From: an uncultured Bacteroidota bacterium
GTDB taxonomy: Bacteria; Bacteroidota; Bacteroidia; Flavobacteriales; Flavobacteriaceae
Direction of reading: 5' to 3'
NCBI GenBank assembly: GCA_902559035.1
Contig: CACEGG010000002.1
Coordinates: forward strand, 51,846 to 115,845
DNA: 64,000 nt
Shown here: piece by piece, positions 1-64,000 of the stretch
Layout of the letters: each line of letters begins with the position of its first letter
Numbering within the stretch: position 1 is the stretch's first letter
Notes under the pieces: generated by a model
Told to the model about the DNA's origin: nothing
The model's input: the letters and a program-made list of their open reading frames with translations, nothing else
The model's database searches: none
Translations under genes and position numbers: made by a program

Positions 1-347
1 TTGGTGTGCTCAACTTAAATAACATGCGAGACTTAAAATCAGACGAAAAATCAGGAAAGAAAACATTAGCGGTTTATATGGGCAAAAAAACATCTAAAAT
101 TTATCATTCTGTTATAATTAGCACTGCTATTGTTTTGATGTTGAAATTTCAAATAAGTCTTGAAATTCAATCCATTTTTTTAAACATAGTCTTATTTATA
201 AATGTTTTAGGATTGCTGATTCACTTATTTCAAATCTATAATATAACGCAGCCATCTCGTTATGATAATTTTCTAAAAGTTGTAGCTCTTCATGCGTTTT
301 TTTATTCACTTATAATTTCACTATATTTTTTTAAAATAGTTGTTTGA
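1..347 (+). CDS. menA: 1,4-dihydroxy-2-naphthoate prenyltransferase (UbiA family), C-terminal part; the gene runs off the 5' edge
   Basis: Open frame from the window edge. The C-terminus is hydrophobic and multi-TM (MRDLKSDEKSGKKTLAVYMG...). It overlaps the following menC-like gene by 4 nt and is followed by a menE-like gene. Confidence 0.6.
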   Translation, partial: GVLNLNNMRDLKSDEKSGKKTLAVYMGKKTSKIYHSVIISTAIVLMLKFQISLEIQSIFLNIVLFINVLGLLIHLFQIYNITQPSRYDNFLKVVALHAFFYSLIISLYFFKIVV

Positions 348-1390
348 TGGAAGCCTATTATTTTAAACATGTGCTAAAATTTAAATCTCCAAGCGGAACC
401 TCCAGGGGAGTTTTAAGAACAAAGGATAGTTGGTTTATTGTGATTAAAAACCAAAATAGAATTGGCGTTGGAGAATGTAGCATAATCGAGGGATTAAGTC
501 CAGATCCAATACGAACTTTTGAACAGACCCTTAACAAAGTGTGTAAAAATATAGAGCTTGGCCTTGATTATTTTTATGAAAAATTGTCCTCTTACCCTTC
601 TATATTGTTTGGTCTTGAAACTGCTTATCTATCATTAAAATCTGAAAATCCCTTTTTACTGTTTAAATCCTCTTTTACAAAACACGCCGCAAATATTCCA
701 ATTAATGGCCTTGTCTGGATGGGAGAGAAAAAGTTTATGCAAACGCAGATACTTGAAAAGATTAAATCTGGATTTGATTGTATAAAAATTAAAATAGGTG
801 CGCTTGATTTTGAAACAGAAATTGATCTTTTAAAAAATATCCGCAAAGAGTTTTCCGAAAAAGATATTGAAATTAGAGTTGATGCGAATTGTGCATTTTC
901 ATTTGACAACGCGCTTGAAAAATTAAAACACCTCTCAGATTTTTCGCTACACTCTATTGAGCAGCCTATTGAAACTAGGCAGTGGGAAAATATGGCTTAT
1001 TTGTGTGAAAATTCCCCTTTAGATATTGCTTTAGATGAAGAGTTAATTGGTCTGCCATATGGTGATAAAGATAAAATGGTTTCGGCTATTAACCCTAAAT
1101 ATATCATTTTAAAACCAAGCTTAATTGGGGGGATTAAACAATCTGAAGAATGGATTTCAGTAGCTAAGAAAAATAAACTCCAATGGTGGGTGACTAGTGC
1201 ACTTGAAAGCAACGTGGGGCTTAACGCGATTTCTCAATGGGTTTTTAACAAATCTTTAAGCATGAAGCAAGGCCTAGGGACAGGTCAGCTTTTTTCTAAT
1301 AATATTTTATGTTCTCTTTACATTAAAGAAGGTTGTCTTTATTACAATCCTGATACGTCTTGGGATTTAGCTTTTTTAAAACGTTTTTGA
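344..1390 (+). CDS. menC: o-succinylbenzoate synthase (enolase superfamily)
   Basis: Enolase-superfamily catalytic pattern read by eye: KIKIG (KxK), RVDAN, IEQP, LDEE, ILKPSLIGG. It lies between menA-like and menE-like genes. Confidence 0.7.
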   Translation: MMEAYYFKHVLKFKSPSGTSRGVLRTKDSWFIVIKNQNRIGVGECSIIEGLSPDPIRTFEQTLNKVCKNIELGLDYFYEKLSSYPSILFGLETAYLSLKSENPFLLFKSSFTKHAANIPINGLVWMGEKKFMQTQILEKIKSGFDCIKIKIGALDFETEIDLLKNIRKEFSEKDIEIRVDANCAFSFDNALEKLKHLSDFSLHSIEQPIETRQWENMAYLCENSPLDIALDEELIGLPYGDKDKMVSAINPKYIILKPSLIGGIKQSEEWISVAKKNKLQWWVTSALESNVGLNAISQWVFNKSLSMKQGLGTGQLFSNNILCSLYIKEGCLYYNPDTSWDLAFLKRF

Positions 1391-1391
1391 C

Positions 1392-2423
1392 TTGATTAAA
1401 ATGAATTCATCTATAACTCTTTCTGGCAATTTTTATTCAGCCAACAATTTAAATGACTTTAAGAATAAAATAAACCCTGAGTTATATTCATTTTTAATAG
1501 AGTGGTTTAATAAAGAAGATGTTATTTTACTAAAAACATCCGGTTCTACGGGTGTTGCTAAAACGATCTCAGTACATAAAAAAAAAATGATTTTATCAGC
1601 TCAAAAAACAGGATCATTTTTAAATCTTGAGCCCGGAAACAAGGCTTTATGCTGTCTTCCATTAAATTATATTGCTGGAAAAATGATGGTAGTAAGAGCG
1701 ATTACTCTTGGTCTTAACCTAACGGTTATTGAGCCCTCAAAAGCTCCATTTAAAGATTTGACGGAAGATTACATTTTTTCTGCATGTACTCCGCACCAAC
1801 TAGAAAATTCAATAAAAGATTTGTCAAAGATAAAAATACTTTTAGTCGGAGGAGCACCAATTAGCGAGAAAACTAGGGTTCGTTTGAATGGTTCAAAAAA
1901 TAAAATTTACGAAACCTTTGGGATGACAGAAACTGTTTCTCATGTCGCTCTAAAGAATATTAGCAAAGGGGAGAAGTCTTTCAAGGCTTTAGACGGTATC
2001 AGGTTTAAGTCCATTAATGGGTGTCTAAAAATTTATAATACAGAACTCTTAGAAGCTCCAATTACAACAAGCGATATTGTTGATTTACAATCTGAAAAAG
2101 AGTTTGTTTGGAAGGGAAGACAAGATTTTATTATTAACTCTGGGGGTATAAAAATTAACCCTGAAATGGTAGAAAAAACTCTTTCAGATTTTTTTTCAAT
2201 ACCTTTCATTGTCCTTGGTCTGCCAGATAATACCTTAGGAGAAAAGTTAATAATTGCTTTTGAAAAAGAAACTCCTTCTAATTATTCAAAGGCAATTGAT
2301 GCGCTAAGTTCCTTTGAAAAACCAAAAATGGTTTTTAATTTTATTAACTTCAAAAGGGTAAACAATAAAATACTACGAAGAGACGTTTTAAAAACAATTT
2401 TGTCTATAAATGAATCAAACTAA
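1392..2423 (+). CDS. menE: AMP-dependent ligase, short o-succinylbenzoate-CoA ligase type
   Basis: AMP-binding motifs TSGSTGVAKT, YETFGMTET and SGGIKINPEMVE. The tracked start is TTG at 1392; ATG at 1401 is an alternative start. Confidence 0.65.
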   Translation: MIKMNSSITLSGNFYSANNLNDFKNKINPELYSFLIEWFNKEDVILLKTSGSTGVAKTISVHKKKMILSAQKTGSFLNLEPGNKALCCLPLNYIAGKMMVVRAITLGLNLTVIEPSKAPFKDLTEDYIFSACTPHQLENSIKDLSKIKILLVGGAPISEKTRVRLNGSKNKIYETFGMTETVSHVALKNISKGEKSFKALDGIRFKSINGCLKIYNTELLEAPITTSDIVDLQSEKEFVWKGRQDFIINSGGIKINPEMVEKTLSDFFSIPFIVLGLPDNTLGEKLIIAFEKETPSNYSKAIDALSSFEKPKMVFNFINFKRVNNKILRRDVLKTILSINESN

Positions 2424-3033
2424 AAAAGAAGAATATTGGAATACATTAACTCATTTTTTGGGGATTATTTTAAGTCTTATAGGCCTGCCTTTTATAATTA
2501 ACGCTAACCAAAGTCTTTCTGAATTTAGTTTGTTTAGTATTCTGTTTTTCCAGTTTGGGCTTTTGTTTGTTTATACCTCATCTACTCTTTACCACTACGT
2601 TGAAAATTCCAAACTTAAAAAATCCTTAAGAACCCTAGACCACATTAGCATTTATTACCTTATTGCTGGCTCATACGCTCCAGTGTGTTTAATTACATTA
2701 TATGATCATTCTGGGCTAGAGATATTTTCAATCATAATTTTAATTATGTTGGCAGGAACAATTTTTAAACTGTTCTTTACAGGGAAGTTTGATAAAATTT
2801 CTCTGTACTTATACTTAATTATGGGCTGGCTTATTGTCGTTAAAATTAAAACTTTAATTAGTTTAATTAGCGCTCAAGGATTGGTTTTAATTGTCTGTAG
2901 CGGGCTCCTTTACACAATTGGAACCTATTTTTACTCCTCAAAAAAAATTAAATTTTCACATTCCATATGGCACCTATTTGTCCTTGGAGGAAGTATTACT
3001 CATTATTTTTTTGTGTTATTCTTTGTTATATAA
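2410..3033 (+). CDS. hemolysin III / PAQR family membrane protein
   Basis: Seven hydrophobic segments. N-terminal EEYWNTLTHFLG and C-terminal HSIWHLFVLGGSITHYF His motifs are typical of the HlyIII/YqfA family. Confidence 0.75.
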   Translation: MNQTKKEEYWNTLTHFLGIILSLIGLPFIINANQSLSEFSLFSILFFQFGLLFVYTSSTLYHYVENSKLKKSLRTLDHISIYYLIAGSYAPVCLITLYDHSGLEIFSIIILIMLAGTIFKLFFTGKFDKISLYLYLIMGWLIVVKIKTLISLISAQGLVLIVCSGLLYTIGTYFYSSKKIKFSHSIWHLFVLGGSITHYFFVLFFVI

Positions 3034-3160
3034 TTATTCCTTTATTTTATCAAGCTATAAAAAATCCGCATGATGTTTGTATATATGATTACTTGCGGGT
3101 ATAAGTTTCTCATAGAAGCTTAGGAAAAACTTTTCCTGTCAAACTAAAAAGAGTATAATT

Positions 3161-3694
3161 ATGATTAAGTACGTTTTATTATTTATTTCAATCACTATGT
3201 TTTCACAAGGTTACGAAACTCAAAAATATGAAGTTGTTAAAAAATTAAATGAAATTGAGGTTCGCTTCTATCCGCCAGTTATGAAGGCCAAGGTTAGCGC
3301 AGGCAGCAACTTCTCTAGGCTATTTAAATATATCAGTGGAAACAATGAGCAGGGAGAAAAAATTTCGATGACAACACCTGTCCAAATGACAAACCAAGAC
3401 AATATTAATACAATGGAGTTTATTCTTCCCTCAAAGTATTCTGAGGGTAATTTTGCTGTTCCTAATGATAAAAACATTACTGTTTATAGCTCTGACCCTG
3501 GGCATTTTGCAGCTATAACTTACGGGGGATACTCCAACACTGAAAAGGTTAAAAAATACCATAGCCTTTTGTTAAAAAAATTAAGAGAAAGTGATTTAGA
3601 GGTTATTAACAGTAAGCCTGTTGTTTTATCTTACAATAGCCCATACAAAGTATTTAACCGAAGAAATGAAGTTTTGGTTGAGGTTAAATATTAA
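3161..3694 (+). CDS. SOUL heme-binding family protein (secreted)
   Basis: N-terminal signal peptide. YETQKYEVVKK...IEVRFYPP and MTTPV motifs are typical of SOUL/HBP domains. Confidence 0.6.
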   Translation: MIKYVLLFISITMFSQGYETQKYEVVKKLNEIEVRFYPPVMKAKVSAGSNFSRLFKYISGNNEQGEKISMTTPVQMTNQDNINTMEFILPSKYSEGNFAVPNDKNITVYSSDPGHFAAITYGGYSNTEKVKKYHSLLLKKLRESDLEVINSKPVVLSYNSPYKVFNRRNEVLVEVKY

Positions 3695-6345
3695 AGTCCT
3701 GAATCCACAAAATTTATATTTGGATTCATGATTTCAGTAATTAATTCTTTCAGTTCGTCCTCAAACAAATTAATCTCGCTTTCTCCAACAAGCTCATTTA
3801 ATGAGTTCTTAATTTTAATCTTCATAAATCCTTTATTTAATTTTCTCAGTGAAACTATCCCGGGAGACAAGGACTGTAGTTCATGATTTCTAGAATACAT
3901 CCATGCGTAGCACATAAGTTGCATCGCTTTTGATCTGTTGTGGTCTTTACATATAGTATTCATGCTATTTATTACCAATTGACTTGAGTTAACCAAACCT
4001 GATTTATAGTCTATTACTCTAGTAACTCCATTTTTTTGATCGATGCGGTCTATTATTCCTCTTATGTAAACTTTCTTGTTATTTTTTAAGCTCAAACTTG
4101 TTTTAATATCTTGTTCTAAGGCAATTAGTTTAATTTCTGCACCTTGTTGAAGTTGATTAATTTCGTCTTTAATAAAATTTTCTAGTGAACTTTTTATTAC
4201 TTGATATATAATCTTATTCTTACCTTCTTCATAATCTTCGCGGTTGGTTTTAAAAGTGTTTTTCAAAACTGTCTCTATATTCTTTTGGGTTTTAGAAAGT
4301 TTTTCAACATTAAGATGTTTGCCTATAAAAGGCTGATATAGCGTCTCCAAAGACTCGTGAAAAATAAGTCCTATTGTTTTATGGCTTGCATATTCATCAC
4401 TAGACTCTTCCTGATCTATTTTTAATATTTTTTGAGTGTAATACTTTGCTGGGTTTTTTATATAAGTTTCCAATGAAGAAGGAGAAAATCCTTTTAATGA
4501 TATTTCTTTAATTCTCTTTTGAGCCTCTGAAGATTTAAGGAACTCTTTATTAGTTTCATTTGTAGTAAAATCTGAGAATGAGCTATGATACTTAATTTCA
4601 TGAGCTTTATTTTTATTAATTTCTAATTGATAAATAAATCTGCTTTTTTCACCCTTATTTAATCCATCTTTGTTTGAATTATAAATCAAAAAGACCTCTT
4701 TTGCCCTTTGGATAAGCCTGTAAAAATGATAACTGAATATTTTGTCTTTTTCGCCAAAACCCAAAAGACTATACTTTAATTTTAAATCGTTGGGAATTAA
4801 AGAAGAGTATCCTCTGCCTGAGGGCATAACACCTTCATTTACTGAGCTAATAATAACTGTATCGTAGTCTAGTGCCCTTGTCTCAAGCAAGCCAGAAACA
4901 TTAACGCTTTGATTCCTTTGTGATTTTACTTTTATTTTAACCTCACCAATAAACAATAGAATTAAATCTTTAATCCTTTTTTTACTCATTTTGTTTTCTA
5001 GGTTAAGCTCCTCTATTTGTTTTATTTTCTCTAAAATTAAATTTGCTTCTTGGCCTTCAATATCAGAAATAAACTTGCAGTCTACTGTTTTTTTTAAAAA
5101 CTTAATTAGATTATTAATTATCCCGTTACTCGTATCCCATTTTTCATACAACAGCCCAAAAAGAATCCTTTGCTCTTTAACTAGTGATTTATATTTTTTT
5201 GAGTTATATAGCTGTTTTGTGATTTTAGATTTCTCAACCTTAAAAACCTTCTTAACTAGCGTTGAAGACAAGATTTTATTTACATATTTTATGGATATTT
5301 GATTAACATCATTAATTTTTAGGTCTAAAAGAGTTTTAATTGTTTGCTTTACGGCCGTTTCTCCAATTGGAACAGAAATATTTAAGGCGTCTTTGGGTAT
5401 ATTCTTTGGAATAAAGCTCAGAAATGCTTGTAATAATTTGTCATCTCCTAAAACTATTGCTGTTTTTTTCTTGGTGATATCAATCGTTGATAATGCTTTG
5501 CCCATTTCTTTAGCTTGAGCTAAAAAACCATCTGCCTCGACAATATTAATTGTTTTTTGAGTATTAAAGCTCTCGCTGGTCCATTTAAATTTATTTTTAG
5601 AAAAAAAACGCCATTCGTTTCTATATTTTTTTATAAAATGTGATGCGCTATGATTTTTAGTGTTAAAAAATTCTGAATCAATATCCCAATAGATAAAACT
5701 CTTGTTGTGTTCTATAAGCTCTTTCACTATTAATTCTTCTGATTTTGAAAGAGCGTTTAGTCCAACAAAAATATATGTAACATCGTTATTTGCTTCTTTA
5801 AAATATTCTAGATTGTTTACAGCTTCTGAATAGCAGATTCCCTTTGTTCCTTTTCCTTGGCTTAACAAAAGGTCTTTGAAGCTAGAATAAGATGCATTAA
5901 GCTTAATTAAGAACTGTTGATAGTTTATGTTTTTAACCTCTTTTTCGCCCCAGCTTTTTATCTTATTAATCTCTATTAGATCATTGAAGACTTTATTAAC
6001 CTTTTGAAGATTTTGTTCGATTTCGGAGGAGTCTTTGATAAAGGTTATTCCTACATTACTATTATAAAGTTCTTTATATTCTTTTGACGAATGTTGTTTA
6101 GTAAAATTGACGTACAGCTGATGTTCTAGCTGCCCCATTTCAACCTCTTCTAGGCCTGAAATTCGTCTGACTAAAGAGTCAATAGACTCAATGGCAGGTG
6201 CAAAAACAGGTTTGGAGATATTCTCTAAAATTAAATTCTTAAATACTTTGGAAGATCTTTTGTTGGGAAGAATAAAGCAAGTTGATTCAAAATTAATTGA
6301 GTTAAAGTCAATTTCATTAATTACTTTTTCTAAAAACGAACCCAT
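3691..6345 (-). CDS. PD-(D/E)XK nuclease family protein, AddB-like subunit of a helicase-nuclease
   Basis: 884 aa. The C-terminal nuclease motif is IRGIIDRIDQ...VIDYKSG. It lies on the same strand as, and close to, the UvrD/AddA-like gene. Confidence 0.7.
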   Translation of the reverse strand: MGSFLEKVINEIDFNSINFESTCFILPNKRSSKVFKNLILENISKPVFAPAIESIDSLVRRISGLEEVEMGQLEHQLYVNFTKQHSSKEYKELYNSNVGITFIKDSSEIEQNLQKVNKVFNDLIEINKIKSWGEKEVKNINYQQFLIKLNASYSSFKDLLLSQGKGTKGICYSEAVNNLEYFKEANNDVTYIFVGLNALSKSEELIVKELIEHNKSFIYWDIDSEFFNTKNHSASHFIKKYRNEWRFFSKNKFKWTSESFNTQKTINIVEADGFLAQAKEMGKALSTIDITKKKTAIVLGDDKLLQAFLSFIPKNIPKDALNISVPIGETAVKQTIKTLLDLKINDVNQISIKYVNKILSSTLVKKVFKVEKSKITKQLYNSKKYKSLVKEQRILFGLLYEKWDTSNGIINNLIKFLKKTVDCKFISDIEGQEANLILEKIKQIEELNLENKMSKKRIKDLILLFIGEVKIKVKSQRNQSVNVSGLLETRALDYDTVIISSVNEGVMPSGRGYSSLIPNDLKLKYSLLGFGEKDKIFSYHFYRLIQRAKEVFLIYNSNKDGLNKGEKSRFIYQLEINKNKAHEIKYHSSFSDFTTNETNKEFLKSSEAQKRIKEISLKGFSPSSLETYIKNPAKYYTQKILKIDQEESSDEYASHKTIGLIFHESLETLYQPFIGKHLNVEKLSKTQKNIETVLKNTFKTNREDYEEGKNKIIYQVIKSSLENFIKDEINQLQQGAEIKLIALEQDIKTSLSLKNNKKVYIRGIIDRIDQKNGVTRVIDYKSGLVNSSQLVINSMNTICKDHNRSKAMQLMCYAWMYSRNHELQSLSPGIVSLRKLNKGFMKIKIKNSLNELVGESEINLFEDELKELITEIMNPNINFVDSGL

Positions 6346-6362
6346 CTATTAAAAATAAAAAA

Positions 6363-6383
6363 AGCGCCTGTAATACAGGCGCT
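6363..6383 (-). terminator. Rho-independent terminator hairpin downstream of the OmpA-family gene
   Basis: AGCGCCTG-taata-CAGGCGCT forms a perfect 8-bp GC-rich stem. It is flanked by an A-run upstream and a T-run downstream on the + strand, so it reads as stem plus U-tract on either strand. Confidence 0.8.
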
Positions 6384-6412
6384 TTTTCTTTATAATAATT
6401 AAAAACTTAAGC

Positions 6413-7807
6413 TTATTTAGCTGGAGGAGGAATTACCTTGAATTCTACTCTTCTGTTTTTTATTCTACCTTTTCTTGTGCTATTAGATACCATTGGCTTA
6501 TCTTCTCCATATCCAACAGTCATTAGTCTTGATGATGTTATACCATTATCAACTAAATACTCTTTAACAGACATAGCTCTCATCTCAGAAAGTTTCTGAT
6601 TAAACGCTTTTGGTCCAGAGGAATCAGTATGACCCTCTATCATGAAAGGTGTTTTAGGATAATTATTCATAATCCCTAATACTTCACCTAAAAGTCCTTT
6701 AACTTCTTTGCCTAGTTCAGCTCTGTTTAATTGAAAAGGTATCATTGCACCTACGGCATTAAGTCTTTCCATTATCTCCTTAGTAGGTTCTGGACATCCA
6801 TTGTTGGATGAAACTCCTGCAGTGTTTGGACATTTGTCATCTTTATCTAAAACACCATCTCCGTCAGTGTCAGGCCATGGGCATCCGTTATTCGCTGCAG
6901 GCCCAGCAACATCAGAACATGTGTCAATGTTATCCGAAACGCCGTCTCCATCAGAATCAGGACATCCGTTCATTTCTTTAGATCCAGCTTCATTTACACA
7001 AGCGTCTTGTGTGTCAGGAACGCCATCTCCGTCAGAGTCAGGACATCCGCCAAATTCAGCTAAACCAGCTACATCAGGACAAGCATCTTTGCTGTTTTCA
7101 ATACCGTCTCCATCATTGTCCGGGCAACCATTAAAAGCTGGTAAACCTGGCTGGTTAGGACAGTCATCATACTGGTCATAAACTCCATCTCTATCAGAAT
7201 CTTTACCTCCAAAATTAACTGCTACACCAACATTATGCTGAAAATGAGCTTTTAAGCTTTGCATGTCATTGAATGCGTGCTTATAGTTAGAGCTAACCTT
7301 AATAGATACTGTCTCAGACAATGGAATATTAACTCCAGCTCCACCGTTTAGGGTGTGTGACCTTTCTTTTCCAAACCAAGTATAACCTGTTCCTGCTTCT
7401 AAGAAAGGCTCCATGTTACCAACTGAAAGGAATTCGGGTAAATTATATGAAACAACTGCGTCTAAACTCGCTAAAAACTTAGCATCAATTCTTGCTCTAC
7501 TGTCTCCTAATCTAGTTATAGAATTAACCGAAGCTCTAAATCCATATGAAAAATCTTCCGTTCCATATCTAGTTAAGCTTACTGTGTTAATTGGTGTGTT
7601 TGGTATGTTCCAATTTTCTTCAAAATTGAAGTATTCGCTAAATAATCCTCCAGTTGCATTGTCTGAGGAATTTGTGCCTACAGGATGAAAGTCAATTGCA
7701 TTAACTCCCAGTCCAAATTGCCATTGATTGTTTTTGTCCTGAGCTAGCATTGTGCTAACAGAAAAAATCATTACAAAAACTGATAATATTTTAACTAATT
7801 TTTTCAT
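6413..7807 (-). CDS. OmpA family outer-membrane protein with thrombospondin type-3 (Ca-binding) repeats
   Basis: Signal peptide MKKLVKILSVFVMIFSVSTMLAQ, so the start is taken at this internal Met rather than ORF start 7840. A beta-barrel-like N-half is followed by five DxDxDG...D.CP...GCP repeats. The C-terminal OmpA_C motif reads EGHTDS...N..LS..RA..V..YL. Confidence 0.85.
   Translation of the reverse strand: MKKLVKILSVFVMIFSVSTMLAQDKNNQWQFGLGVNAIDFHPVGTNSSDNATGGLFSEYFNFEENWNIPNTPINTVSLTRYGTEDFSYGFRASVNSITRLGDSRARIDAKFLASLDAVVSYNLPEFLSVGNMEPFLEAGTGYTWFGKERSHTLNGGAGVNIPLSETVSIKVSSNYKHAFNDMQSLKAHFQHNVGVAVNFGGKDSDRDGVYDQYDDCPNQPGLPAFNGCPDNDGDGIENSKDACPDVAGLAEFGGCPDSDGDGVPDTQDACVNEAGSKEMNGCPDSDGDGVSDNIDTCSDVAGPAANNGCPWPDTDGDGVLDKDDKCPNTAGVSSNNGCPEPTKEIMERLNAVGAMIPFQLNRAELGKEVKGLLGEVLGIMNNYPKTPFMIEGHTDSSGPKAFNQKLSEMRAMSVKEYLVDNGITSSRLMTVGYGEDKPMVSNSTRKGRIKNRRVEFKVIPPPAK
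6788..7201 (-). repeat. coding tandem repeats (5 TSP type-3 units) inside the OmpA-family gene
   Basis: The units begin DSDRDG / DNDGDG / DSDGDG / DSDGDG / DTDGDG, and each is followed by D.CP..(A/P)G....NGCP. The repeats also create the spurious antisense ORF 6801..7181. Confidence 0.8.
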
Positions 7808-7837
7808 TGTAATAGTTTGTTTAATAATTCCGTAGTG

Positions 7838-7845
7838 CAAACTTA
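7838..7845 (-). promoter_or_regulatory. Bacteroidota -7 promoter box (TAAGTTTG) for the OmpA-family gene
   Basis: The reverse complement of CAAACTTA matches TAnnTTTG. It lies 30 nt upstream of the ATG at 7807. Confidence 0.45.
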
Positions 7846-7878
7846 ATGAATTTATAGGATATTAGAGGTTACTTTTTT

Positions 7879-9783
7879 TTATTTGTTCGAAACAATGTCT
7901 ATATCATTGTTGTTAGCGCTAACATAAATTAACACTGTTTTATTGACCTTATACCCCATTTTCGAAAGAATTTGACGGTATTTTTTAATTTGATTTTCAT
8001 CTTTATTGCTCCTCTCTCCTGTTTTATAGTCGATAATAACAATCTGCTTGTTTTCGTTGAAAACTATTCTGTCAGGCCTAATAGGCTTGCCATTATCAAC
8101 AAAAATTTCTTTTTCACAAACTACAGAATTATTACTGAGAAAGTGTTTTTTTAAATTTGGATGGTTTATTAATTGCTTTGAAACCGAGAGGATCTTTTTC
8201 TTAACTTCTAAGTCAATAAAATTCAATTTCATAAAAATTTCTGCTTCTTTTTTATAATCTGAGACATATAAAATCCGAGACATAAAATCATGAAACGCAT
8301 TGCCAAATTTAATTTTTTGATTAGCAAACTTTATCTCGGGTTTTATGCTTAAAGTCTGTGTATGAAACTTATTAGCTTTTTCAATTATAATCCTTTTAAT
8401 CTTTTTCTTTACAGTCTTTTCTCCCCATATATAATTAAACTTTTTGTCGCTCCACTTTTTATCGCTCTGAAGAAAAAACCTCAACATTTGGCTATGCGAA
8501 TCAATTGCCCCCAGTTTGGGGTAAACGGGTATCATGTGTAATTCTTCAATCGCTCTTGTTAAAGCTACATACAGAAGGTTTGCATTGTCTAACTCCTGGT
8601 TAACTAGGGTAGTTTCATACTCGTTTTTAAAATAGAGGTTATACTCTTTTAAATTCTCATTAAACGGCATGAGTAGCTTTGTTGAGTCTTGATTTTCATC
8701 AATCGGCAGCCATTTTTTAAGTCCGCGTTTCCTATAGGTAACTGAATCTACAAATGGGTATATTACAACAGGGTACTCAAGCCCTTTTGATTTATGTATT
8801 GTCAAAATCTTAACAGAATCGTTTGTGTCTTGACTAGGAACAAATAGTTTGTCTTTATTTTTGTTCCAAAAAAGTAAAAACTCATTTTCATTACAGTTCT
8901 TATTATAAACCTGATCATATAATATCTCTTTAAAAAAAGCTAAAAAGGGATTAGAATTGTCTTCATCCATTTTAAGCTTTTTTATGCAATAGTCTATAGA
9001 ATCTACAAGCTCCATGTTAAAGCTGTTTTCTACCCCTTCTGCCCGAAGTTTTTTGAAAAAGTTTGTGAGCTCTAACTCAATTATATTTTTAAAAAAAAGA
9101 TACTGATCTCCATTGCTCACATTGGAATAATAATAGTTTGCTATTTCAAACTTTGAGATTTTATTAAGCGGATTTTGTCTCAGCTTAATTACATTAATTA
9201 AAATCTTTACTTTTTCTGAATTACCAATTGAAAGAGAGTCAAAACACTCAATTGGAATCCTTTTTTCTATTAATTTAGCTGAAATGAGTGAAGCCTGTTT
9301 ATTGTCTCTTGTTAAAATTGCGATTTCAGAATATTTAAAACCTCTGCCATTACAACATTTAACCCTGTCTATTGTTGTTTTTAACACCTCCTCTAGTTCT
9401 TCACTTTTTTTTAATTTAGGGCTTAAAAACTTAATAGTAACATGCCCTCCTTGTTTCTCGTTTTCAGCTTGATTTGATCCAAGTTTATAAATTCTATTGT
9501 GGTTAGAGTTCATAAACAAGTCTGCTACTGAACTAAAAAGCTTGTTATTGAATTTCACAATCTCTTTTTTGCTTCTATAGTTTTTAGGTAGTCCATTGCT
9601 GCTTTTAGCAACGTTGAATGGGTTGGTTGTGCCCATTAAAGAAATAAAGATGTTTGGGTCGGCTCCCCTCCACCTGTAAACGGATTGTTTGGGGTCACCC
9701 ACTAATAGGAGCGAGCCCGACTCATCGTGGTTATCAGACTCCAAAGCGTGTGAAATAAGCGGAACTATATTGGTCCACTGCAT
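7879..9783 (-). CDS. UvrD-family helicase / AddA-like helicase-nuclease, C-terminal 2/3 fragment
   Basis: Contains LLLVGDPKQSVYRWRGA and helicase C-terminal motifs (VALTRA.EEL). The C-terminal PD-(D/E)XK motif is PDRIVF...VIIDYKTGE. The same frame stays open upstream to 9960 and there encodes the DEFQDTS motif. Confidence 0.8.
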   Translation of the reverse strand: MQWTNIVPLISHALESDNHDESGSLLLVGDPKQSVYRWRGADPNIFISLMGTTNPFNVAKSSNGLPKNYRSKKEIVKFNNKLFSSVADLFMNSNHNRIYKLGSNQAENEKQGGHVTIKFLSPKLKKSEELEEVLKTTIDRVKCCNGRGFKYSEIAILTRDNKQASLISAKLIEKRIPIECFDSLSIGNSEKVKILINVIKLRQNPLNKISKFEIANYYYSNVSNGDQYLFFKNIIELELTNFFKKLRAEGVENSFNMELVDSIDYCIKKLKMDEDNSNPFLAFFKEILYDQVYNKNCNENEFLLFWNKNKDKLFVPSQDTNDSVKILTIHKSKGLEYPVVIYPFVDSVTYRKRGLKKWLPIDENQDSTKLLMPFNENLKEYNLYFKNEYETTLVNQELDNANLLYVALTRAIEELHMIPVYPKLGAIDSHSQMLRFFLQSDKKWSDKKFNYIWGEKTVKKKIKRIIIEKANKFHTQTLSIKPEIKFANQKIKFGNAFHDFMSRILYVSDYKKEAEIFMKLNFIDLEVKKKILSVSKQLINHPNLKKHFLSNNSVVCEKEIFVDNGKPIRPDRIVFNENKQIVIIDYKTGERSNKDENQIKKYRQILSKMGYKVNKTVLIYVSANNNDIDIVSNK

Positions 9784-9937
9784 TGAAGATGTGTCTTGGA
9801 ATTCATCAATAAAATAATTGTTAAATCTTATGCCTAGTTTTTCATATAAAAAAGAGATGGGCTGGTTTGAAATTTCCCTGTTTATTATTTCATTAAATTC
9901 AGAGATAGAAATTTGATTTTTTTCTTTTTGAATGTCT

Positions 9938-10960
9938 TTAAAATGTTTTTTTGATTGTTTTTAATAATGCCGTTGGAGTTACTGAATTTTCAAAAGAATT
10001 AATGGTAGAGATATTTACTAAAATGGTTTTTAGTTTTAAAAACAACTCTTCCATTTTAGTTACAAATTCCATTGCTTGTGAGGGGGTTTTGTCGTAACAA
10101 GCTTTTTTTATCAAAGTGCCTTTTAAAAAAAGTGATTCGATAGAGGATACTGCTTTCCATGTAAAATCATTATCTTTTACTTTATCTAGAAACTTTGGAA
10201 AAGCATTTCTTGTAAACATGATTTCAAATTCTTGGGCTCTGAGAAAAATATCTATCTTTTGTAAAATTTCTGTTTTTTTTCTGAGCTCGTTTTGTTTCTT
10301 GTTTTCAAGGTCTCTTTTTAATTTATTATATCCTTTGTAGCTAGTGCTAGACGAATCTTCAACATTCTTAAATTGGTTTTCATTAAAAATAGCTTCTGCA
10401 AATTCTTTTAAGTCGTGTTCAACATCCCAGGACTTCCCTTCGGATATTTTTTTTATAGCAAAATCTATGAGCAGATTATTTTGATCCTTATTGTTATTAT
10501 TAAAAACTTGGGAAACCGCTTCTTCAATAATATCTTGATGGTTTATTGTTACATTAAAATCTGATGAATAATTTAACTCGTTTGCAAAAGATCTTATTAT
10601 ATGGTGACTAAAGCTATCTAATGTATCTATCTGAAAAAAGGAAAAATCATGTAATATCTTGATTAGTCTCGTTTTAGATTTTCTATTTATCTCCTCGTTT
10701 GAAAAATTTAACCTTTTTTTTACTTCGATAAAAAGAGGTGATGGGTTTTTATTATTTTCAGGGATTGAAAACTCCTTTAGAGAATACAATACTCTTTCTT
10801 TCATTTCTTGAGCAGCTTTATTTGTAAAGGTCAAGGCTAGTATTCGTTTAAAATAATCATCGTCTTGAGATTTAAGAATTTTGGTTAATACGCGTTCTGC
10901 TAGCGCAAATGTTTTGCCCGATCCTGCAGAAGCGTTTATAATTTCAAAAGCTGGTGTCAA
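9938..10960 (-). CDS. UvrD-family helicase / AddA-like, N-terminal fragment (Walker A)
   Basis: N-terminal INASAGSGKTFAL Walker A and ILALTFTNKAAQEM motif Ia. The fragment ends at a stop placed 1 nt out of frame with the downstream fragment, at a T7 run (9946-9952). Confidence 0.8.
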   Translation of the reverse strand: MTPAFEIINASAGSGKTFALAERVLTKILKSQDDDYFKRILALTFTNKAAQEMKERVLYSLKEFSIPENNKNPSPLFIEVKKRLNFSNEEINRKSKTRLIKILHDFSFFQIDTLDSFSHHIIRSFANELNYSSDFNVTINHQDIIEEAVSQVFNNNNKDQNNLLIDFAIKKISEGKSWDVEHDLKEFAEAIFNENQFKNVEDSSSTSYKGYNKLKRDLENKKQNELRKKTEILQKIDIFLRAQEFEIMFTRNAFPKFLDKVKDNDFTWKAVSSIESLFLKGTLIKKACYDKTPSQAMEFVTKMEELFLKLKTILVNISTINSFENSVTPTALLKTIKKTF

Positions 10961-11033
10961 AAAAAAATCTTAGTTACTAGTAAAAATACACGATTATTAA
11001 TTAATTTTATCACTTAATAAATAAACTATAATT

Positions 11034-11642
11034 ATGGCTTTTGAACTTCCTTCTTTAAATTATTCCTTTGATGCCTTAGAGCCCCACATCGATACAAAGA
11101 CTATGCAAATCCATCACGGGAAACACCATGCTGGGTATACCAATAACCTAAATAATGCAATCAAAGGGACAGATTTAGAAACAATGTCAATTGAAACTAT
11201 TTTGGCAGAATTAAATCTCAATAACACTGCTGTAAGAAATAATGGAGGGGGATTTTTTAATCATTCTCTTTTTTGGAATATTATGAGTCCTAACGGAGGT
11301 GGTGTTCCTTCAGGAGATTTAGCTTCTGCAATAAATGATTCATTTGGAAGCTTTGATGAGTTTAAATCTGCTTTTTCTAAAGCTGCTGGAACTAGGTTTG
11401 GTTCAGGGTGGGCTTGGCTTTGTGTTCATCCGGGAGGAAAATTAGAGATTTGTTCAACCCCTAACCAAGACAACCCTCTTATGAAAGGTGTTGGTTGTGG
11501 TGGACAACCTATCCTTGGCCTAGATGTTTGGGAACATGCTTATTACTTAAATTATCAAAACAGAAGGCCTGACTATATTTCTGGTTTTTTTAACGTAATA
11601 AACTGGGGTTTTGTTTCTAAGCTGTATAGTGAAAATTCCTAA
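11034..11642 (+). CDS. sodA: Fe/Mn superoxide dismutase
   Basis: HHGKHH, FNHSLFW and [18 protein letters not shown] are canonical Fe/Mn-SOD motifs. Confidence 0.9.
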
Positions 11643-13504
11643 TAGGCTCTTTTGCCTGTTCCCTCGTAATAATTTACAAAGGCTTGGTTAACCACCTTGT
11701 TTCCTCCGGGCGTAGGATAATTCCCTGTAAAATACCAGTCCCCAAGGTTTTTAGGACAGGCTTTGTGTAAATTTTCTACAGGCTGAAAAATAACCTGAAC
11801 TTTTGATTTAATATCTCCTTCTTTTAGTATTTTGGATATTTGGTCAGAGATTTGTTCATCAGAATAATCCGAATAGATTTGGGAAACTTTATTCTTCATT
11901 TTCAAAGACGGTAACTTTAACTCTTTAAGACAGTCTTGATAGGTCTTTTTTATTATACTCTCTTTTCCTTCGTTTTTTAGAAGTCTGATGGCCGCTCTAA
12001 AAGCAATAAAGTCTTCCATTTTAGCCATATCAATTCCATAACAATCTGGATACCTGATTTGAGGGGCGCTTGAGACTATGATCACCTTCATAGGGTTTAG
12101 TCTGTCCAAAATCTTTAAGATACTTTTCTGAAGTGTAGTGCCTCTTACAATACTATCATCGATTATAACAAGCGTGTCTGTTTCTTTAATAGAACCATAA
12201 GTAACATCATAAACATGGGCAACTAGCTCGTCTCTATTGGCATCGTCAGCAATAAAAGTTCTAAGTTTTGCGTCCTTAATTGCTACTTTTTCAATTCTAG
12301 GTTTCAATAAAAAAAGCTTCTTAAGCATCTCATTAGACAGGTTTTCTTTAGAGTCTAAAACTTTTTTAATTGATTGCTTGCTAATATATTTTTGTGCTTC
12401 ATGTACCATTCCATAAAATGATGTCTCCGCGGTATTTGGGATGTATGAAAAAACCGTATTGACTAAATCTCCATTAATTGCTTTAGCAATTTTTGGGAAC
12501 AAAAGTTCTCCTAGTTTTTTTCTCTCAAGATATATTTCTTTGTCGCTTCCCCTGGAAAAATATATCCTTTCAAAAGAACAAGCTTTTCTTTCCCTTTGTT
12601 CTAGTATAGGTCTTGTAGAAACTTTTCCTGACTTTTTAATTATTATACTATGACCCGCTTCAAGCTCTTGAATATCTTCGTACTTAGTGTTAAATACCGT
12701 CTGTATTACAGGTCTTTCTGAAGCAACCACAGCAACTTCGTCGTTTTTAAAAAAATACGCTGGCCTAATTGCCGAGGGGTCTCTTAGCACAAAAGCGTCG
12801 CCATGACCAAGAAGGCCAGCCATTGCATAACCACCATCCCAATCTTTCGAGGCTTTCCTCAGAATTTTGCTAATTTTTAATCTCTTTTCTATAAGAGGAG
12901 AAGCTTCTTGCTTGTTGTAGCCTTCTTTTTTTAAATCACGATATATTTTATGAACCGCATCATCCAAAAAATGTCCTATTTTTTCCATAACAGTGACAGA
13001 GTCAACTTTACTTTTAGGATGCTGTCCTAATTTCACAAGATTTTCAAAAAGCTCATCATTATTTGTCATGTTGAAGTTTCCTGCTACAATAAGGTTTCTA
13101 TGAGTCCAATTGTTCTGCCTTAAAAAAGGATGAACGCTTTCGATGTTGTTTTTTCCAAATGTCCCATATCTAACGTGTCCTAAAAGCAATTCCCCTTGAA
13201 AAGGAGTGTTGTTTTGATTACTATCTGAAGCTTGGATTCTTTCAGTAATTCTTGAAAAAATTTCTTGTATTGGTTGTTTTGCTGAGGACCTTTCTCTAAA
13301 AATATACTTTTCACCTGGCTTTGCATTAATTTTAACCGTAGCCAAGCCCGCACCATCTTGTCCCCGATTGTGCTGTTTCTCCATCATCAAATACATTTTA
13401 TTGACACCATAGGATTTGGTGCCATATTTTTTGTGATAATATTCCAGGGGTTTGAGCAATCTAATCAGCGCTATTCCGCATTCGTGTTTAATATGATCGC
13501 TCAT
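11639..13504 (-). CDS. purF: amidophosphoribosyltransferase (long Bacteroidota form)
   Basis: N-terminal nucleophile HECGI, class-II amidotransferase fold motifs, and the PRPP loop [13 protein letters not shown]. Confidence 0.85.
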
Positions 13505-13527
13505 TATTTAAAAATAATTAAAATTAT

Positions 13528-14439
13528 CTAATACCTTGTGTATTTTTTAAATTCTTTAAGCCTATTGTCGACCGTTTCTTTATCTAAATTTTTCATAACA
13601 GCTGTACCAAAGCCTTCGACACAGAACGAAGCCATTACAGTTCCATTCACAACTGCTAATTTCATGCCCTCGAAATCTATTTCATCAATTTGTGACAGAT
13701 AACCTGCAAATCCTCCCGCAAAACTGTCTCCAGCGCCGGTTGGATCTTTAACTTTTTCAACTGGAAATGCTGGCACTGTGAAGAATTCTCCATCTTCAAA
13801 AAGCATTGCGCCATGTTCTCCTTTTTTTATTACAATTTGGCTAGGGCCAAAAGACAGAATTTCTTTTGCCGCGGCAAATAATGTGTTTTTGCCAGAAAGC
13901 TGAAGAGCTTCTTCGTCATTAATTATGATTATATCAACCCTGCCTATCACTTTCATAAGCTCATCTAGTGCATTGTCCATCCAAAAATTCATGGTGTCCA
14001 ATATTACGCACTTTTTATTAGTGTCAAGCTGGTCTAAAACTGTATTTTGAACTAATGGGTGAAGGTTTCCTAAAACTATAATTTCAGCATTTTTATTTTC
14101 ATCTTTGACGATAGGATTAAAATCAGCTAACACGTTAAGCTGAGTGCTTAAAGTGTCTCTTTTGTTCCAATCTTTATGATACTTCCCTTTCCAATAAAAT
14201 GTCTTTCCTTTTGGGACAATTTCAATTGAGTCGGTATTAATTCCTTTTGAGTTTAACATCTCCAGATTTTCTTTTTCAAAATCACCGCCAACAATTGAAA
14301 TTATTGATGACTGTGTGTCAAACAATGAGGCGCTCAAGCCGATATATGTTCCTGCTCCTCCAAGAATTTTTCCGGATGATTCTGTGGGTGTTTCTATTTC
14401 GTCATAAGCGACCGTGCCTACAATAAGTGTTTTTTTCAA
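13528..14439 (-). CDS. PfkB family sugar/nucleoside kinase
   Basis: The C-terminal DPTGAGDSFAGGF signature and an N-terminal GG motif. Confidence 0.75.
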   Translation of the reverse strand: MKKTLIVGTVAYDEIETPTESSGKILGGAGTYIGLSASLFDTQSSIISIVGGDFEKENLEMLNSKGINTDSIEIVPKGKTFYWKGKYHKDWNKRDTLSTQLNVLADFNPIVKDENKNAEIIVLGNLHPLVQNTVLDQLDTNKKCVILDTMNFWMDNALDELMKVIGRVDIIIINDEEALQLSGKNTLFAAAKEILSFGPSQIVIKKGEHGAMLFEDGEFFTVPAFPVEKVKDPTGAGDSFAGGFAGYLSQIDEIDFEGMKLAVVNGTVMASFCVEGFGTAVMKNLDKETVDNRLKEFKKYTRY

Positions 14440-14921
14440 AATAATGTGTTTAGGTCATTGTCTTCATATCCTGTATCAGAAAACAAGTTTTCTCCACTAG
14501 CTGCATTGAAAGCAAGCTTGTCGCATCTCTCGTTTTGAGGATGGTTATTGTGTCCTTTTATCCAATGAAACTTAATGCTATTTTTCTTATACAAGCTTAA
14601 AAAATCAAGCCACAAATCTACATTTTTTTTGTTTTTAAATTTTATCTTTTCCCATTTAAATAACCATTTTTTTTCAATGGAATCAACAACATATTTTGAA
14701 TCTGTATAAACGGTTATTTTGAGGTTTGTTTGTTTAAGTTTTTTTAAAGCCTCTATGACCGCCATAAGCTCCATCCTGTTGTTGGTTGTAAGCTTAAACC
14801 CTTTTGAGTATTCTTTAACAAAACCTGTTTTACAATGCTCCATAACAATCCCATAACCACCTGGACCAGGATTTCCTCTTGAGGATCCATCAGTATATAT
14901 TATTACATCACTATTATTCAT
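14436..14921 (-). CDS. rnhA: ribonuclease HI
   Basis: IYTDGSSRGNPGPGGYG, NNRMELMA, VYTDSKYV and WIKGHNNHPQNERCDKLA. Confidence 0.9.
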   Translation of the reverse strand: MNNSDVIIYTDGSSRGNPGPGGYGIVMEHCKTGFVKEYSKGFKLTTNNRMELMAVIEALKKLKQTNLKITVYTDSKYVVDSIEKKWLFKWEKIKFKNKKNVDLWLDFLSLYKKNSIKFHWIKGHNNHPQNERCDKLAFNAASGENLFSDTGYEDNDLNTLF

Positions 14922-15534
14922 CTTCTAACAACTTTTCTATTATACGAGGGTAGTGAAAATGTTCTAATTTTAGAATTTTTTTTGACAGGGTTTCTGCAGA
15001 CTCATTTTTAGACAATTCTACTTTTTTTTGAAAAATAATAGCCCCCGTGTCGTAGTCTTTATTGACATAATGGATTGTAAGTCCAGAAAAAAGTTCGTGG
15101 TTTTCAACAACACTACGATGTATGTTTATTCCATACATGCCTTTTCCGCCATATGAGGGCAGAAGTGCTGGGTGAATATTTATTATTCTATTTTTAAAGC
15201 TATTGATTATTCCTGCTGGCATTTTTAATAGAAATCCTGCCAAAATTATTAGGCTTGGGTTTAAGTTTAAAAGAGTTTTTAAAACACCTCCGTCTTCCAA
15301 GTTGTTTTTTTCGAAAACAATTGTTTTGATCCCAATATTTTGAAATTTTTGAATAACTGGGGCGGATTTTTTGTTACTATAAAGAGCCTCTATATTAACG
15401 GCTTGATTCTTTTGAAAATATTCATGGATTTTAATAGCATTTGAGCCAGATCCTGAAGCAAAAACTACAATATTTTTAATTGTTTTTTTCAATATTTGAT
15501 TTTTTTTTAACAAAATAAAGCTTTTCTCTCCCAT
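14914..15534 (-). CDS. purN: phosphoribosylglycinamide formyltransferase
   Basis: VVFASGSGSN, IINIHPALLPSYGG and the TIHYV..DYDTG formyl-transferase motifs. Confidence 0.85.
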   Translation of the reverse strand: MGEKSFILLKKNQILKKTIKNIVVFASGSGSNAIKIHEYFQKNQAVNIEALYSNKKSAPVIQKFQNIGIKTIVFEKNNLEDGGVLKTLLNLNPSLIILAGFLLKMPAGIINSFKNRIINIHPALLPSYGGKGMYGINIHRSVVENHELFSGLTIHYVNKDYDTGAIIFQKKVELSKNESAETLSKKILKLEHFHYPRIIEKLLEDE

Positions 15535-15603
15535 AAATCAACGATTTGACTTAGTCTTTTTTTTAATTTTAATAAAAATGAGGCTATATAATGTAAAGTT
15601 TTT

Positions 15604-15611
15604 TATTTTTG
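15604..15611 (+). promoter_or_regulatory. -7 promoter box (TATTTTTG) upstream of acpP
   Basis: Matches TAnnTTTG, 21 nt upstream of the ATG at 15633. Confidence 0.45.
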
Positions 15612-15632
15612 TCGCAACTTTAAAAAATAATT

Positions 15633-15866
15633 ATGTCTGATATTACATCTAGAGTTAATGCAATTATTGTCGACAAATTAGGTGTTGACGAAAATGAGGT
15701 TGTGCCATCCGCAAGTTTTACTAATGACTTAGGCGCTGATTCCCTCGATACAGTTGAACTAATCATGGAATTTGAAAGAGAGTTTGATATTCAAATCCCA
15801 GATGATCAAGCTGAGAAAATTGCTACTGTTGGTCAAGCCGTTCAGTATATAGAAAGTTCAAAATAG
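15633..15866 (+). CDS. acpP: acyl carrier protein
   Basis: [17 protein letters not shown] phosphopantetheine-attachment motif; 77 aa. Confidence 0.95.
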
Positions 15867-15870
15867 TTTT

Positions 15871-17124
15871 ATGGAACTAAAGCGTGTTGTTGTTACCGGG
15901 CTTGGTGCACTAACACCTATTGGTAACACTGTTTCAGAATATTGGAATGGATTAGTTTCAGGTAAAAGCGGAGCTAATAACATTACTTATTTTGATGCTT
16001 CAAATTTTAAAACCCAATTTGCTTGTGAGCTTAAAGGTTTTAATGCTGAAGATTTTATGGACAGAAAACTTGCCCGAAAAATGGACAGGTTTGCTCAATA
16101 TGCTATAGTCTCGTCTGAAGAGGCTATTGCGGATTCTCGTCTAATTGAAGACGATGTAGACAAAGACCGCATTGGTGTTATTTGGGGGGCAGGCATTGGT
16201 GGGCTTGAAACTTTTCAAAATGAGGTTTTGGGTTTTGCTGCAGGAAACGGCACCCCTAGATTTAACCCTTTCATGATACCTAAAATGATCCCTGATATTG
16301 CTCCTGGAATAATTTCGATAAGAAATGGGTTCCGTGGACCTAATTTCGCTACCGTTTCTGCGTGTGCTTCGTCAGCTAATGCTTTAATTGACGGTTTAAA
16401 TTATATTCGTTTAGGCCATGCTGATGTTATTGTTTCTGGCGGGTCTGAAGCAGGGGTTTCCATTTCTGGAATTGGAGGGTTCAACGCATTACACGCTCTA
16501 TCTACAAGAAATGATAGTCCTGAGACTGCATCAAGACCATTTGATAAAGAACGAGATGGTTTTGTTCTTGGAGAAGGAGGGGGTTGTTTAATATTAGAAG
16601 AATATGAACATGCAAAAAAACGTGGTGCAAAAATTTACGCTGAACTCATTGGTGGAGGGCTTTCTGCTGATGCACACCATATGACGGCTCCACATCCAGA
16701 GGGAATCGGAGCAATTAAAGTCATGGAGAATTGCCTAAGAGATGCTAATGTTGACCTCAAAAAAATTGATACTGTAAACATGCATGGCACTTCTACTCCT
16801 TTAGGGGATGTTGCAGAATCAAAGGCGTTATACGATGTTTTTGGCGAGCATTTATATTCAATGAATATAAACTCCACTAAATCTATGACCGGACACTTAT
16901 TGGGTGCGGCTGGTGCTGTTGAGGCAATTTCATCTATATTGTCAATTAATAATGGAGTCATTCCACCAACAATTAATCATTCTACAAGCGACGAATCTAT
17001 TGACCAAAAAATAAACTTCACCTTTAATAAGTCTCAAAACCGTGAGGTTACATATGCTATGAGCAACACATTTGGCTTTGGCGGTCACAATGCATGTGTT
17101 TTGTTTAAAAAATTTGAAGAATAA
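15871..17124 (+). CDS. fabF: beta-ketoacyl-ACP synthase II
   Basis: Active-site ATVSACASS, HMTAPHP and NMHGTSTPLGD motifs, and a C-terminal FGFGGHN. Confidence 0.95.
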   Translation: MELKRVVVTGLGALTPIGNTVSEYWNGLVSGKSGANNITYFDASNFKTQFACELKGFNAEDFMDRKLARKMDRFAQYAIVSSEEAIADSRLIEDDVDKDRIGVIWGAGIGGLETFQNEVLGFAAGNGTPRFNPFMIPKMIPDIAPGIISIRNGFRGPNFATVSACASSANALIDGLNYIRLGHADVIVSGGSEAGVSISGIGGFNALHALSTRNDSPETASRPFDKERDGFVLGEGGGCLILEEYEHAKKRGAKIYAELIGGGLSADAHHMTAPHPEGIGAIKVMENCLRDANVDLKKIDTVNMHGTSTPLGDVAESKALYDVFGEHLYSMNINSTKSMTGHLLGAAGAVEAISSILSINNGVIPPTINHSTSDESIDQKINFTFNKSQNREVTYAMSNTFGFGGHNACVLFKKFEE

Positions 17125-17164
17125 TCTTTTATTTGAGTTCACATCTTAATTGTACCTTTAGTGT

Positions 17165-17629
17165 ATGGCTAATCATGTTTTAAAGCATACTGAACCCGAA
17201 TCAAATACATATCACTATGCCATTCATTGTGGGGAAGAATTTTATGTTTTAATTCTTTTATTAAATTCATCAACTGGGATGAAGCTTAAAAGAAACAGAG
17301 AAGACTTAACATTTAGGTCAACTAAAGCTTCTTTCATGGCGTATAGTTATTTTGATAAAAAAAATGATTTTAATGTCTGGCTTTATAACAATATTTCTAA
17401 GAGTTCTGGGTTTAAGCCAAAAAACAATACGCTTTTCGAAAATGACTATGAAGATTTTTTTTTATTGCCTGAAATAGGTTCTGTTGATTATATTTTGAAA
17501 TTTAGCGGAGATGAGCCTATCTTTACACAGCTTTTAACCAAAATCTCTTCAATAAAAGAGATAGTCTCTGTTTATGAGATTCCAAAAAAAAGACTAAAAT
17601 CTAAAGAAAATTTAATTTTTGAATATTAA
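17165..17629 (+). CDS. hypothetical protein; resembles the flavobacterial 'IPExxxVDY' family
   Basis: 154 aa with no catalytic motif recognised. It contains LPEIGSVDY. Its stop overlaps the pyk start. Confidence 0.4.
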   Translation: MANHVLKHTEPESNTYHYAIHCGEEFYVLILLLNSSTGMKLKRNREDLTFRSTKASFMAYSYFDKKNDFNVWLYNNISKSSGFKPKNNTLFENDYEDFFLLPEIGSVDYILKFSGDEPIFTQLLTKISSIKEIVSVYEIPKKRLKSKENLIFEY

Positions 17630-19053
17630 TGACTTTAAACAAAACTAAAATAATAGCTACCCTGGGGCCAAGCTCAACGCAAAAAACAAAGCTGAAATCA
17701 TTGATGCAAGCTGGAGTAAATGTTTTTAGGATAAATTTTTCACACGCACTTCATGATGAAGTGAAAAATACAATTACAAACATTAGAGAAATTAGCTCTG
17801 CTTTAAATGTTCATGTTTCAGTCCTCGGAGACTTACAGGGGCCGAAGATAAGGCTCGGTTTAATTAAGGAAGATGTTTCGGTAAAAAAGGGAGACATGCT
17901 CTCAATTACAACTAATAAAATTGAATATGGTAACAATTCGTTAATATCAATTAACTATCCTGATTTTCCAAAAGATGTCTCTGAGGGTGAAAAGGTTTTG
18001 GTTGATGACGGGAAGTTAATTTTTAAAATCTTGAAAACAAACAGAAAAGACTTAGTTGAGGTTAAGGTGGTTCAAGGTGGGGCGTTGAAATCAAAAAAAG
18101 GAGTTAACCTTCCTAACACAAACATTTCCTTACCTGCTCTTACTAAAAAAGACAAAGAAGACGCATTGTTTGCTATTGAAAATCATTTTGATTGGATTGC
18201 TTTGTCGTTTGTTAGAACAAAAAAAGACGTCAAGCAATTGCAAAAATTAATTGAAAAGCATTCTGAATACAAAATTCCCATAATAGCTAAAATTGAAAAG
18301 CCTGAGGCTATTGAAAACATGAATGGAATTATAAAGGTTGCGGATGGAATAATGGTCGCAAGGGGAGATTTAGGTCTGGAAATTCCAGCTGAGGAAGTTC
18401 CACTAAAACAAAAGCTTCTTGTTAAAAGAGCTAAACGGGCCAGAAAACCAATTATTATTGCTACACAAATGATGGAGTCAATGATTGATAGTCTAACGCC
18501 GTCAAGGGCAGAGGTCAACGATGTTGCGAATTCTGTAATGGATGGTGCTGATGCCGTAATGCTTTCTGGTGAAACGTCAGTGGGTAAATTTCCCGTAGAG
18601 GTTGTAAAAACCATGGGTAAAATTATTAATGGTGTTGAAAACTCTCCTTTAATCAAAGTCCCAAATACTCTTCCTGAAATTAAATCAAAAAGAGTTATCA
18701 CAAAAGCTGTTTGTTTTCATGCTTGCAATATTGCCAATGAGCTAAGTGCTTCGGCAATATGTACCTTAACTAATAGTGGATATACTGCTTGGCAAATTTC
18801 CTCTTGGAGACCCAGCTCAATAATTCTAGTATTTACTTCTAACAAAAGAATTTTATCACAACTTGCTCTTCTTTGGGGTGTTAAGTGTGTTTACTATGAT
18901 AATTTTGTCAGTACTGACAAAACAGTTGAGGAAGTAAACCAGCTTGCTGTTGATAAGGGGTTTGTGAAAAAAAACGACCTTGTTATTAACCTTGCTGCTA
19001 TGCCGGTAAAAGACAGGGGGCAGGTCAATACGCTTAGAATTTCAAGATTATAA
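17629..19053 (+). CDS. pyk: pyruvate kinase
   Basis: KIIATLGP, FRINFSH, GDLQGPKIR, MVARGDLG and ATQMMESM motifs. Confidence 0.95.
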   Translation: MTLNKTKIIATLGPSSTQKTKLKSLMQAGVNVFRINFSHALHDEVKNTITNIREISSALNVHVSVLGDLQGPKIRLGLIKEDVSVKKGDMLSITTNKIEYGNNSLISINYPDFPKDVSEGEKVLVDDGKLIFKILKTNRKDLVEVKVVQGGALKSKKGVNLPNTNISLPALTKKDKEDALFAIENHFDWIALSFVRTKKDVKQLQKLIEKHSEYKIPIIAKIEKPEAIENMNGIIKVADGIMVARGDLGLEIPAEEVPLKQKLLVKRAKRARKPIIIATQMMESMIDSLTPSRAEVNDVANSVMDGADAVMLSGETSVGKFPVEVVKTMGKIINGVENSPLIKVPNTLPEIKSKRVITKAVCFHACNIANELSASAICTLTNSGYTAWQISSWRPSSIILVFTSNKRILSQLALLWGVKCVYYDNFVSTDKTVEEVNQLAVDKGFVKKNDLVINLAAMPVKDRGQVNTLRISRL

Positions 19054-19077
19054 TTAAAGTTTCTGTATTTTAGTAAT

Positions 19078-19470
19078 ATGGAGTCCACTCGTCAAAAAAA
19101 AATTGGTGTTACCCTTCAAAAAGACCTAACAATAATACTGCAAAAATTGCTTAAGGAGGGGGCAATGGGCTCAATAATTGCTTCTGTAACTAAAGTAAGG
19201 GTTTCTCCAGATTTGTCATCCGCAAAGGTTTATATCAGTATTTTTCCTGTTAAAAACACCCCCGCAATCTTTGATCTTATAAGCCAAAAGAAAAGTGAAA
19301 TCAGGAATTCTCTCGGTATTCTTGTAAAAAATCAAATCAGGAGAGTTCCTGAGCTTTTCTTTTACAATGACGACTCTCTAGAGCATATTGATTCTATTGA
19401 TGCCGCTTTGAAAAAAAATGAAGATCCAATTAAAAACACCTCTCTATTAGAAAAAAGAAAAAAAATCTAA
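19078..19470 (+). CDS. rbfA: ribosome-binding factor A
   Basis: TKVRVSPDLSSAKVYIS, plus the size and lysine-rich tail typical of RbfA. Confidence 0.85.
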   Translation: MESTRQKKIGVTLQKDLTIILQKLLKEGAMGSIIASVTKVRVSPDLSSAKVYISIFPVKNTPAIFDLISQKKSEIRNSLGILVKNQIRRVPELFFYNDDSLEHIDSIDAALKKNEDPIKNTSLLEKRKKI

Positions 19471-19471
19471 G

Positions 19472-20659
19472 ATGGGAATAAGCAATTTTGTTTCTCTCAA
19501 GTATTTTTATTCAAAGAGTAAATTAAATATTATAAACTTTATAAGCGCAATAGCCTCTTTTGTTTTAGTTGTTGCCGCCTGTTCCTTTTTTATAGTTCTG
19601 TCTGTGTTTTCAGGGCTCAAGGATTTTGGGCTCCAATATAATCGCTCGTTTGACCCCGACCTAAAGGTTAGCTATGCTTCAGGAGGATTTTTTGAGCTTA
19701 CAGAAAATCATTCCAAACAACTGGAAAATAGTTTATTGATTTTTTCTACAGTTTTTGAAGAAAAAGTATTGTTGAGTAGTGATGGAAAAAATTCATTTGG
19801 GACAATTATCGGAGTTGACAATAATTATAGAGACGTTATAGAGATAGATAGTCTTATTGCTTTAGGGAGGTGGCTTAACCCAGAAAGTAACGAGTCTGTG
19901 GTGAGCTACTCAACAGCAAATAAACTAAATCTTGGGTTATTTGAATATGGTAATAGCCTAACAGTGTCCATTCCTGCAACAAAACCAAGAAGTGGATTTA
20001 ATAAAAAACCTTTTGAAAGTTCCTCTTTTATGGCTTCCGGGGTTTTTAACAGTTCTGATGAAAAAGACCAAAGAATTGTTTTTTCGTCATTAAAATCTGT
20101 TCAAAATTTATTCAAAAAAAACAACTCTGTGATTTCTTCAGTGCTTGTAAAAACCTCTGACATCAAGCCTAATAAAACATTGCTGAAAAATATTTTTGGA
20201 GATCAGTTTATAGTTCAATCTAGAGAAGAGCTTAATGAAACTTACTATAAAATGATTAATTCTGAGGGCTTGATTTTAAATTTAATAATGGTTCTTATTT
20301 TAATCGTTGCAATGTTCAATTCCGTTGGCGCAATAATTATTTTAATTGTGGAAAAACAAAGCAGTATAAGGACATTAATAAAGCTAGGGGCAACAGAGTC
20401 ACAAATACAAAATATCTTTTTTTGTCACGGAATTTTGATTTCTATGTTTGGAGGGGGCATTGGTCTTGTGGCGGGTTTGTTCTTTGTTTGGCTACAAAAG
20501 ACCTATTCTTTAATAACGCTTTCTGGAACCTCAATCCCTTATCCAGTAGGGTTTGAGCTTTCTAATGTTTTAACAGTATTTTTATTTCTGACTATAATTT
20601 GTGGGGCAGGGTCTTATTTGGCTTCTAAAAGGAGTTTGAAAGTTAAACTGCAGGAATAA
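19472..20659 (+). CDS. FtsX-like ABC transporter permease (LolC/E-like)
   Basis: An N-terminal TM, a large periplasmic loop and three C-terminal TMs with the FtsX-type pattern (LIVAMFNSVGAIIILIVEK). Confidence 0.75.
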   Translation: MGISNFVSLKYFYSKSKLNIINFISAIASFVLVVAACSFFIVLSVFSGLKDFGLQYNRSFDPDLKVSYASGGFFELTENHSKQLENSLLIFSTVFEEKVLLSSDGKNSFGTIIGVDNNYRDVIEIDSLIALGRWLNPESNESVVSYSTANKLNLGLFEYGNSLTVSIPATKPRSGFNKKPFESSSFMASGVFNSSDEKDQRIVFSSLKSVQNLFKKNNSVISSVLVKTSDIKPNKTLLKNIFGDQFIVQSREELNETYYKMINSEGLILNLIMVLILIVAMFNSVGAIIILIVEKQSSIRTLIKLGATESQIQNIFFCHGILISMFGGGIGLVAGLFFVWLQKTYSLITLSGTSIPYPVGFELSNVLTVFLFLTIICGAGSYLASKRSLKVKLQE

Positions 20660-21638
20660 AAGATTCATTTTCTTGTTCCAGTCTTGCAAATAAGTCAAAA
20701 AGTTCTGGTACGGTTTCGAGCGTTACAAGCTGTGTTCTAAACGGCTTAAAGTCTTGAATTCCTTTAAAATAGTTTGAGTAATGCCTTCTTGTTTCTAAAA
20801 TTCCTAGCCTTTCTCCTTTCCATTTAATAGACATTTCTAGGTGACGTCTAGCTACGTGTATTCTTTCTAAAACGGAGGGTTTTTTCATGTGTTTGCCAGT
20901 GTTGAAGAACTCTTTAACTTGGTTAAAAAACCAAGGGTTTCCTATGCATGCGCGGCCAATCATTGCTCCATCAAGCCCGTATTCATCTCGCATCAACTGC
21001 GCTTTTTCTGGGCTATTTACATCTCCATTGCCAAAAACAGGAATAAACATACGCGGGTTGTTTTTTACCTGCGCAATCGGCTTCCAATTTGCCTCTCCTT
21101 TATACATTTGAGCCCTTGTTCTTCCGTGAATTGAAATTGCTTTAGCGCCAACGTCTTGCAGGCGCTCAGCCACTTCAACTATTTTAATAGAATTTTCATC
21201 CCAACCAAGTCTAGTTTTAATTGTTATGGGAAGTGATGTTCTTTTACACATCTCTTTAGTGAGTTTAACCATAAGGTCTATGTCTTTTAATATCCCTGCT
21301 CCCGCTCCTTTCGAAACTACTTTTTTCACAGGACATCCAAAGTTTATATCGATAATGTCAGGGCTTACAGCTTCTACAATATCAATTGATTGTAACATAG
21401 AGTCAAGATTCGCTCCAAAAATTTGTATCCCAACTGGCCTTTCTTTTTCAAAAATATCTAGCTTAATCACACTTTTCTGTGCATTTCGGATTAAGCCTTC
21501 GCTTGAGATAAACTCTGTATAAACAACGTCTGCACCCATCTCTTTACATAGTGCCCTGAACGGAGGGTCGCTTACGTCTTCCATTGGAGCCAATAACAAT
21601 GGAAAGTCTGGAATTTCTATGTCTCCTATTTTTATCAA
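20643..21638 (-). CDS. dusB: tRNA dihydrouridine synthase
   Basis: [21 protein letters not shown] and ISIHGRTR motifs. The tracked start is TTG. Confidence 0.9.
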
Positions 21639-21655
21639 AAGCTAAATTTTTATTG

Positions 21656-21663
21656 CAAAAGTA
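21656..21663 (-). promoter_or_regulatory. -7 promoter box (TACTTTTG) for dusB
   Basis: The reverse complement of CAAAAGTA matches TAnnTTTG, 17 nt upstream of the dusB start. Confidence 0.4.
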
Positions 21664-21701
21664 AAATTTTAATCTTAATAGACTTAAACGCTTTATTAGC
21701 T

Positions 21702-21709
21702 TATATTTG
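21702..21709 (+). promoter_or_regulatory. -7 promoter box (TATATTTG) for lepA
   Basis: Matches TAnnTTTG, 16 nt upstream of the ATG at 21726. Confidence 0.45.
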
Positions 21710-21725
21710 TCGATTATTAAAACGA

Positions 21726-23522
21726 ATGTCTGAAATAAGAAATTTTTGCATTATTGCCCATATTGATCACGGCAAAAGTACTTTGGCCGACAGGCTTCTT
21801 GATTTCACTGGCGCTGTTTCAAGCCGTGAAAAACAAGATCAGCTTTTAGACAATATGGATTTGGAAAGAGAAAGAGGGATTACGATAAAGTCTCATGCTA
21901 TTCAAATGAATTATTCAAAAGGGGGTGTTGAATACGTTTTGAATTTAATTGACACGCCTGGCCATGTAGATTTTTCTTACGAAGTTTCAAGGTCTATTGC
22001 CGCTTGTGAAGGTGCTTTGCTTGTTGTAGATGCCGCTCAAAGCATACAGGCTCAAACCATTTCTAATCTTTATCTTGCTCTAGAAAATGACTTGGAAATA
22101 ATCCCTGTTCTTAACAAGGTTGATTTGCCCTCTGCAAATCCTGAAGAAGTTAGCGATGACATTGTTGACCTTTTAGGGTGTAAAAAAGAAGAAATTATTC
22201 ATGCTTCCGCAAAAACAGGTTTAGGAATTGAAAATATACTTGATGCTATAATTAATGTTGTTCCAGGACCCGAAAGAGATGATAACGCGCCATTGAAGGC
22301 GCTTATTTTTGATTCTGTTTATAATCCTTTCAGGGGTGTAGAAACTTATTTTAGAGTTTTTTCTGGAAAAATTTCTAAAGGCCAAGGCATAAAGTTTTTG
22401 GCAACACAAAAAAACTATTCTGCTGATGAGGTTGGAACACTAAATCTGACCCAAACCCCAAAACAATATATTGGTGCTGGAGATGTGGGTTATTTAATTA
22501 CTGGAATTAAAAATGCAAAAGAGGTTAAGGTTGGTGACACTATTATTGATGTTAACTCTACCGAATCTGTAGGCGTTTCTGGATTTGAAGACGTAAAGCC
22601 TATGGTTTTTGCAGGAATATACCCCGTAGACACTGAAGACTATGAGGAGTTACGCTCCTCTATGGATAAACTACAATTAAACGACGCCTCTCTTGTTTAT
22701 TCTCCGGAAAGCTCTTCTGCTCTTGGCTTTGGTTTCAGGTGTGGTTTTTTAGGAATGTTACACTTAGAAATAATTCAAGAAAGGCTTGAAAGAGAATTTA
22801 ATATGTCTGTGATAACAACAGTGCCTAACGTGTCCTACAACGCTTTTATTCGAAGAGAAATTGATGTGCCTATTTTAGTAAACAATCCCTCTGACTTGCC
22901 CGATCCCTCAAGCTTAGATCGTGTAGAGGAGCCTTTTATAAAAGCAACTATAATTACAAAATCTGATTATGTAGGAAATGTTATGAGTCTGTGTATTGAA
23001 AAAAGAGGGGAGATTAAAAACCAAACTTATTTAACCACTCAAAGAGTTGAGCTTGTCTTTGATATGCCTTTGGCAGAGATTGTTTTTGATTTTTATGATA
23101 GGCTTAAAACCGTTTCAAAAGGCTACGCTTCTTTTGATTATTCACCGATTGGCCTAAGGCCCTCAAAACTTGTAAAGGTAGATTTGCTTCTCAACGGAAA
23201 TTCGGTTGACGCACTATCTGCTTTAATTCATTTTGATAACGCTTACACTATTGGTAAAAAAATGTGTGAAAAACTACGAGAACTAATTCCGCGTCAGCAA
23301 TTTGATATACCCGTACAGGCTGCTATTGGCGCTAAAATTATCTCTAGAGAAACCATAAAGGCTTTAAGAAAAGATGTTACTGCGAAATGCTATGGTGGAG
23401 ATATTACAAGAAAAAGAAAGCTTTTGGAAAAACAAAAAAAGGGAAAGAAAAAAATGAGACAAGTTGGTCGAGTTGAGATTCCGCAAGAAGCTTTTATGGC
23501 TGTTTTAAAGCTTAATGATTAA
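21726..23522 (+). CDS. lepA: elongation factor 4
   Basis: [30 protein letters not shown] and the conserved LepA C-terminal domain. Confidence 0.95.
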
Positions 23523-23678
23523 TTCTTGCTATACTTTCTTTTAAGGCCAAGCCTTTAAATCGTCCTGACACCCGTGTTATCATTTGAAAAAGAGAGTCTT
23601 AGCTTTTTTTTGTTACAATTAACCTTATATATATAGGATTTCTGCTTAAAAATATTATTTTTAATATAACGTCTTTAT

Positions 23679-25856
23679 ATGAAGAAGCTACAACGAACAT
23701 TGTCTTTGCCTGGAGCCATAGCCGTGAGTGTTGGTGGAATGTTAAGCGGTATTTTTGTTCTGCCCGGGCTTGCAGTTGGTATTACCGGATCTTCCGTGTG
23801 GCTTGCTTTTTTGGTTGCGGCTCTTTGTATTTTACCTGCTGTATTGTCTAAATCGGAATTGGCTACTTCAATGCCAAAATCTGGAGGCACCTATGTCTAT
23901 ATTGAGCGTGCCTTTGGGCCTTTATTTGGCACCATTTCTGGTTTGGGGCTTTGGCTTTCTTTGTTGCTTAAGAGTGCGTTTTCGTTAGTTGGGCTTAGCG
24001 CTTACCTATATGTTCTTATCGAGGTTGATTCCAGCCTTACTAAAAGCATCGCTCTTTTTTCTCTTCTATTAATTTTGTTGCTCAATATTTTTGGGGTAAA
24101 AAAAGTTGAAAAAACACAGCTTCTTATTGTAAGCATAAGCGTGTTGTCTTTGGTTGGCTTAATTCTTTTCGGCTTTGGGTCTTTCGATGGTGCTCTGACT
24201 GAGCCCGTCTTTTCAAAAGAGTCTTCGGGTTTTATTAGCGCTGTCGCTTTTTTATATATTTCGTATGCTGGGGTTACTAAAGTGGCCGCAGTAGCGGGGG
24301 AAATTAAAAACCCTGAGGTAAACCTTCCTAAAACAATGTTGATCTCTTTGTTTTTAATTACGGTAGTTTATGTTTTAGTGGCTATTGTCTTGGTTGGTAA
24401 CGTTGAGGCGTCATTTCTTGTTAACGACATTAAGCCTATTTATACATTGTCGCAAACTCTTGGTGGAGACGCGTTTGGGTATGCTGCTGGAATTGTTGGT
24501 GTTCTAACCCTGCTGTCAATGGCTAACTCAGGTGTTCTTGCTTCCTCTAGATTTCCTTTTGCTATGGCAAGGGATAAAATGCTGCCTGATTTTTTAGGGT
24601 CAGTAAGCGCAAAATTTATGACCCCTGTTTATTCTATTATTGTTACGGCATTTATAATTGGGCTCGCTATAATTTATTTAGATGTTGAAAAAATCGCAAA
24701 ATTAGCCAGTGCTTTTAAGGTCTTGATGTTTATTTCTGTAAACCTTGCGGTAATTGTTTTAAGAGAAACTAACGCACAATGGTATAACCCCTCTTACAAA
24801 TCTCCTTTTTATCCTTATGTACAAATCTTTGGGGTAATTAGCGGGATCGTGTTGCTTGCATTTCTAGGTCTTTTGCCCCTTCTTTCTGTTTTGGGTGTTT
24901 TTGTCTTTGGCTTTATCACTTTTTTATTTTATGGAAGAAAAACAAATAGAAAAGGAGTTTTTTCAAGCTATGGCATTTTTTCTTTTCTATTTCGAAGCGG
25001 AAAAGGGTTTGTTGAAGAACACAAGACTGATGTAAGCTCTGGGGAAGAAAACGTTGTTAATAAAAATGCTGAGATAGTCGTCCCTTTACTTGGTGATGAA
25101 ACCTCTCCTGAAACTTTGGTAGAAATAGCTTCATCTATAAAAGACGGTGTTAAATTAAATGCTATAAACTTAATTGAAGCTCCTAATCAAACTTTTCTTG
25201 AGGCTGTCAACACACATTCCCCAAGATCAGAGTCAATCAAAAGAAGAATCTTAAACATTACGCCCCTAAACAAAACTAGCTTAACTTATGAAACCGTGTC
25301 AACTCACAACGTTTCTAATTCCATAGAAAACATTACAGGGCAACGGAAATGCAAGTGGCTTGTTATGGGTTGGGAAGGAAGAGCGCGATCAGGTATTTTG
25401 ATTGGAAACCCTATTGGTTGGTTGTTACGAAACGTAAACTCTAGTTTTGCGCTTTATAAAGACAATGGCGTTAGAAGTTTTGAAAAAGTTGTTCTTGCCC
25501 TAAGGCCCGGAAGACAAAACAATGCTTTCATCGAAGTGGCGGAAAACATTTGTGTTTTTTATGGGGCCGAACTAACATTGTTAAATATTGTGCCCTCAGG
25601 CGCCCCACGGGACTCGATCAATAAAATTTCTGATTCTTCCTCAAAATTAATATCAAAAACCAAGTGCAACAGCTCTCTTTTAGTTTTAGAAAGCGACAAC
25701 CCTTTAGAAACTATTACGGAGCAATCTGCGAATTTTGACTTGTTAATTTTAGGAACCCCCGAAAAAGACAATTGGCTAAACGTCTTGTTTGGCGGAGGAA
25801 AAGATAAGTTTGTTCATAATTCCGTGTGTTCAGTCCTTAGGCTTACTATAAAGTAA
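23679..25856 (+). CDS. APC-family amino-acid permease fused to C-terminal universal stress protein (Usp) domains
   Basis: About 12 hydrophobic helices in the first ~450 aa. The C-terminal ~260 aa carry two Usp-like halves (IVVPLLGDETS... and ...FDLLILGTPEKDNW....HNSVCSVLRL). Confidence 0.7.
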   Translation: MKKLQRTLSLPGAIAVSVGGMLSGIFVLPGLAVGITGSSVWLAFLVAALCILPAVLSKSELATSMPKSGGTYVYIERAFGPLFGTISGLGLWLSLLLKSAFSLVGLSAYLYVLIEVDSSLTKSIALFSLLLILLLNIFGVKKVEKTQLLIVSISVLSLVGLILFGFGSFDGALTEPVFSKESSGFISAVAFLYISYAGVTKVAAVAGEIKNPEVNLPKTMLISLFLITVVYVLVAIVLVGNVEASFLVNDIKPIYTLSQTLGGDAFGYAAGIVGVLTLLSMANSGVLASSRFPFAMARDKMLPDFLGSVSAKFMTPVYSIIVTAFIIGLAIIYLDVEKIAKLASAFKVLMFISVNLAVIVLRETNAQWYNPSYKSPFYPYVQIFGVISGIVLLAFLGLLPLLSVLGVFVFGFITFLFYGRKTNRKGVFSSYGIFSFLFRSGKGFVEEHKTDVSSGEENVVNKNAEIVVPLLGDETSPETLVEIASSIKDGVKLNAINLIEAPNQTFLEAVNTHSPRSESIKRRILNITPLNKTSLTYETVSTHNVSNSIENITGQRKCKWLVMGWEGRARSGILIGNPIGWLLRNVNSSFALYKDNGVRSFEKVVLALRPGRQNNAFIEVAENICVFYGAELTLLNIVPSGAPRDSINKISDSSSKLISKTKCNSSLLVLESDNPLETITEQSANFDLLILGTPEKDNWLNVLFGGGKDKFVHNSVCSVLRLTIK

Positions 25857-25878
25857 TTCTTTATCTTTATTTTTTAAT

Positions 25879-26739
25879 ATGACACTATACCCTATAGAGG
25901 CTGGAAACTTTAAATTAGATGGAGGGGCTATGTTTGGGGTGGTTCCAAAATCGATTTGGAAAAAAACCAACCCTTCAGACTCTAACAACATGATTGACAT
26001 GGCGTCAAGGTGTTTGTTGATTGAAGACGGGAAGAAGCTAACCCTAATAGATGCTGGTATGGGCACAAAACAGACTGAAAAGTTTTTTAGTTATTACTAC
26101 AGGTGGGGAGATTACGACCTTGTCTCTTCAATTAAAAAGGCGGGGTTTTCATGTGATGACGTCACTGACGTCATATACACTCATCTTCATTTTGATCATT
26201 GCGGAGGGGGTTCGGTTTGGGACAAAACAAGGTCTTTCTACAAGCCTCTTTTTAAAAATGCTAAATATTGGAGCAACAAGAGCCATTGGGGCTGGGCTAA
26301 AACCCCTAACCCTAGGGAAAAAGCTTCTTTTTTAAGTGAAAATTTGTTTCCCATTGAATCTTCTGGAGCCTTGTCTTTTGTTTCTGAACACGACACTGGT
26401 TTTAAACACAAACAAGAGCTTAACCTAGAAATTATGTTTGTGAATGGGCATACAGAAAAGCAAATGATTCCAAAAATTCAATACCAAAACAAAACAATTG
26501 TATTTGCTGCAGATCTTATCCCAACAAGCGGACATTTACCTGTGCCTTACGTAATGGGTTATGATGTCAAGCCTTTAGTCTCTATGAGCGAAAAAGAGGC
26601 TTTTTTAAACAGTGCGGTAAAAAACAACTATTATTTGTTTTTAGAGCACGACGCTCATAATGAAATTATAACCTTAAAAAACACAGAAAAGGGCGTGAGA
26701 GTTGATCAGTCTTTTTCTTTCAATCAATTATTTAATTAG
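25879..26739 (+). CDS. MBL-fold metallo-hydrolase
   Basis: HLHFDHCGG (HxHxDH) zinc motif. Confidence 0.8.
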   Translation: MTLYPIEAGNFKLDGGAMFGVVPKSIWKKTNPSDSNNMIDMASRCLLIEDGKKLTLIDAGMGTKQTEKFFSYYYRWGDYDLVSSIKKAGFSCDDVTDVIYTHLHFDHCGGGSVWDKTRSFYKPLFKNAKYWSNKSHWGWAKTPNPREKASFLSENLFPIESSGALSFVSEHDTGFKHKQELNLEIMFVNGHTEKQMIPKIQYQNKTIVFAADLIPTSGHLPVPYVMGYDVKPLVSMSEKEAFLNSAVKNNYYLFLEHDAHNEIITLKNTEKGVRVDQSFSFNQLFN

Positions 26740-26744
26740 TTCTT

Positions 26745-28571
26745 ATGAAGTCTTTTTTTTGTCTTTTGTTCTTTCTCCCTCTTGTGCTGTTCTCTCAAGC
26801 AAGCTGGCAACAACACGCTGAATATTTTATGGATATTAAAATGGATGTTTCTGACTTCACTTTTTTGGGTGAACAAACAATCCTTTACACAAACAACTCT
26901 CCTGACACTATAAACAAGGTTTATTATCATCTTTTTTTTAATGCTTTTAGGCCTGGAAGTCAAATGGATATTCGGTCCCGAACAATTCAAGACCCTGACA
27001 GAAGGGTGGGCAGCAGAATTTTTGGTCTTGAAAAAAAAGATTTTGGAGAGTTAAAAGTTGGGTCCTTGGAACAAAACGGAAAAAAAGTTGAATTCGATGA
27101 AAACGAAACTGTTTTATTGGTCAAACTCAATAAACCTTTGCTTCCTGGAAAAAAAACAGAACTTAAAATGGTTTTTACGGGACAAGTTCCTTTGCAAATT
27201 CGGCGCTCTGGAAAGCTTAACAAAGAGGGGGTTCACTTAACTATGACACAATGGTTTCCCAAGCTAGCTGAATATGATTTTGAGGGCTGGCATCCCAATC
27301 CGTATATTGGACGAGAATTTCATGGCGTTTGGGGAAACTACACGGTAAATATCACTATTGATAAAAACTACGTTGTTGGAGGAACTGGCTACCTTCAAAA
27401 CGCCAAAGAAATAGGTCATGGTTACGGAGAAAAAACTAAAAAAAATTCCGACAATACATTAACTTGGAGATTTTACGCTCCTAACGTGCATGACTTTGCT
27501 TGGGCTGCAGACCCAGACTATTTGCACGACGTTATAAGCTCTGAATCGGGGGTTGACTTTCATTTTTTATACAAAAACACCGTTAATGTTGATGATTGGA
27601 AAAAGCTTCAGGGCGACACATTAAAACTTCTTGAATTTTTTGAAAAAAATATTGGTCCCTATCCTTGGAAACAATACTCTGTTATACAGGGCGGAGACGG
27701 AGGAATGGAATACGCAATGTGCACAATGATAACTGGCGAAAGGTCTTACGGAAGCTTATTTGGGGTTACTGCGCACGAATTAGCTCACGCTTGGTTTCAA
27801 CACATTTTAGCAAACAATGAGGCTAAACACCCTTGGATGGACGAAGGGTTTACTGAGTATATTACCTCACTAGCCGAGGAGTTTGTAAACAACAAAACCT
27901 CTCCCTTTCCGCACAAAAGTAGTTATGAGAGGTATTACATGATTAATAATCTACAAAAAGAAAACCCCGCTATTGAAATAGACCAGCCCCAAACTGTTCA
28001 CTCTGACAGATGGAATTATAATTTTACTTACGGCGCAAACGCTTACAGCAAGGGGTCTGTTTTTCTGTCGCAGCTTGGTTATATAATTGGCAAAAAAAAT
28101 CTGTCAAAAACTATTAAAAGATATTATAATGACTTTAAATTTAAACACCCTACACCAAATGACTTTAAAAGAGTTGCTGAGAAAGTTTCAGGCACTGAGC
28201 TTGAGTGGTACTTAAACGACTGGACTAGAACCTCAAACAAAATAGATTATAAAATAGTTTCTTACAACGACAAGACAAGAGGGGTTTCGTTAAGGAGAAT
28301 AGAGAACATGCCTATGCCAATTGAGCTTTTTATCACGTTTGACGACGGATCTAAAGAGCTTTATTATATTCCTACTGATCTAATGTTTAATTATAAACAG
28401 TTTGACCAAAGCGTTGTTGTAACTAATTTAAGCCCATGGAAATGGGCAAATTCTGAATATTCTTTTTTTATAGAAGACAACAACAAAAAAGTAGTTTTTA
28501 TAGAAATTGATCCTTCAAAAAGGCTTGCCGATATAGATCAAAAAAATAATGTTTTAAACATTTCCAAATGA
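26745..28571 (+). CDS. M1 family metallopeptidase (secreted)
   Basis: Signal peptide, GGMEY exopeptidase-like motif, HELAHAWFQH zinc motif and the downstream WMDEGFTEY. Confidence 0.85.
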   Translation: MKSFFCLLFFLPLVLFSQASWQQHAEYFMDIKMDVSDFTFLGEQTILYTNNSPDTINKVYYHLFFNAFRPGSQMDIRSRTIQDPDRRVGSRIFGLEKKDFGELKVGSLEQNGKKVEFDENETVLLVKLNKPLLPGKKTELKMVFTGQVPLQIRRSGKLNKEGVHLTMTQWFPKLAEYDFEGWHPNPYIGREFHGVWGNYTVNITIDKNYVVGGTGYLQNAKEIGHGYGEKTKKNSDNTLTWRFYAPNVHDFAWAADPDYLHDVISSESGVDFHFLYKNTVNVDDWKKLQGDTLKLLEFFEKNIGPYPWKQYSVIQGGDGGMEYAMCTMITGERSYGSLFGVTAHELAHAWFQHILANNEAKHPWMDEGFTEYITSLAEEFVNNKTSPFPHKSSYERYYMINNLQKENPAIEIDQPQTVHSDRWNYNFTYGANAYSKGSVFLSQLGYIIGKKNLSKTIKRYYNDFKFKHPTPNDFKRVAEKVSGTELEWYLNDWTRTSNKIDYKIVSYNDKTRGVSLRRIENMPMPIELFITFDDGSKELYYIPTDLMFNYKQFDQSVVVTNLSPWKWANSEYSFFIEDNNKKVVFIEIDPSKRLADIDQKNNVLNISK

Positions 28572-28906
28572 TTTCTTCTTTAAAAAGTGAAAAAAAAATT
28601 GAACTGCTTTTTAATGAAGGTTCGTTGATAAAAAAAGATGGGTTATTGTTAAAATTTTATTTTTTTAATGATGGTCTTGTTAAGTATGGAGTTAGTGTTC
28701 CTAAAAAAAAATTTAAATCTGCTGTAAAAAGAAACCTTATAAAGCGTAAGATTAGAGAGTCTGTTAGGGGTTCTGGTTGTTTTACCCTGCTTCCGGTTGG
28801 TGTTTCTTTTTTTATAATTTACAATTATAATTCTGTTTTGGAAAGTAAAAAACTTTGTGTTCTTGTTGACTCTCTTTTAAAAAAGCTTCTTGCTTCTTTT
28901 AAATAA
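28568..28906 (+). CDS. rnpA: ribonuclease P protein component
   Basis: 112 aa and basic. The KAVKRNLIKRKIRE motif is typical of RnpA. ATGA overlap with the upstream gene. Confidence 0.75.
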   Translation: MISSLKSEKKIELLFNEGSLIKKDGLLLKFYFFNDGLVKYGVSVPKKKFKSAVKRNLIKRKIRESVRGSGCFTLLPVGVSFFIIYNYNSVLESKKLCVLVDSLLKKLLASFK

Positions 28907-29351
28907 TGTTTAAATACATGGCCACATGAGGTATTCCGTCTTCTAAATATTTTTTTCCTTTTGTTACAAAGCCATGTTCTGAGTAAAACTTTTTTAAGTG
29001 CGCCTGTGCTGATATTTTAACTGCGTTTGTTCCGTAATTCTTTTTTATTTCAACAAGGGATTTTGCAACAAGCTCATGCCCTAGGCCCGTTCCTCTATGT
29101 TTCTTTTTTACAATTGCCCTTCCAAAAGAGGTTTCTTTAAAATATTCTTCTTTGTTAAAAATTCTGGAGTACGCAATAAGTTTGTTTTCAAAATAGCCCA
29201 TAATGTGTATTGCTTCTAGGTCTTTTTTATCAATGTCTTGATAAACACAGTTTTGCTCTACTACAAAAACCTCTGACCTTAATCTTAAAATAAAATATAT
29301 TTCATTTGCAATTAAAGCACTCCATTTTTTTACTACCCAATTTATTTTCAT
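28899..29351 (-). CDS. GNAT family N-acetyltransferase (ElaA-like)
   Basis: RSEVFVVEQNCVYQDIDKKD and the RGTGLGHELV acetyl-CoA loop. Confidence 0.8.
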   Translation of the reverse strand: MKINWVVKKWSALIANEIYFILRLRSEVFVVEQNCVYQDIDKKDLEAIHIMGYFENKLIAYSRIFNKEEYFKETSFGRAIVKKKHRGTGLGHELVAKSLVEIKKNYGTNAVKISAQAHLKKFYSEHGFVTKGKKYLEDGIPHVAMYLNII

Positions 29352-29779
29352 TGAAGAGGAATTTTGTTTATTCTTTTTAAGTGTCTTCCTCCTTCAAATT
29401 CCGTGTTTATAAATTTTTTTACTATTTCTTTTGCCTCGTCAAGAGAAACAAAGCGAGAGGGTATACTAAGCATATTAGCATTGTTATGTGTTCTTGAAAG
29501 TTCTGCAATTTCACTGTTCCAACAGAGGGCCGACCTTATGTTATTGTGTTTGTTTGCTGTCATATTAGCTCCGTTCCCACTTCCACATATTATTATACCT
29601 ATGTCAACTTCTTTATTAGAAACCTGTTTTGATACAGGATGAATATGATCAGGGTAATCTACGCTTTCTTCAGTGTCTGTTCCGTTGTTAATTATACTGT
29701 GGCCCTCTTTTTTAAGAATTTTTATTATTTCCTTTTTATATAGTGTTCCCGCGTGATCATTTCCGATTGATATTTTCAT
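29348..29779 (-). CDS. rpiB: ribose-5-phosphate isomerase B
   Basis: MKISIGNDHAG and GIIICGSGNGANMTANK motifs. Confidence 0.9.
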   Translation of the reverse strand: MKISIGNDHAGTLYKKEIIKILKKEGHSIINNGTDTEESVDYPDHIHPVSKQVSNKEVDIGIIICGSGNGANMTANKHNNIRSALCWNSEIAELSRTHNNANMLSIPSRFVSLDEAKEIVKKFINTEFEGGRHLKRINKIPLQ

Positions 29780-30172
29780 ATGTTAATAGTTGGTTTGTTA
29801 ATTGTTAACTCTTTTTAATAATTATCAAATAAAGGTTCTTTATTAAAATTAAAAATCTTTTGTTATTATTTTTCTTACATCTACTAACATTATTTTTTTA
29901 ATTATTAACAATTTTGTTTTGTTTTTTTATTAACCTTTTAGATTTTAACATGTGTTAATAATTATACTACCTCTTCGACACTTTATTTATTAGTTGTTTA
30001 TTATGTGTTAATTATTTTTGTTTTATTTTCTTAATTAATTCTTTGTTATACAAATTAACAAGCTATAATATAATCCATATATTATTTAAAAATATATTAT
30101 TATTAATATATGATTGTTAACTAATATATCACTTTTAAAACTTTATTAGAATTATATTTACTGTTGTATTAA
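29780..30172. repeat. 393-bp extremely AT-rich non-coding island with 8 copies of TGTTAAY (both orientations) and a 10-bp direct repeat
   Basis: TGTTAAT is at 29781, 29796, 29953 and 30006. ATTAACA (reverse) is at 29904 and 30054. TGTTAAC (contains palindromic GTTAAC) is at 29803 and 30115. ATGTGTTAAT is repeated at 29950 and 30003, 53 bp apart. Confidence 0.7.
30013..30020 (+). promoter_or_regulatory. candidate -7 box (TATTTTTG) that would give rnr a ~145-nt leader
   Basis: It is the only TAnnTTTG match in + orientation that I found in the rpiB-rnr spacer. Confidence 0.25.
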
Positions 30173-32275
30173 ATGGGAAAGAAAAAAACAAAAATTTACG
30201 AAAACGAAATATTAGAAGTATTTAATAAGTTCCCTAAAAAGTCTTATAACTACAGACAGATTAAAAGTAAGATAAAAGAAAAAAAAGATATTTTAATAAT
30301 TAGATCTTTACAAAACCTTAATATAAAAAATAGAATTATAGAAATATCTCCAGGGAAATATATATTAAACAGAAAACAGTATATAGTTGGTGAAATTGAT
30401 AAAACAAAAAAAGGTTCTGCATATCTAATTTCGCCTGATTATGAAAAAGACTTTTTTATTTCAGAGAGTAATATCAATAAAGCCCTTAATGGGGACAAAG
30501 TAAGCTGTGTTAAACTTAATAATAGAGAGGTTGAGGTTGTTAGTGTTGTTTCAAGAAAAAAAGAAAAATACGTAGGGTTAGTTTTTATTGAGAATGGTAT
30601 AAAAAAAATAGAATACAACTCTAATAAAGATTATTTAATTTTTAATACAGACAACAAAGAAATTATAGAAAACGAAATAGTTGTTTTTAATATAAAGGAA
30701 TGGAAACAGAGTGTTCCAGAAGCAAAAGTTTTAAAAAGAATAGGAAAAAAAGGAGAAGTGAACAATGAGATTCACGCCATCTTAGAAGAATTTGAGCTTC
30801 CTTATGAGTTTGAAAAACATTTGTTAGAAGCCGCAGAAAAAACAAAATATTTACAAAACGAAAAAGAAGATAAAAAAAGGAGAAATTTAACAAAAAGCAC
30901 CACGTTTACTATAGACCCACCAGATGCTAAAGATTTTGACGATGCAATTTCTGTAAATAAAATAAATGATTCTCAAACAGAAATAGGAATACATATTGCA
31001 GACGTATCACATTTCTTAAAAGAAAACACAGCCTTAGATAAGGAAGCAAAAAAAAGAGCAACTTCAGTTTATTTAGTTGACAGAGTTGTACCAATGTTAC
31101 CTGAAGAAATTTCTAATAATTTATGTTCTCTAAATCCGAAAGAAAACAAATATTCTTTTTCAGCACTATTCATCTTTGAGGGCGAAAAAATAATAAAAAA
31201 ATGGTTTGGCAAAACGATAATAAATTCAAACGAAAGACTTTCTTATAATGAAGCACAACATGTTATTGACAATAAAACAAATTTGATTCCTGAACAAACA
31301 TCCCTCACAGGCAAGAAAAAAACAATAGACGAAAAAGTATCAAAAGCCATTATATACATAAACAACATAGCTCAGCAACTTAGAGAAAAAAGACACAAGA
31401 AAGGTTCTATTTCTTTTAATAAGACAGAAGTTAAATTTGTTCTGGATAAAAACAAAGAACCAATAGGAACAAAAATTAAAACCGCTCTATCAGCAAACAA
31501 ACTAATAGAAGAATTTATGCTGCTAGCCAACAAAAGCGTGGCAGAAATATTTAGTAAAGAAAAAAGAGGACTTTACAGAGTTCATGATCTTCCAGACGAT
31601 CAAAAGCTAATTACGCTTGAAAGAATAATATTAAAACTAGGGTATAAACAAAATTTAAAAAACCCAAAAAACTTAAACAAAGAAATTAATAGTTTATTAA
31701 GTAAAATAAAAAACTCCCCAGAAAAAAATCTAATAGACACACTGGTTATTAGAAGCATGAGTAAGGCTAAATATTCAACAAAAAACATAGGCCATTTTGG
31801 CTTGTGTTTTGAAAAATATACACACTTTACCTCTCCAATTAGAAGATATCCGGATGTTTTAGTACACCGAGAAATGGAAAAAATTTTATTAAAACAAATA
31901 AAAAAACAAGAAATAGAAGCCCTTTGTTTACACTGTTCAAATAGAGAAGAAGTGGCAACAAAAGCAGAAAGAGCTTCTATTAAGTTTATGCAAGTAAAAT
32001 ACATGTCTACTAAAATTAATCAGAAATTTAACGGAGTTATTTCAGGGATAACAGAAAGAGGGGTTTTTGTTGAGGCTATTGACAATAAATGCGAAGGTTT
32101 TGTAAAAATAAAAGATGTTCCTGGAGATTATTTTGTTTTTAATGAAAAAGAGATGTTAATATTAGGGAGAAACACAAAAGAAGAGTATAGGCTTGGAGAC
32201 TCTGTTTTGATTCAGGTTGACGGAGTAAACCAAAGAAAACAACAAATAGATTTTTCATTAATAGAAAAGGTGTAA
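30173..32275 (+). CDS. rnr: ribonuclease R
   Basis: RNB catalytic region (TIDPPDAKDFDDAISV, HIADVSHF, HFGL....YTHFTSPIRRYPD) and a C-terminal S1 domain (FNGVISGITERGVFVE). Confidence 0.9.
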   Translation: MGKKKTKIYENEILEVFNKFPKKSYNYRQIKSKIKEKKDILIIRSLQNLNIKNRIIEISPGKYILNRKQYIVGEIDKTKKGSAYLISPDYEKDFFISESNINKALNGDKVSCVKLNNREVEVVSVVSRKKEKYVGLVFIENGIKKIEYNSNKDYLIFNTDNKEIIENEIVVFNIKEWKQSVPEAKVLKRIGKKGEVNNEIHAILEEFELPYEFEKHLLEAAEKTKYLQNEKEDKKRRNLTKSTTFTIDPPDAKDFDDAISVNKINDSQTEIGIHIADVSHFLKENTALDKEAKKRATSVYLVDRVVPMLPEEISNNLCSLNPKENKYSFSALFIFEGEKIIKKWFGKTIINSNERLSYNEAQHVIDNKTNLIPEQTSLTGKKKTIDEKVSKAIIYINNIAQQLREKRHKKGSISFNKTEVKFVLDKNKEPIGTKIKTALSANKLIEEFMLLANKSVAEIFSKEKRGLYRVHDLPDDQKLITLERIILKLGYKQNLKNPKNLNKEINSLLSKIKNSPEKNLIDTLVIRSMSKAKYSTKNIGHFGLCFEKYTHFTSPIRRYPDVLVHREMEKILLKQIKKQEIEALCLHCSNREEVATKAERASIKFMQVKYMSTKINQKFNGVISGITERGVFVEAIDNKCEGFVKIKDVPGDYFVFNEKEMLILGRNTKEEYRLGDSVLIQVDGVNQRKQQIDFSLIEKV

Positions 32276-32298
32276 TTTTAAAAAATAATAAATCAACA

Positions 32299-32967
32299 AT
32301 GAAAAAAATAATATTCCTTCTTTTCATACAAAGCGTCTTCTCCCAAATAGAAAAAAATATAGGTGATTTTCAAGAATTAAAAGTGTTAGACGGAATAAAT
32401 GTTGTTTTAGAAAAGGGGGAACAAAATATTTTAAAAATCACAGGAGACAACACAGAAAATGTTGTTATAGTAAACAAGTCAGGCTCATTAACAATAAGAA
32501 TGCAGCTTGTAAAAAAACTAAAAGGACAAAACACAGTAGTTAAACTGACACATAAAAGTAGAATTTTTTTAATTGAAGCAAAAGAAGGGGCAACGGTTAT
32601 TTCTAAAGACAAAACAGACCAGTCTACAATTTATTTAAAAACAGCATCAGGCGGTCAAATAGACTTAGATATACAAACCGAAAAAGCAACCGCAACAGCA
32701 AATAGTGGAGGTGTAATTAATTTAAAAGGAACTACATTTTCTTTTGATGCCATCGTTAAGTCAGGTTCAATTGTTAAAGCTTACGAGCTAAACTCAAGCC
32801 AAACAAAAGTAAAAGCTTCCTCTGGCGGCTCATGTAAAGCTTATGCAAGAGATATTTTTGAAGCTAATGCCTCTTTGGGCGGATCAATTGAGGTGTATGG
32901 CGACCCAAAAACATTTAATCAAGTCATTTCTTTAGGGGGAAGTATAATAGAAACAAATAATGATTAG
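32299..32967 (+). CDS. secreted beta-helical protein, DUF2807 / 'head GIN' domain-like
   Basis: Signal peptide. Repeated SGG/GGS...V strand-turn units typical of DUF2807 putative adhesin heads. Confidence 0.5.
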   Translation: MKKIIFLLFIQSVFSQIEKNIGDFQELKVLDGINVVLEKGEQNILKITGDNTENVVIVNKSGSLTIRMQLVKKLKGQNTVVKLTHKSRIFLIEAKEGATVISKDKTDQSTIYLKTASGGQIDLDIQTEKATATANSGGVINLKGTTFSFDAIVKSGSIVKAYELNSSQTKVKASSGGSCKAYARDIFEANASLGGSIEVYGDPKTFNQVISLGGSIIETNND

Positions 32968-33592
32968 CGATTTTCTTCCAGCAATTTTTCTTGGTATTAT
33001 ATTGTCTTTTACAATCGGACCGGTTTTTTTTACAATCCTAGAAGTAAGCGTTAGCAAAGGGTTCAAGGCTGCCGTTTTTTTTAACATAGGGGTTGTTTTT
33101 TCAGAAATTGTTTTTTTTGCGATAGCCTATGTTAGTACCAGCAGTCTTTTAGAGTCGATACAAGATAACCCGTCTTGGAAAGTGTTAGGGGGCGTTTTGC
33201 TTTCTTTTTATGCAGGAATCACGCTTCTTGGAATGTATCAAAACAAAGAAGAAAAAGAATTCATGATAGACTCTGAAACAGTCTCTCCAAATCTTTTAAA
33301 GAACCTTATAAAAGGGTTTTTACTTAATATTATTAATTTCGCTGTTCTTGTTTTTTGGATTTTAATAGTTGCTAATTATGGCCCAGGATTTAAAGAAACA
33401 CAATACAAAATGGTGGTGTTTTTTTTAGTAATAGTAGGCACATATTTTACAATTGATTTAGGAAAAATATACCTTGCACAGCAGTTAAAAACAAGCCTCA
33501 CTAAAAAGATAATAACCAAAATAAAAATTGCGGTAAACACAATCATTTTAATTATTGGCTTTGTTTTAATATTCAAGGGTTTTTTCGAATAA
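32960..33592 (+). CDS. LysE family amino-acid exporter
   Basis: Six hydrophobic helices and an N-terminal GIILSFTIGPVFF motif typical of LysE/RhtB. Confidence 0.7.
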   Translation: MISDFLPAIFLGIILSFTIGPVFFTILEVSVSKGFKAAVFFNIGVVFSEIVFFAIAYVSTSSLLESIQDNPSWKVLGGVLLSFYAGITLLGMYQNKEEKEFMIDSETVSPNLLKNLIKGFLLNIINFAVLVFWILIVANYGPGFKETQYKMVVFFLVIVGTYFTIDLGKIYLAQQLKTSLTKKIITKIKIAVNTIILIIGFVLIFKGFFE

Positions 33593-33593
33593 A

Positions 33594-33615
33594 AAACCCC
33601 TTAAAAAAGGGGTTT
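33594..33615 (-). terminator. terminator hairpin after tRNA-Cys (also follows the LysE-family gene on +)
   Basis: AAACCCC-ttaaaaaa-GGGGTTT. On the minus strand the stem is followed by a T6 run. Confidence 0.7.
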
Positions 33616-33620
33616 AAAAG

Positions 33621-33691
33621 AGGCACCGAGCGGATTCGAACCGCTGTACAAGCTTTTGCAGAGCTCTGCCTAGCCACTCGGCCACAGTGCC
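33621..33691 (-). tRNA. tRNA-Cys (anticodon GCA)
   Basis: The reverse complement is GGCACTGTGGCCGAGTGGCTAGGCAGAGCTCTGCAAAAGCTTGTACAGCGGTTCGAATCCGCTCGGTGCCT. It folds as a cloverleaf with a 7-bp acceptor stem, anticodon loop CUGCAAA, T-loop GGTTCGAATCC and discriminator U. Confidence 0.95.
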
Positions 33692-33715
33692 AATCAGGGG
33701 CAAAAATACACTTTT

Positions 33716-34084
33716 TTAAAATTTAGAATCTTTTTTTTGAGTTAATTTTATAGAGACCCCAACAGCGTCTCCATTAATTGGAGGGTTTAGTTTCGTGATT
33801 TGGACACTACATTTTTTTATTCTAGGCTCTACTTTAAAAACAGAAGCGATAATTCTATGTGCAACATTTTCTAATAACTTTGAAGGAATACTCATTTCTT
33901 CTTTAACGACCCTGTTTAAAAGCACATAATCAACAGTGTCTTTTAGCTGGTCTGTCTTTGCGCTTTTTTTAAGATCGGCATTAACACTTAAATCCACCCT
34001 ATAGTCAGAGCCAATAGCAGTCTCTTCTTTTAAACAGCCATGAAAAGAATAGCAACGAATGTTTTTCAGCATAATTTTTCCCAT
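33716..34084 (-). CDS. folB: dihydroneopterin aldolase
   Basis: 122 aa. IRCYSFHGCLKEE..IG and DTVDY motifs are typical of FolB. Confidence 0.8.
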   Translation of the reverse strand: MGKIMLKNIRCYSFHGCLKEETAIGSDYRVDLSVNADLKKSAKTDQLKDTVDYVLLNRVVKEEMSIPSKLLENVAHRIIASVFKVEPRIKKCSVQITKLNPPINGDAVGVSIKLTQKKDSKF

Positions 34085-34088
34085 GAAA

Positions 34089-34096
34089 CAAAGATA
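34089..34096 (-). promoter_or_regulatory. -7 box (TATCTTTG) 4 nt from the folB ATG
   Basis: The minus strand reads TATCTTTG-TTTC-ATG. Confidence 0.5.
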
Positions 34097-34128
34097 GTTT
34101 AAAGAAAGAAAAAGACTTAAGAATTATT

Positions 34129-34136
34129 TAACTTTG
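34129..34136 (+). promoter_or_regulatory. -7 box (TAACTTTG) for glnS
   Basis: Matches TAnnTTTG, 13 nt upstream of the GTG start at 34150. Confidence 0.45.
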
Positions 34137-34149
34137 TTATTTATTACAA

Positions 34150-35811
34150 GTGAAAGAATCAAAACATTTTATAGAAAACATAATTGAAGAAGACCTTTCT
34201 TTAGGAGTCCAAAAAAAGGACTTAAAGTTTCGGTTTCCGCCTGAACCCAACGGTTTTTTACACATTGGACACGTTAAGGCAATCTGGATTAATTTTAATC
34301 TAGCTCAAAAATATTCTTCACCAGTTGTGCTCAGATTTGATGATACAAACCCAGAAAAAGAAGAACAGAAATACATTGACGCGATTAAAGAAGATGTTAA
34401 ATGGCTTGGCTACACATGGAAAGAAGAGAGGTATGCTTCAGACTATTTCACTCAATTGCATTCTTGGGCTAATACTCTTATCAAACAAGGGCTTGCTTAT
34501 GTTGATTCCCAAACATCAGATACAATTGCCGATCAGAAAGGCACCCCAATTAAAGCAGGGAAGAACAGCCCATACAGAAACAGGCCTGTAGAGGAGAATA
34601 CAGCCCTGTTTTCAAAAATGACAAACGGAACATATAACGAAGGAGAGCACGTATTAAGAGCAAAAATAGACATGGCCTCAAGCAATATGCTAATGCGGGA
34701 TCCTGTTATTTATAGGGTTTTAAAAAAATCGCACCCTAGGACAAAAGAAAAATGGAAGGTTTATCCAATGTACGATTGGGCTCACGGTCAATCAGACTAT
34801 ATAGAACAAATCACACATTCGTTATGCACGCTTGAATTTAAACCACATAGAGAGCTATACGATTGGTTTTTAGACAAGCTGGTAGAACCTAATAAAATCA
34901 GACCAAAACAAAGAGAGTTTGCGCGTCTTAATTTGAGTCATACCATCACATCTAAAAGAAAATTAATGTTTCTGGTAGAGAAAGGTGTTGTTTCAGGATG
35001 GGACGATCCAAGGATGCCAACAATCTCAGGACTTAGAAGGAGGGGCTATCCCCCTTCTGCATTGAGAGAATTTGTAAGGCTTGCGGGTGTTGCTAAACGG
35101 GAAAATATAATTGAAGCGTCACTTTTGGAATTTTGCGCAAGAGAGGAGCTTAACAAAACCTCTAACAGAGTAATGGTAGTAACAAACCCCTTAAAACTTA
35201 CCATTACCAATTATCCAGGTGATGACGATGAAATCGTTTTGTCAGAGAACAATCCAGAAAACCCAAACGCTGGAGAACGAGAGCTGCCTTTTGGCAAAGA
35301 AATATACATTGAAAAAGAAGACTTTAAGCTTGAGGCAAACAGAAAATATTTTAGGCTTACAATTGGAAAAGAGGTAAGGCTAAAAAGCGCTTATATAATT
35401 AAGGCAAACGAAGTGATGTTTGACAATCAAAACAACATAAAAGAGGTTTTATGTACTTATGACCCCAAAAGCAAAAGTGGTTCTGGAACTGAAGCAAGCC
35501 AAAGAAAGGTTAAAGGGACTTTGCATTGGGTTTCAAAAAAAGCATCAGTAAAAGTTAAGGTTAATGAATACGATAGGCTTTTTGAACACCCTAGTCCTGC
35601 AACCGCACAAAACGAAGAGGAGCTTTTGAAGATGGTTAATCCAGAATCTTCAAAGTCTTGTTTTGCGCAGGCAGAGCCTTCTTTATCAAAAGCAAAAAAA
35701 GGAGACAAATTTCAATTCCAAAGGAAAGGCTATTTCATAGTCGACAACGACACCCCTTCTTTAATGGTTTTTAACAAAACAGTTGGGCTTAGGGATAATT
35801 GGAAGAAATAG
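34150..35811 (+). CDS. glnS: glutamine--tRNA ligase
   Basis: PEPNGFLHIGHVKA (HIGH) and a LSHTITSKRK (KMSKS-like) motif. The size and C-terminal anticodon-binding barrel are typical of GlnRS. GTG start. Confidence 0.9.
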   Translation: MKESKHFIENIIEEDLSLGVQKKDLKFRFPPEPNGFLHIGHVKAIWINFNLAQKYSSPVVLRFDDTNPEKEEQKYIDAIKEDVKWLGYTWKEERYASDYFTQLHSWANTLIKQGLAYVDSQTSDTIADQKGTPIKAGKNSPYRNRPVEENTALFSKMTNGTYNEGEHVLRAKIDMASSNMLMRDPVIYRVLKKSHPRTKEKWKVYPMYDWAHGQSDYIEQITHSLCTLEFKPHRELYDWFLDKLVEPNKIRPKQREFARLNLSHTITSKRKLMFLVEKGVVSGWDDPRMPTISGLRRRGYPPSALREFVRLAGVAKRENIIEASLLEFCAREELNKTSNRVMVVTNPLKLTITNYPGDDDEIVLSENNPENPNAGERELPFGKEIYIEKEDFKLEANRKYFRLTIGKEVRLKSAYIIKANEVMFDNQNNIKEVLCTYDPKSKSGSGTEASQRKVKGTLHWVSKKASVKVKVNEYDRLFEHPSPATAQNEEELLKMVNPESSKSCFAQAEPSLSKAKKGDKFQFQRKGYFIVDNDTPSLMVFNKTVGLRDNWKK

Positions 35812-35812
35812 T

Positions 35813-36748
35813 TTATTTACCTTTTTCTTTCTCTTTTCTCAATGCCGCTTTTTTCATTTCCTCACCGATCTGATTGCTTGCTGTAAAAGAAGCCACCATG
35901 TTGTTTAGCATTTCTGATCCAGCCTGAGGAGAGTTTGGTAGCAAAATCAGATTACTATTGCTTTCAGACCCGACGGATTGAAGCGTGTCATAATGTTGTG
36001 TAACAACAATTAGCGCGGAAGCCTCTTGAGAGTTTATATCTACCCCGTTAAGAACCTTTACGGAATCTTCAAGTCCACGAGCAATTTCTCTTCTTTGGTC
36101 GGCTATACCTTGCCCTTGTAGTCTTTTGCTTTCTGCTTCTGCCTTTGCTCTTTCAACAATTAATATTCTTTGTGCATCACCCTCAAATTGAGCAGCAACT
36201 TTTTCTCTTTCAGAAGCGTTAATCCTGTTCATGGACTCTTTTACTTGTGCGTCAGGATCAATATCTGTAACAAGCGTTTTAATTATGTCAAAACCGTAGT
36301 TTTTCATGGCCTCATTAAGTTCGCCTTTTACCGCGATAGCAATGTCGTCTTTCTTTTCAAAAACATCATCAAGAATCATTTTAGGTACTTCCGCCCTAAC
36401 AACATCAAAGACATACGACGTTATTTGATCTTGAGGATAGTCAAGCTTGTAAAACGCGTCATAAACCTTGTCTTTTATAACCATATATTGAACCGATACT
36501 TTGACTTTTACAAACACATCGTCTTTTGTTTTAGTTTCAACCACCACATCAAGCTGTTGTATTCTTAGGCTTAATCTTCCGGCCACACGATCAATTATTG
36601 GTATTTTAAGCTGAAGCCCAGACTGTCGGGTGCTGGTAAATTTACCAAAGCGCTCTATAATAGCAGCAGACTGTTGCTTGACAATAAAAAACGTGCCAAA
36701 CAGAAGGATAAGAGATAAAAAAACAATTAAAGGAATGTAAAAAATCAT
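35813..36748 (-). CDS. SPFH/band-7 (stomatin/HflC-like) membrane protein
   Basis: An N-terminal TM, an SPFH core (IVKQQSAAIIERFGKF...) and a coiled-coil tail. Confidence 0.8.
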   Translation of the reverse strand: MIFYIPLIVFLSLILLFGTFFIVKQQSAAIIERFGKFTSTRQSGLQLKIPIIDRVAGRLSLRIQQLDVVVETKTKDDVFVKVKVSVQYMVIKDKVYDAFYKLDYPQDQITSYVFDVVRAEVPKMILDDVFEKKDDIAIAVKGELNEAMKNYGFDIIKTLVTDIDPDAQVKESMNRINASEREKVAAQFEGDAQRILIVERAKAEAESKRLQGQGIADQRREIARGLEDSVKVLNGVDINSQEASALIVVTQHYDTLQSVGSESNSNLILLPNSPQAGSEMLNNMVASFTASNQIGEEMKKAALRKEKEKGK

Positions 36749-36827
36749 AGTATATATTAAGTTTTAGGGTTAGCCTATAATATACTAAATTTTCTGCTCA
36801 AATAAAAGCCTGCAGATAAGAATGTTT

Positions 36828-38345
36828 TTATAAATTAACCTTGTTAAGGTGGTCTTTAAGAGTGTGCAGTCTTTCTAACACCTCCTGTTTTCCTATTATC
36901 GAAATCACTTCAAACAAATCAGGCCCTGAAAGCTCGCCAACGATTGATAGCCTAAACAACCCTAGCACCTTTCCAAACCCCCATTCTTTTTCTTTTACAA
37001 GATCCTCAACAAGAGGCTTTAAGTTGTTTAAGTCGCCAGACTTTTCAATAATAGACACGAGGCTTTCTATCACTTCATTAAACCCTGTTTTTTTTAGCCT
37101 TTTGACTTGTTTTTCGGGGTATTCTTTTGGTTTTATAAAAAAGAATCTAGAAGTGTTAAAAACATCATTAAGATCTTCAAGCCGTGGCTTTATTAGTTCG
37201 GCAATCTTGTCTAGCTCTTCTTCTTTATATTTAGAGTGCTCAGAACCAAAGGCTTTTTTAATGCTATCAGACACCAAAGAATTCTTTGTGTTTTGAATGT
37301 GAGAATGATTAAACCAGCGGTTTTTTTCTGGATCAAATCTTGCGCCAGACTTGTTTAGGCCACTAAAAGAAAAGGCCTGAATTAGTTCGCTTAAGCTAAA
37401 AATCTCTTTTTCAGTTCCAGGGTTCCAGCCCAAAAGGCTTAAAAAATTAACAACGGCTTGGGGAAGAAATCCAAATTCTTTGTATCCTTTTGTTTTAACT
37501 ATTCCCGTCCAGCTTGTCGCATAAATAGGAAATCCAAACTTATCACCGTCTCTTTTTGAAAGTTTTCCCTTACCCACAGGCTTTAAAATCAGAGGGAGGT
37601 GTACAAAAGCGGGCTTATCCAACCAGCCAAAAGAATCATAAATCATCGAATGAAGAGGCAAGGAAGGCAACCACTCCTCTCCTCTTATAACATGTGAAAT
37701 TTTCATATGGTGATCGTCTACGACATTAGCAAAATGATATGTTGGCATTCCATCACTTTTATAAAGAATTTTATCATCTAAAGTCTCAGAGTCCACGCTA
37801 ACAACCCCTCTTAATATATCTTCACAAACTATAGTTTTGTTTTCGGGCGTTTTGAAACGCACAACAAACTCTTCTCCGCCGGCTATTTTCTTGTCAACTT
37901 CTTTTTTAGTTAAAGAGATAGAATTTGTCAGCTTGTGTCTATTTTTTGAATTATAAGAAAAAACTCTACCTTTTTTTTCTTCATCAGTTCTTAACAGCTC
38001 GAGCTCTTCCTTAGTGTCAAAAGCATAATAAGCCCCTCCTTTTTCTATAAGAACTGAAATAGCTTTTTTATATAAGTCTTTTCTCTCGCTTTGTCTGTAG
38101 GGCCCAAACTCACCAGGATTAAAAGGGCTCTCGTCTGGCTCAAGGCCACACCAACTTAAGGAATCTATAATGTGTTGTTCGCTCCCTTGGACATACCTGT
38201 TTTTGTCTGTGTCCTCAATTCTCAAAACAAACTTTCCTCCTTTTTGTTTGGCAAACAAATAATTAAAAAGAGCGGTTCTAAGTCCCCCTATGTGTAGCGG
38301 CCCCGTGGGGCTAGGTGCAAAACGTACACGAACAGATTTAGTCAT
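36828..38345 (-). CDS. gltX: glutamate--tRNA ligase
   Basis: VRFAPSPTGPLHIGGLRTALFNY (HIGH) and KLSKRDG (KMSKS). Confidence 0.95.
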   Translation of the reverse strand: MTKSVRVRFAPSPTGPLHIGGLRTALFNYLFAKQKGGKFVLRIEDTDKNRYVQGSEQHIIDSLSWCGLEPDESPFNPGEFGPYRQSERKDLYKKAISVLIEKGGAYYAFDTKEELELLRTDEEKKGRVFSYNSKNRHKLTNSISLTKKEVDKKIAGGEEFVVRFKTPENKTIVCEDILRGVVSVDSETLDDKILYKSDGMPTYHFANVVDDHHMKISHVIRGEEWLPSLPLHSMIYDSFGWLDKPAFVHLPLILKPVGKGKLSKRDGDKFGFPIYATSWTGIVKTKGYKEFGFLPQAVVNFLSLLGWNPGTEKEIFSLSELIQAFSFSGLNKSGARFDPEKNRWFNHSHIQNTKNSLVSDSIKKAFGSEHSKYKEEELDKIAELIKPRLEDLNDVFNTSRFFFIKPKEYPEKQVKRLKKTGFNEVIESLVSIIEKSGDLNNLKPLVEDLVKEKEWGFGKVLGLFRLSIVGELSGPDLFEVISIIGKQEVLERLHTLKDHLNKVNL

Positions 38346-38358
38346 TTAAGTTTTTTTA

Positions 38359-38366
38359 CAAAAGTA
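38359..38366 (-). promoter_or_regulatory. -7 box (TACTTTTG) for gltX
   Basis: The reverse complement of CAAAAGTA, 13 nt upstream of the ATG. Confidence 0.45.
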
Positions 38367-38474
38367 ACGACTTCCGGGCTTTATTTTGTGTTTTTTAATT
38401 TTATTTCTTGCGCAAAAGCACAGTTATAAACCAGAGCAATAAGCAGAAGAGTTTTTATATATAATACAAGAACT

Positions 38475-38482
38475 TATATTTG
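38475..38482 (+). promoter_or_regulatory. -7 box (TATATTTG) for ybeY-mnmG
   Basis: Matches TAnnTTTG, 11 nt upstream of the ATG at 38494. Confidence 0.45.
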
Positions 38483-38493
38483 CAAAAAAACTA

Positions 38494-38916
38494 ATGAACA
38501 TAGATTACGTTTATAATACAGATTTTCACCTTAAGAATGAGAAAAAGATTTCCAAATGGCTCAATAAAGCAGTCGTTTCGGAGGGTTTTTCTATAGGCGA
38601 TCTTGTGTACGCTTTTTTTAACGACAGTGAACTTAAAGACCTGAATAACAGTTACTTGGGTCACGATTATTTTACAGACGTAATATCTTTCAATGACTCT
38701 GAGGGGACTGTCTTGAGCGGTAATATTGCAATTTCTGTTGATAGGGTTTTAGACAACTCAAAAAAATTTAAAACTTCTTTTGAGGATGAGTTGCTTAGGG
38801 TTATGGTGCACGGCCTTCTTCATTTCATGGGTTACGACGATTCAACGGACCTTGAAACGAAACAAATGAGAGACAAAGAAGATAACAATTTAAAATCGTT
38901 CCACGTGGAACAATAA
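38494..38916 (+). CDS. ybeY: rRNA maturation endoribonuclease YbeY
   Basis: HGLLHFMGYDD zinc motif; 140 aa. Confidence 0.9.
   Translation: MNIDYVYNTDFHLKNEKKISKWLNKAVVSEGFSIGDLVYAFFNDSELKDLNNSYLGHDYFTDVISFNDSEGTVLSGNIAISVDRVLDNSKKFKTSFEDELLRVMVHGLLHFMGYDDSTDLETKQMRDKEDNNLKSFHVEQ
38897..38912. other. parS centromere-like site (CGTTCCACGTGGAACA), embedded in the last codons of ybeY
   Basis: 15 of 16 positions match the perfect palindrome TGTTCCACGTGGAACA and fit the parS consensus tGTTNCACGTGAAACa. The sequence encodes ...FHVEQ*. Confidence 0.8.
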
Positions 38917-38918
38917 GT

Positions 38919-40790
38919 ATGTTTAAAGATCAATATGATGTTATTGTTGTTGGTGCTGGTCATGCTGGCTCAGAGGCTGCTGCAGCGGCCGCCAACATGG
39001 GCAGCAAAACTTTGTTGGTTACAATGAACCTTCAAAATATCGCACAAATGTCTTGTAACCCAGCGATGGGTGGAATTGCAAAAGGACAAATTGTAAGAGA
39101 AATTGACGCTATTGGAGGGTATAGCGGAATTGTTACTGACGTTTCAGCGGTTCAGTTTAAAATGCTTAACAAATCAAAAGGGCCTGCCATGTGGAGCCCA
39201 AGAGCACAATCCGACAGAATGCGTTTTGCAGAATCATGGAGAGGCTTGTTAGAACAAACACCTAATTTAGATTTTTATCAAGAAATGGTTTCTGGTCTCC
39301 TTGTTGCGGGAACTAAAATTGTTGGTGTTAAAACCTCTCTTGGTTTAGAGATAAAGTCTCGCGCGGTTATATTAACAAACGGCACCTTTTTGAATGGACT
39401 GATACATATTGGCGAAAAACAATTTGGCGGAGGTCGTGCAGGTGAAAAAGCCTCTTTCGGCATAACAGAAGCGCTAACCGCAAAAGGTTTTGTTTCTGGA
39501 AGAATGAAAACAGGAACACCACCAAGAGTTGACGGCAGATCTTTAGATTACACCCTGATGACTCCCCAACCTGGCGACAAAAAACCCCTTAAGTTTTCTT
39601 ACTCAAATATAACTAAGCCTCTTTCCAAACAGCTTGATTGTCACATGACTTACACAAGCCCAATGGTTCATGACCTTTTAAGGGAGGGGTTTGATAGGTC
39701 TCCTATGTTTAATGGCTCTATAAATAGCATTGGCCCAAGGTATTGCCCTTCAATTGAAGACAAAATCAATCGTTTTTCTGAAAAAGATCGTCACCAGATT
39801 TTTGTTGAGCCCGAAGGCTGGAACACTGTAGAGGTTTATGTTAATGGCTTTTCAACCTCTCTTCCCGAAGACATTCAGTACAAGGCCTTAAAGTCCGTGG
39901 CAGGTTTTGAAAACGTTAAGTTTTTTAGGCCAGGATACGCAATTGAATACGATTACTTCCCTCCAACACAATTAAAAAGCTCTTTAGAAACAAAGCCTAT
40001 TTCTGGGCTGTTTTTTGCTGGCCAAATAAACGGCACAACAGGATATGAGGAAGCTGCGGCTCAAGGACTTATGGCTGGAATTAATGCACATTTATGTATA
40101 AACGACAAAGATCCCTTTGTCCTTAAAAGAGATGAAGCTTATATTGGGGTTTTAATCGATGATCTTATCACTAAAGGGACCGAGGAACCCTATAGAATGT
40201 TTACCTCTCGTGCTGAATATAGAACTTTACTTAGACAAGATAACGCTGATCTGAGGCTAACAGAAAGATCCTATAGTTTGGGTCTTGCAGATGACAAAAG
40301 ACTTTTTAATGTAGAAAACAAAAAGAAATCCACAGACTCATTTGTTTCTTTTTTCAAAAAAACTAGCGTTAAGCCTGATGAAATTAACCCCGTTTTGGCC
40401 AAAAAGAAATCCTCAAAAATTTCACAATCTGTAAAGCTGTATAAGATTTTTTCAAGACCCAATTTGTCTATGGACGACATGCTCAAAATAGTATCCGTAA
40501 AAGAGTTTGTTCTTAACAACAAACCTAGTTTAGATGTTTTTGAACAAACTGAGGTACAGGTGAAGTATTCGGGATATATAGAAAAAGAGAAAGCAAATGC
40601 TAAAAAATTAAACAACTTAGAAAACATAAAAATCCCTACAACCTTTGAGTACTCTAAAGTTCACTCCCTGTCATCAGAAGCTGTTCAAAAGCTCAACAAA
40701 ATTAAACCCACAACACTTTCTCAAGCCTCTCGAATAAGCGGAGTCTCTCCAAACGACATAAGTGTTTTGATGGTTTATATGGGCAGGTAA
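38919..40790 (+). CDS. mnmG: tRNA uridine-5-carboxymethylaminomethyl modification enzyme MnmG (GidA)
   Basis: YDVIVVGAGHAGSEAA FAD motif, the GPRYCPSIEDK motif, and 623 aa. Confidence 0.95.
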   Translation: MFKDQYDVIVVGAGHAGSEAAAAAANMGSKTLLVTMNLQNIAQMSCNPAMGGIAKGQIVREIDAIGGYSGIVTDVSAVQFKMLNKSKGPAMWSPRAQSDRMRFAESWRGLLEQTPNLDFYQEMVSGLLVAGTKIVGVKTSLGLEIKSRAVILTNGTFLNGLIHIGEKQFGGGRAGEKASFGITEALTAKGFVSGRMKTGTPPRVDGRSLDYTLMTPQPGDKKPLKFSYSNITKPLSKQLDCHMTYTSPMVHDLLREGFDRSPMFNGSINSIGPRYCPSIEDKINRFSEKDRHQIFVEPEGWNTVEVYVNGFSTSLPEDIQYKALKSVAGFENVKFFRPGYAIEYDYFPPTQLKSSLETKPISGLFFAGQINGTTGYEEAAAQGLMAGINAHLCINDKDPFVLKRDEAYIGVLIDDLITKGTEEPYRMFTSRAEYRTLLRQDNADLRLTERSYSLGLADDKRLFNVENKKKSTDSFVSFFKKTSVKPDEINPVLAKKKSSKISQSVKLYKIFSRPNLSMDDMLKIVSVKEFVLNNKPSLDVFEQTEVQVKYSGYIEKEKANAKKLNNLENIKIPTTFEYSKVHSLSSEAVQKLNKIKPTTLSQASRISGVSPNDISVLMVYMGR

Positions 40791-40791
40791 A

Positions 40792-40807
40792 TGTTCCACG
40801 TGGAACA
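40792..40807. other. parS centromere-like site (TGTTCCACGTGGAACA), perfect 16-bp palindrome directly after the mnmG stop
   Basis: Perfect palindrome matching the parS consensus. The 19-nt string GTTCCACGTGGAACAATAA is identical to 38898-38916. Confidence 0.85.
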
Positions 40808-40828
40808 ATAAAAAACAAACAAATATCA

Positions 40829-41641
40829 ATGGAAGTTATTGATCATTTTCTATCTAAAAAAAAGTTCACGGTTCAGCCCTCTATTCGTAGAGGTGTTTTA
40901 GAAACCGTGCCCAGGCCGTCTTCGAAAGATTTACCCAAATATTATAAATCCAAAGAATATCTTTCTCACAATAAAAATGGTTCTTTTTTTTCTAAACTGT
41001 ATTCTCTTGCCAAAAGATTGAATTTTTTTCTAAAACTAAAACACTTAAGAAAACACTCTTCGTCATTAAACACACTTCTAGATTTTGGTTCCGGTGACGG
41101 ATTTTTTATAACGGAATTAAATAAAAAAAGAATAGACGCTCACGGTTATGAACCTTTTTTTGCTTCAAAAGCTGCTAACACTTATAAAGAGAAGGGCTTG
41201 CTTTTAAGCTTTGACAAAGCTCACTTTGATGTTATAACCATGTGGCACTCACTAGAGCACGTAGAGTCCTATTCTGAAACAATATCTTTTTTAAAACCAC
41301 TAATTAAAGATAATGGGCTTCTTGTCGTCGCATGTCCAAATTTTCAATCTTGGGAAGCAAGTTATTATAAAGAGTTCTGGGCGGGGTATGATGTTCCAAG
41401 ACACCTGTGGCATTTTTCAGCTAATGGACTAGTAAGTTATTTAGAAGAGAGTGGTTTTTTGTTAATTAAACAAAAACCCATGTATATGGATTCTTTTTAT
41501 GTTTGTATGCTTTCAGAAAAATACAAAGGCTCGAAGCTGTGGTTTTTAAAAGGTCTTTGTGTTGGGCTATGTTCAAATTTTGTTTCTTTTTTTACAAAAT
41601 CTTTCTCTTCTACCATGTTTGTCTTCAAAAATCAAATTTAA
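40829..41641 (+). CDS. class I SAM-dependent methyltransferase
   Basis: Motif I LLDFGSGDGFF and post-I/II spacing typical of Methyltransf_11/23. Confidence 0.7.
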   Translation: MEVIDHFLSKKKFTVQPSIRRGVLETVPRPSSKDLPKYYKSKEYLSHNKNGSFFSKLYSLAKRLNFFLKLKHLRKHSSSLNTLLDFGSGDGFFITELNKKRIDAHGYEPFFASKAANTYKEKGLLLSFDKAHFDVITMWHSLEHVESYSETISFLKPLIKDNGLLVVACPNFQSWEASYYKEFWAGYDVPRHLWHFSANGLVSYLEESGFLLIKQKPMYMDSFYVCMLSEKYKGSKLWFLKGLCVGLCSNFVSFFTKSFSSTMFVFKNQI

Positions 41642-41776
41642 GCGAGTTTAAGAGCGTGTAATTGGTTGGGCAACCCCAAAGGCTTTTGGCAATAAGACGG
41701 GCTGCTAAAACCCCGCTCGTTTTTAACTACTAAACATAGTTTTTGATTATAAAAAAAACTAAACAATAAGAAAAGG

Positions 41777-42895
41777 CTATTGTATAAGCCGTGTTAGTTT
41801 TAACGACAGGTCCATAAAAATTATATTAGGATTTCCGTTTGCTTTTATTGACGTGATAGCGTCTTCTAGTTCGTTGTAAATTTCTTCAATATTGTCACCG
41901 TTTACATATTGTGAAAAGGACTCGAAATTAATATCAGTCTTTGGCTGAAATGTAACAAGAGAGTTTAAGTCATAGTTTTTTAACAAAGCATTTCTAAAAA
42001 CCGTAAGGCTAAACATTAAAAAACTTTTTTGAACCTCTCTTCCTGTTTTTGAAATTGTTTTGCTCCAATTAACCAGCTGTAGTACCTCCTCTTTATTATG
42101 CCTAACTTTAAAAGCAGTTCTTAGCCAGTTTAAAAACCACTCTTCAAAGTTTTTTTCTTTTTCATTATCATAAACATTCTTTATGGCGCGCCGTAGATTT
42201 CCGTCTGAATTAATAGCGGTGTTTTTTGCTTTAGAACTCTCTACGCCTTTTTTTATTAAATAAGACTCAATCTCGTTACTTGATATTGGTTGAAGTTTAG
42301 AAATTTGACACCTCGAAACAATCGTATCAAGAAGCGCACCCTCTCTCTCACAAACAAAAATAAACAGAGTGTTTTTTGGCGGCTCTTCAATTAGTTTTAA
42401 AAGTTTATTGGCAGCAATTTGATTTAGTTTTTCCGCCATCCATATGACCGCAACCTTCCATCCGCCCTCATATGATTTTAGTGACATTTTTTTTACTAAA
42501 TCTTCAACGTCATCTGTTCCTATTTTTCCTTGTTTGTTTTCAACTCCAAGCTTCAAGTACCAATCGAAAAGGTTGCCGTAAGGCTCACCTCCAATAAACT
42601 CCCTCCATTCCTTCATAAATAAAACAGAGGACGCCTTGGACTTTATGTCTTTGTTTGCTGCTGTAGGAAATAAAAAATGTAGGTCGGGATGTTTTAATTC
42701 ACTTAACTTATAGCTTGTTTTTTCAGAGTTTAGGTTGTTTTCAATAACTAATCGAGCAAAAGCAATTGATAGAGGAAGTCCACCCGAACCCTCTGGCGAA
42801 ATAAAAAGCTGAGAATGAGCAACTCTCCCTTGTTCATGACTTTTTTTTAGCTCTTGTTTTAAAGAGTTTTGTCCAATAACATTGTTAAACAACAT
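41777..42895 (-). CDS. holB: DNA polymerase III subunit delta'
   Basis: GRVAHSQLFISPEGSGGLPLSIAFA (degenerate P-loop typical of delta'), LKLIEEPP, and TIVSRCQ sensor motifs. Confidence 0.8.
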   Translation of the reverse strand: MLFNNVIGQNSLKQELKKSHEQGRVAHSQLFISPEGSGGLPLSIAFARLVIENNLNSEKTSYKLSELKHPDLHFLFPTAANKDIKSKASSVLFMKEWREFIGGEPYGNLFDWYLKLGVENKQGKIGTDDVEDLVKKMSLKSYEGGWKVAVIWMAEKLNQIAANKLLKLIEEPPKNTLFIFVCEREGALLDTIVSRCQISKLQPISSNEIESYLIKKGVESSKAKNTAINSDGNLRRAIKNVYDNEKEKNFEEWFLNWLRTAFKVRHNKEEVLQLVNWSKTISKTGREVQKSFLMFSLTVFRNALLKNYDLNSLVTFQPKTDINFESFSQYVNGDNIEEIYNELEDAITSIKANGNPNIIFMDLSLKLTRLIQ

Positions 42896-42899
42896 CCTT

Positions 42900-42907
42900 C
42901 AAAGATA
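42900..42907 (-). promoter_or_regulatory. -7 box (TATCTTTG) 4 nt from the holB ATG
   Basis: The minus strand reads TATCTTTG-AAGG-ATG. Confidence 0.5.
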
Positions 42908-42939
42908 AAAGATTAAAGTTTAAATAAACCAGAAATACA

Positions 42940-42947
42940 TATCTTTG
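42940..42947 (+). promoter_or_regulatory. -7 box (TATCTTTG) for pgk
   Basis: Matches TAnnTTTG, 17 nt upstream of the ATG at 42965. Confidence 0.45.
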
Positions 42948-42964
42948 ACCACCAATATTTATGT

Positions 42965-44152
42965 ATGAATTCTATTTATCAAAACGACTTTAAAAACCAA
43001 AAAGTATTAATAAGGGTAGACTTTAACGTTCCTTTAAGTAATAAAAAAGTAGTCATGGATAATTCCAGAATTGTTGCTGCAAAAAAAACAATTGATAAAA
43101 TTTTAAAAGATGGAGGAACACCTATTCTTATGTCTCATTTAGGCAGGCCAAAAGGAAATGACCCTGAATTCTCTCTCTCGCATATTGTAAAAGAGGTAGA
43201 AAGAGTCCTAGGAGTTAAAATAAAATTCACTAATGAGGTTTTAGGCGAAAAAACTACTGTTATTGTTAAAAAGAGTGGTCCGGGAGAAATAGTTTTGTTA
43301 GAAAACTTAAGGTTTTGTCCTGAGGAAAAGAATGGAGACTTGAAGTTTGCGGAAGAACTATCCAAGCTTGGTGACAGTTATATTAATGATGCTTTTGGAA
43401 CCGCCCATAGAGCTCACGCCTCAACTAGCATTATTGCGTCTTTTTTTCCTAAAAACAAATTTGCTGGAGAGTTGCTTTTAAAAGAAGTAGAGTCGATTCA
43501 TAAAGTGATGAATACTGGAAAAAAACCTGTTTTAGGAATATTAGGAGGGGCAAAAGTTTCTTCAAAAATCACAATAATTAATAATATAATGGACAAGGTT
43601 GACAAGCTTATTATTGGCGGAGGAATGGCCTTTACGTTTATAAAAGCTCAAGGTGGACACATAGGAGATTCAATATGTGAAGACGATAAAACATCCTTGG
43701 CATTATCAATTTTGGAAAAAGCAAAAGAAAAAAAGGTTGAGATTTATCTCCCAAATGATGTGGTTTGTGCCAATGAGTTCTCAAATGAAGCAGAAACACA
43801 AATTTTTTCAATAAATAATATTCCAAGCGGCTGGCAAGGAATGGATGCCGGGCCAAGCTCTTTGTCAAACTTTGAAGAGGCTATCATGTCAAGCAAAACC
43901 ATTTTATGGAACGGTCCCGTAGGGGTTTTTGAAATGGAAAATTTTTCTAAAGGAACCATTGAATTAGGAGAATATATTTCCAAGAGTACAAAACTCGGTG
44001 CCTTTTCACTTGTTGGAGGGGGAGATTCTGTGGCTGCAGTTAAACAGTTTAATTTTCAAGACAAGGTTAGTTATGTTTCTACTGGAGGAGGAGCAATGTT
44101 AGAAAGCTTAGAAGGAAAAACGCTTCCAGGAATAAAAGCATTAACCCAATAA
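42965..44152 (+). CDS. pgk: phosphoglycerate kinase
   Basis: RVDFNVPL, SHLGRPKG, NDAFGTAHRAHAS and STGGGA motifs. Confidence 0.95.
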   Translation: MNSIYQNDFKNQKVLIRVDFNVPLSNKKVVMDNSRIVAAKKTIDKILKDGGTPILMSHLGRPKGNDPEFSLSHIVKEVERVLGVKIKFTNEVLGEKTTVIVKKSGPGEIVLLENLRFCPEEKNGDLKFAEELSKLGDSYINDAFGTAHRAHASTSIIASFFPKNKFAGELLLKEVESIHKVMNTGKKPVLGILGGAKVSSKITIINNIMDKVDKLIIGGGMAFTFIKAQGGHIGDSICEDDKTSLALSILEKAKEKKVEIYLPNDVVCANEFSNEAETQIFSINNIPSGWQGMDAGPSSLSNFEEAIMSSKTILWNGPVGVFEMENFSKGTIELGEYISKSTKLGAFSLVGGGDSVAAVKQFNFQDKVSYVSTGGGAMLESLEGKTLPGIKALTQ

Positions 44153-44154
44153 AA

Positions 44155-45111
44155 ATGAAACAGATTGTCTACATAGTAGTTGTATTATTTTTCATAGCTT
44201 GTGAAAATTCTTCAAACAGTTACAAGCCTAAATCAAGTGGAAATATTCATACAGTTTCGGTAGTAATAGAGGATAATTTATGGAAAGGTTCAATTGGAAA
44301 TCAAATAAGAAACCTTTTTTCTTCTGAATTTGAAGGGCTTCCACAGCAAGAGCCAATGTTTTCTTTAATTCATATTCCCACCAAAGTATTTGCAGATTTT
44401 GCTAGGGAAGGGAGGAACATAATACAGGTTTCAAAAAGCAATATTGATACGGCATTTATTACCAAAAACAAATACGCTGCCCCTCAAATAGTTTTGAGCG
44501 TTAAAGGAAAATCAAGTAAAAAGATAATCGAACAACTAAATAGTATCTCAACTAAAGCAAAAACAGTCTTTACAAAAAACGAAATAAGAGAAAAACAAAA
44601 AAGAATAAAAAAGTCTGTTTTAAAAACCGACGAATTTAAAGCTGTGGGGATTGGACTAACCCTACCTTCTGCATATAAGCTTTTCAAAAAGGATGAGCAA
44701 AACAAACTCTGGTTTCAAAGAGAAACAAAGAAAGGTAGCGTTAACATATTAGTCTATAATATGCCGTTAAGTTCAGGAAAAACAGATCTGGAGAGAATTA
44801 TTAAAATTAGGGATTCTATTGGGAAAGAGTTTGTGCCAGGAAGAAATGAAGGCTCATATATAGTTACAGAAAAAGCGTATCGACCGTTTTATAAAAAAAC
44901 TAAAATCAAAAATAATGACGCCTATGAAACAAAAGGCACCTGGGAAGTTGTTAACGACTATATGGCGGGACCTTTTTTAAATTATTATATAGAAGATGCG
45001 AAAAATAATAGAGCTCTTGTTATCGAGGGGTTTGTTTTTTCTCCTTCAGATAGAAAAAGAGAATATATGGTAGAAATAGCAGCAATTATAAAATCGCTTG
45101 TGATTCTATAA
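44155..45111 (+). CDS. hypothetical lipoprotein (possibly DUF4837-like)
   Basis: Lipobox VVLFFIAC|ENS. No catalytic motif recognised. Confidence 0.5.
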   Translation: MKQIVYIVVVLFFIACENSSNSYKPKSSGNIHTVSVVIEDNLWKGSIGNQIRNLFSSEFEGLPQQEPMFSLIHIPTKVFADFAREGRNIIQVSKSNIDTAFITKNKYAAPQIVLSVKGKSSKKIIEQLNSISTKAKTVFTKNEIREKQKRIKKSVLKTDEFKAVGIGLTLPSAYKLFKKDEQNKLWFQRETKKGSVNILVYNMPLSSGKTDLERIIKIRDSIGKEFVPGRNEGSYIVTEKAYRPFYKKTKIKNNDAYETKGTWEVVNDYMAGPFLNYYIEDAKNNRALVIEGFVFSPSDRKREYMVEIAAIIKSLVIL

Positions 45112-45114
45112 AAA

Positions 45115-45303
45115 CTATTCTTCTTTTTTAGACTCTTCAATTGAATCTTCTTCTTTTACCCCCTTTTTAAATTCTTTTATTCCAGATCCAAGGCCTTTCA
45201 TTAACTCAGGGATTTTTTTTCCACCAAAAAACAAAAGAACTAGAACAACAATAATTGCAATTTGACCAGGGCCGATCGCTAAAAATAAATTTGATAAAAT
45301 CAT
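45115..45303 (-). CDS. tatA: twin-arginine translocase TatA/TatE subunit
   Basis: [47 protein letters not shown] is a canonical TatA TM plus amphipathic helix. The start is taken at this Met rather than at ORF start 45354. Confidence 0.85.
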
Positions 45304-45396
45304 TGTAATTTTTTCTACTAAAGTAAAAAGAAAAATATAAAAACACTCTAACAATGTCTTTAAATAATATTATAGACTCTTCACTATATTAGCTAA

Positions 45397-46254
45397 GTGA
45401 AAGAAAATGCAAAAAAACCATTTAAACAAAGGCTTTTAAACAAGTATAGGCTTGTTGTTTTAAATGAAGAGACCTACGAAGAAAGAATATCTTATAAACT
45501 AAACAAGCTTAATATTTTTTTATTAATTGCTTTTGCATCCACCATCTTAATAATGACAACCATAGTTTTAATTGTATATACTCCAATTAAAGAATATATT
45601 CCAGGCTACGACTCTACTGTTTTAAGGCAAACGGCCGTGCGAAACATAGAAACATTAGATTCTTTAGAAAGGGTAATTCAAAAGAACCAAACATTTATAA
45701 ATTCTGTTGGGTCAGTTATTTTAGGAGAAGTGTCTCAAGAGGAGCTTTTAAGAGAAAGTAATATTGCAAGAATAGACATTTCTGAACTTCAATTTAAAAC
45801 AAATATTGAAGACTCTTTACTAAGAAATTTTGTTGAGAAAGAAGACAGGTTTAATACTCTTGAAAGCGCTGCATCCAAAGTAGAATATGTTTTGTTTAGC
45901 CCTATTCAAGGACAAATTTCATCATTGTTTGACCCAGGTCAAAAACATTTTGGAGTAGATGTCCCTGCTAAAACTAATACTCCGGTAAAAGCTATTTCAG
46001 ACGGGAGGGTTCTTTTTTCTGAATGGACAATTGACACGGGATTTGTTTTAATAATTGAGCATTCTTTCAATTTAATCAGTGTTTATAAGCATAATTCTTT
46101 GGGGCTTTCTAGTCAGGGAGATTTTGTTAAAGCAGGCCAAGCAATTGCGCTTTCAGGCAATACAGGGGAATTGAGCACAGGGCCACATTTACATTTTGAG
46201 CTTTGGAACGACGGGAATCCAGTAGACCCTTTAGAATACATAAGTTTTGAGTAG
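45397..46254 (+). CDS. M23 family metallopeptidase (membrane anchored)
   Basis: N-terminal TM, HFGVDV and GPHLHFEL zinc motifs. GTG start. Confidence 0.8.
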   Translation: MKENAKKPFKQRLLNKYRLVVLNEETYEERISYKLNKLNIFLLIAFASTILIMTTIVLIVYTPIKEYIPGYDSTVLRQTAVRNIETLDSLERVIQKNQTFINSVGSVILGEVSQEELLRESNIARIDISELQFKTNIEDSLLRNFVEKEDRFNTLESAASKVEYVLFSPIQGQISSLFDPGQKHFGVDVPAKTNTPVKAISDGRVLFSEWTIDTGFVLIIEHSFNLISVYKHNSLGLSSQGDFVKAGQAIALSGNTGELSTGPHLHFELWNDGNPVDPLEYISFE

Positions 46255-47752
46255 TTTAAAAGAAAAAGTAGCTAAAGTTTATGCAAGATATGTTGTTTGG
46301 AAAACAACAAAATGGGCTGCATATCCACATAAAACTCAAAAGAAAGTTTTCAAAAAACTATTAGCTAAAGGAAAAAAAACACGCTTTGGCAAAGAGCATT
46401 CCTTTGGAAAAATTATAAATTATGAAGACTTTTCTAAACAAGTTCCAGTAAGAGATTATGAAGGGTTAAAAAAATACATCAAATTAATAACAGATGGAGA
46501 AAAAGATGTTTTATGGCCAGGAAGGCCAATTTACTTTGCCAAAACATCAGGGACTACGTCTGGCGAAAAACTCATTCCCATATCCAAAGAATCAATGCCT
46601 TATCATGTGAAAGGGTCTGTTGAGGCAACAATGCACTATATCAACGAAACCTCTAACACGAGTTTTTTAAACAAAAAAATTATTTTTTTACAAGGAAGCC
46701 CAGTCCTTGAAGAAATAAAAAGGATCAGAACAGGGCGCCTTTCGGGAATTGTTGCTCACTATACACCGTCTTTTTTAAAAAAAAACACAATGCCTTCTTG
46801 GGAAACAAACTGTATTGAGGATTGGGAAAAAAAAGTTTTAGAGATTTCTAAAGAGACCCTTAAAGAAGATATGGCTGCAATAGGAGGAATCCCCCCTTGG
46901 GTGATTATGTATTTTGAAAAACTACTTGATATTACTGGAAAAAAAACCATAAAACAGATTTTTCCAAATTTTAGCCTTTTTGTTTACGGAGGCGTTAATT
47001 ATAGCCCATACAAAGAATCTTTTAGACAGTTAATAGGCGAGGAAATTGATAGCATTGAATATTATCCGGCATCCGAGGGTTTTTTTGCATACCAAGATTC
47101 ACAAAAAAATAAAGGGCTTTTGCTACAGCTCAACTCGGGGATATTTTACGAGTTTATTGAAATTGAGGAGATGAAGAAGAATTGTCCCAAACGTTTAACG
47201 ATTAATGAGGTTGAAAAAGAAACAAATTATGTTTTAGTAGTGTCAACAAATGCAGGGTTATGGGGATATAATACGGGAGATACTGTAGAATTCACATCTC
47301 TTGTCCCTGCTCGAGTTAAGGTTACAGGAAGATATAAGCATTTTATTTCAGCATTTGGAGAACACGTAATTGGAAGCGAGGTTGAAAAAGCATTAAAAGA
47401 GACGTTTGTTAATCAAAAAACGTCCTTAAAAGAGTTTACGGTAGCTCCAAAGGTAAATCCAAAAAAAGGCTTGCCTTTTCACCAGTGGTGGATAGAGTTT
47501 GACCAGGAGGTTTCCTCAGAAAAAATTAAAAAAATAGAAAAAGAACTAGATAGCAATTTACAAAGTTTAAATAGCTATTATAAAGACCTAGTACAAGGAA
47601 AAGTATTAAAGCCACTGGAGATAGTTGTTGTAAAAAAAGGAGGGTTTAAAAGTTATATGGAAAGCATTGGGAAATTGGGCGGTCAAAACAAACTTCCTCG
47701 GCTGTCTAATGATAGAAAAATTGTAGATCAATTGATTAATTATACAGCGTAA
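46247..47752 (+). CDS. GH3 (auxin-responsive promoter) family acyl-acid amido synthetase-like protein
   Basis: FAKTSGTTSGEKLIP adenylation P-loop, YPASEGFFAYQD, and a YNTGD motif. About 500 aa. TTG start as tracked. Confidence 0.7.
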   Translation: MSSLKEKVAKVYARYVVWKTTKWAAYPHKTQKKVFKKLLAKGKKTRFGKEHSFGKIINYEDFSKQVPVRDYEGLKKYIKLITDGEKDVLWPGRPIYFAKTSGTTSGEKLIPISKESMPYHVKGSVEATMHYINETSNTSFLNKKIIFLQGSPVLEEIKRIRTGRLSGIVAHYTPSFLKKNTMPSWETNCIEDWEKKVLEISKETLKEDMAAIGGIPPWVIMYFEKLLDITGKKTIKQIFPNFSLFVYGGVNYSPYKESFRQLIGEEIDSIEYYPASEGFFAYQDSQKNKGLLLQLNSGIFYEFIEIEEMKKNCPKRLTINEVEKETNYVLVVSTNAGLWGYNTGDTVEFTSLVPARVKVTGRYKHFISAFGEHVIGSEVEKALKETFVNQKTSLKEFTVAPKVNPKKGLPFHQWWIEFDQEVSSEKIKKIEKELDSNLQSLNSYYKDLVQGKVLKPLEIVVVKKGGFKSYMESIGKLGGQNKLPRLSNDRKIVDQLINYTA

Positions 47753-49099
47753 TTAAAAAATAATTTTAGTATTTAATCTATAAACCACCTGCCTTGAATC
47801 AGACTGTTTCGCAGTTTTCATAATTAATTCAAGTTTAAAGGTTTCTTCAAACTTAACGTTCAGATCGTTTATAGCCTTGTTTTTTCTTTTAATGTTAGCA
47901 TCTTCACTAAGCTCAGGTTTTTTAAAATAGTTTAAGAAAAAAACATTATCAACCTGATTGTTTTTAGAGCTTGATAATAATTCAATAATAAACTTTTCGT
48001 CAGTTGATATATTCATAGACTTGTTTAGTCCAGTTAAAGTACTATTGTTAATTACAAAGTAAAAAGTATCCCGTTTAAATTTAAGAAAAGTAAAAACAAC
48101 CAATATAAAACAGAAAAATAAAACCACTACAAAATAGGACACAAACAAATTATAATCGTTTGTAAGAAAAGCTTCGCTTTCTAAAACTAAACCATCATAA
48201 AAGTCTTTTACAATTAGTGTTTCATAGGCTCTGTCTGCTGTCAAACTAGTATAAATTATTTTATCTCCAACATTTATAGCATTTGTTTTAACCTGAATTA
48301 AATTTTCATTAATATAGTTTTTTACAGAATTCTTTGAAGGCTCAATAACAACTAAGCTTTTGCTAAGAAGGTTTTTTTGTAAAAATCTTGTTGAGCCAAA
48401 CGGAATAGTTAGGTCTATATTCTTTCTGTTTATATCATCATAAAACAAACGGTTTAAGGATCCTTTCTTTTCCCACGTTAAACTACTCAAGTTTAATTCA
48501 TAAGTGTTGTTGTTTTTGACATCTATATCGTCTGCTTTTTGATAAAAATCAAAAACATATAAAATATCGTTTTCAACTACAAACGAGCCTGCATTAATTC
48601 CCAGTTCAGGGACCTGTCCTCTGGTTTCAATATAATCCCACTCTTTAGTTTGGAAGTTAAATTTAGTCAACAAGCTATTACTCCTCCAATATCCATATCC
48701 TCCCATCAAATAGGGAGTGTTTTTATAGGTGAAAAAGTGCCCAGAAAATTGATTTCTGTGGGGAAAACTTTCGTCAATTCTTATAATACTATTATCTCTG
48801 TATTCAAATAACAGCCCTCCACCGGGATATAGAAAATAGACTATCCCATCGCTTGAAACAGTCCATTTAAGATCTCTAAAAGGTATGTTTTTTATTTCTG
48901 ATGGTAAGGGATTAGAGTACTCAAAAAAAACTTTATTAAGCCCATTGTTTTGAATAGTAAATTCATAAACGCCAGTTTTGGTAAAAGAATAAAATGAAAG
49001 GGAGTCTTTTGAAACTAGAGATTGTCCTGATGGAAGATTTTCTTGTGAAAACATAACCCAACAAAACAAACTTGAAAATAAAAACAGTAATTTTTTCAT
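47753..49099 (-). CDS. paralog 1: signal peptide + Kelch-like ectodomain + single TM + C-terminal winged-helix-like domain; function unknown
   Basis: Signal peptide MKKLLFLFSSLFCWVMFSQ, a GGYGYW Kelch-like motif, and a TM at about aa 317-339 followed by KFKR (positive-inside). The C-terminal 110 aa read ..DEKFIIELL...NIKRKNKAINDLNVKF...SDSRQVVYRL. The start overlaps the upstream WecA-like stop by 4 nt. Confidence 0.5.
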   Translation of the reverse strand: MKKLLFLFSSLFCWVMFSQENLPSGQSLVSKDSLSFYSFTKTGVYEFTIQNNGLNKVFFEYSNPLPSEIKNIPFRDLKWTVSSDGIVYFLYPGGGLLFEYRDNSIIRIDESFPHRNQFSGHFFTYKNTPYLMGGYGYWRSNSLLTKFNFQTKEWDYIETRGQVPELGINAGSFVVENDILYVFDFYQKADDIDVKNNNTYELNLSSLTWEKKGSLNRLFYDDINRKNIDLTIPFGSTRFLQKNLLSKSLVVIEPSKNSVKNYINENLIQVKTNAINVGDKIIYTSLTADRAYETLIVKDFYDGLVLESEAFLTNDYNLFVSYFVVVLFFCFILVVFTFLKFKRDTFYFVINNSTLTGLNKSMNISTDEKFIIELLSSSKNNQVDNVFFLNYFKKPELSEDANIKRKNKAINDLNVKFEETFKLELIMKTAKQSDSRQVVYRLNTKIIF

Positions 49100-49761
49100 T
49101 TAAAAAAAATATAATAAATCAAGCCAAGAATCAATAAGGTTAAAGCAACGCTTCCAATTAGCCCAAGGCTTAAAAACAAAAGACAGTTTAATAAGAGAAT
49201 TAAAACCGAAAGAATGAAGATTAACAACGAGGCTTGCCAATGTTCATAGCCTTTATCGGCCAACCTATGGTGTAGGTGTATTCTATCAGCGACAAATGGA
49301 GATTGGTTGCGATATGCTCTAATAGTGAATGCACGTAAAGTATCAACTAATGGATAAATTAACATCAAAACAGTTAAAAATGGCCTAGAAATAAAAGAGT
49401 CCGTTATTATACTGTTTTCTGTATCGAGAATGTAAAAAATCAAAAAACTCATAATAGACCCTAAAAACAAAGACCCTGTATCACCTAAAAACACTTTGTT
49501 TGTTCGGTTAAAATTAAAAGTTAAAAAACCAATTAGAGCTCCAATTATTATAGGGAAAAAAAGAAACAATTTTGAGTCCGCAATTAAAATGATTCCCCCA
49601 GAAACTAAAAAAAACTTAATAGATAAAAACGATGCAAGCCCATCGAGTCCATCAATTAAGTTTAGTGCATTAACCACCACGACAAACACAAAAAGAGAAA
49701 CAAAAGCAGAAAGCCAATAAGGCAGTTCAAAAAACCCCAAAAACCCCATGAAAAGAATCAA
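49096..49761 (-). CDS. WecA/MraY-family (GT4) polyprenyl-phosphate sugar-1-phosphate transferase, C-terminal fragment
   Basis: NALNLIDGLDGLA and FLGDTGSLFLG motifs in a multi-TM protein. The tracked start is TTG, inside the overlap with the upstream fragment. Confidence 0.75.
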   Translation of the reverse strand: MILFMGFLGFFELPYWLSAFVSLFVFVVVVNALNLIDGLDGLASFLSIKFFLVSGGIILIADSKLFLFFPIIIGALIGFLTFNFNRTNKVFLGDTGSLFLGSIMSFLIFYILDTENSIITDSFISRPFLTVLMLIYPLVDTLRAFTIRAYRNQSPFVADRIHLHHRLADKGYEHWQASLLIFILSVLILLLNCLLFLSLGLIGSVALTLLILGLIYYIFFK

Positions 49762-50122
49762 TGTAGTACCCAGATTGAATCATTAAGATACCTGCAAAGA
49801 TTTGTAAAAATAATTTTTCTCTATATCGAACTTCAATTAGATCATCAGCAAAACCGGTCAGCGTCATAAAAAACACGCTTAATAACACATACAAGGGAAA
49901 AGAAAGCTCATTGGTTGCAACCGCAAAAGCAGAGGCAATACAAACTGTAAAAAAAACCGATAGGCCACCTGATCTAGTTGCAGGATAATTATGCGAAGAC
50001 CTTTCATTGATTGGGTCTGTAAGCTTATTTCCAACAAAAAGCCTATTCAAATATCCGTTTAGATACAAAGAGACCATTAAGGTTAACGAAAAAAAAGTCA
50101 CATAATAAATTAAGTCAGTCAT
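49727..50122 (-). CDS. WecA/MraY-family transferase, N-terminal fragment
   Basis: TGFADDLIEVRYREKL (the DDxxD-type Mg site of the family). It ends at a TGA created at the A6 run 49729-49734. Confidence 0.75.
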   Translation of the reverse strand: MTDLIYYVTFFSLTLMVSLYLNGYLNRLFVGNKLTDPINERSSHNYPATRSGGLSVFFTVCIASAFAVATNELSFPLYVLLSVFFMTLTGFADDLIEVRYREKLFLQIFAGILMIQSGYYIDSFHGVFGVF

Positions 50123-50144
50123 AATTATTATTTATTTTTAAAAT

Positions 50145-51563
50145 ATGTTTAAACACGCTGTTGTAGTTTTTCTATTGTTTTTTTTGAATATAATTTCGTC
50201 TCAAGAGTATGCTCTTCCAAACGATATTGGCGAAAACTTTGTTTTTTTCAAAGATAAAGACTCTAAAATTCATCTTTTAAAAAACAACATTGATTATGTT
50301 TTTGAAAATAAAAAGTGGAAGAAAAATGTTTTATCTTACGAAACCTCATTTAGAGACAGCAGTATTGTTTTTTATAAAAAAGGGTTTAACAATGTAAGTT
50401 TTAAATCAATTAATACTGAAACTAAAACTTTTCTAATTTTAAATGGCGGAGGACCTGTATTACAGATTGAAAAAGACAAGATCATTAGAATAGACAATTC
50501 TGTTGAACAAAAAAATCAGTTTGGCGCAGCTATTTTTGAACACAATAATCAGTTACATATGCATGGCGGATATGGGTTTTGGACGTTTAAAGACTATACC
50601 ACTTATTTTGATGCGACAACAAACCAATGGGAGCTTTGCGTATTTGACCCTAAACCAAATTTAAAACCCAGATGGAAATCAATCTTTCATAAAACAGAAA
50701 ACAACTTATATGTATTAGGCGGCAGGGCTTCCCGTATTGAAAATCAGCGCATAGACGCAGCTATAAAAGACGTTTTTAAAATAGATTTTCAAACAAAGAG
50801 CGTTGAGTTGTTTGAGTCGGGCTTCAACCCACAAATTCCAATAACATCAAGTGCTTTTCAAGGGGTTAAGATCAATAATCAAAAAGCCTACCTTAATCAT
50901 TTTGATCTTGTTGTTTTTGATTTTGAAAAAAATTCTGTAACAGAGTATGACACGGCAGAGTTTTTTAAAAACAAATATCCAAATACACCTGTATTAAGCG
51001 CTAAAGACTCAATTGTTTTTATAAATAATAGACAGGACGTCAAAACAATTAAATTTATTCCAGTTCAACAGGCTTTACAAAACCCTTTAAAAACAATTGC
51101 TATTTTTAATCTTGACAACCCTGGATTTCCTTATAAAAAAACACTTGCATTTGTTTCAGCTGTTTTGATAGCTTTCTTTTTATATTTTCTCTTTGGCTAT
51201 AAGGACTATATTAACAAATTGGTTCATCATGACGATCAGTGGTTGTACTATGCAAACAACAAAATGTTAGTTTCAAAAGATCAAAGCATGACTATTGAGC
51301 TTTTAGAGAAAAACGGTCAATTTTCTTCTACAGAACTAAATAAGATAATTTGCAAAAACAAATCATACGCTAAATCTCACTTAACTCACCTAAGGCAAAC
51401 GTTTATTGAAAGTTTAAACTTGGCTTATCATAATCTTACAGGCTTTAGTGAACCGTTAATAAGCTCAACCAAAAACCCAGCAGATAAAAGGCAATTAATT
51501 TATTTTGCAGGGAATAAAATATTAAAGAAGAAGTCCTTTATTGAATTTGTTTTCAACAAATAA
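50145..51563 (+). CDS. paralog 2: signal peptide + Kelch-like ectodomain + single TM + C-terminal winged-helix (OmpR/trans_reg_C-like) domain
   Basis: It shares IIRID.S....NQF and GGYG.W blocks with 47753..49099. The TM is at about aa 333-351, followed by YKDYINK. The C-terminus reads QSMTIELLEKNGQFSSTELNKII....SHLTHLRQTFIESLN...ADKRQLIYF, laid out like a helix-turn-helix plus wing. Confidence 0.5.
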   Translation: MFKHAVVVFLLFFLNIISSQEYALPNDIGENFVFFKDKDSKIHLLKNNIDYVFENKKWKKNVLSYETSFRDSSIVFYKKGFNNVSFKSINTETKTFLILNGGGPVLQIEKDKIIRIDNSVEQKNQFGAAIFEHNNQLHMHGGYGFWTFKDYTTYFDATTNQWELCVFDPKPNLKPRWKSIFHKTENNLYVLGGRASRIENQRIDAAIKDVFKIDFQTKSVELFESGFNPQIPITSSAFQGVKINNQKAYLNHFDLVVFDFEKNSVTEYDTAEFFKNKYPNTPVLSAKDSIVFINNRQDVKTIKFIPVQQALQNPLKTIAIFNLDNPGFPYKKTLAFVSAVLIAFFLYFLFGYKDYINKLVHHDDQWLYYANNKMLVSKDQSMTIELLEKNGQFSSTELNKIICKNKSYAKSHLTHLRQTFIESLNLAYHNLTGFSEPLISSTKNPADKRQLIYFAGNKILKKKSFIEFVFNK

Positions 51564-51615
51564 CTTCACGGCTTCGCCAATGCCCCCCCCAATTAAAAAA
51601 AACAAAACAGCATTT

Positions 51616-52086
51616 TTAAACAACAGCAACAACCCTGGTGGTATCTAAAGAGAGCTTTACTTTTATTGAATTCATCAATAAAATCAGAAAATTACTCTCA
51701 ACACTATCAACAAGACCATTTTTGTTTTTTAAAACACCTGACAAAACTTTAACTGTATCTCCAGCCCCAAAAGTAAAATCTTCATTGTAATGCTTTAAAC
51801 AATCTTTCATTGTTTGAATTTCTGACCCATGAATTTCGACAGCTTGTCCAAAACGCCTTACAACATTTCTAAGAAAAGGGTTTAAGTTTATAAAGGGATA
51901 GTCAACCTTTTCAAGCTTAAAAAAAACATAGCCAGAAATGGCCGGGGTAATAATTTTTTTTGTTCTATCAGACCACTGTCTTTTTTCTTCAAATACAGGC
52001 ACATAAGATTCAACTCCGTTTTTTTTAAAAAAATCGCTAGCTTTCACCTCACAGCGTGACTTAGTATGTGCTACAAACCATTTCAT
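51616..52086 (-). CDS. UpxY-family (NusG paralog) transcription antiterminator
   Basis: NGN-domain start MKWFVAHTKSRCE...YVPV....R.WSDR.K....P...GYVFF and a C-terminal KOW-like GDTVKVLSGVLKNKNG. The start is chosen at 52086 because a -7 box overlaps the longer ORF start. Confidence 0.75.
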   Translation of the reverse strand: MKWFVAHTKSRCEVKASDFFKKNGVESYVPVFEEKRQWSDRTKKIITPAISGYVFFKLEKVDYPFINLNPFLRNVVRRFGQAVEIHGSEIQTMKDCLKHYNEDFTFGAGDTVKVLSGVLKNKNGLVDSVESNFLILLMNSIKVKLSLDTTRVVAVV

Positions 52087-52095
52087 GACCTTCAT

Positions 52096-52103
52096 CAAAG
52101 ATA
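52096..52103 (-). promoter_or_regulatory. -7 box (TATCTTTG) for the UpxY-like gene
   Basis: The minus strand reads TATCTTTG-ATGAAGGTC-ATG, with the box 9 nt from the MKWF start. Confidence 0.45.
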
Positions 52104-52277
52104 ATAAATTAAAAATAAAAGAGACGTAAAAGGTTCGTTTTGTACTATTGTATTTGTAATCTGCTGATTGTAAGCAAATTAATGGTTCACTTTTTGCAAT
52201 TATAATAAAATTCGTTAGCGAATGTTTTGAAAACTTGATATAGGTAAAAATAAATCGAGATATACCATTTTCTTCAT

Positions 52278-52285
52278 TAAATTTG
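52278..52285 (+). promoter_or_regulatory. -7 box (TAAATTTG) 4 nt from the purD ATG
   Basis: TAAATTTG-TAAA-ATG. Confidence 0.5.
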
Positions 52286-52289
52286 TAAA

Positions 52290-53564
52290 ATGAATATACT
52301 TATTATTGGTTCAGGAGCGCGTGAGCACGCTTTTTGTTGGAAACTTGCTCAATCAAAAAAAACTGAAAAAGTTTATGTTGTTCCTGGAAATGCTGGGACC
52401 TCAGAACTAGCCACAAATCTAGACTTTGAAGTTTCTAAATTCAAAGATTTAAAACAGAATATTTTAAAACATAACATACAACTAGTTTTAGTTGGCCCTG
52501 AGATTCCTTTAATTAACGGAGTGGTTGACCAAATTAACAACGATAAAGAATTAAAGGATATTTTGGTCGTTGGACCTTCAAAAAAAGGAGCCCTATTAGA
52601 GGGCAGTAAGGATTTTTCTAAAGAATTCATGGAAAGACACAAAATTCCAACCGCTGGATATAAAACATTCAATACTGACACATTACATCTTGGCCTTAGT
52701 TATTTAGAGTCCGTTTCACCACCCTTCGTATTGAAAGCAGATGGACCTGCTGCAGGTAAAGGAGTTTTGATTTTAGACAACCTAGAGGATGCAAAAAAAG
52801 AACTAATTAGTATGCTCAAAAACAATAAGTTTGGATCATCCGGCCACAGAGTTGTAGTGGAAGAGTTTTTGGACGGAATAGAATTGTCGTGTTTTGTTTT
52901 GACAGATGGCAAATCGTATAAAATACTACCTAATGCCAAAGATTACAAAAGAATTGGAGAGGGAGACACGGGCCTAAATACTGGAGGAATGGGCTCTATT
53001 TCTCCTGTAAGTTTTGCCTCAAAGGAATTTTTAAAAAAAGTAGAAGATAGAATTATTATTCCAACAGTTAAGGGACTTCAAAAAGAAAATCTTCCCTACA
53101 AAGGATTCATTTTCATTGGTCTAATCATGGTTGATAATGATCCGTATGTCATAGAGTATAACGTAAGGATGGGCGACCCTGAGACGCAAGTTGTTTTGCC
53201 AAGAATTAAATCTGATTTTTTAGAACTGATGGTAAGAACAGCAAACCAAACCCTAAATAATTTTGACTTGCAAGTACACGAGGAGACGTATGCCAACATA
53301 GTAATGGTTGCTGGAGGATATCCAGAATCATATGAAAAAGGAAATCCAATAACAGGAATTCCCAAGGACAATGAAATTTCAAAAATATTTCATGCAGGGA
53401 CAAAAGAAATCGATAATAAGCTTTTTACAAATGGAGGAAGAGTTTTGTCTGTGGTCTCGAAAGGCTCTAACTTTAAACAAGCGTTATCAAAGTCATATGA
53501 AATAGCTGGAAAAATTGACTTTAAAGACAAAAATTACAGAAAAGATATAGGGTTTGATCTATAA
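52290..53564 (+). CDS. purD: phosphoribosylamine--glycine ligase
   Basis: MNILIIGSGAREHA, ATP-grasp motifs, and GDPETQ. Confidence 0.95.
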   Translation: MNILIIGSGAREHAFCWKLAQSKKTEKVYVVPGNAGTSELATNLDFEVSKFKDLKQNILKHNIQLVLVGPEIPLINGVVDQINNDKELKDILVVGPSKKGALLEGSKDFSKEFMERHKIPTAGYKTFNTDTLHLGLSYLESVSPPFVLKADGPAAGKGVLILDNLEDAKKELISMLKNNKFGSSGHRVVVEEFLDGIELSCFVLTDGKSYKILPNAKDYKRIGEGDTGLNTGGMGSISPVSFASKEFLKKVEDRIIIPTVKGLQKENLPYKGFIFIGLIMVDNDPYVIEYNVRMGDPETQVVLPRIKSDFLELMVRTANQTLNNFDLQVHEETYANIVMVAGGYPESYEKGNPITGIPKDNEISKIFHAGTKEIDNKLFTNGGRVLSVVSKGSNFKQALSKSYEIAGKIDFKDKNYRKDIGFDL

Positions 53565-53786
53565 AAAAGAGTGAGCAGAAGGGTCTTTGTCTTCCTCTCC
53601 AGTTTTATCAAATCCAACTAACTGAATCATCCAGTAGACTAGTAATGCGGAGATTATTATTATAAAAACAAAATTAATTCCATTAGCCAGTAACCAGCTT
53701 TTAAGCTCAAGAGATCTTAAAAAATCAAGAGGAGCAAATAAAATATCAACAAATAAAAATTCAATTAAGCCAAAAAAATCTTTCAT
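53559..53786 (-). CDS. small membrane protein, function unknown
   Basis: 75 aa with two hydrophobic segments and an acidic tail. It converges on and overlaps the purD stop. Confidence 0.4.
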   Translation of the reverse strand: MKDFFGLIEFLFVDILFAPLDFLRSLELKSWLLANGINFVFIIIISALLVYWMIQLVGFDKTGEEDKDPSAHSFL

Positions 53787-53803
53787 CTATTTTTAATTTG
53801 GAT

Positions 53804-53811
53804 CAAAAATA
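53804..53811 (-). promoter_or_regulatory. -7 box (TATTTTTG) for the small membrane protein gene
   Basis: The reverse complement of CAAAAATA, 17 nt upstream of the ATG at 53786. Confidence 0.35.
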
Positions 53812-53866
53812 ATAAATACTCAATTCAGATGCTACAAAATTTAAACTTTTTTAATCATTAAGTCAG

Positions 53867-53874
53867 TATATTTG
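53867..53874 (+). promoter_or_regulatory. -7 box (TATATTTG) for the DUF4254-GT9 pair
   Basis: Matches TAnnTTTG, 19 nt upstream of the ATG at 53894. Confidence 0.45.
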
Positions 53875-53893
53875 TTGTCATAAATTTATTATT

Positions 53894-54496
53894 ATGACCA
53901 GTAATCAGTTTTTTGAAGTTTTCGAGAAAAGCATTTTGGATTATCATATTTACGACTCTATAGAACAGGAAGCAAAAAACCCATACAACAAAGAGGATTT
54001 TAAATTTCTCCTTTACCAAAAAAATTGGATAGACACGGTTCAATGGCACTTAGAAGACATAATAAGAGATCCAAAAATTGATCCAAAGGAAGCTCTGAAA
54101 ATAAAGAGAATTATTGACGCTTCTAATCAGAAACGAACTGATTTAGTTGAATTCATCGATGGATACTTTTTACAAAAATATAAGAACGTTAAGGTTCTTG
54201 ATACAGCTACTATAAACACAGAAACAATTGCTTGGGCAATAGATAGGCTATCAATTTTGGCATTAAAAATCTTTCATATGAAGGAAGAGGCAAATAGAGA
54301 AAGTGCAGAAGAGAAACACAAGTTTAATTGCCAGAATAAGTTAGGTGTTTTAAAAGATCAGAAAAAAGATTTATGTGGAGCTATTGACCAACTGATTCAA
54401 GATATTGAAGAGGGGAAAAAATACATTAAGGTTTATAAACAGATGAAAATGTATAATGATGAAGATCTGAACCCTGTGCTTTATAAGACCAAGTAA
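53894..54496 (+). CDS. DUF4254-like protein
   Basis: About 200 aa with the WIDTVQWHLEDIIRDP motif. It lies immediately upstream of a GT9 gene, an arrangement I recall as typical of Bacteroidota. Confidence 0.5.
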   Translation: MTSNQFFEVFEKSILDYHIYDSIEQEAKNPYNKEDFKFLLYQKNWIDTVQWHLEDIIRDPKIDPKEALKIKRIIDASNQKRTDLVEFIDGYFLQKYKNVKVLDTATINTETIAWAIDRLSILALKIFHMKEEANRESAEEKHKFNCQNKLGVLKDQKKDLCGAIDQLIQDIEEGKKYIKVYKQMKMYNDEDLNPVLYKTK

Positions 54497-54502
54497 AAAC
54501 AA

Positions 54503-55534
54503 ATGAAACACCTGTTAGTTTTAAGATTTTCTTCGATGGGTGATGTTGCAATGATGATACCTGCACTAAGGTGTTTGAATAAATCTTATCCAGATCTTAA
54601 GATAACAATTGTTTCAAATAAATTATTCAAGCCCTTTTTTAATGAATTTGAAAATATTACTTTTTTTCAAGTAAATTTTAAATCTCAGTTCAAAGGAATT
54701 AAAGGATTGCTAAACCTTTTTAAAGAACTTGCTAATTTAAAGCCAACACACGTTGCTGATTTGCATTCCGTGATTAGAACACATGTTTTAACCTTTTTGT
54801 TCAGATCTAGATTTTATAAGGTTAAAAGAATAAATAAGCTGAGGTCTGATAAAAAAAAACTATTTAGAAAGAACAACAAGGTTTTGAAGCCCCTAGTTCC
54901 AACACAATACAGATATGCTGAGGTATTTTGTAAGTTGGGCTTTAATATTGATTTAACTAACCATAAGTTTCCTTTGCCAAAACCCCTTAGTATAGGTTCA
55001 AGGAATTTTATTTCAGACATAGATTCTAGTAAAAAACATATTGGAATTGCACCTTTTGCTTCATTTGTTGGAAAAATATACCCATTAGACTTAATGCAAA
55101 AAGTGGTTGCTTTTTTACAGCAAGATCACAATGTATTTTTATTTGGGAACGGGAAATATGAAACGGATATTTTAAAGGTTTGGGAAAATGCTTATCCAAA
55201 TGTTTTGGGATGTTATAACCTTGGTTCTTTAGAAATGGAATTAGAGATAATTTCAAATCTTAATGCAATGGTCTCGATGGATTCTGCTAATGGACATATT
55301 GCAGCAAACTACAATGTGCCGGTTATCTCTCTATGGGGCCTTACCCATCCTTTTGGTGGATATGCACCTTTATTGTCTATTCCGGAAAACATGTTAATGT
55401 CATCAAGAGAAAAATACCCACTTATCCCAACATCGGCCTATGGAAATAAAATGCCTAAAGGATATGAGGGTGTTATGAGAACAATTGATTATGGGGATGT
55501 AATTTTAGCAGTCAATAAAGCAATTAAGAACTAA
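54503..55534 (+). CDS. glycosyltransferase family 9 (heptosyltransferase-like)
   Basis: MKHLLVLRFSSMGDV start, and a C-terminal DSANGHIAA....P.ISLWG motif typical of GT9. Confidence 0.75.
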   Translation: MKHLLVLRFSSMGDVAMMIPALRCLNKSYPDLKITIVSNKLFKPFFNEFENITFFQVNFKSQFKGIKGLLNLFKELANLKPTHVADLHSVIRTHVLTFLFRSRFYKVKRINKLRSDKKKLFRKNNKVLKPLVPTQYRYAEVFCKLGFNIDLTNHKFPLPKPLSIGSRNFISDIDSSKKHIGIAPFASFVGKIYPLDLMQKVVAFLQQDHNVFLFGNGKYETDILKVWENAYPNVLGCYNLGSLEMELEIISNLNAMVSMDSANGHIAANYNVPVISLWGLTHPFGGYAPLLSIPENMLMSSREKYPLIPTSAYGNKMPKGYEGVMRTIDYGDVILAVNKAIKN

Positions 55535-56565
55535 ACATCATCAAAATCAATCGTGATTTCTTGTGTTTTGGGAACAGCCTGACAGGTTAACACCAGTCCT
55601 TCTTCAATTTCAGAATCTGTAAGTACATTATTTTGCAGCATGGAAGCAGATCCCGAGGAAACTTTAGCAATGCAAGAAGAACAAACCCCTCCTTGACAAG
55701 AATAAGGAACATCGATATTTTTTTGCAGGGCAGCATCAAGAATTGTCATGTTTTCAGGAACCTCTAGAGATAAAGTTTCATCATCATAAATTATCGTTGC
55801 TTTTGAGTTTTTACTTGAAACAGTAGTTTTTTCGGATGCCTCAGAATAAAATAATTCAAATAGAATTTGATTTTCGTTAAAAGATTTGTCTTTCAATAAT
55901 TCAGTTGCACTTTGGATCATTTTTTCAGGTCCGCATAATAGAACTTTTTCAAAATCTATTGAAGAGTGTTGTTTTAATACCTGATTTATAAATCCAGAGT
56001 CAATTCTACCAAAAAAGGAGTCAGGGTTGTTTTCTTGGCTGTAAATATTATATACAAAAAACCTGCCCTTAAACTCGTCTTTTAAAGCGCTTAATGAATC
56101 TTTAAACATCGTACTTCCAAGGGTTTTATTTCCATACCCCAACACAAATATGCTACTCGAGTTTTTCCTTAATTCATCTGAAGCTATTGATATGATAGGC
56201 GTGATGCCGCTACCCGCTGCAAAAGCAAGATAGTTGGCAGGGCTTTTGTCTAAAGTAAACCTTCCCTCAGGAAATGACACTTCTACAGTATCACCAACCC
56301 TTAAAGCATTGTTTACATAATTAGAATAAACACCATTTTTTATAGCCTTAACACCAACCTGAAGCTTTCCGCTTTGTGGATCACTACAAATGGAATAAGA
56401 CCTTTTTATCAGCTCTCCTTTTATTTTTGAGGAAAGTGTTAAATATTGGCCGGCTTTAAATTTATAAATAGAATTGATTTTTCCCTCTGTTTTAAAAGAC
56501 ACAACCACAGAATCAACAGTTTCTTGTTTTATATTGGATACTAATAAATGATTAGAATTTTTCAT
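55531..56565 (-). CDS. ferredoxin-NAD(P) reductase fused to a plant-type 2Fe-2S ferredoxin (PaaE/phthalate dioxygenase reductase-like)
   Basis: RSYSICS FAD motif, AAGSGITP NAD motif, and the C-terminal cluster CQGGVCSSC...C. Confidence 0.8.
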   Translation of the reverse strand: MKNSNHLLVSNIKQETVDSVVVSFKTEGKINSIYKFKAGQYLTLSSKIKGELIKRSYSICSDPQSGKLQVGVKAIKNGVYSNYVNNALRVGDTVEVSFPEGRFTLDKSPANYLAFAAGSGITPIISIASDELRKNSSSIFVLGYGNKTLGSTMFKDSLSALKDEFKGRFFVYNIYSQENNPDSFFGRIDSGFINQVLKQHSSIDFEKVLLCGPEKMIQSATELLKDKSFNENQILFELFYSEASEKTTVSSKNSKATIIYDDETLSLEVPENMTILDAALQKNIDVPYSCQGGVCSSCIAKVSSGSASMLQNNVLTDSEIEEGLVLTCQAVPKTQEITIDFDDV

Positions 56566-56569
56566 TGTT

Positions 56570-56577
56570 CAAATATA
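56570..56577 (-). promoter_or_regulatory. -7 box (TATATTTG) 4 nt from the ATG of the reductase gene
   Basis: The minus strand reads TATATTTG-AACA-ATG. Confidence 0.5.
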
Positions 56578-56638
56578 ATAAACATAGAAATTAAAAAAAC
56601 AAACAAAAACATTCTAGTTAGAATGTTATAAAAAAATG

Positions 56639-56646
56639 TATATTTG
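56639..56646 (+). promoter_or_regulatory. -7 box (TATATTTG) 4 nt from the ATG at 56651
   Basis: TATATTTG-CCGA-ATG. The box lies inside the longer tracked ORF start (56636), which argues for the 56651 start. Confidence 0.5.
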
Positions 56647-56650
56647 CCGA

Positions 56651-58141
56651 ATGTTCAAAACAGTTTTAAGCCTTCAATGGAAAGAGTTTAACCGAGGAAA
56701 GTCTGTAGGGGGAAAACTCGTTGCAAAAATATTTAAGTGGTTCTGGATAATTTATTTTGCTATTATGTCTGTGATGATAGGCATTCTTGCCTCAGCATAT
56801 GGAGGCCCATCAATGGAATTTCCCCTTGAAAATAATTCCTTAGCCCCTTTTGAATATGCAAACGGACAACTAATCTATTTTTTTGCTTACTTAATTGTGA
56901 TGAGATATTTCATACAATCACTACCAGTTTTAAATATTAGATCATTTCTTTTAACTCCTATTTTAAAAAAAGATATAGTTCGTTTTTCTCTTTTGAAAAC
57001 GATTTTAACCTATTTTAATATTCTTCCCTTGTTCTTTTTAGTTCCGTTTACATTAGCTCTAGCTTCTAGTGGGAACTACAATACTCTTGGTCTTATTAGC
57101 TGGAATATCAACTTACTTGGATTAATTTATTTAACAAATTTTTTCAATTTCTTATTAAACAATAAAAACAACCTGATATATATTGTTGGCGCAGCCTTGG
57201 GATTAATCAAAGCTTTGGAATATTTTTCAATTATTGATTTCACAATTTATTCAAAAGAAGCATTTTATTTGTTTTATGATATTCCTTATCTATCATTATT
57301 CACATGGCTTTTTGTTTTTTGGCTATATAGTTATGTAAAAAAATATTTTGTTACAGGACTTTATATTGATACAGGCTTACAAGTAAAAATTAAAGAGGCT
57401 AAAATGGATGATTTTAGTTGGCTTAATAGATTCGGCAAAACAGCAACATTTATTAAAAACGACTTGAGGCTTTTGAAAAGATCTAAAAGAGCCAGAACGG
57501 CAGTTTATATGGGTTTAGGCCTTCTTTTTTATGGGGTTATATTTCAATCGACAGAAGATGTATTTGGAACCACTTCAGCTTTTTTTGGCTACTTGTTTTC
57601 TACAGGAGGGTTTTTATTTATGTTTGGATCATTCGTTCCAAGTTGGGATAGTCAATATTACCCCCTCATGATGACTCAAAATATACAGTACAAAGAATAT
57701 CTAAATTCTAAATGGTCGTTAATGATTTTTGGAACAATTATTTCAACAATGCTAGCATCAATCATATATTCTTTTTCTGGCCTCAACGCTGTTTATGCTG
57801 TTTTAGCAGGAGCTGCTTATAATATTGGGGTTAATGGCTACCTAACATTGTGGGCTGGAGCATACACTAAGACTCCAATTGATTTAAACTCTAGCGCAAA
57901 TGCTTTTGGTGATAAAAAAGCATTCAATGTAAAGACAGTTTTAGTAGGCTTGCCTCAAATACTTTTACCTGTACTGCTATATTTTTTTACAAGCCAATAT
58001 TATGATCATTTTATGGGTTGTGTGGCAGTTGCTTGTTTAGGAGCTTTAGGAATTTTCTTAAAGCCAGTTGCATTTAATCTTATTATGAAAGCCTATAAGA
58101 CAGAAAAATATTCAACGCTTAAAGCCTATAAATCAAATTAA
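56651..58141 (+). CDS. polytopic membrane protein partnered with an ABC ATPase (possibly DUF5687-like permease)
   Basis: About 10-12 hydrophobic helices and no canonical ABC-2/FtsX motif that I recognise. An ABC ATPase gene follows 5 nt downstream. Confidence 0.5.
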   Translation: MFKTVLSLQWKEFNRGKSVGGKLVAKIFKWFWIIYFAIMSVMIGILASAYGGPSMEFPLENNSLAPFEYANGQLIYFFAYLIVMRYFIQSLPVLNIRSFLLTPILKKDIVRFSLLKTILTYFNILPLFFLVPFTLALASSGNYNTLGLISWNINLLGLIYLTNFFNFLLNNKNNLIYIVGAALGLIKALEYFSIIDFTIYSKEAFYLFYDIPYLSLFTWLFVFWLYSYVKKYFVTGLYIDTGLQVKIKEAKMDDFSWLNRFGKTATFIKNDLRLLKRSKRARTAVYMGLGLLFYGVIFQSTEDVFGTTSAFFGYLFSTGGFLFMFGSFVPSWDSQYYPLMMTQNIQYKEYLNSKWSLMIFGTIISTMLASIIYSFSGLNAVYAVLAGAAYNIGVNGYLTLWAGAYTKTPIDLNSSANAFGDKKAFNVKTVLVGLPQILLPVLLYFFTSQYYDHFMGCVAVACLGALGIFLKPVAFNLIMKAYKTEKYSTLKAYKSN

Positions 58142-58146
58142 TAATT

Positions 58147-58851
58147 ATGATTGAAATTCAAAACTTAGCAAAAAAATATTCAACACAAACGGTTTTAGAT
58201 ATTAACATTTTAAAAATTCCCGCAGGGCAAACTTTCGGACTAATAGGTAATAACGGAGCAGGAAAGACTACTCTTTTTAGTTGTTTGCTTGATTTAATAA
58301 AACCAACTAAAGGAAAGGTAATTAACAATCAAGTCGATGTTTCAATAAGTGAGGATTGGAAGTCTTTTACTACAGCTTTTTTGGATGAAACATTTTTAAT
58401 TGGTTATTTAATGCCTGAAGAGTATTTCTATTTTATCGGAGAATTAAGAGGGTTGTCTAAACAAAAAGTAGATAGTTTTATGTCTCAATTTGAAGACTTC
58501 TTTAATGGAGAAATTTTAGGAGGAAAAAAATATTTAAGAGATTTATCCAAAGGAAATCAAAAAAAAGCAGGTATTGTCGCGGCATTAATGGGTGAGCCAA
58601 AGGTTATTATTTTGGACGAACCATTTGCAAATCTTGATCCAACAACTCAAATCAGACTAAAGAAAATAATAAAAGACTTGAGTAATTATAAAGACACTAC
58701 AATTTTAATTTCTAGTCATGATATTCAAGATGTTACAGAAGTTTGTGAGCGAATAGTTTTACTTGAAAAAGGAGAATTAATTAGAGATATCAATACCAGT
58801 GAAGAAACATTAAAAGAATTAGAAGAATATTTCAAGGCAAGAATTAATTAA
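58147..58851 (+). CDS. ABC transporter ATP-binding protein
   Basis: Walker A GNNGAGKTT, signature LSKGNQKK, and Walker B VIILDEP. Confidence 0.9.
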   Translation: MIEIQNLAKKYSTQTVLDINILKIPAGQTFGLIGNNGAGKTTLFSCLLDLIKPTKGKVINNQVDVSISEDWKSFTTAFLDETFLIGYLMPEEYFYFIGELRGLSKQKVDSFMSQFEDFFNGEILGGKKYLRDLSKGNQKKAGIVAALMGEPKVIILDEPFANLDPTTQIRLKKIIKDLSNYKDTTILISSHDIQDVTEVCERIVLLEKGELIRDINTSEETLKELEEYFKARIN

Positions 58852-58894
58852 ATTTCTTTATTTTGACATATAATCTTTAAGAGTCAAAATCCGT

Positions 58895-61327
58895 TTGAGA
58901 AAAATTGTAATAGTATTTTTAATTAGCGTCTTTTTTGGGTGTTCAACCCAAAAAAACAAAACCCTCAACAAAAATTATCATTCTGTTGTTTCAACGTATA
59001 ACGTATTGTTTAACGGAAACGAGTATTTGAATAAAGGGCTTGAGAACTTTAGTTCAAGTTATAAAGAAAATTACTGGGATATTCTGCCTATTGAACCAAT
59101 AGAATTTACAGATAAAATAATCACCGTAGATGGATTAGAAAATCAAGACTTTTTAAAAGCCGAAGAGAAAGCTGCTAAAGCTATTCAGAAACATTCAATG
59201 CTTATAAATGAGATTCAATACAATTCTAAAATTAGTGAAGCTTATTTTCTTCTTGGAAAAGCCAGGTATTTTGACCAAAGATATTTGCCTGCAATAGACG
59301 CTTTTAATCAAATTTATAAACTAAATAAAGAAGATGATTTCTGGGCTAATGGAATAATTTGGAAATCAAAAAGCCATATTCGTTTGAATCAAGAATCTGT
59401 CGCAGTAGATCTTATTAATGAATTACTAGAAAAAGAAGATTTAGATTCAGAAATTGTTTCGAACGCAAATGGCGTTTTAGCCATGGCATTTCTGAATTTA
59501 GAGGAGAATGACAAAGCCGTGAAGCCTTTAAAAAATGCAATAAAAACTACAAAACAAAAATCACGTCAAGCTAGATATTTATATGTATTAGGCCAGTTGT
59601 ATGAGGGCAAAAAGTTTGTTGATTCGGCTAAAATTAATTTTACAAAAGTTGTAAACTTTAAAAGAAGAATTCCGCGTGACCTATATGTTAACGCAAAAAC
59701 CAAAAAACTACAGTTTTCAAAAAATATAGATTTAAAAAAAGATTTTTTAAAGATGATTGAAAATGAAGAGAACAAGCCTTATTTAGATAAAATTTATTAT
59801 TCTTTTTCGCAAGCTTTGTTAAATTCAGATTCTCTTCAATTAGCCAAAAAGTATTTGAAATCATCAGTTCGCGAAAACAGTACTGATAAAGATTTGAAAT
59901 CTAAAGTTTACGTTAACTTATTCGAACTCAATTTTAATGCATCTGAGTATTTATTAGCAGGAAAATATTTAGATAGCGCACTTAATGTAATTGATAAAAA
60001 GTCAAGAGAATTTTGGACTCTCGATCGCCAAAAAAAGGGAATAGAAAAGGTGGTAAATATCGAGGCTAATTTGTTGCTGTGGGATAGTTTACTAAAAATT
60101 TCTAATTATGATAAAGAAAAACTAAACAAAGTGCTAAACGATGTTTTAGATTCAAGAACACTTACAAACACAGGAACACGAGATCTTCAACCCCCTACAA
60201 CTAAAAATTCTGATCAAACTTTTATAAAGACAAATTTTTATTTTTATAATCCACAAATCGTTTCTTTGGGGAAGCAGTCATTTATTACTTTATGGGGCAA
60301 TAGAAATCGCAATACCTATTGGAGATCAAAACAATTTATGTCAGCCAAAACAGATATTACAAAATCTGAGAATCTAAAAAAGGAAACACTTGAAAAAAGT
60401 ATTGATTATACGGAAATTTATAAAGAAATACCTTTTACAAAATTTGAAAAAGACAGTATACTTAAATTAATAGAACTCTCAAAACTTGAACTAGCAGAAT
60501 CGTACATAGTGAAGTATGGTAATCACAAACTAGGTCAATCTATTATCAAAAATTTTTTTGAATCTAATTCAGGGTCTAATTTGTTGACAAATGCCAAATA
60601 CTTATTATACAAGTCTTACAAAATTCAAAACGACATAAAATATAACGACATAAAAGAAGACATTTTAATGAATGACTCTTTATCAAGGTTTGCGAAGATA
60701 TTATCAAAAGACCCTAAATTCATTTTAGACCAAAAAACTTCAATCATTTTATTAGATAGTCTTAAAACCCTCTTTCAAAATCAAAAATTTGAAGAAGTTA
60801 TTAATTCTGCTAAGGAGAGTATAGGTTTTGTAGAAAATGAAGACATTCTGATTGATTTAGAGATTTTACTTGCAAATTCTCTTGGCCGACTTGAGGGCGT
60901 AAACAAGTACAATGAAGTTCTTAAAGAAATTGCAAAAAAATATCCAACAAGTGCAAAATCAAAACATCTAATAAAGATATCCAACAAGATTAACAGAAAG
61001 TGGAAAGAACCAAACAAATCAACTAAACCTGAGGATTTTAAGATTGTTTTCGTTTTATCTAAAATGGATTTTTCAGACAACCAAATAAAAGAAAGTTTGA
61101 GGCTTATTGAAAAAACAATAGATCTGAAAAAAAGAGTTTCTTACGACGTTTACGATTATGATAGGGCGCTGATAGTCATTCATGATTATACAAACAGAGA
61201 TGATGCTGAAAACGATATTTTTAAAATAAAGCAAGAATTAGAAGGTTTTCAACTTAAAAATAATTTTGTAAGTTTGTCTTCCCATTATAAAAACATGCTG
61301 ATTTACAAGACTTTAGAGTTAGAATAA
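58895..61327 (+). CDS. sprE: TPR-repeat lipoprotein, SprE/PorW-like (type IX secretion/gliding associated)
   Basis: Lipobox FFGC|STQKNK. The N-terminal LNKNYHSVVSTYNVLFNG block resembles, from memory, the SprE/PorW N-terminus. It is long, helical and TPR-like. TTG start as tracked. Confidence 0.5.
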   Translation: MRKIVIVFLISVFFGCSTQKNKTLNKNYHSVVSTYNVLFNGNEYLNKGLENFSSSYKENYWDILPIEPIEFTDKIITVDGLENQDFLKAEEKAAKAIQKHSMLINEIQYNSKISEAYFLLGKARYFDQRYLPAIDAFNQIYKLNKEDDFWANGIIWKSKSHIRLNQESVAVDLINELLEKEDLDSEIVSNANGVLAMAFLNLEENDKAVKPLKNAIKTTKQKSRQARYLYVLGQLYEGKKFVDSAKINFTKVVNFKRRIPRDLYVNAKTKKLQFSKNIDLKKDFLKMIENEENKPYLDKIYYSFSQALLNSDSLQLAKKYLKSSVRENSTDKDLKSKVYVNLFELNFNASEYLLAGKYLDSALNVIDKKSREFWTLDRQKKGIEKVVNIEANLLLWDSLLKISNYDKEKLNKVLNDVLDSRTLTNTGTRDLQPPTTKNSDQTFIKTNFYFYNPQIVSLGKQSFITLWGNRNRNTYWRSKQFMSAKTDITKSENLKKETLEKSIDYTEIYKEIPFTKFEKDSILKLIELSKLELAESYIVKYGNHKLGQSIIKNFFESNSGSNLLTNAKYLLYKSYKIQNDIKYNDIKEDILMNDSLSRFAKILSKDPKFILDQKTSIILLDSLKTLFQNQKFEEVINSAKESIGFVENEDILIDLEILLANSLGRLEGVNKYNEVLKEIAKKYPTSAKSKHLIKISNKINRKWKEPNKSTKPEDFKIVFVLSKMDFSDNQIKESLRLIEKTIDLKKRVSYDVYDYDRALIVIHDYTNRDDAENDIFKIKQELEGFQLKNNFVSLSSHYKNMLIYKTLELE

Positions 61328-61331
61328 TATT

Positions 61332-61754
61332 ATGGCTTTTAATTTATCAAATAACAATCAAATGCAACAGAATAGAGAATCTAATAAAATAGACATTATA
61401 GAAAAGACAACGCGAATTGTTGGTAACATTACTTCACAAGCTGATTTTAGAATTGACGGTAAGGTTGAAGGAACAATTACAACAACCGGAAAGGTGGTGA
61501 TTGGAGAAGAAGGAATAGTTCAAGGCAAAATTTCATGCGAAAACTCTGATGTTGCAGGTTCGGTCAAAGGAAACCTGGATGTTTCAGGAATATTATCTTT
61601 AAAATCTTCTGCCAGAATTGAGGGAGAGGTGATTGCAGGCAAACTTGCTGTAGAGTCTGGAGCAAACGTTGATGCCAGTATTTCTATGAAAGGTGCAAAA
61701 AAAATGAAGGCACTTTCTTCAACTGAAAAAACTCAAGCTGAAAAAACCGCATAA
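61332..61754 (+). CDS. bactofilin family polymer-forming protein
   Basis: A repetitive beta-helix pattern: DFRIDGKVEGTI...GKVVIGEEGIVQGKI...DVAGSVKGNL...ARIEGEV.AGKLAVESGA. The 3' end is uncertain (see the bactofilin/AtpZ junction finding). Confidence 0.8.
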   Translation: MAFNLSNNNQMQQNRESNKIDIIEKTTRIVGNITSQADFRIDGKVEGTITTTGKVVIGEEGIVQGKISCENSDVAGSVKGNLDVSGILSLKSSARIEGEVIAGKLAVESGANVDASISMKGAKKMKALSSTEKTQAEKTA

Positions 61755-61938
61755 TCCATTTATTGTTTTCATTGGTCTTGTCACTCAAATGGGAGCGACA
61801 ATTTTTTGTTCTGCCTACCTTGGCAAATTTCTAGATTCTAAATATGGTTATGAAAAAACATATACTGTTTCTTTAACTTTAGCAGGAGTTGCAATTTCTT
61901 TTTACATACTGTTAAAACAGTTAAAAAAAATGAATTAA
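61708..61938 (+). CDS. AtpZ/AtpI-like small membrane protein (open frame; start codon unresolved)
   Basis: The frame is open from 61708 and encodes ..KPHNPFIVFIGLVTQMGATIFCSAYLGKFLDSKYGYEKTYTVSLTLAGVAISFYILLKQLKKMN*. This gives two TM helices and the QMG....G..LD pattern, directly upstream of atpB. The only in-frame ATG (61789) would truncate TM1. Confidence 0.55.
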   Translation, partial: RHFLQLKKLKLKKPHNPFIVFIGLVTQMGATIFCSAYLGKFLDSKYGYEKTYTVSLTLAGVAISFYILLKQLKKMN

Positions 61939-61991
61939 AAAATCTTTAAAAATTTCTTGTTTCTTAATTTTTGTTTTTTGGTTAATAACCT

Positions 61992-61999
61992 TACATTTG
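61992..61999 (+). promoter_or_regulatory. -7 box (TACATTTG), with a TTTG (-33-like) element 18 nt upstream, for the atp operon
   Basis: TAnnTTTG match at 61992 and TTTG at 61970-61973, 18 nt upstream of the atpB ATG. Confidence 0.5.
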
Positions 62000-62017
62000 C
62001 GCACATATTTTTAACCT

Positions 62018-63130
62018 ATGAATTCAAGGATTGAATTGAAAAATATTAGATACTCTTTACCGTTATTATTTTCCTTGATTTTTGGGCTCTCAATGTTCGC
62101 CTCACCAATTGAAACTGATTCCAAAGATGAAAAGAAAGGTGGAGATCTTAAAACAGAAATAAAAGAATATATTACACATCACTTAAAAGACAGTCACTCG
62201 TATTCTTTAACATCCTGGATTGATGAGTCAACTGGCAAAAAAGTTTATTTAGAAATTCCGCTCCCGGTTATTTTATATGACAATGGGCTTCATGTTTTTA
62301 TGTCTTCAAAACTTAAGCACGGAAAGGCTGTTGTTGAAAGTAATGGTAACTTTTACAAACTAAATTATCACGACAGTAAGATATATAAAACCAATAAAGA
62401 AGGAGTTTTCGATTATGATACTGATCATCATCCTTTGAATGAAACACCTCTTGATTTTTCAATAACAAAAAACGTTGCCTCTATTATTATCGTAGCAATT
62501 TTAATGTTTTTGCTTTTTACTGGATTATCTAAATCATTTGCAAAAAATAATGGAATATCTAAAGGTTTAGGAAGGTTCTTTGAGCCAATAATTTTATACA
62601 TAAGAGATGAAATTGCGATTCCAAATATTGGAGAAAAAAAATATAAAAATTACATGAGTTTTTTACTTACAGTCTTTTTCTTTGTTTGGTTTTTAAATAT
62701 GTTAGGCCTTACACCGCTAGGTGTTAATGTCACTGGGAATATTGCAGTAACATTTTCTCTAGCCTTGTTAACTTTTTTAATTACAAATTTTACAGCAAAC
62801 AAAAGTTATTGGGGACACATTTTTTGGATGCCAGGCGTACCTGTACTAATAAAAATTGTGTTGGCTCCAATTGAACTTTTGGGAGTTTTTATTAAGCCAT
62901 TTTCTTTGCTTATTAGATTATATGCTAATATACAAGCAGGACATATTGTGTTATACAGTTTAATTGGGTTGATGTTTATTTTTAAAGGAATACTTGGCTC
63001 AAGTTTATCGTTTGGACTAGCTTTCTTTATCTCAATTATTGAGATTTTAGTAGCGTTATTACAAGCGTATATTTTTACAATGCTATCTGCATTGTATTTT
63101 GGATTTGCAGTTGCGGAGGAGGATCATTAA
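62018..63130 (+). CDS. atpB: F0F1 ATP synthase subunit a (long Bacteroidota form)
   Basis: C-terminal LLIRLYANIQAGH motif (essential Arg), a multi-TM body and a signal-like N-extension. Confidence 0.9.
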   Translation: MNSRIELKNIRYSLPLLFSLIFGLSMFASPIETDSKDEKKGGDLKTEIKEYITHHLKDSHSYSLTSWIDESTGKKVYLEIPLPVILYDNGLHVFMSSKLKHGKAVVESNGNFYKLNYHDSKIYKTNKEGVFDYDTDHHPLNETPLDFSITKNVASIIIVAILMFLLFTGLSKSFAKNNGISKGLGRFFEPIILYIRDEIAIPNIGEKKYKNYMSFLLTVFFFVWFLNMLGLTPLGVNVTGNIAVTFSLALLTFLITNFTANKSYWGHIFWMPGVPVLIKIVLAPIELLGVFIKPFSLLIRLYANIQAGHIVLYSLIGLMFIFKGILGSSLSFGLAFFISIIEILVALLQAYIFTMLSALYFGFAVAEEDH

Positions 63131-63160
63131 ATAAGAATGTTTAATTAAAATTATATAAAT

Positions 63161-63352
63161 ATGGAAATACCAGTAATCGTAGGTGGAGGACTAGTAGTAA
63201 TTGGGGTTGGAATCGGAATCGGTTTGACAGGAAAAGGCGCTATGGAAGCTATTGGACGTCAGCCTGATGCCAGTGGAAAAATTCAAGTTGCTGCACTAAT
63301 TTTAGCTGCACTTGTTGAAGGGATAGGCTTCGCTGCACTTTTTGCACTGTAG
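63161..63352 (+). CDS. atpE: F0F1 ATP synthase subunit c
   Basis: A 63-aa hairpin protein with AIGRQPD loop and LVEGIGF carboxylate helix. Confidence 0.95.
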   Translation: MEIPVIVGGGLVVIGVGIGIGLTGKGAMEAIGRQPDASGKIQVAALILAALVEGIGFAALFAL

Positions 63353-63366
63353 TCGTTGTCAAACTT

Positions 63367-63399
63367 TTTACAGCATAATCTTTTGGGTTATGCTGTAAA
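63367..63399 (+). promoter_or_regulatory. intra-operon 12-bp stem-loop between atpE and atpF
   Basis: TTTACAGCATAA-tcttttggg-TTATGCTGTAAA is a perfect inverted repeat, 15 nt after the atpE stop. Confidence 0.6.
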
Positions 63400-63423
63400 G
63401 AGAAAATTTTAAATAACTAAAAA

Positions 63424-63924
63424 ATGGAAAAACTTATATCTGAATTTTCGATTGGTTTGTTTTTTTGGCAAACAATCATATTCATTCTACTGATTTTTTT
63501 ACTTAAAAAGTATGCTTGGAAGCCAATTTTAGATGCTGTAAACGAAAGAGAAGAAGGAATCAAAAATGCTTTGCTTTCTGCTGAGAAAGCCAAGGAAGAG
63601 ATGGCCTCTCTTCAATCAGATAATGAAGCAACTCTAAAGAAAGCTAGAGCTGAGAGAGATTCTTTGTTAAAAGAAGCTAGAGAAATAAAACAGCAATTAA
63701 TTGACGACGCTAAGAATGAAGCTCAGTCAGAAGCTAAAAAAATTATTTCTCAAGCTCAAGAAACTATTCAAAACGAGAAAAAAGCGGCAATTTCTGATTT
63801 AAAAAATCAAGTCGCTTCCTTATCAATTGATATAGCAGAAAAAGTGCTTAAAGAAAAGCTATCAGATGATAAAACTCAAATGAATTTAGTTAAGGACCTA
63901 GTTAAAGACGTTACACTCAAATAA
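63424..63924 (+). CDS. atpF: F0F1 ATP synthase subunit b
   Basis: N-terminal TM (FFWQTIIFILLIFLL) followed by a long charged coiled coil. Confidence 0.9.
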   Translation: MEKLISEFSIGLFFWQTIIFILLIFLLKKYAWKPILDAVNEREEGIKNALLSAEKAKEEMASLQSDNEATLKKARAERDSLLKEAREIKQQLIDDAKNEAQSEAKKIISQAQETIQNEKKAAISDLKNQVASLSIDIAEKVLKEKLSDDKTQMNLVKDLVKDVTLK

Positions 63925-64000
63925 ATGAAATCAAGTAGAGCAGCTATTCGTTACGCTAAAGCATTGATCTTAGAGTCTGTTGAAAAAGACTGTCTCGAAG
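63925..64000 (+). CDS. atpH: F0F1 ATP synthase subunit delta, first 25 codons (runs off the 3' edge)
   Basis: The ATG overlaps the atpF stop (TAAATG). MKSSRAAIRYAKAL is a typical AtpH N-terminus, and the operon order supports the call. Confidence 0.7.
   Translation, partial: MKSSRAAIRYAKALILESVEKDCLE

Follow-up and report, generated by a model that had tools for sequence, protein, structure and literature searches.

What do two related membrane proteins, encoded on either side of a wecA-like gene, do in a marine flavobacterium, and could they regulate the genes around them? The question is raised by positions 47753–52103 of a 64,000-nucleotide stretch of DNA from an uncultured member of the Flavobacteriaceae (this whole stretch is referred to as the window). 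One gene, par1, was called as an open reading frame at 47753..49099 on the minus strand and encodes 448 aa, while the other, par2, lies at 50145..51563 on the plus strand and encodes 472 aa. An earlier note on this DNA had described them as a paralog pair, and the coordinates and our comparison bear this out. Because BLASTP aligns the two proteins with E=5e-14 (23% identity over ~400 aa), they are, judged by sequence, true paralogs, and chance resemblance was rejected. Every motif quoted in that note, including the C-terminal strings, was found in par1 and par2: GGG(L/P)...IIRID.S....NQF and (M/H)GGYG(Y/F)W, with W(D/E) following ~17 aa on.

Both proteins begin with a signal-like N-terminal segment (aa 1–19 in par1, 50145–50201 in par2), and all 17 sequences of an alignment have Q20 directly behind the predicted cleavage site. 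A Kelch-like ectodomain follows (50202–51140 in par2), and each protein has a single internal hydrophobic 19-mer (par1 aa 318–336, KD 3.07; par2 aa 333–351, KD 2.33), within transmembrane (TM) segments at aa about 318–340 of par1 (48080–48148, minus strand) and at 51141–51203 of par2. The C-terminal winged-helix-like domain comprises aa 341–448 of par1 (47756–48079), which align with par2 and have the invariant D-x-R in common, and aa 354–472 of par2 (51204..51560), predicted to be cytoplasmic.

The ectodomain of par2 matches Kelch propellers in Foldseek with E-values of 1e-6 to 1e-4 and a probability of 1.0. The Kelch model PF24681 gives the two window proteins 34.9 and 27.1 bits, under its gathering threshold of 50, and homologs in the family pass Kelch cut-offs (P0314 scores 50.7 for Kelch_6 against a threshold of 25.3 in Pfam), such that the repeat models, through the homologs, and the Foldseek matches together identify a Kelch β-propeller. 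Several blades of the AlphaFold2 propeller model have low confidence, and RIDxSxxxxNQ, the ectodomain's most conserved motif, sits in a segment with pLDDT <50. Pfam found Kelch-type repeats only, with no Y_Y_Y, GerE or phosphorelay (HisKA, HATPase, REC) domain in either protein. The proposed architecture, in which a signal peptide and a Kelch-like propeller precede a single TM helix and a winged helix in the cytoplasm, is upheld by Foldseek, by Pfam on homologs and by the models, with AlphaFold2 and Foldseek recovering both the winged helix and the propeller.

The C-terminal domain is predicted with more confidence than the propeller, reaching a pLDDT of 85.6 and a pTM of 0.78 when modelled alone and a pLDDT of 84–92 within the full-length par2 model. 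Its elements run β-β-β-α1-β-α2-α3-β-hairpin in the AlphaFold2 models, the strand and helix order of OmpR/PhoB. In par2 these are strands 360–362, 366–369 and 372–375, helix 378–390, strand 392–394, helices 395–402 and 410–432 (the latter the predicted recognition helix), and wing strands 439–443 and 451–455, which flank a wing loop at aa 444–450. Nearly all of the top 50 Foldseek matches to the isolated domain are DNA-binding winged-helix proteins, with TM-scores of 0.4–0.6 and no E-value <1e-3; MarR-family proteins reach a probability of 1.0, and NsrR and BlaI are also among the matches. The best global structural matches are the DNA-binding domain of CadC (5ju7, TMq 0.53, TMt 0.57) and CovR (3rjp, 0.51 and 0.60). 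A profile search against PDB sequences gave weak matches, again nearly all to winged-helix regulators (AdcR, E=0.0012; DrrD, 0.017; also HpaR, CovR, ArlR, ToxR and PhoB-family proteins).

The earlier assignment of this domain to the OmpR/PhoB type therefore stands for the predicted topology, as given by the fold order and the CadC and CovR TM-scores of 0.51–0.60, but not for the sequence. Trans_reg_C (PF00486) did not match at E<=10 among 16 family C-terminal domains, nor at E<=1 with full-length proteins, and hhalign against real Trans_reg_C gave a probability of 0.1; we rejected membership by sequence. Neither Pfam nor NCBIfam has a model for the domain, and PF01047 (MarR) touched just one of the 16, at E=0.044. 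The local core and wing look more MarR-like than OmpR/PhoB-like. Among 26 diverse aligned members, the only invariant columns of the domain are D447 and R449 (par2 numbering), loop positions 4 and 6 between the wing strands. This D-x-R register is that of MepR Asp85/Arg87, and the HMM alignment reaches the AdcR wing. In MepR, Asp85 and Arg87 of loop 82–88 make minor-groove contacts, and the pair is kept across the MarR family as a whole (PMC3936728). Within the predicted recognition helix, the column at R417 is 100% K/R, and the net charge of the domain is positive in 26/26 aligned members (+1 to +12).

The resemblance to MarR proteins such as MepR, AdcR and HpaR thus comprises the helix-turn-helix (HTH) core, the β-hairpin wing and the placement of D-x-R. 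MarR proteins, however, are soluble and dimerise with themselves through their N- and C-terminal helices, which par1 and par2 lack; in the model of the ~110-aa domain, a three-stranded sheet as in OmpR/PhoB stands where the MarR N-terminal dimerisation helix would be, and the proteins are membrane-anchored. Of the MarR hallmarks, the domain has the wing Asp-x-Arg pair but lacks both the MarR HMM match and the flanking dimerisation helices.

Having the sensor outside and the DNA-binding domain inside at the C-terminus had been presented as an unusual reversal of ToxR. This claim did not survive comparison, as the topology is already known in Bacteroidota from SusR and BguR (bioRxiv 10.64898/2026.01.10.698779) and is shared by the 'one component system' BT4673, whose ectodomain structure (PDB 3ott) was found by Foldseek. 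In BguR and SusR, a signal peptide, periplasmic propeller, TM helix and C-terminal HTH function as a regulator (bioRxiv 10.64898/2026.01.10.698779). The predicted architecture of par1 and par2 fits that of these membrane-spanning one-component systems: signal peptide, periplasmic β-propeller, one TM helix and C-terminal cytoplasmic HTH, without phosphorelay domains, in Bacteroidota hosts and beside carbohydrate-related genes. The details differ. BguR has 940 aa, tandem Reg_prop propellers, Y_Y_Y, an α-helical linker and a GerE/LuxR-type HTH, and serves glycan catabolism in PULs, whereas par1 and par2 have ~450–470 aa, one Kelch-type propeller, no Y_Y_Y, almost no linker, a winged helix unrelated to GerE, and neighbours for glycan biosynthesis and export. 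Pfam accordingly gives no support for homology to BguR through Reg_prop/Y_Y_Y and a GerE-type HTH.

With ToxR, CadC, TcpP and VtrA the two proteins share a periplasmic sensor and a cytoplasmic winged helix joined by one TM helix in a single polypeptide, and CadC's DNA-binding domain ranks with the best global matches of the par2 domain (TM 0.53–0.57). The order is opposite, however: ToxR and CadC begin with the DNA-binding domain and end with the sensor, whereas par1 and par2 place signal peptide and sensor first and the winged helix last, and the ToxR-like class was rejected for them. ToxR and CadC also belong to Trans_reg_C proper and have long linkers in the cytoplasm, whereas the domain of par1 and par2 does not match the Trans_reg_C HMM and is held on a tether far shorter than theirs.

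Between the two par genes lies a polyprenyl-phosphate HexNAc-1-P transferase gene of the WecA/MraY family (PF00953), at 49096..50122 on the minus strand. Both fragments match PF00953, at 72.4 and 29.5 bits against 27, while the earlier reading as a single gene overlooked a +1 frameshift: in the window wecA is two open reading frames in different frames, 49727–50122 and 49096–49761, split by a single additional T within a T5 run (A6 on the plus strand, 49729–49734). An intact 341-aa wecA is present in contigs L032 (98.8% identical) and L033 (99.65% identical). The TIGR02380 WecA equivalog score is far under its cut-off. The sequence confirms that the stop codon of wecA and the start codon of par1 overlap by 4 nt (ATGA, 49096–49099), and the coordinates confirm the 22-bp, AT-rich spacer at 50123..50144 that separates the start codons of the divergent genes wecA and par2, a spacing also found in close relatives. 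Neither a conserved operator or promoter motif nor a canonical TAnnTTTG promoter was found around the wecA/par2 junction.

Converging on par2 is a gene for an UpxY-like NusG paralog (NGN and weak KOW) at 51616..52098 on the minus strand, for which ATG 52086 is a likelier start than the listed TTG 52098. Its NGN domain scores 46.5 for PF02357 against 22.2, and its best NusG-type match, NF033644, scores 76.8, under the cut-off of 100. The gene had been called an orphan, and no operon follows it in the window. In seven orthologous loci of related species (L005, L007, L009–L013), however, ~3.6 kb separates par2 and upxY, and this stretch, read in L009, one of the seven, contains wza and wzz on the upxY strand. 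The gene is probably an orphan here because this lineage has lost the wza-wzz genes that upxY heads in its relatives. The relatives' upxY-wza-wzz order resembles UpxY/UpxZ control of Bacteroides capsule operons, where a NusG paralog stands at the head of a polysaccharide operon (PMC11685472); in the window upxY no longer has an operon behind it, and its score of 76.8 is below the NCBI UpxY cut-off of 100. Neither UpxZ nor an ops-like GCGnAGC element was seen. The upxY-purD spacer holds two direct copies of a conserved 28-bp motif, AAAaGTTCgTTTTttGCTATtATAAt, at 52129–52156 and 52181–52208 on the plus strand. This is the sole conserved repeated motif near the par loci and, on sequence grounds, a candidate operator or leader element that cannot be assigned to par1 or par2.

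The proteins are two diverged members of a large uncharacterised Flavobacteriia family. A profile of the C-terminal domain retrieved 628 clusters at 50% identity, all of them annotated as hypothetical or kelch repeat-containing and nearly every one of the same architecture; full-length members have ~445–490 aa with the winged-helix domain at the C-terminus. Ten shorter profile matches were read, of which six (253–354 aa, plus two at 175–219 aa) plainly start inside the ectodomain and four (184–192 aa) begin with Met, making their status as fragments less certain. The neighbourhood survey bore out the suggested link to glycan genes in part. Adjacency of wecA and par1 is kept throughout the marine clade, and Crocinitomicaceae-type genomes independently show the order par, wecA, wza, wzc within a glycosyltransferase cluster, where the spacer from par to wecA contains a conserved -7 promoter box. 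At L030, a related locus, sugar-nucleotide genes and PGI lie upstream of par. Many members stand in contexts without glycan genes, and in the Flavobacterium and Aequorivita members examined no such linkage was found except for L014, which has a single divergent family-2 glycosyltransferase. Only two distant clades thus keep the family next to wecA and export genes.

We give about an even chance to par1 and par2 being membrane-spanning one-component transcription regulators of Flavobacteriia, and other functions have to be weighed against this reading. The winged-helix-like domain could instead be a membrane-proximal protein-interaction module, with a glycan-binding periplasmic propeller tuning WecA or Wza/Wzz post-translationally as an assembly or feedback accessory. 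The wecA/par1 overlap suggests co-expression, the tether from TM helix to domain is very short, no operator was found near wecA, and similarity to DNA-binding families is sub-threshold in structure and sequence alike. Yet the only residues that never vary are the D-x-R pair of the wing, in the exact MarR minor-groove register, the basic column of the recognition helix is conserved in a uniformly basic domain, and, with many members away from wecA and export genes, a WecA-specific partner role cannot be general; we consider an accessory role unlikely.

Foldseek matches of the ectodomain include the sialic-acid mutarotase YjhT (2uvk), JGI annotates one homolog as N-acetylneuraminic acid mutarotase, and conservation over the whole protein peaks at the ectodomain RIDxSxxxxNQ together with GGYG. 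All three would suit membrane-anchored periplasmic Kelch enzymes or lectins (mutarotase-like or glycan-binding) whose tail has no regulatory role, the winged helix being over-read from a small α/β domain. This is highly improbable given that the C-terminal domain is kept, attached to the same ectodomain, across the 628 clusters, that it is modelled more confidently than the propeller, and that it matches almost solely DNA-binding winged helices. It is also very unlikely that the proteins are latent, membrane-sequestered transcription factors, in which a propeller signal leads to site-1/site-2 cleavage and the freed winged helix acts in the cytoplasm: the neighbourhoods examined show no consistently linked protease gene, the sequence carries no specific cleavage-site signal, and ToxR, CadC, BguR and SusR are described as active while membrane-bound, even if DNA binding from the membrane on a short tether is sterically awkward and the compact, basic domain is modelled with confidence in isolation.

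As one-component regulators, the family probably switches genes directly from the membrane. The signal peptide would be cleaved before the invariant Gln, leaving the ~300-aa Kelch-type propeller in the periplasm, and one TM helix would lead, through a tether of only ~6–10 residues to the first β-strand in the AlphaFold2 model of par2, to the basic winged-helix domain, predicted with high confidence in the cytoplasm. With so short a tether, DNA would have to come very near the membrane. A propeller ligand, most plausibly a sugar or glycan, may change oligomerisation, possibly through par1-par2 hetero-oligomers. The winged helices would then bind DNA by the recognition helix with its conserved K/R, while the wing's invariant Arg, buttressed by the invariant Asp, would enter the minor groove at AT-rich DNA, as MarR proteins do. 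Likely targets in this lineage would be the polysaccharide genes next door, namely wecA-par1 and, in the ancestral arrangement, upxY-wza-wzz. The control of surface glycan initiation first proposed for the circuit is an inference.

A bolder version of this mechanism, which we regard as a long shot, makes the Kelch propeller and MarR/OmpR-hybrid winged helix on an ultra-short tether a third architecture of Bacteroidota membrane-spanning one-component regulators, not recognised before. Its sensor would respond to a glycan or a lipid-linked intermediate in the periplasm, and the protein would itself set how strongly the initiating transferase and the export genes are transcribed. In the marine clade, par2 runs antisense between upxY(-wza-wzz) and wecA-par1, and neither side has a terminator; it would there form a convergent-transcription switch for surface-glycan production, in which UpxY-driven read-through and par2 expression oppose each other.

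The prediction offers two handles, the invariant D447/R449 and a candidate DNA element in the tandem copies of the 28-bp motif (52129–52208), and culturable Flavobacterium and Aequorivita species, among them Flavobacterium solisilvae, F. tibetense and Aequorivita todarodis, carry the family. Regulation of surface polysaccharide and exopolysaccharide in marine Flavobacteriia is largely unknown ground, and membrane-spanning one-component regulators of Bacteroidota have so far been described for glycan catabolism only (SusR, BguR). If the regulator reading is true, these 628 clusters at 50% identity would constitute a widespread class of regulators needing no ATP, tied in two clades to the first committed step of glycan assembly.

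The two membrane proteins, here par1 (47753-49099, reverse strand, 448 aa) and par2 (50145-51563, forward strand, 472 aa), are encoded in a compact block between a GH3/OlsH-like gene (46247-47752, forward strand) and purD (52290-53564, forward strand). A WecA/MraY-family initiating sugar-phosphate transferase gene (wecA, 49096-50122, reverse strand) lies between them, separated from par2 by a 22-bp spacer, and par2 converges across a 52-bp spacer on the gene for a UpxY-like NusG paralog (upxY, 51616-52098, reverse strand), itself 191 bp from purD. We confirmed what an earlier note had observed here: par1 and par2 are paralogous (E = 5e-14, 23% identity, ~400 residues aligned), every motif it quoted is found in the two sequences, and the overlap of the wecA stop and par1 start reads directly as ATGA. 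The par1 stop codon (47753, reverse strand) abuts the end of the convergent GH3-family gene with zero intergenic bases; the best NCBIfam match of that gene is the lyso-ornithine lipid synthetase OlsH, at 382 bits against a cut-off of 620. Adjoining purD, at 53894-55534 (forward strand), a DUF4254 gene precedes one for a family-9 glycosyltransferase (heptosyltransferase-like), so further envelope-glycan genes lie nearby; this pair is kept beside purD across the marine clade of relatives.

That wecA sits beside par1 holds, but it is not a single intact ORF in the window, where the gene is split into two frames. It carries one extra T in a T5 run relative to contigs 98.8% and 99.65% identical, which have an unbroken 341-aa wecA and a par2 protein identical to that of the window. 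Only two internal indels separate the window from the 99.65%-identical metagenome contig, each +1 within a homopolymer: A6 versus A5 at 49729-49734, which causes the frameshift, and C8 versus C7 at ~51583-51590 in the par2/upxY spacer. This pattern suggests that the source assembly misjudged homopolymer lengths, or that the tracts are hypervariable. Because both indels are +1 in homopolymers, the wecA frameshift most likely stems from a mistake in sequencing or assembly, or from a strain-specific lesion, and phase variation or a pseudogene is less likely.

Both proteins begin with a signal-like segment followed by an invariant glutamine (Q20 in a 17-sequence alignment) and contain one internal hydrophobic segment (par1 aa 318-336, par2 aa 333-351), after which comes a basic C-terminal domain of ~110-120 aa (net charge +1 to +12 in 26 of 26 aligned family members). 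With the signal peptide cleaved and a single transmembrane helix, the N-terminal 300 aa are therefore predicted to be periplasmic and the C-terminus cytoplasmic. The flanks of the par1 helix agree with the positive-inside rule (no K/R before, three after), while those of par2 (two and two) are uninformative. Pfam Kelch matches of par1 and par2 are sub-threshold, and more distant family members exceed the Kelch cut-offs. The full-length AlphaFold2 model of par2 has a mean pLDDT of 73.9, with several weak blades; in Foldseek against the PDB it matched Kelch propellers at E 1e-6 to 1e-4, as well as the periplasmic propellers of BT4663, a Bacteroides hybrid two-component sensor, and BT4673, described as a ‘one component system’. 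The proposed Kelch-like ectodomain thus stood up to this check, and a Kelch-type propeller is supported by the model. The best-conserved ectodomain motif, RIDxSxxxxNQ, sits in a low-confidence loop.

The C-terminal domain is modelled with greater confidence (pLDDT 84-92 for residues 360-472 of full-length par2): three beta-strands lead into a helix, a short strand, another helix, a long helix (410-432) and a closing beta-hairpin. Modelling aa 355-472 on their own, from an alignment of 26 diverse family sequences, gave the same elements (pLDDT 85.6, pTM 0.78). Almost all Foldseek matches of the domain in the PDB were winged-helix DNA-binding proteins, none at E<1e-3, led by the MarR family (HpaR, YusO, MgrA, MexR, OhrR, AbfR and AdcR; E ~0.02-0.1, probability up to 1.0, ~82 residues aligned, TM ~0.4). 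Globally, CadC (TMq 0.53, TMt 0.57) and CovR (0.51, 0.60) fitted best, through their OmpR/PhoB-type DNA-binding domains. Profiles of the domain against PDB sequences returned, below significance, AdcR (0.0012), DrrD (0.017), HpaR, CovR, ArlR, AdeR, ToxR and PhoB-family proteins. The OmpR/PhoB-type winged helix that had been proposed is borne out in strand order and in the CadC and CovR fits of the models, but not by family membership: Pfam and NCBIfam gave no convincing C-terminal family for either full-length protein or for 16 isolated C-terminal domains, and hhalign of the profile against one genuine Trans_reg_C domain found no similarity.

Just two columns are invariant among 26 C-terminal domains, one Asp and one Arg (par2 D447 and R449); the model places them as the fourth and sixth residues of the seven-residue loop joining the two strands of the wing. 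The MepR wing is formed by strands 77-81 and 89-93 around a loop (82-88) holding Asp85 and Arg87; Arg87 reaches into the minor groove with Asp85 as its buttress, and the pair is conserved throughout the MarR family (PMC3936728). R417, within the predicted recognition helix, is a 100% K/R column. As modelled, the domain is a winged helix whose strands are ordered as in OmpR and whose wing resembles that of MarR proteins; it lies outside both curated families and probably binds DNA. One homolog, P0314, has the usual propeller and transmembrane helix with a tail of DUF6712 and a bona fide OmpR-type Trans_reg_C domain; it arose either by chimeric assembly or by a natural exchange of one winged helix for another. 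Since it comes from a lone 1.9-kb metagenome contig (ENA) that may be chimeric, we set it aside as evidence for functional equivalence.

A search of 1.84 billion representative proteins with the C-terminal-domain profile found 628 clusters at E<=1e-3, of which 173 reach E<=1e-10. Full-length matches nearly all measure 445-490 aa and carry the domain at their very C-terminal end. Ten short matches were inspected as possible minimal, propeller-less versions, a reading rejected for the clearer cases, as six of the ten start within the ectodomain; the other four (184-192 aa) have a Met start and only a short stretch ahead of the transmembrane helix, and are probably truncated gene calls. The domain appears, from these sequences, effectively confined to this architecture. 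A scan taking a single genome from each species recovered 27 loci, all from Flavobacteriia, the carriers being marine uncultured Flavobacteriaceae and ‘Cryomorphaceae’ MAGs, Flavobacterium, Aequorivita and Crocinitomicaceae. Source annotations are without exception ‘hypothetical’ or ‘kelch repeat-containing protein’, and our literature search found no paper on a Kelch and winged-helix membrane protein. Paralog pairs recur beyond the marine clade, as a Flavobacterium-like contig (L038, 3547-6444) carries an independent tandem pair of 467 and 468 aa, both on one strand and preceded by a deoxynucleoside kinase gene.

In the marine-clade species recovered, the order pgk, DUF4837, tatA, M23, GH3, par1, wecA, par2, upxY, purD is kept wherever the contig reaches (one, L027, contains wecA-par1-GH3 only), and the linkage to wecA there could be mere shared ancestry. 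More telling are the Crocinitomicaceae-type loci (L022-L026, L029): a single family gene lies immediately upstream of wecA on the same strand, and all six par-wecA spacers have a conserved -7 promoter box, GCTAC(T/C)TTTGCA, ~35 nt upstream of the wecA start; further upstream, some of these spacers contain the near-palindrome GTTCATGAAC or GTTCACGAAC. At L029 the gene belongs to a polysaccharide cluster in which glycosyltransferases, a carbamoyltransferase and PGI are followed by par, wecA, wza and a Wzc-like protein, and at one related locus par adjoins sugar-nucleotide genes and PGI. The neighbourhood survey thus upheld the proposed linkage to glycan genes in these two clades but not in general: the association with wecA and export genes is real and clade-limited, because the members examined in Flavobacterium and Aequorivita have diverse neighbours (purL with T9SS cargo, dNK, Fib_succ_major lipoproteins, a divergent GT2, CTP synthase).

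The upxY product has a significant NGN domain (Pfam), and the NCBI UpxY model is its best NusG-type match, yet below cut-off. Its listed start is TTG 52098; relatives start at the counterpart of ATG 52086 (MKWFVAHTK). In seven related species (L005, L007, L009-L013), upxY and par2 are ~3.6 kb apart, and this stretch, read in L009, holds wza (Poly_export and SLBB) and wzz (Wzz and GNVR) on the upxY strand. Neither gene occurs anywhere in the 64-kb window, and the closest relatives also lack both between upxY and par2. UpxY had been called an orphan, and no wza-wzz follows it in the window, but this state appears to be the product of a lineage-specific deletion, because relatives keep wza-wzz where the window lacks both. 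In L009 the 3' ends of wzz (reverse strand) and par2 (forward strand) overlap by 11 nt (9382-9392), so in genomes retaining wza-wzz this convergent pair has no room for a shared terminator; in the window, an intrinsic-terminator scan found no terminator-like site in the convergent par2/upxY spacer. Read-through from upxY(-wza-wzz) into wecA-par1 is conceivable, since both lie on one strand and par2 is the sole antisense gene separating them.

A Bacteroidetes -7 box, TATCTTTG (52103-52096, reverse strand), conserved in 11 of 11 aligned spacers, lies just ~10-25 nt upstream of the upxY start, so the leader would be very short, unlike those of Bacteroides upxY operons. The upxY-purD spacer holds conserved -7 boxes for both genes. 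It also carries, twice in the same orientation and 52 bp apart, a 28-bp motif with consensus AAAAGTTCGTTTTTTGCTATTATAATTT (52129-52156 and 52181-52208, forward strand). Both copies are conserved in each of the 14 orthologous spacers that we scanned, scoring 21-32 bits except for a weaker L008 copy at 15.8 bits, under the 16-bit cut-off; the contigs of L004, L006 and L013 end before the spacer. There is no other copy in the window (next best 12.9 bits, the shuffle level) or in ~0.49 Mb of other loci, and Rfam matched nothing in 47000-53000, the motif included. As a family-specific element it was rejected, a PWM scan near family genes elsewhere returning upxY-purD spacers only. The motif is a candidate operator or leader element, which cannot be attributed to par1/par2 rather than to control of purD or by UpxY. 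Around the 22-bp wecA/par2 spacer we found no conserved promoter motif: TAnnTTTG, the Bacteroidetes -7 motif, occurs 10 times in 47000-53000 (9.2 expected), with no occurrence near the junction conserved in relatives, and sigma-70 promoter and intrinsic-terminator counts were no different from those in shuffles. Both promoters may lie within coding DNA, as the earlier note had reasoned from the short spacer.

The description ‘inverted ToxR’ is functionally apt, but the topology, which the earlier note set against ToxR/CadC-type regulators as their reverse, already exists in SusR and BguR of Bacteroidota, with which par1 and par2 share it. BguR, from marine Bacteroidota, is a genetically shown activator comprising a signal peptide, tandem propellers, Y_Y_Y, a transmembrane helix, a linker and a GerE HTH (bioRxiv 10.64898/2026.01.10.698779). 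par1 and par2 differ from it in every domain: the propeller is single and of Kelch type, Y_Y_Y is missing, the linker is all but absent, and a winged helix takes the place of the GerE HTH. In the two clades with informative context they adjoin glycan biosynthesis and export genes, not catabolic loci. The earlier interpretation is supported in part: the propeller and winged helix are carried by the models, the topology is already known in the phylum, UpxY is orphaned through a loss in this lineage, and the glycan linkage is limited to two clades. The main rival, that par1 and par2 are accessory proteins in glycan assembly and do not bind DNA, we consider improbable. For their DNA binding, ligand and targets we rely on inference. 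The likeliest reading, at about even odds, is that par1 and par2 belong to a new family of one-component regulators that span the membrane and, in this lineage, would act locally on polysaccharide genes.
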